12,254 nt of DNA from Candidatus Hermodarchaeota archaeon (GTDB lineage: Archaea; Asgardarchaeota; Hermodarchaeia; Hermodarchaeales; Hermodarchaeaceae). This document shows positions 1 through 12,254 of this stretch, piece after piece. The position numbers and the translations under genes were made by a program. Positions within the stretch are counted from its first letter, which is position 1, and every line of letters begins with the position of its first letter. The notes under the pieces were generated by a model, which saw only the letters and a list, made by a program, of their open reading frames with translations, had not been told where the DNA came from and did no database searches. The stretch is taken from contig JAEOTB010000113.1 of NCBI GenBank assembly GCA_016840065.1, forward strand, positions 1 to 12,254, written 5' to 3'.

Positions 1-11
1 GGGTGAAAAAA

Positions 12-1208
12 ATGGGTGAAAAACAACGCTTCGAAAAGGAAAAACAAGTCAAAATTGGAAGAATCGATGGGGATGTTGAGATCCGAGATTGTGATTCCAT
101 CGTACCCCTAAAGGGATCAGAGATTGTGGTGGAAGGCACCCTTCACATAAGAGGGCGACCACCAGTAATCGAAGGTTCACTGAAATGCGAATACCTAGAT
201 ATAGATTGCCGGGATGAAGTCGAGATTCGAGGCAATCTAACTGTAGCTACCTCCGTGAAGGTAGATCGGGGACGTTTGATAATCGATGGCTCAGCGAGAG
301 CACGCAGGTTCAGCATCAGCAGCGCACTAGAAGTAAAAGAAAACATTGAATGCACAACGGTCTCTTGTGGCGGCTCACTCCGTGTGGGTGGTGACATTAA
401 AGCAGAGAAACTTTCTGTCGGAGGCGCAGCCCGTATCGGCGGAAAAATCGAGGTTGAAGATCTAAGCGCAGGAGGCGCAGCTTCATGCAGCCACGGCATT
501 GTAGGCCGTGTCAATGTAGGTGGAGCCTTCAAAGCTACTGGAGCAATGGAGATCGGTGATTTAGATGTAGGAGGAGCTGCTGTAGTAGGTCCTGGCTCGA
601 AAATCCTTGACATCGACGTGGGTGGAGCTTTCAAATGCTCGGGTGAACTTGTTTTCGAAGAACTCGATGTTGGCGGCTCAGCCAAGGTCGAAGGCGATGC
701 CACTGGAAAAGATGTCAATGTCGGAGGAGTCTTGAAAGTGTCTGGGTCACTTGTACTCACAGAAGACCTAGATGTTGGCGGCGTAGTTGCAGTCGGGAGA
801 GATTTGCGTGTCAACGGGGCAATCGAAGTAGGCGGCAAACTTGAGGCTGGCGGTGAAATAGAAGGAAACCGCATTAGTGTAGGTGGAGGAATACGAGCTG
901 TCTACATAAAGGCTCATGAAGAATTCCGCATCGGTCGTCGTGGTGAAGTTAGAGGATTCGTTGAAGCCCGCGATATCATCGTTAGCGAAAAGGTTCGGGG
1001 TGAGTCCTTCTACGGCGAATCAATACGCATTGAGGAGAAAGCCCGAGTTCGAAACCTCTACGGACGTGACATCTATATTGAACGCGGTGTTGTTGTTGAG
1101 GGAGACATCCTCTATACCGGAAAAATTGAAACCGAAAGGAATGTTGACCTGAGAGTTGAACCCCAGAAGGTGGGTAAACTCCCTTCTCCCCAAAAAGTCG
1201 CCAAGTGA
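12..1208 (+). CDS. Extended bactofilin-like / polymer-forming cytoskeletal beta-helix protein (YhbE/YhbF-like)
   Basis: About 11 tandem 16-18 aa repeats of [LIV]-[DNSE]-V-G-G (LSVGGA, VNVGGA, LDVGGA, IDVGGA, LDVGGS, VNVGGV, LDVGGV, IEVGGK, ISVGGG). The C-terminal FYGESIRIEEKARVRNLYGRDIYIERGVVVEGDILY resembles Bacillus YhbE/YhbF ends. ATG at 12 follows the SD-like GGTGA (2-6). GTG at 3, or a start outside the window, cannot be excluded. Confidence 0.75.
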   Translation: MGEKQRFEKEKQVKIGRIDGDVEIRDCDSIVPLKGSEIVVEGTLHIRGRPPVIEGSLKCEYLDIDCRDEVEIRGNLTVATSVKVDRGRLIIDGSARARRFSISSALEVKENIECTTVSCGGSLRVGGDIKAEKLSVGGAARIGGKIEVEDLSAGGAASCSHGIVGRVNVGGAFKATGAMEIGDLDVGGAAVVGPGSKILDIDVGGAFKCSGELVFEELDVGGSAKVEGDATGKDVNVGGVLKVSGSLVLTEDLDVGGVVAVGRDLRVNGAIEVGGKLEAGGEIEGNRISVGGGIRAVYIKAHEEFRIGRRGEVRGFVEARDIIVSEKVRGESFYGESIRIEEKARVRNLYGRDIYIERGVVVEGDILYTGKIETERNVDLRVEPQKVGKLPSPQKVAK

Positions 1209-1221
1209 TTGAATAGTGAAT

Positions 1222-1271
1222 GAGGTATCAGGGGCTTTTGGCTAGCACCGATACCTCTTTTATTCCTTTTT
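1222..1271 (+). terminator. Hairpin plus oligo-T terminator-like element after the bactofilin-like gene
   Basis: GAGGTATC (1222-1229) pairs with GATACCTC (1250-1257), with inner GG/CC and GCT/AGC pairs, followed by TTTTATTCCTTTTT. Confidence 0.6.
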
Positions 1272-1316
1272 AACAAATCTTTACTACCTACGTATAGTGC
1301 TGTACAAGAACGCCAA

Positions 1317-2330
1317 ATGGTGGACTCGTTGACCCAGAAAGGAGGTGTAAAACTAGACAAAGGAATAGTTGTGGTGCCACTGGCAGCTGAGAGTATAGGA
1401 GTGCGTAGTCTTTCAACATTAATACGAACTCCTGATCTTAGAGTGCTAATCGACCCAGGCGCAGCCTTAGGTACTCGCAAGAAGCTGCATCCTCATCCCA
1501 AGGAGTACCAAATACTCGCCCAACGGCGCGCATCGATACAAGCAGCTGCTCAAGAATCAGACTGTATAGTGATATCACATTACCATTTTGACCATCTAGT
1601 TCCCTTTTTCAAGAATTACGCCTATTTCTGGTCAAGTAAAGAGGAAGCTGCAGCGCTCTATAATCGACGTCGAATAATGTGTAAAGACCCCACTCACAAT
1701 GTTAATCGCTCTCAACGAAAGCGTGGAACCGCGTTTATACATGCTGTAAGGAAGGTGGCTCGTGATGTTATCTTCGCAGATGGTCAATTGTTTAAAACAG
1801 GGGCAACGACAATCCGTTTTTCCCCTGCGGTTCCTCATGGAAAGCAAGGAACACATCTTGGCTCTGTGGTAATGACATCGATTCAATACCAAGGAGTTAG
1901 TGTGGTGCATGCCTCCGATGTTCAAGGACCGATGATTCCTGAGACTACGGACTGGATTCTACAACGGAATCCTCAACTACTGATTCTCGCAGGGCCACCA
2001 ACCTACCTGAGTCCTGAAAGAGTCTCCCCTTCTCTTATTACAGAAGCAGCAAATAACCTACAGCGTCTAGTCGTCAAGATACCTACGGTAATACTGGACC
2101 ATCATCTTCAGCGTGATCCTTGTTGGCGTGATTGGCTAGCACCTATTCAGAAGATATCCAGAGACGTTGGACATAGACTTATCACAGTAGCTGATGCAAT
2201 GGGAGTTCCAGAGCAATTGCTAGAGACGCAAAGATCTGAACTGTATGTTGCTGAACCTACATCTCACACCTACGAAGCTTGGGTAAAGACAATAACACGG
2301 GGCTTCACCACGACCCAGCCCCCATTATAA
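1317..2330 (+). CDS. UPF0282-family MBL-fold metallo-hydrolase
   Basis: Family-like motifs PLAAESIGVRS, IDPGAALG, HPHPKE, ISHYHFDH, VPHG, HASDVQGP and LDHHLQRD. The start is uncertain: a perfect SD (GGAGGTG, 1341-1347) lies inside the N-terminus. Confidence 0.85.
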   Translation: MVDSLTQKGGVKLDKGIVVVPLAAESIGVRSLSTLIRTPDLRVLIDPGAALGTRKKLHPHPKEYQILAQRRASIQAAAQESDCIVISHYHFDHLVPFFKNYAYFWSSKEEAAALYNRRRIMCKDPTHNVNRSQRKRGTAFIHAVRKVARDVIFADGQLFKTGATTIRFSPAVPHGKQGTHLGSVVMTSIQYQGVSVVHASDVQGPMIPETTDWILQRNPQLLILAGPPTYLSPERVSPSLITEAANNLQRLVVKIPTVILDHHLQRDPCWRDWLAPIQKISRDVGHRLITVADAMGVPEQLLETQRSELYVAEPTSHTYEAWVKTITRGFTTTQPPL

Positions 2331-2358
2331 AACTAGTCTGAACTTCCTGTTCTCATGT

Positions 2359-3057
2359 CTAAGAGAATATAGTGGATGCCTTTGGTTGTGGAGAATAGAA
2401 AGGTCCATGGAAAGGTAGTGGTATTTCTATGAATGCTTCAGCGAATTCGCAACCAGCTTGCAACCCACGTAGTCTTGCCTTTTGAAGATTGAAGGAATGA
2501 TAGTAACCCTCTGTTTTCTCCATCTGGCTTCTAAACGATATTATCGCCTGTCTTTTCAAATCAACAACTTCGGAAATGTCTACAAATAGGGTGGGTGCTG
2601 GAAAGAGATTGTTTATCTCCATACAAAGAAGGCGGCGAAATCGCCACGCTTTATCGCGTTTAAGAGTTGAGTGACCTGCCCATTCAGCTGCTCGTAAAAC
2701 TGCCTTATGTACAATTATGTGATCTGGGTGATAATCAAGGGAACTGTGGGTGATAATGGTATCTGGCTTAATCTTCCTAATGAGCGGAACGAGCTTGTCA
2801 GAAGTTTCACGAACACTTAGAGAGAAATCCGCTCCTACCTCAGCAACAACCTTAGCACCAAGGATTTTACATGCTGCGCGTAGCTCCTTGTGGCGTGCTG
2901 GTGTACCAGTAAGGCAGCACACAGTAACCTCAGCATCACGGCTAACCTCCAATGCTATTGTGCCCCCGCACCCAAATGTCTCATCATCTGCATGAGCGCC
3001 TACAACAAGGAGTCTTTTTGATTTGGAAGAAATGGAGGTTCTTGTATCTTTAGGCAT
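2359..3057 (-). CDS. bshB: PIG-L/LmbE-family N-acetylglucosaminyl deacetylase, probable GlcNAc-malate deacetylase BshB
   Basis: Zn motif GAHADDETFGCGGT, HPDH, C-terminal RG..AG..FAEAF, and adjacency to bshA/bshC. ATG at 3057 is preferred over the TTG at 3084 used by the ORF track. Confidence 0.8.
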   Translation of the reverse strand: MPKDTRTSISSKSKRLLVVGAHADDETFGCGGTIALEVSRDAEVTVCCLTGTPARHKELRAACKILGAKVVAEVGADFSLSVRETSDKLVPLIRKIKPDTIITHSSLDYHPDHIIVHKAVLRAAEWAGHSTLKRDKAWRFRRLLCMEINNLFPAPTLFVDISEVVDLKRQAIISFRSQMEKTEGYYHSFNLQKARLRGLQAGCEFAEAFIEIPLPFHGPFYSPQPKASTIFS

Positions 3058-3170
3058 ATTCAAAGATTGGTGGGCTATCGTCAAAAGCCTTCGTTTTCTA
3101 CCAGTTTCTTTTCCGTAAGCGTTCTAGTACCTGAAGGATAAAAGATAAGGGCAGTGCTGAGCTTGAGCGC

Positions 3171-4289
3171 ATGGGATTCTCGATGCGAATTGGGATAACT
3201 TGCTACCCTAGTATCGGTGGGTCAGGATTACTAGCGACCAGGTTAGCTATCGAGCTGGCAAAAAGGGGCCACGAACTTCATATGATTACGTATGAAGTTC
3301 CCTTCCTCCTGCAGGAAGGTCGTCATGATAACATCACAGTCAATCTTGTCGATGTGTTAAGCTATCCTCTCTTCAGGTTCCCACCCTATACCGTTGCCTT
3401 GGCTTCTCAAATGGCTAGTGTGATTAAGAAACACAAGTTAGATTTGATTCACGCACACTATGCTATTCCTCATGCAGTTTCTGCGTATCTCGCTCACGAA
3501 ATGACTGGTATTCCCTATGTTGTTACGCTTCACGGTTCTGATGTTCACACGCTTGGAGCTGACCCTGCATACCAACCCGCCACTCGTTTCGCTGTAGAAG
3601 CTGCTGATGCAGTAACATGTGTAACAAAACACATCTGCCAGACAGCAGAGCAGACATTAGGTGTTCGCTGCAAAATCAACCCGATAACTAACTTTACTGA
3701 TCCTGACCAATTCAAGCCTGGACCCTGCATTCATCGATGTGAAGAGCATCAGAAAGAACTGGTTCACGTTTCCAACTTCAGACCAGTAAAACGTGTCCCT
3801 GATCTTGTTACTGCCTTCGCCCAAATTTCGTCAGAAGTGCCTGATGCTACTCTTCTGCTTCTTGGTGATGGTCCAGAGCGACCTACTGTAGAGCGCCTAA
3901 TCCGGGAATTTAATCTAGGTGACAGAGTGAGGTGTCCTGGATTCAAGCGAGATGTATACACCTATTTACGATGCGCTCACGCTTTCGTGCTTTGTTCCGA
4001 ACTGGAGGGGGCTCCCCTCTCGATTCTCGAAGCGATGAGTAGCGGTCTACCAGTAGTTGCGACAGAAGTTGGAGGGATACCTGAACTCATCACTGATGGA
4101 AAGAATGGTTTATTGGTCCCATTTGGGGATATCGATGCTTTAGCAAACAAGCTCTACGCTGTACTTACTGACGATGTTCTTGCTCAAAGCCTGGGCGAAC
4201 AAGCCAGAAAGAGTATTCTCGCTAACCACACAGCTGAACAAGTGATTCCGAGATACGAAGAAGTCTACGAGACTATTATTAGTCGTTAA
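3171..4289 (+). CDS. bshA: N-acetyl-alpha-D-glucosaminyl L-malate synthase BshA (GT4 glycosyltransferase)
   Basis: BshA-type motifs IGITCYPSIGGSG, YPLFRFPPY, HAHYAIPHA, TLHGSDV, HVSNFRPVKRV, plus the GT4 E-x7-E motif (EGAPLSILE). Alternative ATG at 3183. Confidence 0.92.
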   Translation: MGFSMRIGITCYPSIGGSGLLATRLAIELAKRGHELHMITYEVPFLLQEGRHDNITVNLVDVLSYPLFRFPPYTVALASQMASVIKKHKLDLIHAHYAIPHAVSAYLAHEMTGIPYVVTLHGSDVHTLGADPAYQPATRFAVEAADAVTCVTKHICQTAEQTLGVRCKINPITNFTDPDQFKPGPCIHRCEEHQKELVHVSNFRPVKRVPDLVTAFAQISSEVPDATLLLLGDGPERPTVERLIREFNLGDRVRCPGFKRDVYTYLRCAHAFVLCSELEGAPLSILEAMSSGLPVVATEVGGIPELITDGKNGLLVPFGDIDALANKLYAVLTDDVLAQSLGEQARKSILANHTAEQVIPRYEEVYETIISR

Positions 4290-4297
4290 CATGACTT

Positions 4298-6082
4298 TTA
4301 CGCTATCTCATCGCTGATGTAAAAGGTGGCAGCGGCTGGAGTGAAGGGTTGGTAATGGGTGCTTAGCTTTGAGAACAGCGTGTCAAGTCCTATAGACAAA
4401 GCCATGTCGATCCAAGCGAAGCTAACTTCCTGCGCGTAGCGCTCTTGTGAATATCGCCCGTACATCTGGGATAGGTAAGTTTGAAGTAGTTGACGTCGTT
4501 TTGTCAGCAAGCCAATTCTTTCTTGGAGTTGACGACGATGAGTCGAATCAGTTACTTCTCGCTGTTCTGCAACCATAGTTGACCTCTCTTTGTCTAATTG
4601 AGTCTCTGCTTTTAATAGATGCTCGTATGTTTCTCTGATGTATTCGCTACAGGCGGCAAAGAGGGAACGTACAACTCCTGCGTTCTTCTCACGCCCATTT
4701 GTTTCGACTGCTGATAGGTAAGTCCACAGCTTCACTGGTAGAAGGGGTTGTAGTTTCTCCTTCTGGAGCTTGTCAGCTAATCTTCTAGTCCAAGGATTGC
4801 CATAGAAGAGGCGAGTATATCGGAAGAAGATTGGGGCTACACACTTTACTGCGGCAAGGGCAGGAGAGACCTGTGCATGATAGCTTGTCTCCCCAGCTCC
4901 TCCTATGTGTAAAGTGACTGGTGTAAAAGTTTGAACTAGGAAAGCACGTGTATCAACTCTAGGAGAGAGATGTTCTTTCCAAGGGCTAAGATCTGGGTTC
5001 CTTTCTGAAACTTCAAGAATATGGTCTTCTTTGCATTTTGGACAGGTAGCAGTTAGTTGGATTGTGTTTGTGCTTGGTCGCACATTTAGCATAGGCTCTG
5101 TCCTTGTACGTTGGCACCCTTTTGTCGGGCATTCTAGAAGGAAGGGAACATAATTGTCTTGTCGGTGACCTATTCCTGGTTGGTACCCAAGACTTCGAAG
5201 CTGCTCAGCGGATTGGTTGAGGGCCTTAGTGAAGCGTAGTCGGTTAGGTTCTTTCAATAAATATTCAAAGGCTGGCAACATCAAATCACGGATTATAGGC
5301 TGAGAGAATGCTTGGAAGAGGATACCACTACCTTCATCTAGGTTGGTCATGTGCATCCATATGCGAAGGGTCCAGTCTGCTAGATTTGATGCTTGAGTAA
5401 ATGTCTGCGAGAGAAGATTAACGATGGACATCACATTTTGAGCGTATGACATACGATCTTGTTTTGGTTGAGAAGCAACAAGTTCATGATAGGTTGACTC
5501 AATTCTCTTACAGACTTGCTCTAGCCATTTCTTAGGGGGTAGGGGTAAGATGTGGAGAGGGGAGTTCCTATACTCGCGTGGAACTTGGAGTGAAAATGTT
5601 AGCCCCTTGGGTCCTGGACTAGGAAGGTGAACTACGGTAAGTTCTTTCTGTTCATGGTCATGATCTCCAACAAACATTACTGGTATTGCATTTTGAAATG
5701 AAGCGAGACGGCTTATGGCTGCCATTTTATTAATTACAAAACCTGGGCCACCAAGCACAGCTGGTTGGTGTCCCGCCTCTACAACCGATAGACTTTGTGT
5801 CAGTTGGTTCAGCATTTCTTTTACTTTGCTGGTCATCATTCGATGTTCTCTATGAAGGGTTGTTATTGCTTGAAGCAGTTTTTCTACGCGGTCTTCTGAG
5901 AAGAGTGGTGTGTCGCCTTTCGAATATGAATGAGAAATTGGTTGGCTGAATTGAACTGCTTCTGCTGCTGTTCGAGGTATTGGTCCCCAGAATTGATGTT
6001 CTACGGTCTCCTGGTCAAAAACATAAGCAGTGTAGAGATTGTTTGCGTCAGGTAAAATGGAGGTACCCCGGGACGGTTTCAT
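4298..6082 (-). CDS. bshC: Bacillithiol cysteine-adding enzyme BshC, divergent, with Cys4 insertion
   Basis: AGHQPAVLGGP..INK (cf. BshC GQQAGL.TGP), IPVMFVGDHDHE (cf. P.FW.AGEDHD), LSPRVDTRA (cf. SPNV.LRP), IGGAGETSYHAQ (cf. GGPGE.AY.AQ), a long C-terminal coiled-coil and QER. Lies next to bshA. Confidence 0.82.
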   Translation of the reverse strand: MKPSRGTSILPDANNLYTAYVFDQETVEHQFWGPIPRTAAEAVQFSQPISHSYSKGDTPLFSEDRVEKLLQAITTLHREHRMMTSKVKEMLNQLTQSLSVVEAGHQPAVLGGPGFVINKMAAISRLASFQNAIPVMFVGDHDHEQKELTVVHLPSPGPKGLTFSLQVPREYRNSPLHILPLPPKKWLEQVCKRIESTYHELVASQPKQDRMSYAQNVMSIVNLLSQTFTQASNLADWTLRIWMHMTNLDEGSGILFQAFSQPIIRDLMLPAFEYLLKEPNRLRFTKALNQSAEQLRSLGYQPGIGHRQDNYVPFLLECPTKGCQRTRTEPMLNVRPSTNTIQLTATCPKCKEDHILEVSERNPDLSPWKEHLSPRVDTRAFLVQTFTPVTLHIGGAGETSYHAQVSPALAAVKCVAPIFFRYTRLFYGNPWTRRLADKLQKEKLQPLLPVKLWTYLSAVETNGREKNAGVVRSLFAACSEYIRETYEHLLKAETQLDKERSTMVAEQREVTDSTHRRQLQERIGLLTKRRQLLQTYLSQMYGRYSQERYAQEVSFAWIDMALSIGLDTLFSKLSTHYQPFTPAAATFYISDEIA

Positions 6083-7308
6083 GACGAATTTTCCTCCTCT
6101 GTCGGCTGCCTACGCATTCCTATTCCCACTAGACAACTGAGGATCGAGACTGTAGCTATGAGAGCAATAAGTGTAAGGGTGTTCGCTGAGAAGTAGAGAG
6201 TGTCTAGAATGGGAATTGACCCCCCAAACTCCCATAATTCATATTCCATTCTTTGAAGGCTATGATTGACTAAATCCGATTGTGCGGTTCGTCTTTCACC
6301 GATATAGTCAGATCCATTACAAACCCAAAGCGTGACAACTGGTACATTCCGAACGTAGAGTGAATTATACACGGCACTTGACGGGTCTGAAGCAATATAG
6401 CCCGTAAGGAGGTCAAAAGGAAGCCAGCCCCAAGGCGGCACATAGGCCATGACCCAAGCATGACCCACACCATTTCGCCAGTCAACATAGAGATAAGCCT
6501 CTTCTGCAATAGAACCCCAGAGAAAGCCTGTTGTAATCGCGCCTTCCTGATACCAGTGTCCGGTCATTAAATAACAGGGAATACCAAAAAGTCGAAGAAG
6601 TACAATAAGTAGATTTGATTTATCGTCGCAGTCTCCTATTTGACTATTCACTAATTCCTCAGGATATTGGGGCTCAGTTAACGTAATAGGATTGTGAATG
6701 TGAGTATCAATCCAGGACATAGCTGCATAAATCAAAGCTAGTGTTTTCTCTTGTTCATCCTCCGCTAATTCACTCTGAATTGAAGACGCCAAGTCTATGA
6801 GAGTACCGTTATCGGTTTTCCAAAGACTAGTAGCCTGAGTATACCAGTAATACTCCTCCGCATCCATCAAGCTAGAAATATCAGTTACATTTCCTGATTG
6901 TTCTGTGTCTATCTGAGGTGGATTGAATCTATGATCTAACACCTCAAATGACCATTCTTCCTCCCAAAACAGAATATCACCTGGTTGAAATGGCGTAGTT
7001 AAATTAGATTCCTGCAGATGATTTCCATCGATATCAGTTGTTAATCTGGTTATTTGTATACTATCATTGTTTAATGTGATATTCTGGCTAATTTGTTTAC
7101 AAACTTGGGAACTTGAGTTACTGTAATAGTCCCAGAAACGATAAGGTTCAGAAGAATAAGAGGAATTACCTGAAACAATTAAGGCACCTGAGACACTGAA
7201 ATTCCAAAAATGGACATAGCGAAAGCCCTGAACAGATGGAGGTGGTGAGCATAGTAGGGCGAAAAGAATGATACCCATTAGAACTGTTACATATCTAGGT
7301 TTTCGCAT
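6079..7308 (-). CDS. Secreted, C-terminally membrane-anchored transglutaminase-like (Cys-His-Asp) protein
   Basis: GDCDDKSNLL..LLRLFGIP and GHAWV..Y....GWLPFD motifs, an N-terminal signal peptide, a C-terminal TM helix followed by RR, and about 10 N-x-S/T sequons. The stop overlaps the bshC start (ATGA, 6079-6082). Confidence 0.88.
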   Translation of the reverse strand: MRKPRYVTVLMGIILFALLCSPPPSVQGFRYVHFWNFSVSGALIVSGNSSYSSEPYRFWDYYSNSSSQVCKQISQNITLNNDSIQITRLTTDIDGNHLQESNLTTPFQPGDILFWEEEWSFEVLDHRFNPPQIDTEQSGNVTDISSLMDAEEYYWYTQATSLWKTDNGTLIDLASSIQSELAEDEQEKTLALIYAAMSWIDTHIHNPITLTEPQYPEELVNSQIGDCDDKSNLLIVLLRLFGIPCYLMTGHWYQEGAITTGFLWGSIAEEAYLYVDWRNGVGHAWVMAYVPPWGWLPFDLLTGYIASDPSSAVYNSLYVRNVPVVTLWVCNGSDYIGERRTAQSDLVNHSLQRMEYELWEFGGSIPILDTLYFSANTLTLIALIATVSILSCLVGIGMRRQPTEEENSS

Positions 7309-7446
7309 TACGGCGTCGCCAATCCTCCAGATTAGAGTATCGTTGCTTATTCATAAGCCCTTTTCTTTTTTCACCACTCTACATCTTGAGATTGATAACA
7401 ATGTCCATTGCTGGATAGTGGTGGAAGCAGGTACAACAGTGTAATA

Positions 7447-7460
7447 CCAGTGTTTTTTAA
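7447..7460 (+). promoter_or_regulatory. Putative TATA-box region for the E2F-like gene
   Basis: CCAGTGTTTTTTAA, similar to CCAGTATTTTTAA at 8541-8553 and to TATTTTTAAG at 9686-9695. Confidence 0.4.
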
Positions 7461-7602
7461 CGAACGCAGATAATACAGTATCTTAGAGTCGTTTGGCACT
7501 AGGGTCCGGCTTGGAGATTGAGCCGTAACCCTTTTATCCACATTGTGCTAGGCGGGTTGACAATATCCCTAACGCACTAGATTGTTTAAAGAGGAAATCT
7601 GA

Positions 7603-8082
7603 ATGAAGCTTGGTGAAGTCTCAAAGATGGTGGTCGACTTCTTGCGCAGTAGTCCTAGCAAGGAATTTACTGCTAATACTGTTCTCCTGCATTTAGGTTT
7701 GCCACCAGAACAGAAACGACGGGTTTATGATGTTATCGAAGTATTGGCATGTGCTGGGCAGATAACAGTCCGTAAAGAGGGAAGAAAACGACACTTCCAA
7801 TGGATTGCTACACCAGCTCCTGAACCTGTGGAGTCGGTGGAGCTCGATCTCCCCGAGAATTCTCCATTCAGTGAGGCAGGGACAGTTCTTCATGTACTGC
7901 TTCATTTCAATGCTCGTGCATTCCAAGAACTCTCGAATGAAGCTACGATGGGAATGCTTGAAAGAGATATAAAACGTGCGGTCTTGGGGGCAAACGCAGT
8001 CAGTATAACCCGAATTACACTCCAGAATAGTCAAGGGCGTATTTTGAAACAATCTCCGAGTGCTCTTCCTGCTGCTGTGTGA
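7603..8082 (+). CDS. Winged-helix DNA-binding protein of E2F/DP type with an uncharacterised C-terminal domain
   Basis: Residues 1-69 read KLGEVSKMVVDFL...QKRRVYDVIEVL..AGQI..RKEGRKRHFQWIA, matching the E2F/DP pattern SLG.L...F...L...QKRR.YD..NVL...G.I......[FI].W.G. SD-like GAGG at 7591-7594. Confidence 0.75.
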   Translation: MKLGEVSKMVVDFLRSSPSKEFTANTVLLHLGLPPEQKRRVYDVIEVLACAGQITVRKEGRKRHFQWIATPAPEPVESVELDLPENSPFSEAGTVLHVLLHFNARAFQELSNEATMGMLERDIKRAVLGANAVSITRITLQNSQGRILKQSPSALPAAV

Positions 8083-8112
8083 AGTCAAAAACATAGTAGT
8101 TGATTCGAAAGG

Positions 8113-8505
8113 CTAGCCTTGTTCTTCTAAATCCTTTCTAACCGATTCATAGAAGCTGATAGCTTCTTCACCACGACGTTTAACCATTATCTTAGGTTCA
8201 ACACCTTCGAGCCGTCGCTGTACCTGAAGAACTCCAATCTTTGGTATTTTTCTGACAAGTTGTCGTCGAAGAAAGAGGGTAATGGCAATATCCTCTATCC
8301 GTGCAGCAAGGTGGGGTTTAGTTTGCCTTAGCTCAACAAGATAAGAGACAGCATCAGGCATGAAAATTTCTTGGATAAGTCGTTGCCGCTTCTGCTGCTG
8401 TTCCTCTTCTATTTCTCTAACCGCTTCCTGCTGCTTCTTCTCCTTAAGGATGGCCTGCAGTTTTCGTCTTCGAATAATCGACAGTTCATCAGATTCCTTG
8501 GACAT
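8113..8505 (-). CDS. PDCD5 / TFAR19-family DNA-binding protein (divergent)
   Basis: ELSIIRRRKLQ, an E/Q-rich helix, IFMPDA..YL..LRQTKP.LA..IE, RKI and a basic KI.VKRR tail, collinear with the archaeal PDCD5 family. Confidence 0.75.
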   Translation of the reverse strand: MSKESDELSIIRRRKLQAILKEKKQQEAVREIEEEQQQKRQRLIQEIFMPDAVSYLVELRQTKPHLAARIEDIAITLFLRRQLVRKIPKIGVLQVQRRLEGVEPKIMVKRRGEEAISFYESVRKDLEEQG

Positions 8506-8540
8506 CGAATTAATCCCAGCTACAAGGAGAAGGCACTAGC

Positions 8541-8562
8541 CCAGTATTTTTAAGGTTTTTGA
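8541..8562. promoter_or_regulatory. Putative bidirectional TATA region between the PDCD5 and M28 genes
   Basis: + strand TATTTTTAAG (8545-8554) lies about 35 nt before the GTG at 8590. The - strand reads AAAAACCTTAAAAA about 40 nt before the ATG at 8505. Confidence 0.5.
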
Positions 8563-8589
8563 ACAATCCCATCAACATACATATTCAAG

Positions 8590-9651
8590 GTGGTCTTTTT
8601 TTTGCAGCGCTGGAATTCCCTTGTTTCTCTTCTGATAATCACGGCGTTAGTCGCCTCACCAATTATACCTATTTTTGAAACGAGTTACTCGCTGATTCCA
8701 CATCCTGTTGTCCGTTCTGATTCCCTTGAATTCAATGGCACACGTGCATTCGCTTATCTAGAGGCTCAATGTGCCTTTGGACCACGGCCACCAGGCTCAG
8801 ATAATCTGACCCGATGCGGGAATTACGTAATCTCCACACTTGAAACGCTAGGGTGGCCTGTAGAACAGCAGAACTGGACGCACATGGGAACACCTCTGAG
8901 GAACATCATTGCTGGGGCAGCTGATTTGCCTCGAATAGTGCTACTAGCTCACTATGACACAAGACCAAGGGCAGACAATGAGCCTGATCCTATAAACCAA
9001 TCACAACACATACTCGGCGCGAACGATGGCGGGAGTGGCACGGCAGCATTACTTGAACTCGCAGCAGTGCTACCAGATACTGCTAAAAATTCAGTTGTCC
9101 TCCTCTTCGTTGACGCAGAGGACTCGGGAGGTATTAATGGCTGGGAATGGATAGTGGGGTCAACATACTATGTAAACAGCCTTATCGTAAATCAGGTGGC
9201 TATGATAGAAGCTGCTATTCTTCTGGATATGATGGGCGACGCAGACCTACAGCTGAAACGCGAGGGCAGTTCCACTCCAAATCTTGTTGACAATCTCTGG
9301 GAAACTGCTGCAAACCTTGGATATGACAATCTTTTCCAAAACATACCTGGATACACACTTGTAGATGATCACCGCCCTTTCCTGCAAGCAGGAATACCTG
9401 CAGTCGATATCATTGACTTCGATTATCCTTACTGGCATACGCTTGAAGATACTCCAGACAAATGCTCTCCGGATTCACTCGAGGCAGTGGGGCGAGTAGT
9501 TGAGCAATTTGTACAAGAACAACTAGACTCGCCTTTGACGTTTCGGAATCCTCTAGGCTGGTGGATAGTCATTGGTTCTGCTTCCTTAGTCTGTCTTGTT
9601 GTTATTGTTGTGTTGTACATCCGGTTTCGAAGAAGCAAGCACACAATGTGA
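8590..9651 (+). CDS. M28-family Zn enzyme, glutaminyl-peptide cyclotransferase-like, secreted and membrane-anchored
   Basis: FGPRPPGS, AHYDTR, GANDGGSG, FVDAED, LLDMMG, DDHRPF and YWHTLEDT motifs, an N-terminal signal/TM segment, and a C-terminal TM helix followed by RFRR. GTG start (TTG at 8602 also possible). Confidence 0.88.
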   Translation: MVFFLQRWNSLVSLLIITALVASPIIPIFETSYSLIPHPVVRSDSLEFNGTRAFAYLEAQCAFGPRPPGSDNLTRCGNYVISTLETLGWPVEQQNWTHMGTPLRNIIAGAADLPRIVLLAHYDTRPRADNEPDPINQSQHILGANDGGSGTAALLELAAVLPDTAKNSVVLLFVDAEDSGGINGWEWIVGSTYYVNSLIVNQVAMIEAAILLDMMGDADLQLKREGSSTPNLVDNLWETAANLGYDNLFQNIPGYTLVDDHRPFLQAGIPAVDIIDFDYPYWHTLEDTPDKCSPDSLEAVGRVVEQFVQEQLDSPLTFRNPLGWWIVIGSASLVCLVVIVVLYIRFRRSKHTM

Positions 9652-9685
9652 TTGTATTTATTCCAATAAGGGTCTACCACCTGAA

Positions 9686-9695
9686 TATTTTTAAG
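9686..9695 (+). promoter_or_regulatory. Putative TATA box for alba
   Basis: TATTTTTAAG, identical to 8545-8554, preceded by CTGAA. It implies a start site near 9715-9720 and a leader of about 120 nt. Confidence 0.5.
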
Positions 9696-9721
9696 AGACC
9701 ATTTCGAATCTTCGTTCCTCC

Positions 9722-9825
9722 CCGGTGATGAAGCAGGAGCATAACATCTCCTACGCTTCTACAAATCAAAGAATACGATAACACTGGTGGATTCAGAAAA
9801 TACGAAAAACTCTCCTTTCAGGAGG
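9722..9825 (+). promoter_or_regulatory. Putative structured 5' leader and SD of alba
   Basis: Nested stems CCGGTG/CACTGG, GAAGC/GCTTC and AGGAG/CTCCT. The SD GGAGG (9821-9825) can pair with CTCCT (9812-9816). Confidence 0.4.
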
Positions 9826-9836
9826 AAACTAATAAA

Positions 9837-10154
9837 ATGCCAAAAGCAAAATCAACAGAATCAAAACCCAAAGCAGAGAAAGATGAAAGCGTTGTCTTCG
9901 TCGGCAGCAAGCCCCTGATGTCGTACATAACAGCCTGTGTGACACAACTCAACCGAAATCCTGATGAGCTTGTCATCAAGGCGCGTGGTCGAGCTATTAG
10001 CCGTGCAGTTGACGTCGCTGAAGTTCTACGAAACCGGTTCATGACTGACCTTAAGGTGAGCAGCATCGAAATCAGCACTGAGCAAGTGACGACTGCAGAA
10101 GGAAACACCGCAAACGTAAGCGCAATGGAAATTACTTTAGTGAAAACTAAGTAG
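9837..10154 (+). CDS. albA: DNA/RNA-binding chromatin protein Alba
   Basis: [33 protein letters not shown] and NVSAMEITL. Strong SD and a double TAG stop. Confidence 0.97.
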
Positions 10155-10217
10155 TAGCCAGTGGTTGCAAACGCCATCAGTACTCGAATATTGCAGCCTC
10201 TTCGAAAACCCTACCGC

Positions 10218-10263
10218 GGGAGAACGTTCTGCTGTTTTTTGCAGTGGTTCTCCCTCCCTTTTT
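10218..10263 (+). terminator. Hairpin plus pyrimidine tract between convergent alba and amidohydrolase genes
   Basis: GGGAGAAC (10218-10225) pairs with GTTCTCCC (10247-10254), with inner CTGC/GCAG and a T-rich loop, followed by TCCCTTTTT. Confidence 0.55.
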
Positions 10264-10309
10264 CTCTCCCGATTCTAGTAGACTTCGTTTCTCGTATTAT
10301 GTATTAGGG

Positions 10310-11869
10310 CTAGTTAGCTGTAAATACAAGGGCACCACCGATGTAGGTTTGTTTTATCTTCATTTTCCGAAGCGTTTCAGAATCTACCGAGAGGGGATTC
10401 TCAGAAAGGACTACAAAATCAGCTAGCTTACCAGGAGCAAGGCTTCCTTTCTCTTGCTCTTCGAAACTAGCATAAGCTGACTCGAGAGTATAGCATTGTA
10501 ATGCCTCCTTGATTGTAATGCGTATGTCAGGATTGGGGTGGGCAACCGCTGAGTAAAGCCCATATATCGGATCCAAAGGCATACAATCAGACCCAAAGGC
10601 CACGCGAACACCCTCATCTAGGATGCTCCGAAAATTATTCAGTCCTTGTGCACGAGCCTCTCCTAAACGCTCGTCGTACATTCCTCCAGGATTTCCCCAA
10701 CGGAGAGCGAAGTTCGGCTGCATCAACAGAAGCATATCAAGTTCCTTCACGCGTTTAAGCAGGGGTGCGGTCAGCTGCTCTGCATGGATAATGTTGTGAC
10801 GTAGCTGCTTAATCGTCTTTCTACCACTCACCTTTTCCTGACAGCTTAGCACCATATCAATAGCTGCTTCGCCAATTGCGTGGGTACTGACTTGTTGTTC
10901 TAGTCTGTTAGCCACTTCCAAAATCGAACAATATTCCTCTTCTCCCATCTCAAGGTATCCACTATTCGATGGATCATCAGTATAAGATTGATTAAGGGCT
11001 GCTGTTCGAGCACCAAGTGAGCCATCAGTAAATACCTTTATTCCACCAATCCGGAAAGTGCTGTCACCCAATCCTGAGGTAAAACCAAGTTTTACTATAG
11101 GCGCTATCAGGTCCTTATCTAAATTACAGTAGGTCCGCACAGTAAGTTCACCTGCCCTCCAGAGTTTAAGATAGCTTGCAAGGCAATGAAGTTGTGTTCT
11201 GGATAGGTTCTCGTGAACCGATGTGATGCCCAGACTGGCAGCAAATAGAGAGGCAGCGCGAATACTTTGAAGCGATTCCTCCTCCAGTGAGCGGAGGTGA
11301 CGAGTATCAACAGGAACGTCACGAAGTACTCCAGTTGGCTCTCCTGTTCGCGCATCCTTGTCAACACCCGGGTGACTAAAATCAATGTCCAACTTGTTTA
11401 ATGCAAGGGAATTTACACTATAGAGATGACCGCAAACACGTACAAGCACCACTGGATTCTTTGGTGCAACAGAATCAAGGTCAATTCTAGTAAGGTACCG
11501 GCGAACAGGCCAACCACTTTCATCCCAATTATATCCAAAGACTGTCTTTCCAGATGAAGCCCGAGCAACATACTTCCGTAATTTGGCCAAGGCATCCTCC
11601 GCAGATTCAGCATCACCCAGATCTAGATTTATTAAACGGCGTCCTAAGCCTTCAAGATGAGCATGGCTATCGATAAAACCAGGCGTTATAGTTCGCCCGC
11701 GTAAATCTAGAACGCGTCCTGCAAATCTAGCCAAACCTGCTAGCTCCTTGTTATCTCCAATCGCAATGATTCTTCCACTACTGACCGCCATCGCTTCAGC
11801 TGAAGGAAGGTCAGGGTTCATTGTCAAAATATCCGCATTTGAAACAACAAGGTCAATACGTAGGGTCAA
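10310..11869 (-). CDS. YtcJ-like metal-dependent amidohydrolase (Amidohydro_3)
   Basis: PGFIDSHAH, GIKVFTDGSLGARTAAL, HAIGE, IIHAE, FGSDC and GSLAPGKLADFVVL. TTG start with SD-like GAGGT 9 nt upstream. Confidence 0.92.
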   Translation of the reverse strand: MTLRIDLVVSNADILTMNPDLPSAEAMAVSSGRIIAIGDNKELAGLARFAGRVLDLRGRTITPGFIDSHAHLEGLGRRLINLDLGDAESAEDALAKLRKYVARASSGKTVFGYNWDESGWPVRRYLTRIDLDSVAPKNPVVLVRVCGHLYSVNSLALNKLDIDFSHPGVDKDARTGEPTGVLRDVPVDTRHLRSLEEESLQSIRAASLFAASLGITSVHENLSRTQLHCLASYLKLWRAGELTVRTYCNLDKDLIAPIVKLGFTSGLGDSTFRIGGIKVFTDGSLGARTAALNQSYTDDPSNSGYLEMGEEEYCSILEVANRLEQQVSTHAIGEAAIDMVLSCQEKVSGRKTIKQLRHNIIHAEQLTAPLLKRVKELDMLLLMQPNFALRWGNPGGMYDERLGEARAQGLNNFRSILDEGVRVAFGSDCMPLDPIYGLYSAVAHPNPDIRITIKEALQCYTLESAYASFEEQEKGSLAPGKLADFVVLSENPLSVDSETLRKMKIKQTYIGGALVFTAN

Positions 11870-11904
11870 CGTTACAATACCTCATTGAATATAGGATTTT
11901 CACT

Positions 11905-11916
11905 AACCTTATATCT
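11905..11916. promoter_or_regulatory. Putative shared TATA box of the divergent amidohydrolase / solute-binding protein genes
   Basis: AACCTTATATCT on + (GATATAAGG on -), centred in a 95-bp divergent spacer. Confidence 0.4.
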
Positions 11917-11964
11917 ACAACATCCTTGTGATAACTCGTGCCATATGTGATATGAGGCGTTATC

Positions 11965-12254
11965 ATGGTTACTTCCTACTCTATTTACATCCACCGCCTA
12001 CAGAACCGTAAAGGTACACTCTATCTTGCAGCTTGTCTGCTACTCCTTGGGGCCCTCGTCTTTGGTCTCAACATTGTCCCAGCAAGCGGTAGTACAATTC
12101 CACGTCAACTTGAACCCGCTTTCGGGTATCAAGGTCCCTACATCAATGATCTCGTCTTCAGCTTTTATCATGGCGCCGATGCACAATGGGCAGCGTTGAC
12201 AGACGGTGTTATTGATGCTGGTAATGAATTAGTAGTACCCGTGGCTAGATCTGA
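11965..12254 (+). CDS. 5' fragment of a secreted protein, probable family-5 (peptide/nickel) ABC solute-binding protein; runs off the window
   Basis: Not in the ORF track. Manual translation gives MVTSYSIYIHRLQNRKGTLYLAACLLLLGALVFGLNIVPASG...GPYINDLVFSFYHGADAQWAALTDGVIDAG... with no stop. It has a signal peptide, a GPY.D.LVF....A..AAL..G.ID motif and GAGG at 11954-11957. Confidence 0.65.
   Translation, partial: MVTSYSIYIHRLQNRKGTLYLAACLLLLGALVFGLNIVPASGSTIPRQLEPAFGYQGPYINDLVFSFYHGADAQWAALTDGVIDAGNELVVPVARS

Follow-up and report, generated by a model that had tools for sequence, protein, structure and literature searches.

A probable bacillithiol-type thiol pathway of archaeal type encoded at a three-gene locus in Hermodarchaeota

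Introduction

Does an Asgard archaeon make bacillithiol, or something close to it? The question is raised by three neighboring genes on contig JAEOTB010000113.1 of a Candidatus Hermodarchaeota archaeon (assembly GCA_016840065.1), positions 1-12,254 of which were analyzed and are referred to below as the window. An initial annotation had read the three genes as adjacent homologues of bshB, bshA and bshC, and had proposed that the archaeon makes bacillithiol or an analogue. That proposal remains the best reading of the locus, but it is neither peculiar to one archaeon nor new. The genes of relatives are already named BshA and BshC in the NCBI annotation, and a 2020 review inferred the same pathway from InterPro hits to BshA and BshC homologues in Asgard archaea, bacillithiol itself having been chemically detected in no archaeon (PMC7278568). 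What is new here is that all three enzymes branch separately, as archaeal forms, and differ at residues known to contact the substrate, together with the distribution of the trio, a four-cysteine (Cys4) element in the BshC-like protein, and a second, bacterial-type trio in one Asgard family.

Results

The three open reading frames named beforehand are present at positions 2359-3084 (reverse strand), 3171-4289 (forward) and 4298-6082 (reverse). The first encodes a BshB-like zinc deacetylase of the PIG-L/LmbE family and of archaeal type; its longest form comprises 241 residues from a TTG at 3084, and the true start is likely the ATG at 3057 (2359-3057, 232 residues, the same as in the database copy P0211). 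On inspection of the sequence, the 113-bp region (3058-3170) between the divergent deacetylase gene and bshA presumably carries promoters for both; an A/T-rich stretch (GGATAAAAGATAAGG) lies approximately 20-35 bp upstream of the bshA ATG. The bshA gene (3171-4289, forward strand; a 372-residue GT4 glycosyltransferase by family and structure matches) and the bshC-like gene (4298-6082, reverse strand; 594 residues) converge across an 8-bp gap. The stop of a transglutaminase-core gene (6079-7308, reverse strand; Pfam Transglut_core 50 bits, with an N-terminal hydrophobic segment and a C-terminal membrane anchor) overlaps the start of bshC by 4 nt, so these two genes are probably co-transcribed. 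The transglutaminase-core gene adjoins bshC at every Hermod-type locus with the flank present; it was not found beside the trio in the Asgard families labeled f4, f6 and f27 or in Bathyarchaeia loci, and is outside the conserved core.

The 372-residue protein scores 389.3 bits against the BshA equivalog profile TIGR03999 (cutoff 273.7), and is the only one of the genome's 19 GT4 matches above that cutoff, the runner-up reaching 140 bits. It matches the BshA of B. anthracis (3mbo/2jjm) with 301 bits and that of B. subtilis (5d00) with 284 bits, and retains the GGSG, HGSD, VSNFRPVKR and LEAM motifs. The functional residues checked (the GGSG loop, His118, Thr120, VSN, Lys209 and Glu288 in S. aureus numbering) all have their counterparts, with the Thr of the HGSD position replaced by Ser, as in all of the archaeal sequences examined. 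The ESFG motif (residues 280-283 of S. aureus BshA), which hydrogen-bonds GlcNAc and is reported to be strongly conserved across BshA proteins (PMC10361700), is not retained: residues 279-282 of the window protein read EGAP, as they do in 32 of 32 Hermod-type BshA sequences. In a comparison set of 78 named bacterial BshAs drawn from many phyla, ESFG occurs in 77 and EAFG in one, so that the Phe-Gly pair, Ala-Pro in the window, is invariant. Glu24, likewise invariant in bacterial BshA, is Arg here. The window protein keeps 65 of the 85 positions that are at least 95% conserved in the bacterial set and differs at 20, including the GlcNAc-contact motif; 18 changes come in addition to EGAP and the replacement of Glu24. 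With 35-44% identity to the 78 bacterial proteins, the earlier description of this BshA as very Bacillus-like holds for its family assignment and its match to B. anthracis BshA, but not for its contact residues. For one related GT4 enzyme, galactose specificity is associated with Pro at the position of the motif Gly, and a Pro-to-Gly mutation changes the donor to UDP-Glc (PMC10361700). The window enzyme may act on UDP-GlcNAc and L-malate, as bacterial BshA does.

The deacetylase, encoded by the single PIG-L gene of the genome, passes the Pfam PIG-L threshold as the 241-residue reading frame (77.7 bits, GA 28.2), and its top named NCBIfam family is BshB1 (TIGR04001, 94.7 bits, compared with 62.6 for BshB2 and 42.6 for MshB), at about half of the BshB1 cutoff of 182.5. 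The genome has just one BshA-grade GT4 and one PIG-L gene, and that these two should be neighbors is not chance. In bacterial BshB, the zinc ligands are His12, Asp15 and His113, the catalytic residues are Asp14, His110 and Asp112, and docking and mutagenesis point to Arg53 and Arg109 as the GlcNAc-Mal contacts, with R109K significantly decreasing the activity (PMC4101496). Alignment to B. cereus BshB (BC1534, PDB 2ixd) shows that the window protein keeps the zinc ligands (H31, D34 and H122, respectively), the catalytic residues (D33, H119 and D121) and Arg53 (as R64). The sole change among these key residues is Arg109 to Tyr118; all 52 Hermod-type orthologues compared and the other archaeal subclades have Tyr at this position, and all three of the bacterial BshB-type structures compared have Arg. 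In one deacetylase from family f6, Asn replaces the equivalents of both catalytic His110 and Asp112.

The 594-residue protein matches the BshC N-terminal domain (PF10079, 74.8 bits, GA 27) and scores 83.9 bits against the BshC equivalog profile TIGR03998, about a third of the cutoff (265.8), whereas canonical representatives score 418-470. The equivalog profiles that had been proposed as a check thus endorse BshA alone, while the other two proteins pass at the level of the Pfam family. The AF2 model (pLDDT 91.1, pTM 0.91) finds its best PDB match in 4WBD (Foldseek E 2e-19, TM 0.64/0.70; VIA-align Z 30.6, 483 residues aligned, rmsd 3.7 Å), ahead of class I LysRS (Z 19.6). The predicted structure is a full-length BshC fold, with a class I aaRS-like Rossmann core bearing connecting-peptide insertions and a C-terminal helical domain. 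Profile scores and fold match together bear out the three adjacent homologues. In sequence, the protein is only 16-17% identical to 4WBD and approximately 55 residues longer. It keeps 22 of the 32 positions that are at least 85% conserved in 63 canonical BshC proteins, and the 10 that differ include W137F, R422Y and R553V. Core family residues (GxQ...GP...K, D..H...E, R327, S373/R379, GG.GE..Y and QE) are retained; to our knowledge, catalytic residues have been experimentally defined in no BshC. In phylogeny, the archaeal BshC-like proteins form a deep clade on a long branch, apart from all canonical BshC (SH-like support 100). They are further set apart by the Cys4 element (5033-5131, reverse strand), in which C318, C323, C347 and C350 are invariant in a 22-sequence alignment extending down to 32% identity; every own-clade representative and most of the mid-clade ones have it, and none of the 63 canonical BshC proteins does. 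The AF2 model places β strands around it (315-317, 331-334, 340-346 and 353-359), and the element resembles a zinc ribbon and presumably binds zinc. Its sole sequence resemblance in the PDB is a non-significant one, to ribosomal protein L33 (E 0.3).

Across 301 Asgard genomes, BshC, BshA and BshB-like proteins co-occur family by family, with respective tallies of 16, 15 and 16 of 18 genomes in f1, 28, 28 and 29 of 29 in f4, 69, 69 and 71 of 76 in f6, 10, 11 and 11 of 11 in f13, and 1, 0 and 0 of 68 in f9. BshA and BshC are adjacent on shared contigs (e.g. G268:C54, G026:C1 and G231:C90), and synteny of the trio extends over 15 Hermod-type species genomes. Most members of several Asgard families, as well as Bathyarchaeia, carry the archaeal-type trio, which thus spans two archaeal phyla. 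The trio is an old, archaeal-type version of the pathway, in keeping with the earlier suggestion of an old acquisition, which the deep BshC-like clade also fits. Family f4 combines an ESFG-type BshA with the archaeal-type deacetylase and BshC; the archaeal downstream enzymes can therefore work with a canonical-looking BshA.

The Bathyarchaeia loci (L037 in the closed genome CP070784.1, and L041-L043 from metagenomes) share several features with the window. Their BshA has a Pro-type motif (ESAP), their deacetylase is the Tyr variant (DYHREH), their BshC-like protein is 32% identical to that of the window over its full length and bears the same Cys4 element, and bshA and bshC converge or overlap. 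Unlike the window, these clusters have an Amidohydro_2 gene between the deacetylase gene and bshC, and some contain DinB/MST-family (thiol S-transferase-type) or NUDIX genes or, at one locus, a thioredoxin-fold gene. The trio of family f27 (locus L038, on G231:C90) presents a different picture: within the same phylum, the same three families are clustered, but they pass all three equivalog cutoffs (BshC 386.5, BshB1 222.5, BshA 423.8), carry ESFG and DRHPDH, lack the Cys4 element and are encoded in one direction. Its BshC falls within the canonical clade, unlike the window protein, and the f27 trio as a whole looks like a separate, later acquisition.

Of the follow-up genes proposed initially, the bacillithiol-dependent redox enzymes did not materialize: none of Bdr/YpdA, BrxA/B or BrxC scored above cutoff in this 84%-complete genome, and none was found in any of 18 family members. 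Among 151 Asgard genomes searched, YpdA was found in four, BrxA/B in none and BrxC in one, where it is interrupted by a stop. The genome does encode one DinB_2 protein elsewhere, possibly a Bst-type transferase. Neither γ-Glu-Cys ligase nor EgtD was found in this genome.

Discussion

The trio is best explained as an archaeal-type bacillithiol pathway, and we consider it probable that its product is a low-molecular-weight thiol of the Cys-aminosugar-acid kind. By analogy with bacteria, the GT4 enzyme would transfer an N-acetylhexosamine from a UDP-sugar onto a hydroxy acid, which in bacteria is L-malate, the zinc deacetylase would strip the acetyl group, and the BshC-like enzyme would put cysteine onto the freed amine. 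The last step follows by homology only, since in vitro reconstitution of the BshC reaction has not been achieved even for the bacterial enzyme, which is defined only genetically (PMC5790435, PMC4360819). [quoted passage not shown] It differs in the changes described above, in the absence of detected Bdr/YpdA and bacilliredoxins, and in its uncultured archaeal host.

The contig is clearly archaeal (Hermodarchaeota, Asgard), as had been assumed. Mis-binning of bacterial DNA into an archaeal metagenome-assembled genome with an estimated 5% contamination, or a very recent transfer from bacteria, would have a precedent of sorts in the genuinely bacterial-type trio of f27. Here, however, the genes that neighbor the trio on this contig are of archaeal or Asgard type (an E2F/DP winged helix, a PDCD5-type DNA-binding protein (PRK04239) and a PRK04286 MBL-fold protein), the full 12-kb gene order is kept in 15 independently assembled Hermodarchaeota-type genomes, the deacetylase and BshC-like protein are without close bacterial relatives, and the BshA shares no more than 35-44% identity with its bacterial counterparts. 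A bacterial origin of this kind has next to no probability left, and synteny and flanking genes refute it for this window.

The product itself is harder to specify. Within the preferred reading, the enzymes may make authentic bacillithiol (Cys-GlcN-malate), with the archaeal changes reflecting neutral drift or lineage-specific binding of the same substrates. The BshA score above the curated cutoff (389 versus 273.7), the conserved GGSG, HGSD and VSN..K motifs and second Glu, and the mixed trio of f4 all argue for it; the Ala-Pro in place of an invariant Phe-Gly, with its galactose-specific parallel, the Arg at Glu24 and the Tyr found throughout the archaeal clade at the docked GlcNAc-Mal contact argue against, and leave authentic bacillithiol a reasonable candidate that we do not favor outright. 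Because all three enzymes differ at conserved or substrate-contact positions, a close analogue, built for example on another sugar epimer or aglycone, has roughly even odds against it. That the product is not a thiol at all seems unlikely. On that account, the GT4 enzyme and deacetylase would make an aminosugar glycoside, as a compatible solute or glycoconjugate precursor, and the BshC-like protein would add a group other than cysteine or serve some other function. The chemistry of BshC is unknown even in bacteria, a long branch separates the archaeal clade from canonical BshC, the known bacillithiol-dependent redox enzymes are missing, and one f6 deacetylase has lost two catalytic residues to Asn; yet the core BshC-family residues are retained, the three-way co-occurrence, with a BshA-grade enzyme as one partner, is tight, DinB/MST-type and thioredoxin-fold genes join the cluster in Bathyarchaeia, and searches of this genome turned up no other dedicated thiol pathway.

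If the product is a thiol, as we favor, its oxidized form would need another reducing system, as the usual bacterial recycling enzymes are missing. The initial annotation had suspected altered chemistry at the final step. The BshC-like protein has indeed diverged, but so have BshA and the deacetylase, and altered chemistry, if any, therefore points to all three steps rather than to the last alone. A further possibility, less likely than not, is that Asgard archaea and Bathyarchaeia make an undescribed thiol, bacillithiol-related but chemically distinct, that the zinc-ribbon BshC is the older form of its enzyme family, and that the recycling reductase is unrelated to Bdr/YpdA. Such a thiol might contain a different N-acetylhexosamine, given that the Gly-to-Pro change in BshA matches the glucose-versus-galactose switch of the related GT4 enzyme; alternatively, its acid aglycone might differ, given that the deacetylase has lost the malate-contacting Arg109 and that BshA has Arg in place of Glu24.

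The same biosynthetic logic is seen in the mycothiol pathway of Actinomycetota, which also combines a GT4 transferase (MshA), an LmbE-type deacetylase (MshB) and a class I aaRS-like cysteine ligase (MshC). MshA and MshB are distant homologues of the first two window enzymes, and their families score far lower on them (MshA 66.6 bits, cutoff 462.5; MshB 42.6 bits, cutoff 224.35); the third window enzyme has the BshC fold and is not a relative of MshC or CysRS.

A bsh-like gene trio in an archaeal locus

The three adjacent bsh-like genes that the initial annotation had placed at 2359–6082 were recovered as three ORFs with exactly these coordinates: a BshB-like deacetylase (2359–3084, minus strand, 241 aa), a BshA-family GT4 glycosyltransferase (3171–4289, plus strand, 372 aa) and a BshC-like protein (4298–6082, minus strand, 594 aa). 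Scoring against the equivalog HMMs bore out the assignment for BshA only, with the GT4 above its cutoff (TIGR03999, 389.3 bits; cutoff 273.7) and both the deacetylase (BshB1 profile TIGR04001, 94.7 bits; cutoff 182.5) and the BshC-like protein (TIGR03998, 83.9 bits; cutoff 265.8) below theirs; the latter two match Pfam PIG-L at 77.7 bits and PF10079 at 74.8 bits (GA 27), respectively. For the deacetylase, the ATG at 3057 is the most likely start codon; read from there, the protein has 232 aa, the length of its database copy. The gene is oriented divergently from bshA, from which 113 bp separate it, while bshA and bshC converge with a gap of 8 bp and the start of bshC overlaps the stop of the upstream transglutaminase-core gene by 4 nt. 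The product of this upstream gene (6079–7308, minus strand) has a hydrophobic segment at its N terminus, a membrane anchor at its C terminus and many N-x-S/T sequons; the gene's pairing with bshC is kept in Hermod-type genomes only.

A bacterial origin of the contig, or its contamination with bacterial sequence, would have removed the case for an archaeal pathway, but is ruled out by synteny and the flanking genes. The contig also carries genes for an E2F/DP winged-helix protein, a PDCD5-type DNA-binding protein (PRK04239) and a PRK04286 MBL-fold protein, and every one of the BshC-like protein's nearest relatives comes from an Asgard MAG, most of these MAGs carrying the label Hermodarchaeota. 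The full 12-kb gene order (bactofilin-like, MBL fold, deacetylase, bshA, bshC, transglutaminase-like, E2F/DP, PDCD5-like, M28 peptidase, small ORF, amidohydrolase) is kept in 15 Hermod-type species genomes (loci L001–L015) at only 50–60% protein identity. The locus is archaeal and not a binning artefact.

Distribution and linkage of the trio

In the window's genome, only one of 19 GT4 matches exceeds the BshA cutoff, and the sole PIG-L gene, the deacetylase of the trio, is its neighbor. Among 301 sampled genomes from the Asgard phylum, the presence of BshC, BshA and BshB-like genes covaries family by family: they were found in 16, 15 and 16 of the 18 genomes of the window's own family (f1), in 28, 28 and 29 of 29 in f4, in 69, 69 and 71 of 76 in f6, in 10, 11 and 11 of 11 in f13, and in 1, 0 and 0 of 68 in f9. 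BshA and BshC genes were adjacent on the same contig in all cases inspected (for example, G268:C54, G026:C1, G231:C90, G043:C21 and G142:C1). The MBL-fold and transglutaminase-like genes were considered as further parts of the system and rejected; because neither is found beside the trio in lineages other than Hermodarchaeota, the conserved unit is the trio alone.

In nine of the 14 sister Hermod-type loci having both genes, bshC and bshA, 8 bp apart in the window, are separated by a nitroreductase-family gene. In L004 (9786–10316, plus strand) it encodes 176 aa (PF00881, 115.8 bits), and an equivalent gap of ~600 bp is present in L002, L003, L006, L007, L009, L012, L014 and L015. The best homologue in the window's genome is 38% identical and lies elsewhere (C5:4707–5234). 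The nitroreductase may thus serve the bsh system as an accessory redox enzyme.

Two versions of the trio in archaea

One Asgard family, f27, carries a bacterial-type bsh operon (L038:6162–9564, on G231:C90) in the co-directional order BshC-BshB1-BshA. Its genes exceed all three equivalog cutoffs (386.5, 222.5 and 423.8 bits, respectively), its proteins have the canonical ESFG and DRHPDH motifs without the four-cysteine (Cys4) element described below, and its BshC falls inside the canonical clade, which suggests a separate, later transfer. All other Asgard and Bathyarchaeia trios examined, that of the window included, are of an archaeal type. An exhaustive search of representatives found ~59 proteins closely related to the BshC-like protein of the window, followed by a gap and then by canonical BshCs (500–560 aa, 418–470 bits on TIGR03998), and the archaeal-type and canonical clades split with an SH-like support of 100 in FastTree. 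As this tree is unrooted (it is drawn from the midpoint) and carries long-branch warnings, no donor or direction of transfer was inferred from it. Three intermediate BshC-like members were traced to contigs with Asgard hallmarks. The archaeal-type trio is also present in Bathyarchaeia, including a closed genome in which the BshC-like protein shares 32% identity, along its full length, with that of the window. The suggestion of an old acquisition is therefore retained, in that we judge the pathway to be anciently held in archaea.

The Bathyarchaeia-type loci (L037:7397–15532, in the closed genome, and the metagenome loci L041, L042 and L043) show a recurring set of PIG-L, Amidohydro_2 (PF04909), BshA and archaeal-type BshC genes. 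The Amidohydro_2 gene, missing from the window, is constant among them, and DinB_2/MST-family, NUDIX and Thioredoxin_9 genes each occur in some.

All three enzymes depart from their bacterial counterparts

The initial annotation had located the divergence at BshC. The BshC-like protein is indeed diverged, but all three enzymes proved to be archaeal-type variants. For a confident AlphaFold model of the BshC-like protein, built on 22 relatives (pLDDT 91.1, pTM 0.91), B. subtilis BshC (4WBD) is a full-length match, both by Foldseek (E 2e-19, TM 0.64/0.70) and by VIA-align (Z 30.6, 483 residues aligned, rmsd 3.7 Å); the second-best structural match is class I LysRS (Z 19.6), with other class I synthetases at Z ≤12. 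Of the 32 positions showing at least 85% conservation among canonical BshCs, the window's protein has retained 22, with the elements GxQ..GP..K, D.DH..E, R327, S373/R379, GG.GE..Y and QE among them. Four cysteines (C318, C323, C347 and C350) are invariant down to 32% identity and present in most archaeal subclades, the f4-type subclade lacking them, but occur in none of the 63 canonical BshCs examined. In the model they lie within a small beta subdomain that, from its sequence, loosely resembles a zinc ribbon and would bind zinc; the segment alone had no significant match among PDB sequences, the best being ribosomal protein L33 (E 0.3). R327, inside this element, corresponds in the alignment to an Arg with 97% conservation among canonical BshCs; the beta subdomain is therefore common to both, and it is the putative metal-binding decoration that differs.

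The description of BshA as very Bacillus-like holds insofar as the GT4 passes the equivalog cutoff and aligns end to end with B. anthracis BshA (301 bits). However, the 78 named bacterial BshAs with which it was compared (Bacillota, Bacteroidota, Acidobacteriota, Gemmatimonadota, Planctomycetota, Ignavibacteriota and others) share only 35–44% identity with it, and at 20 of the 85 positions with at least 95% conservation in this set its residue is a different one, conservation here standing in for malate-contact residues from the literature. The most telling difference from the bacterial enzymes is the replacement of ESFG by EGAP. The ESFG motif is highly conserved in BshA and hydrogen-bonds GlcNAc, its Ser contacting the N-acetyl group and its Gly backbone NH the C3/C4 hydroxyls; in a related GT4 capsule polymerase, Pro occupies the position of this Gly, and mutating this Pro to Gly switches the donor from UDP-Gal to UDP-Glc (PMC10361700). 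The motif is ESFG in 77 of the 78 bacterial BshAs (EAFG in the other) and in the f4 and f27 examples, EGAP in all 32 members of the window's clade, ES[A/S/T]P or ENAP in the Bathyarchaeia-type group and EGMP in an f6 example. In addition, a Glu that is invariant in bacterial BshAs, five residues past the GGSG loop, is Arg in the window (E24R). By analogy with the single precedent of the polymerase, these changes may affect the choice of donor or acceptor.

Aligned with B. cereus BshB (2ixd; residue roles from PMC4101496), the deacetylase keeps the zinc ligands (H31, D34 and H122 for H12, D15 and H113) and the catalytic residues (D33, H119 and D121 for D14, H110 and D112). In docking, Arg53 and Arg109 of BshB contact GlcNAc-malate, and the R109K variant has significantly lower activity (PMC4101496). 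Arg53 is matched by R64, and Arg109 is replaced by Tyr118. All 52 Hermod-type orthologues, like the other archaeal subclades, have Tyr at this position; Arg is found there in the f27 protein and in the three structures of bacterial BshB-type enzymes. In an f6 genome, the deacetylase beside bshA-bshC (L039:6325–7053, plus strand; G268:C54) reads DYNRNH at the window's DYHPDH, with the equivalents of His110 and Asp112 both Asn and the zinc-ligand His kept; in that lineage the enzyme may have a changed activity or none.

Relation to earlier reports

The proposal of a bacillithiol-type pathway in an archaeon is right in outline, but it is not new. Rawat and Maupin-Furlow listed 39 archaeal InterPro matches each for BshA and BshC, mostly Asgard, and only two YpdA homologues, and concluded that archaea may make bacillithiol, which was undetected in them (PMC7278568). 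Against this, a RefSeq BLAST survey of 2025 stated that the complete pathway is present in no archaeon (PMC12719100), which leaves the literature at odds with itself. In NCBI annotation, the genes of the relatives already bear the names BshA and 'bacillithiol biosynthesis BshC', with the deacetylase labelled only a 'PIG-L deacetylase family protein'. The idea is thus already in print and in database annotation, of which the window, modest in its own value, is a further instance.

Likely product and recycling enzymes

Asgard archaea are the closest known relatives of eukaryotes and, to our knowledge, bacillithiol has been measured only in bacteria. The complete, conserved trio occurs in most members of several Asgard families and in Bathyarchaeia. 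In the window's genome, where searches for gamma-Glu-Cys ligases (PF04107, PF04262) and EgtD (PF10017) found none, it is the only dedicated thiol pathway among those searched. The Bathyarchaeia clusters adjoin genes of the DinB/MST family, a family of thiol S-transferases, and one has a thioredoxin-fold gene between bshA and bshC; the single DinB_2 protein of the window's genome is encoded away from the trio. These neighbors and the failure to find those other routes support a role in thiol metabolism. The product is likely to be a Cys-aminosugar-acid thiol and, if so, the chances of bacillithiol proper and of a close analogue are roughly even.

Confirmation of such a product would establish what serves major sediment archaea as their main redox buffer, and would inform the redox chemistry of the lineage that gave rise to eukaryotes. 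The archaeal enzymes offer natural variants for specificity work, because their differences fall at substrate-contacting residues, and the zinc-ribbon-like BshC provides a fresh handle on its enzyme family; we know of no reconstitution of the BshC reaction since the enzyme was discovered in 2010.

The Bacillus-type recycling genes were looked for in the window's 84%-complete genome and in 18 members of its family, and neither Bdr/YpdA (above cutoff) nor BrxA/B nor BrxC was found. In a set of 151 Asgard genomes, YpdA is present in four, BrxA/B in none and BrxC in one, where it is interrupted by a stop. The four YpdA/Bdr-type reductases (355–376 bits, above the equivalog cutoff) are encoded at G015:C29:33056–34018, G036:C134:11344–12306, G054:C2:342363–343331 and G086:C15:1544–2509, in three f13 genomes and one f4 genome, so that the bacterial recycling enzyme may accompany the archaeal-type trio in a few lineages.

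Follow-up and report, generated by a model that had tools for sequence, protein, structure and literature searches.

The stretch of DNA analysed here, the whole of which is called the window below (12,254 nt, a contig of a Candidatus Hermodarchaeota genome), carries a gene for a small DNA-binding protein that is very probably a genuine Hermodarchaeota (Asgard) member of the E2F/DP winged-helix family. The protein is most likely a transcription factor and is predicted to be paired through its tail. E2F/DP is among the eukaryotic signature proteins through which Asgard archaea are linked to how the cell cycle of eukaryotes arose. According to the open reading frame list and the translation, the gene (P0001) lies at 7603-8082 on the plus strand, stop codon included, and encodes 159 amino acids. 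The initial annotation had given the range 7603-7809, which does cover the winged-helix domain, but the full reading frame runs to 8082. The N-terminal E2F_TDP DNA-binding domain (residues 1-69; 7603-7809, plus strand) was delimited with Pfam PF02319 and an AF2 model. It is followed by a variable, probably disordered linker (residues 72-84; 7816-7854, plus strand) with pLDDT values below 50 and poorly conserved alignment columns, and then by a conserved C-terminal alpha/beta module (residues 85-152; 7855-8058, plus strand) that belongs to no known family and for which self-pairing is predicted.

The winged-helix fold is present in the AF2 model, with three helices (residues 3-16, 24-31 and 35-50) followed by a beta-hairpin wing (strands 54-59 and 62-67), all at pLDDT 81-91. 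The recognition-helix motif QKRRVYDVIEVL, which holds the RRxYD signature, corresponds to residues 37-48 (7711-7746, plus strand) and is preceded by KLGEVSKMVVDFL and followed by RKEGRKRHFQWIA; motif and flanks were read from the translation and agree with the initial annotation. In eukaryotic E2F and DP, RRxYD reads the GC-rich core of the site. Twenty orthologues were collected, 53-92% identical and all beginning with MKL, and RRxYD is kept in all 21 sequences, a lack of such conservation being one of the outcomes that the initial annotation had named as a refutation. Residues K38, R39, R40, Y42 and D43 are invariant in 21/21 sequences, and W67 in the wing and E46 are nearly so. The replacement of the conserved Asn by Glu was also seen: where eukaryotic E2F and DP have Asn in the recognition helix (E2F4, QKRRIYDITNVL), the protein here has Glu46, a position occupied by Glu in 20 of the 21 aligned orthologues and by Asp in the remaining one. 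As had been described, the gene is intronless and is led by a Shine-Dalgarno-like sequence, and a TGA stop stands immediately 5' of its ATG.

Membership in E2F/DP rests on sequence and not on fold, because small winged helices are poorly separated by fold comparison. In Pfam, E2F_TDP matched at 38.3 bits (E = 1.1e-9), with residues 3-68 aligned to profile positions 5-64 of 65; the curated cut-off of PF02319 is 25.7 bits, and in a genome-wide search the score was 39.7 bits. Judged by its profile score, this match is far above chance. With the whole protein as query, no Pfam family besides E2F_TDP was found at E ≤ 10, so no ArsR, TrmB or MarR, and a search of NCBIfam gave no match. A profile built from 21 orthologues was also compared with 177,635 distinct PDB sequences. 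It matched only E2F8 (4yo2, E = 8.8e-4, with both DNA-binding domains aligned) and E2F4 (1cf7, E = 4.6e-3), at modest scores, and the DP2 chain gave no match at E ≤ 1; the single sequence reached E2F4 at only E = 1.1. The contest between E2F_TDP and generic winged helix-turn-helix profiles that the initial annotation had proposed was thus decided for E2F_TDP, the sole match and above its cut-off, with the reciprocal profile returning E2F8 and E2F4.

As had been guessed, the host belongs to the Asgard archaea (Hermodarchaeota), and the relatives come from Hermodarchaeota or Promethearchaeota MAGs. The closest relatives are 84-92% identical, the nearest genome matches have 85-86% identity, and the window is present in three marine-sediment DNA runs of one study and is listed for no RNA run. 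The genome (2.59 Mb in 131 contigs, 83.9% complete) has a single E2F_TDP gene. The domain was found in 139/400 genomes of the phylum (136 above the cut-off), in 16 of 18 other genomes of the host's own family and in none of 14 control genomes; several large families of the phylum also gave none. Its occurrence in 139 genomes over many families fits an old presence with losses, as is concluded in the literature.

Two explanations would take the gene out of the E2F/DP lineage or make it uninformative on E2F/DP ancestry. The protein could belong to the common archaeal winged-helix regulators (ArsR, TrmB, MarR or Fur-like) and have become E2F-like by convergence on an RRxYD-like helix, and the fold searches would fit this. 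With the whole model, Foldseek against the PDB was led by SqrR, HlyU and ArsR at E of about 1e-2, and VIA-align by Hop2, Z-alpha and Fur/PerR at Z 10-12; E2F/DP entries were absent among the best 50 matches listed by each. We consider this explanation highly improbable, since fold comparison discriminates small winged helices badly, whereas E2F_TDP is matched end to end with no other helix-turn-helix family beside it, the orthologue profile leads back only to E2F8 and E2F4, and the motif is invariant over sequences of 53-92% identity. The gene could also have been transferred from a eukaryote, possibly via a virus, or could represent eukaryotic contamination of the bin, and its patchy spread, with several large families lacking matches, would be in line with transfer. 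However, the order BshC-like, transglutaminase-like, E2F, PDCD5-like, M28 peptidase, Alba, amidohydrolase is repeated on independent contigs from different samples (NCBI MAGs and JGI, ENA and Logan assemblies), and GC content is even across the window (0.42-0.50). Because the gene order recurs on independent contigs and GC is even, chimerism is excluded, and so is eukaryotic contamination, which the initial annotation had considered unlikely. A Shine-Dalgarno sequence without introns and the many families that carry the domain further argue against transfer, to which we give very little weight. This leaves a native Asgard E2F/DP protein as the preferred reading.

Such homologues have already been reported, a point on which the initial annotation could not decide, and the gene is a further Hermodarchaeota member of a published family. 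Asgard E2F/DP proteins were described by Eme et al. (2023, Nature 618:992, Suppl. 4.1.5; PMC10307638), with homologues in most Asgard groups and none in other archaea. These authors found the DNA-binding domain to be highly conserved, including the base-contacting residues, with homology confined to that domain, and described the Asgard proteins as lacking regulator-binding and dimerisation domains (PMC10307638). Their table of eukaryotic signature proteins has the entry 'E2F/DP PF02319' (arCOG02749), which includes Hermodarchaeia_WORB2_22320 (PMC10307638). A review of the archaeal cell cycle from 2024 mentions Asgard E2F (PMC7617429). Our literature search found no experimental study of archaeal E2F and no paper that names both E2F and Hermodarchaeota.

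The protein shares with the published group its Asgard origin, the PF02319 domain and the build of a small single domain plus tail, and has an orthologue in the list of Eme et al. This orthologue, WORB2_22320, is of the same family and archaeal class and has the same two-part architecture. It reads almost like P0008 and P0010, which over the full length are 57% and 56% identical to the protein here, and, like the protein here, it has an RRxYD helix in which Glu takes the place of Asn, and a C-terminal module with MLERDIKR. The protein here differs in coming from another genus-level lineage. Whereas the published description finds homology only in the DNA-binding domain, the C-terminal half here is conserved, confined to two families and predicted to pair with itself. 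The novelty is therefore modest: a lineage-restricted C-terminal module and, from the model, a predicted pairing of two copies. The predicted self-pairing would disagree with the published description of Asgard E2F/DP as being without a dimerisation domain.

In the 21-sequence alignment, residues of about 85-152 are conserved as strongly as the winged helix. F89, G93, T94, A106, F107, Q108, S111, M118, E120, R121, D122, K124, R125, L140 and G145 are invariant, and the module is modelled at moderate confidence (pLDDT 63-74; 72.7 in a second model). Searches of Pfam, the PDB and the ESM atlas for relatives of the module found none. With the whole protein as query, no Pfam family covered the module, nothing meaningful came from Pfam when the C-terminal parts of the 21 orthologues were used, and the module profile found nothing below E = 0.08 among PDB sequences. 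On the structural side, no fold relative emerged, the best match in VIA-align reaching Z 3.4 (48,161 chains), while in the ESM atlas the shape search stayed at TM ≤ 0.45 and the feature search gave no usable match. Among 1.84 billion representative proteins the profile retrieved only the group's own representative. A match to P0024, a protein of 4,276 amino acids, involved a short repeated stretch and was taken as spurious.

Beyond the host's own family, 29 E2F loci of other Asgard families were compared, and the module was present in only one of these families (f26; hmmsearch E of about 3e-5; hhalign probability 92%); at the other loci the match was limited to the winged helix. The f26 relatives P0022 and P0023 also carry the RRxYD motif. 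Genomes of f26 are small (1.4-2.0 Mb) and have two E2F_TDP genes each. One copy is Hermodarchaeota-like, having this C-module and Asp at the Asn position (L031:1495-1950 in genome G299; L038:1465-1950 in G297), and at L038 a PDCD5-like gene adjoins the E2F gene.

A homodimer had been inferred in the initial annotation, and a controlled two-copy model lends this some support. The predicted complex reached ipSAE 0.52 in 3/3 runs, where the best of three controls scored 0.00, with contacts agreeing to at least 93% between runs and a partner pLDDT of at least 70. The mark applied was reached by 20/30 solved homo-pairs and by 1/23 single chains, counts that are rough since an alignment made for this analysis was used. 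Confident contacts were mainly found within residues 89-145, and also at residues 3-11 in helix 1 and 43-53, where the recognition helix ends (E46 included). Residues 95-102 of one chain contact residues 95-102 and 132-138 of the other, suggesting that the chains share a sheet. To our knowledge, all E2F/DP proteins use paired winged helices. With one E2F_TDP copy in the genome, there is no paralogue to serve as a DP-like partner, and a homodimer is thus the simplest route to paired winged helices. On the basis of the model, we slightly favour the view that the protein forms a homodimer.

Comparison with the eukaryotic proteins shows which parts are shared. E2F1-6 and DP1/2 (1CF7) have the same E2F_TDP winged helix, whose recognition helix carries RRxYD, and as in E2F-DP two winged helices are probably used together, with domain-domain contacts in the model made through helices 1 and 3. 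Helices 1 and 3 reportedly also form the E2F-DP interface in the E2F4-DP2 structure (1CF7). On the other hand, the protein here has no coiled-coil/marked-box (PF16421) and no DP C-terminal domain (PF08781) in Pfam at E ≤ 10, and no homology between the C-module and a eukaryotic dimerisation domain was found by Pfam, PDB sequence or fold searches. It ends at residue 159 after the C-module, without the transactivation or pocket-protein (Rb) binding segment of a typical E2F tail, and the absence of a regulator-binding part agrees with Eme et al. (2023; PMC10307638). E2F-DP is a heterodimer of paralogues, whereas a homodimer of one gene product is predicted here. E2F7/E2F8 (4YO2), which the orthologue profile matched best among PDB sequences, likewise needs no DP partner, as predicted for the protein here. 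However, in E2F7/8 a single chain carries a tandem of two winged helices, while the protein here has one and would pair through an unrelated C-module.

The hypothesis we offer is that the tail of residues ~85-152 is a self-pairing domain and that the ancestral E2F-DP was a homodimer on a GC-rich site. The recognition helix with RRxYD would read the DNA site, the disordered linker would join the winged helix to the C-module, and the C-module would hold two identical chains together and thereby present their winged helices as a pair in which helices 1 and 3 also touch. In its full form, with an obligate homodimer formed through an undescribed, lineage-restricted C-module, helix 1 and helix 3 surfaces used as in E2F-DP, a pairing that predates eukaryotes and a heterodimer that arose from the homodimer by duplication, the hypothesis is tentative and we would not expect all of it to hold. 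If true, paired E2F-type DNA recognition would be older than eukaryotes, and duplication would have turned a homodimer into the E2F-DP heterodimer.

The region upstream of the gene was compared with that of its closest relatives. The Shine-Dalgarno-like AAGAGGA (7589-7595, plus strand) lies 7 nt 5' of the ATG, and the five closest relatives all keep AAGAGG unchanged. In the five-promoter alignment, a TATA-like TTTTTTAACG (7453-7462, plus strand) stands in a conserved block of GTAATACCA...TTTTAACG and is a candidate promoter; a similar TTTTTAAC occurs in more distant relatives. With TTTTTTAACG as the promoter, the leader would be about 125 nt long. Between this block and the gene, the conserved GGCGGGTTG (7551-7559, plus strand) holds GGCGGG, which is the core of the eukaryotic E2F site. 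The surrounding CAG(G/A)CGGG(T/A)TG is kept in 5/5 close relatives, with GGCGGG intact in 4/5. GGCGGG is not enriched in the window, and finding a given 6-mer in about 300 nt is within chance; because GGCGGG is not above chance there, GGCGGGTTG as an autoregulatory site is only a speculative suggestion. No inverted repeats or palindromes were found in the E2F gene promoter. GCACTAG repeats were considered as a regulatory motif and rejected: four occur in the window against 1.39 expected, 15/200 shuffles reach four, and the five closest relatives do not conserve the two copies that precede the E2F gene.

In distant Hermodarchaeota relatives (L010-L022; e.g., L011:3976-4003), the 25 nt before the ATG hold GGACTGGGCGAGGATATC, which is nearly invariant as DNA. 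Some gene calls extend the E2F reading frame into this stretch (GLGEDI...). In another frame it contains a short upstream reading frame (M/L-D-W-A-R-I-S-x-stop), the TGA of which overlaps the main ATG. The clade of the window is without the GGACTGGGCGAGGATATC stretch and has a TGA directly before the ATG instead.

Possible target sites were sought in the genome, and the searches point to no specific regulon. Its intergenic DNA shows no enrichment of TTTSSCGC, GGCGGGAA, GGCGGG or SGCGCS: 31/266 copies of TTTSSCGC are intergenic, compared with 12.8% of bases, and GGCGGG occurs 86 times, compared with 71-84 for words of the same composition. GGCGGGTTG has only two further copies in intergenic DNA, with no common theme, one between serpin and HEAT-repeat genes and the other probably inside a reading frame. 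No E2F-type word was found in the 400 nt upstream of orc1/cdc6 (C61:3493-4716, minus strand), and no FtsZ or tubulin gene was found in the 83.9%-complete assembly. We consider it possible, though somewhat less probable than the pairing itself, that the protein recognises an E2F-like GC-rich site. A link to replication or the cell cycle, drawn by analogy with the eukaryotic proteins, appears unlikely. Directly upstream of orc1/cdc6, on the same strand, lies a small zinc-ribbon reading frame (C61:4717-5100; CPEC...CQRC), which falls below the 80-aa cut-off of the genome ORF call.

The gene following E2F encodes a PDCD5-like dsDNA-binding protein (8113-8505, minus strand; PF01984, 26.3 bits) and is separated from it by 30 nt; Alba lies 1.7 kb away. 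This neighbourhood raises the question whether the protein is a sequence-unspecific or chromatin-associated DNA binder that acts together with the PDCD5-like protein and Alba. The order with PDCD5-like and Alba genes is kept in all Hermodarchaeota loci examined, in each of which the PDCD5-like gene adjoins E2F, and in one locus of another family; the lack of an enriched target word in the genome would also suit an unspecific binder. However, the conserved 12-kb gene order includes unrelated enzymes, a PDCD5-like gene lies within 1.5 kb of E2F in only 1/29 loci of other Asgard families, and the two genes are convergent. For these reasons the adjacency was attributed to synteny of the lineage, and the PDCD5-like neighbour was rejected as a functional partner; being convergent, the two genes do not form an operon. 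Furthermore, the invariant base-contacting RRxYD points to specific recognition. An unspecific binder is therefore improbable, and a site-specific E2F/DP-type protein is preferred.

Other features of the neighbourhood were noted as well. A PIG-L deacetylase is encoded at 2359-3084 (minus strand), a GT4 glycosyltransferase at 3171-4289 (plus strand) and a BshC-like protein at 4298-6082 (minus strand; PF10079, 74.8 bits). Together they make up a BshB/BshA/BshC-like trio, which resembles a thiol pathway of the bacillithiol type, here in a Hermodarchaeota genome. Relatives L002 and L004 keep the trio, and L006 shows part of it; sometimes a nitroreductase gene is inserted, and in L006 an inserted TnpB/Cas12f-like gene (L006:1524-2663; PF07282) lies next to the BshC-like gene. 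In relatives, Alba and amidohydrolase are separated by a PfkB-family kinase gene (L002:8958-9950), where the window has a 155-nt gap (10155-10309); the gene was lost, or never inserted, in the lineage of the window. At the start of the window, positions 3-1208 encode a bactofilin-repeat protein of 401 amino acids (PF04519). The transglutaminase-like protein upstream of E2F (6079-7308; 409 amino acids) has a signal or anchor segment, a C-terminal membrane helix and many N-x-S/T sequons.
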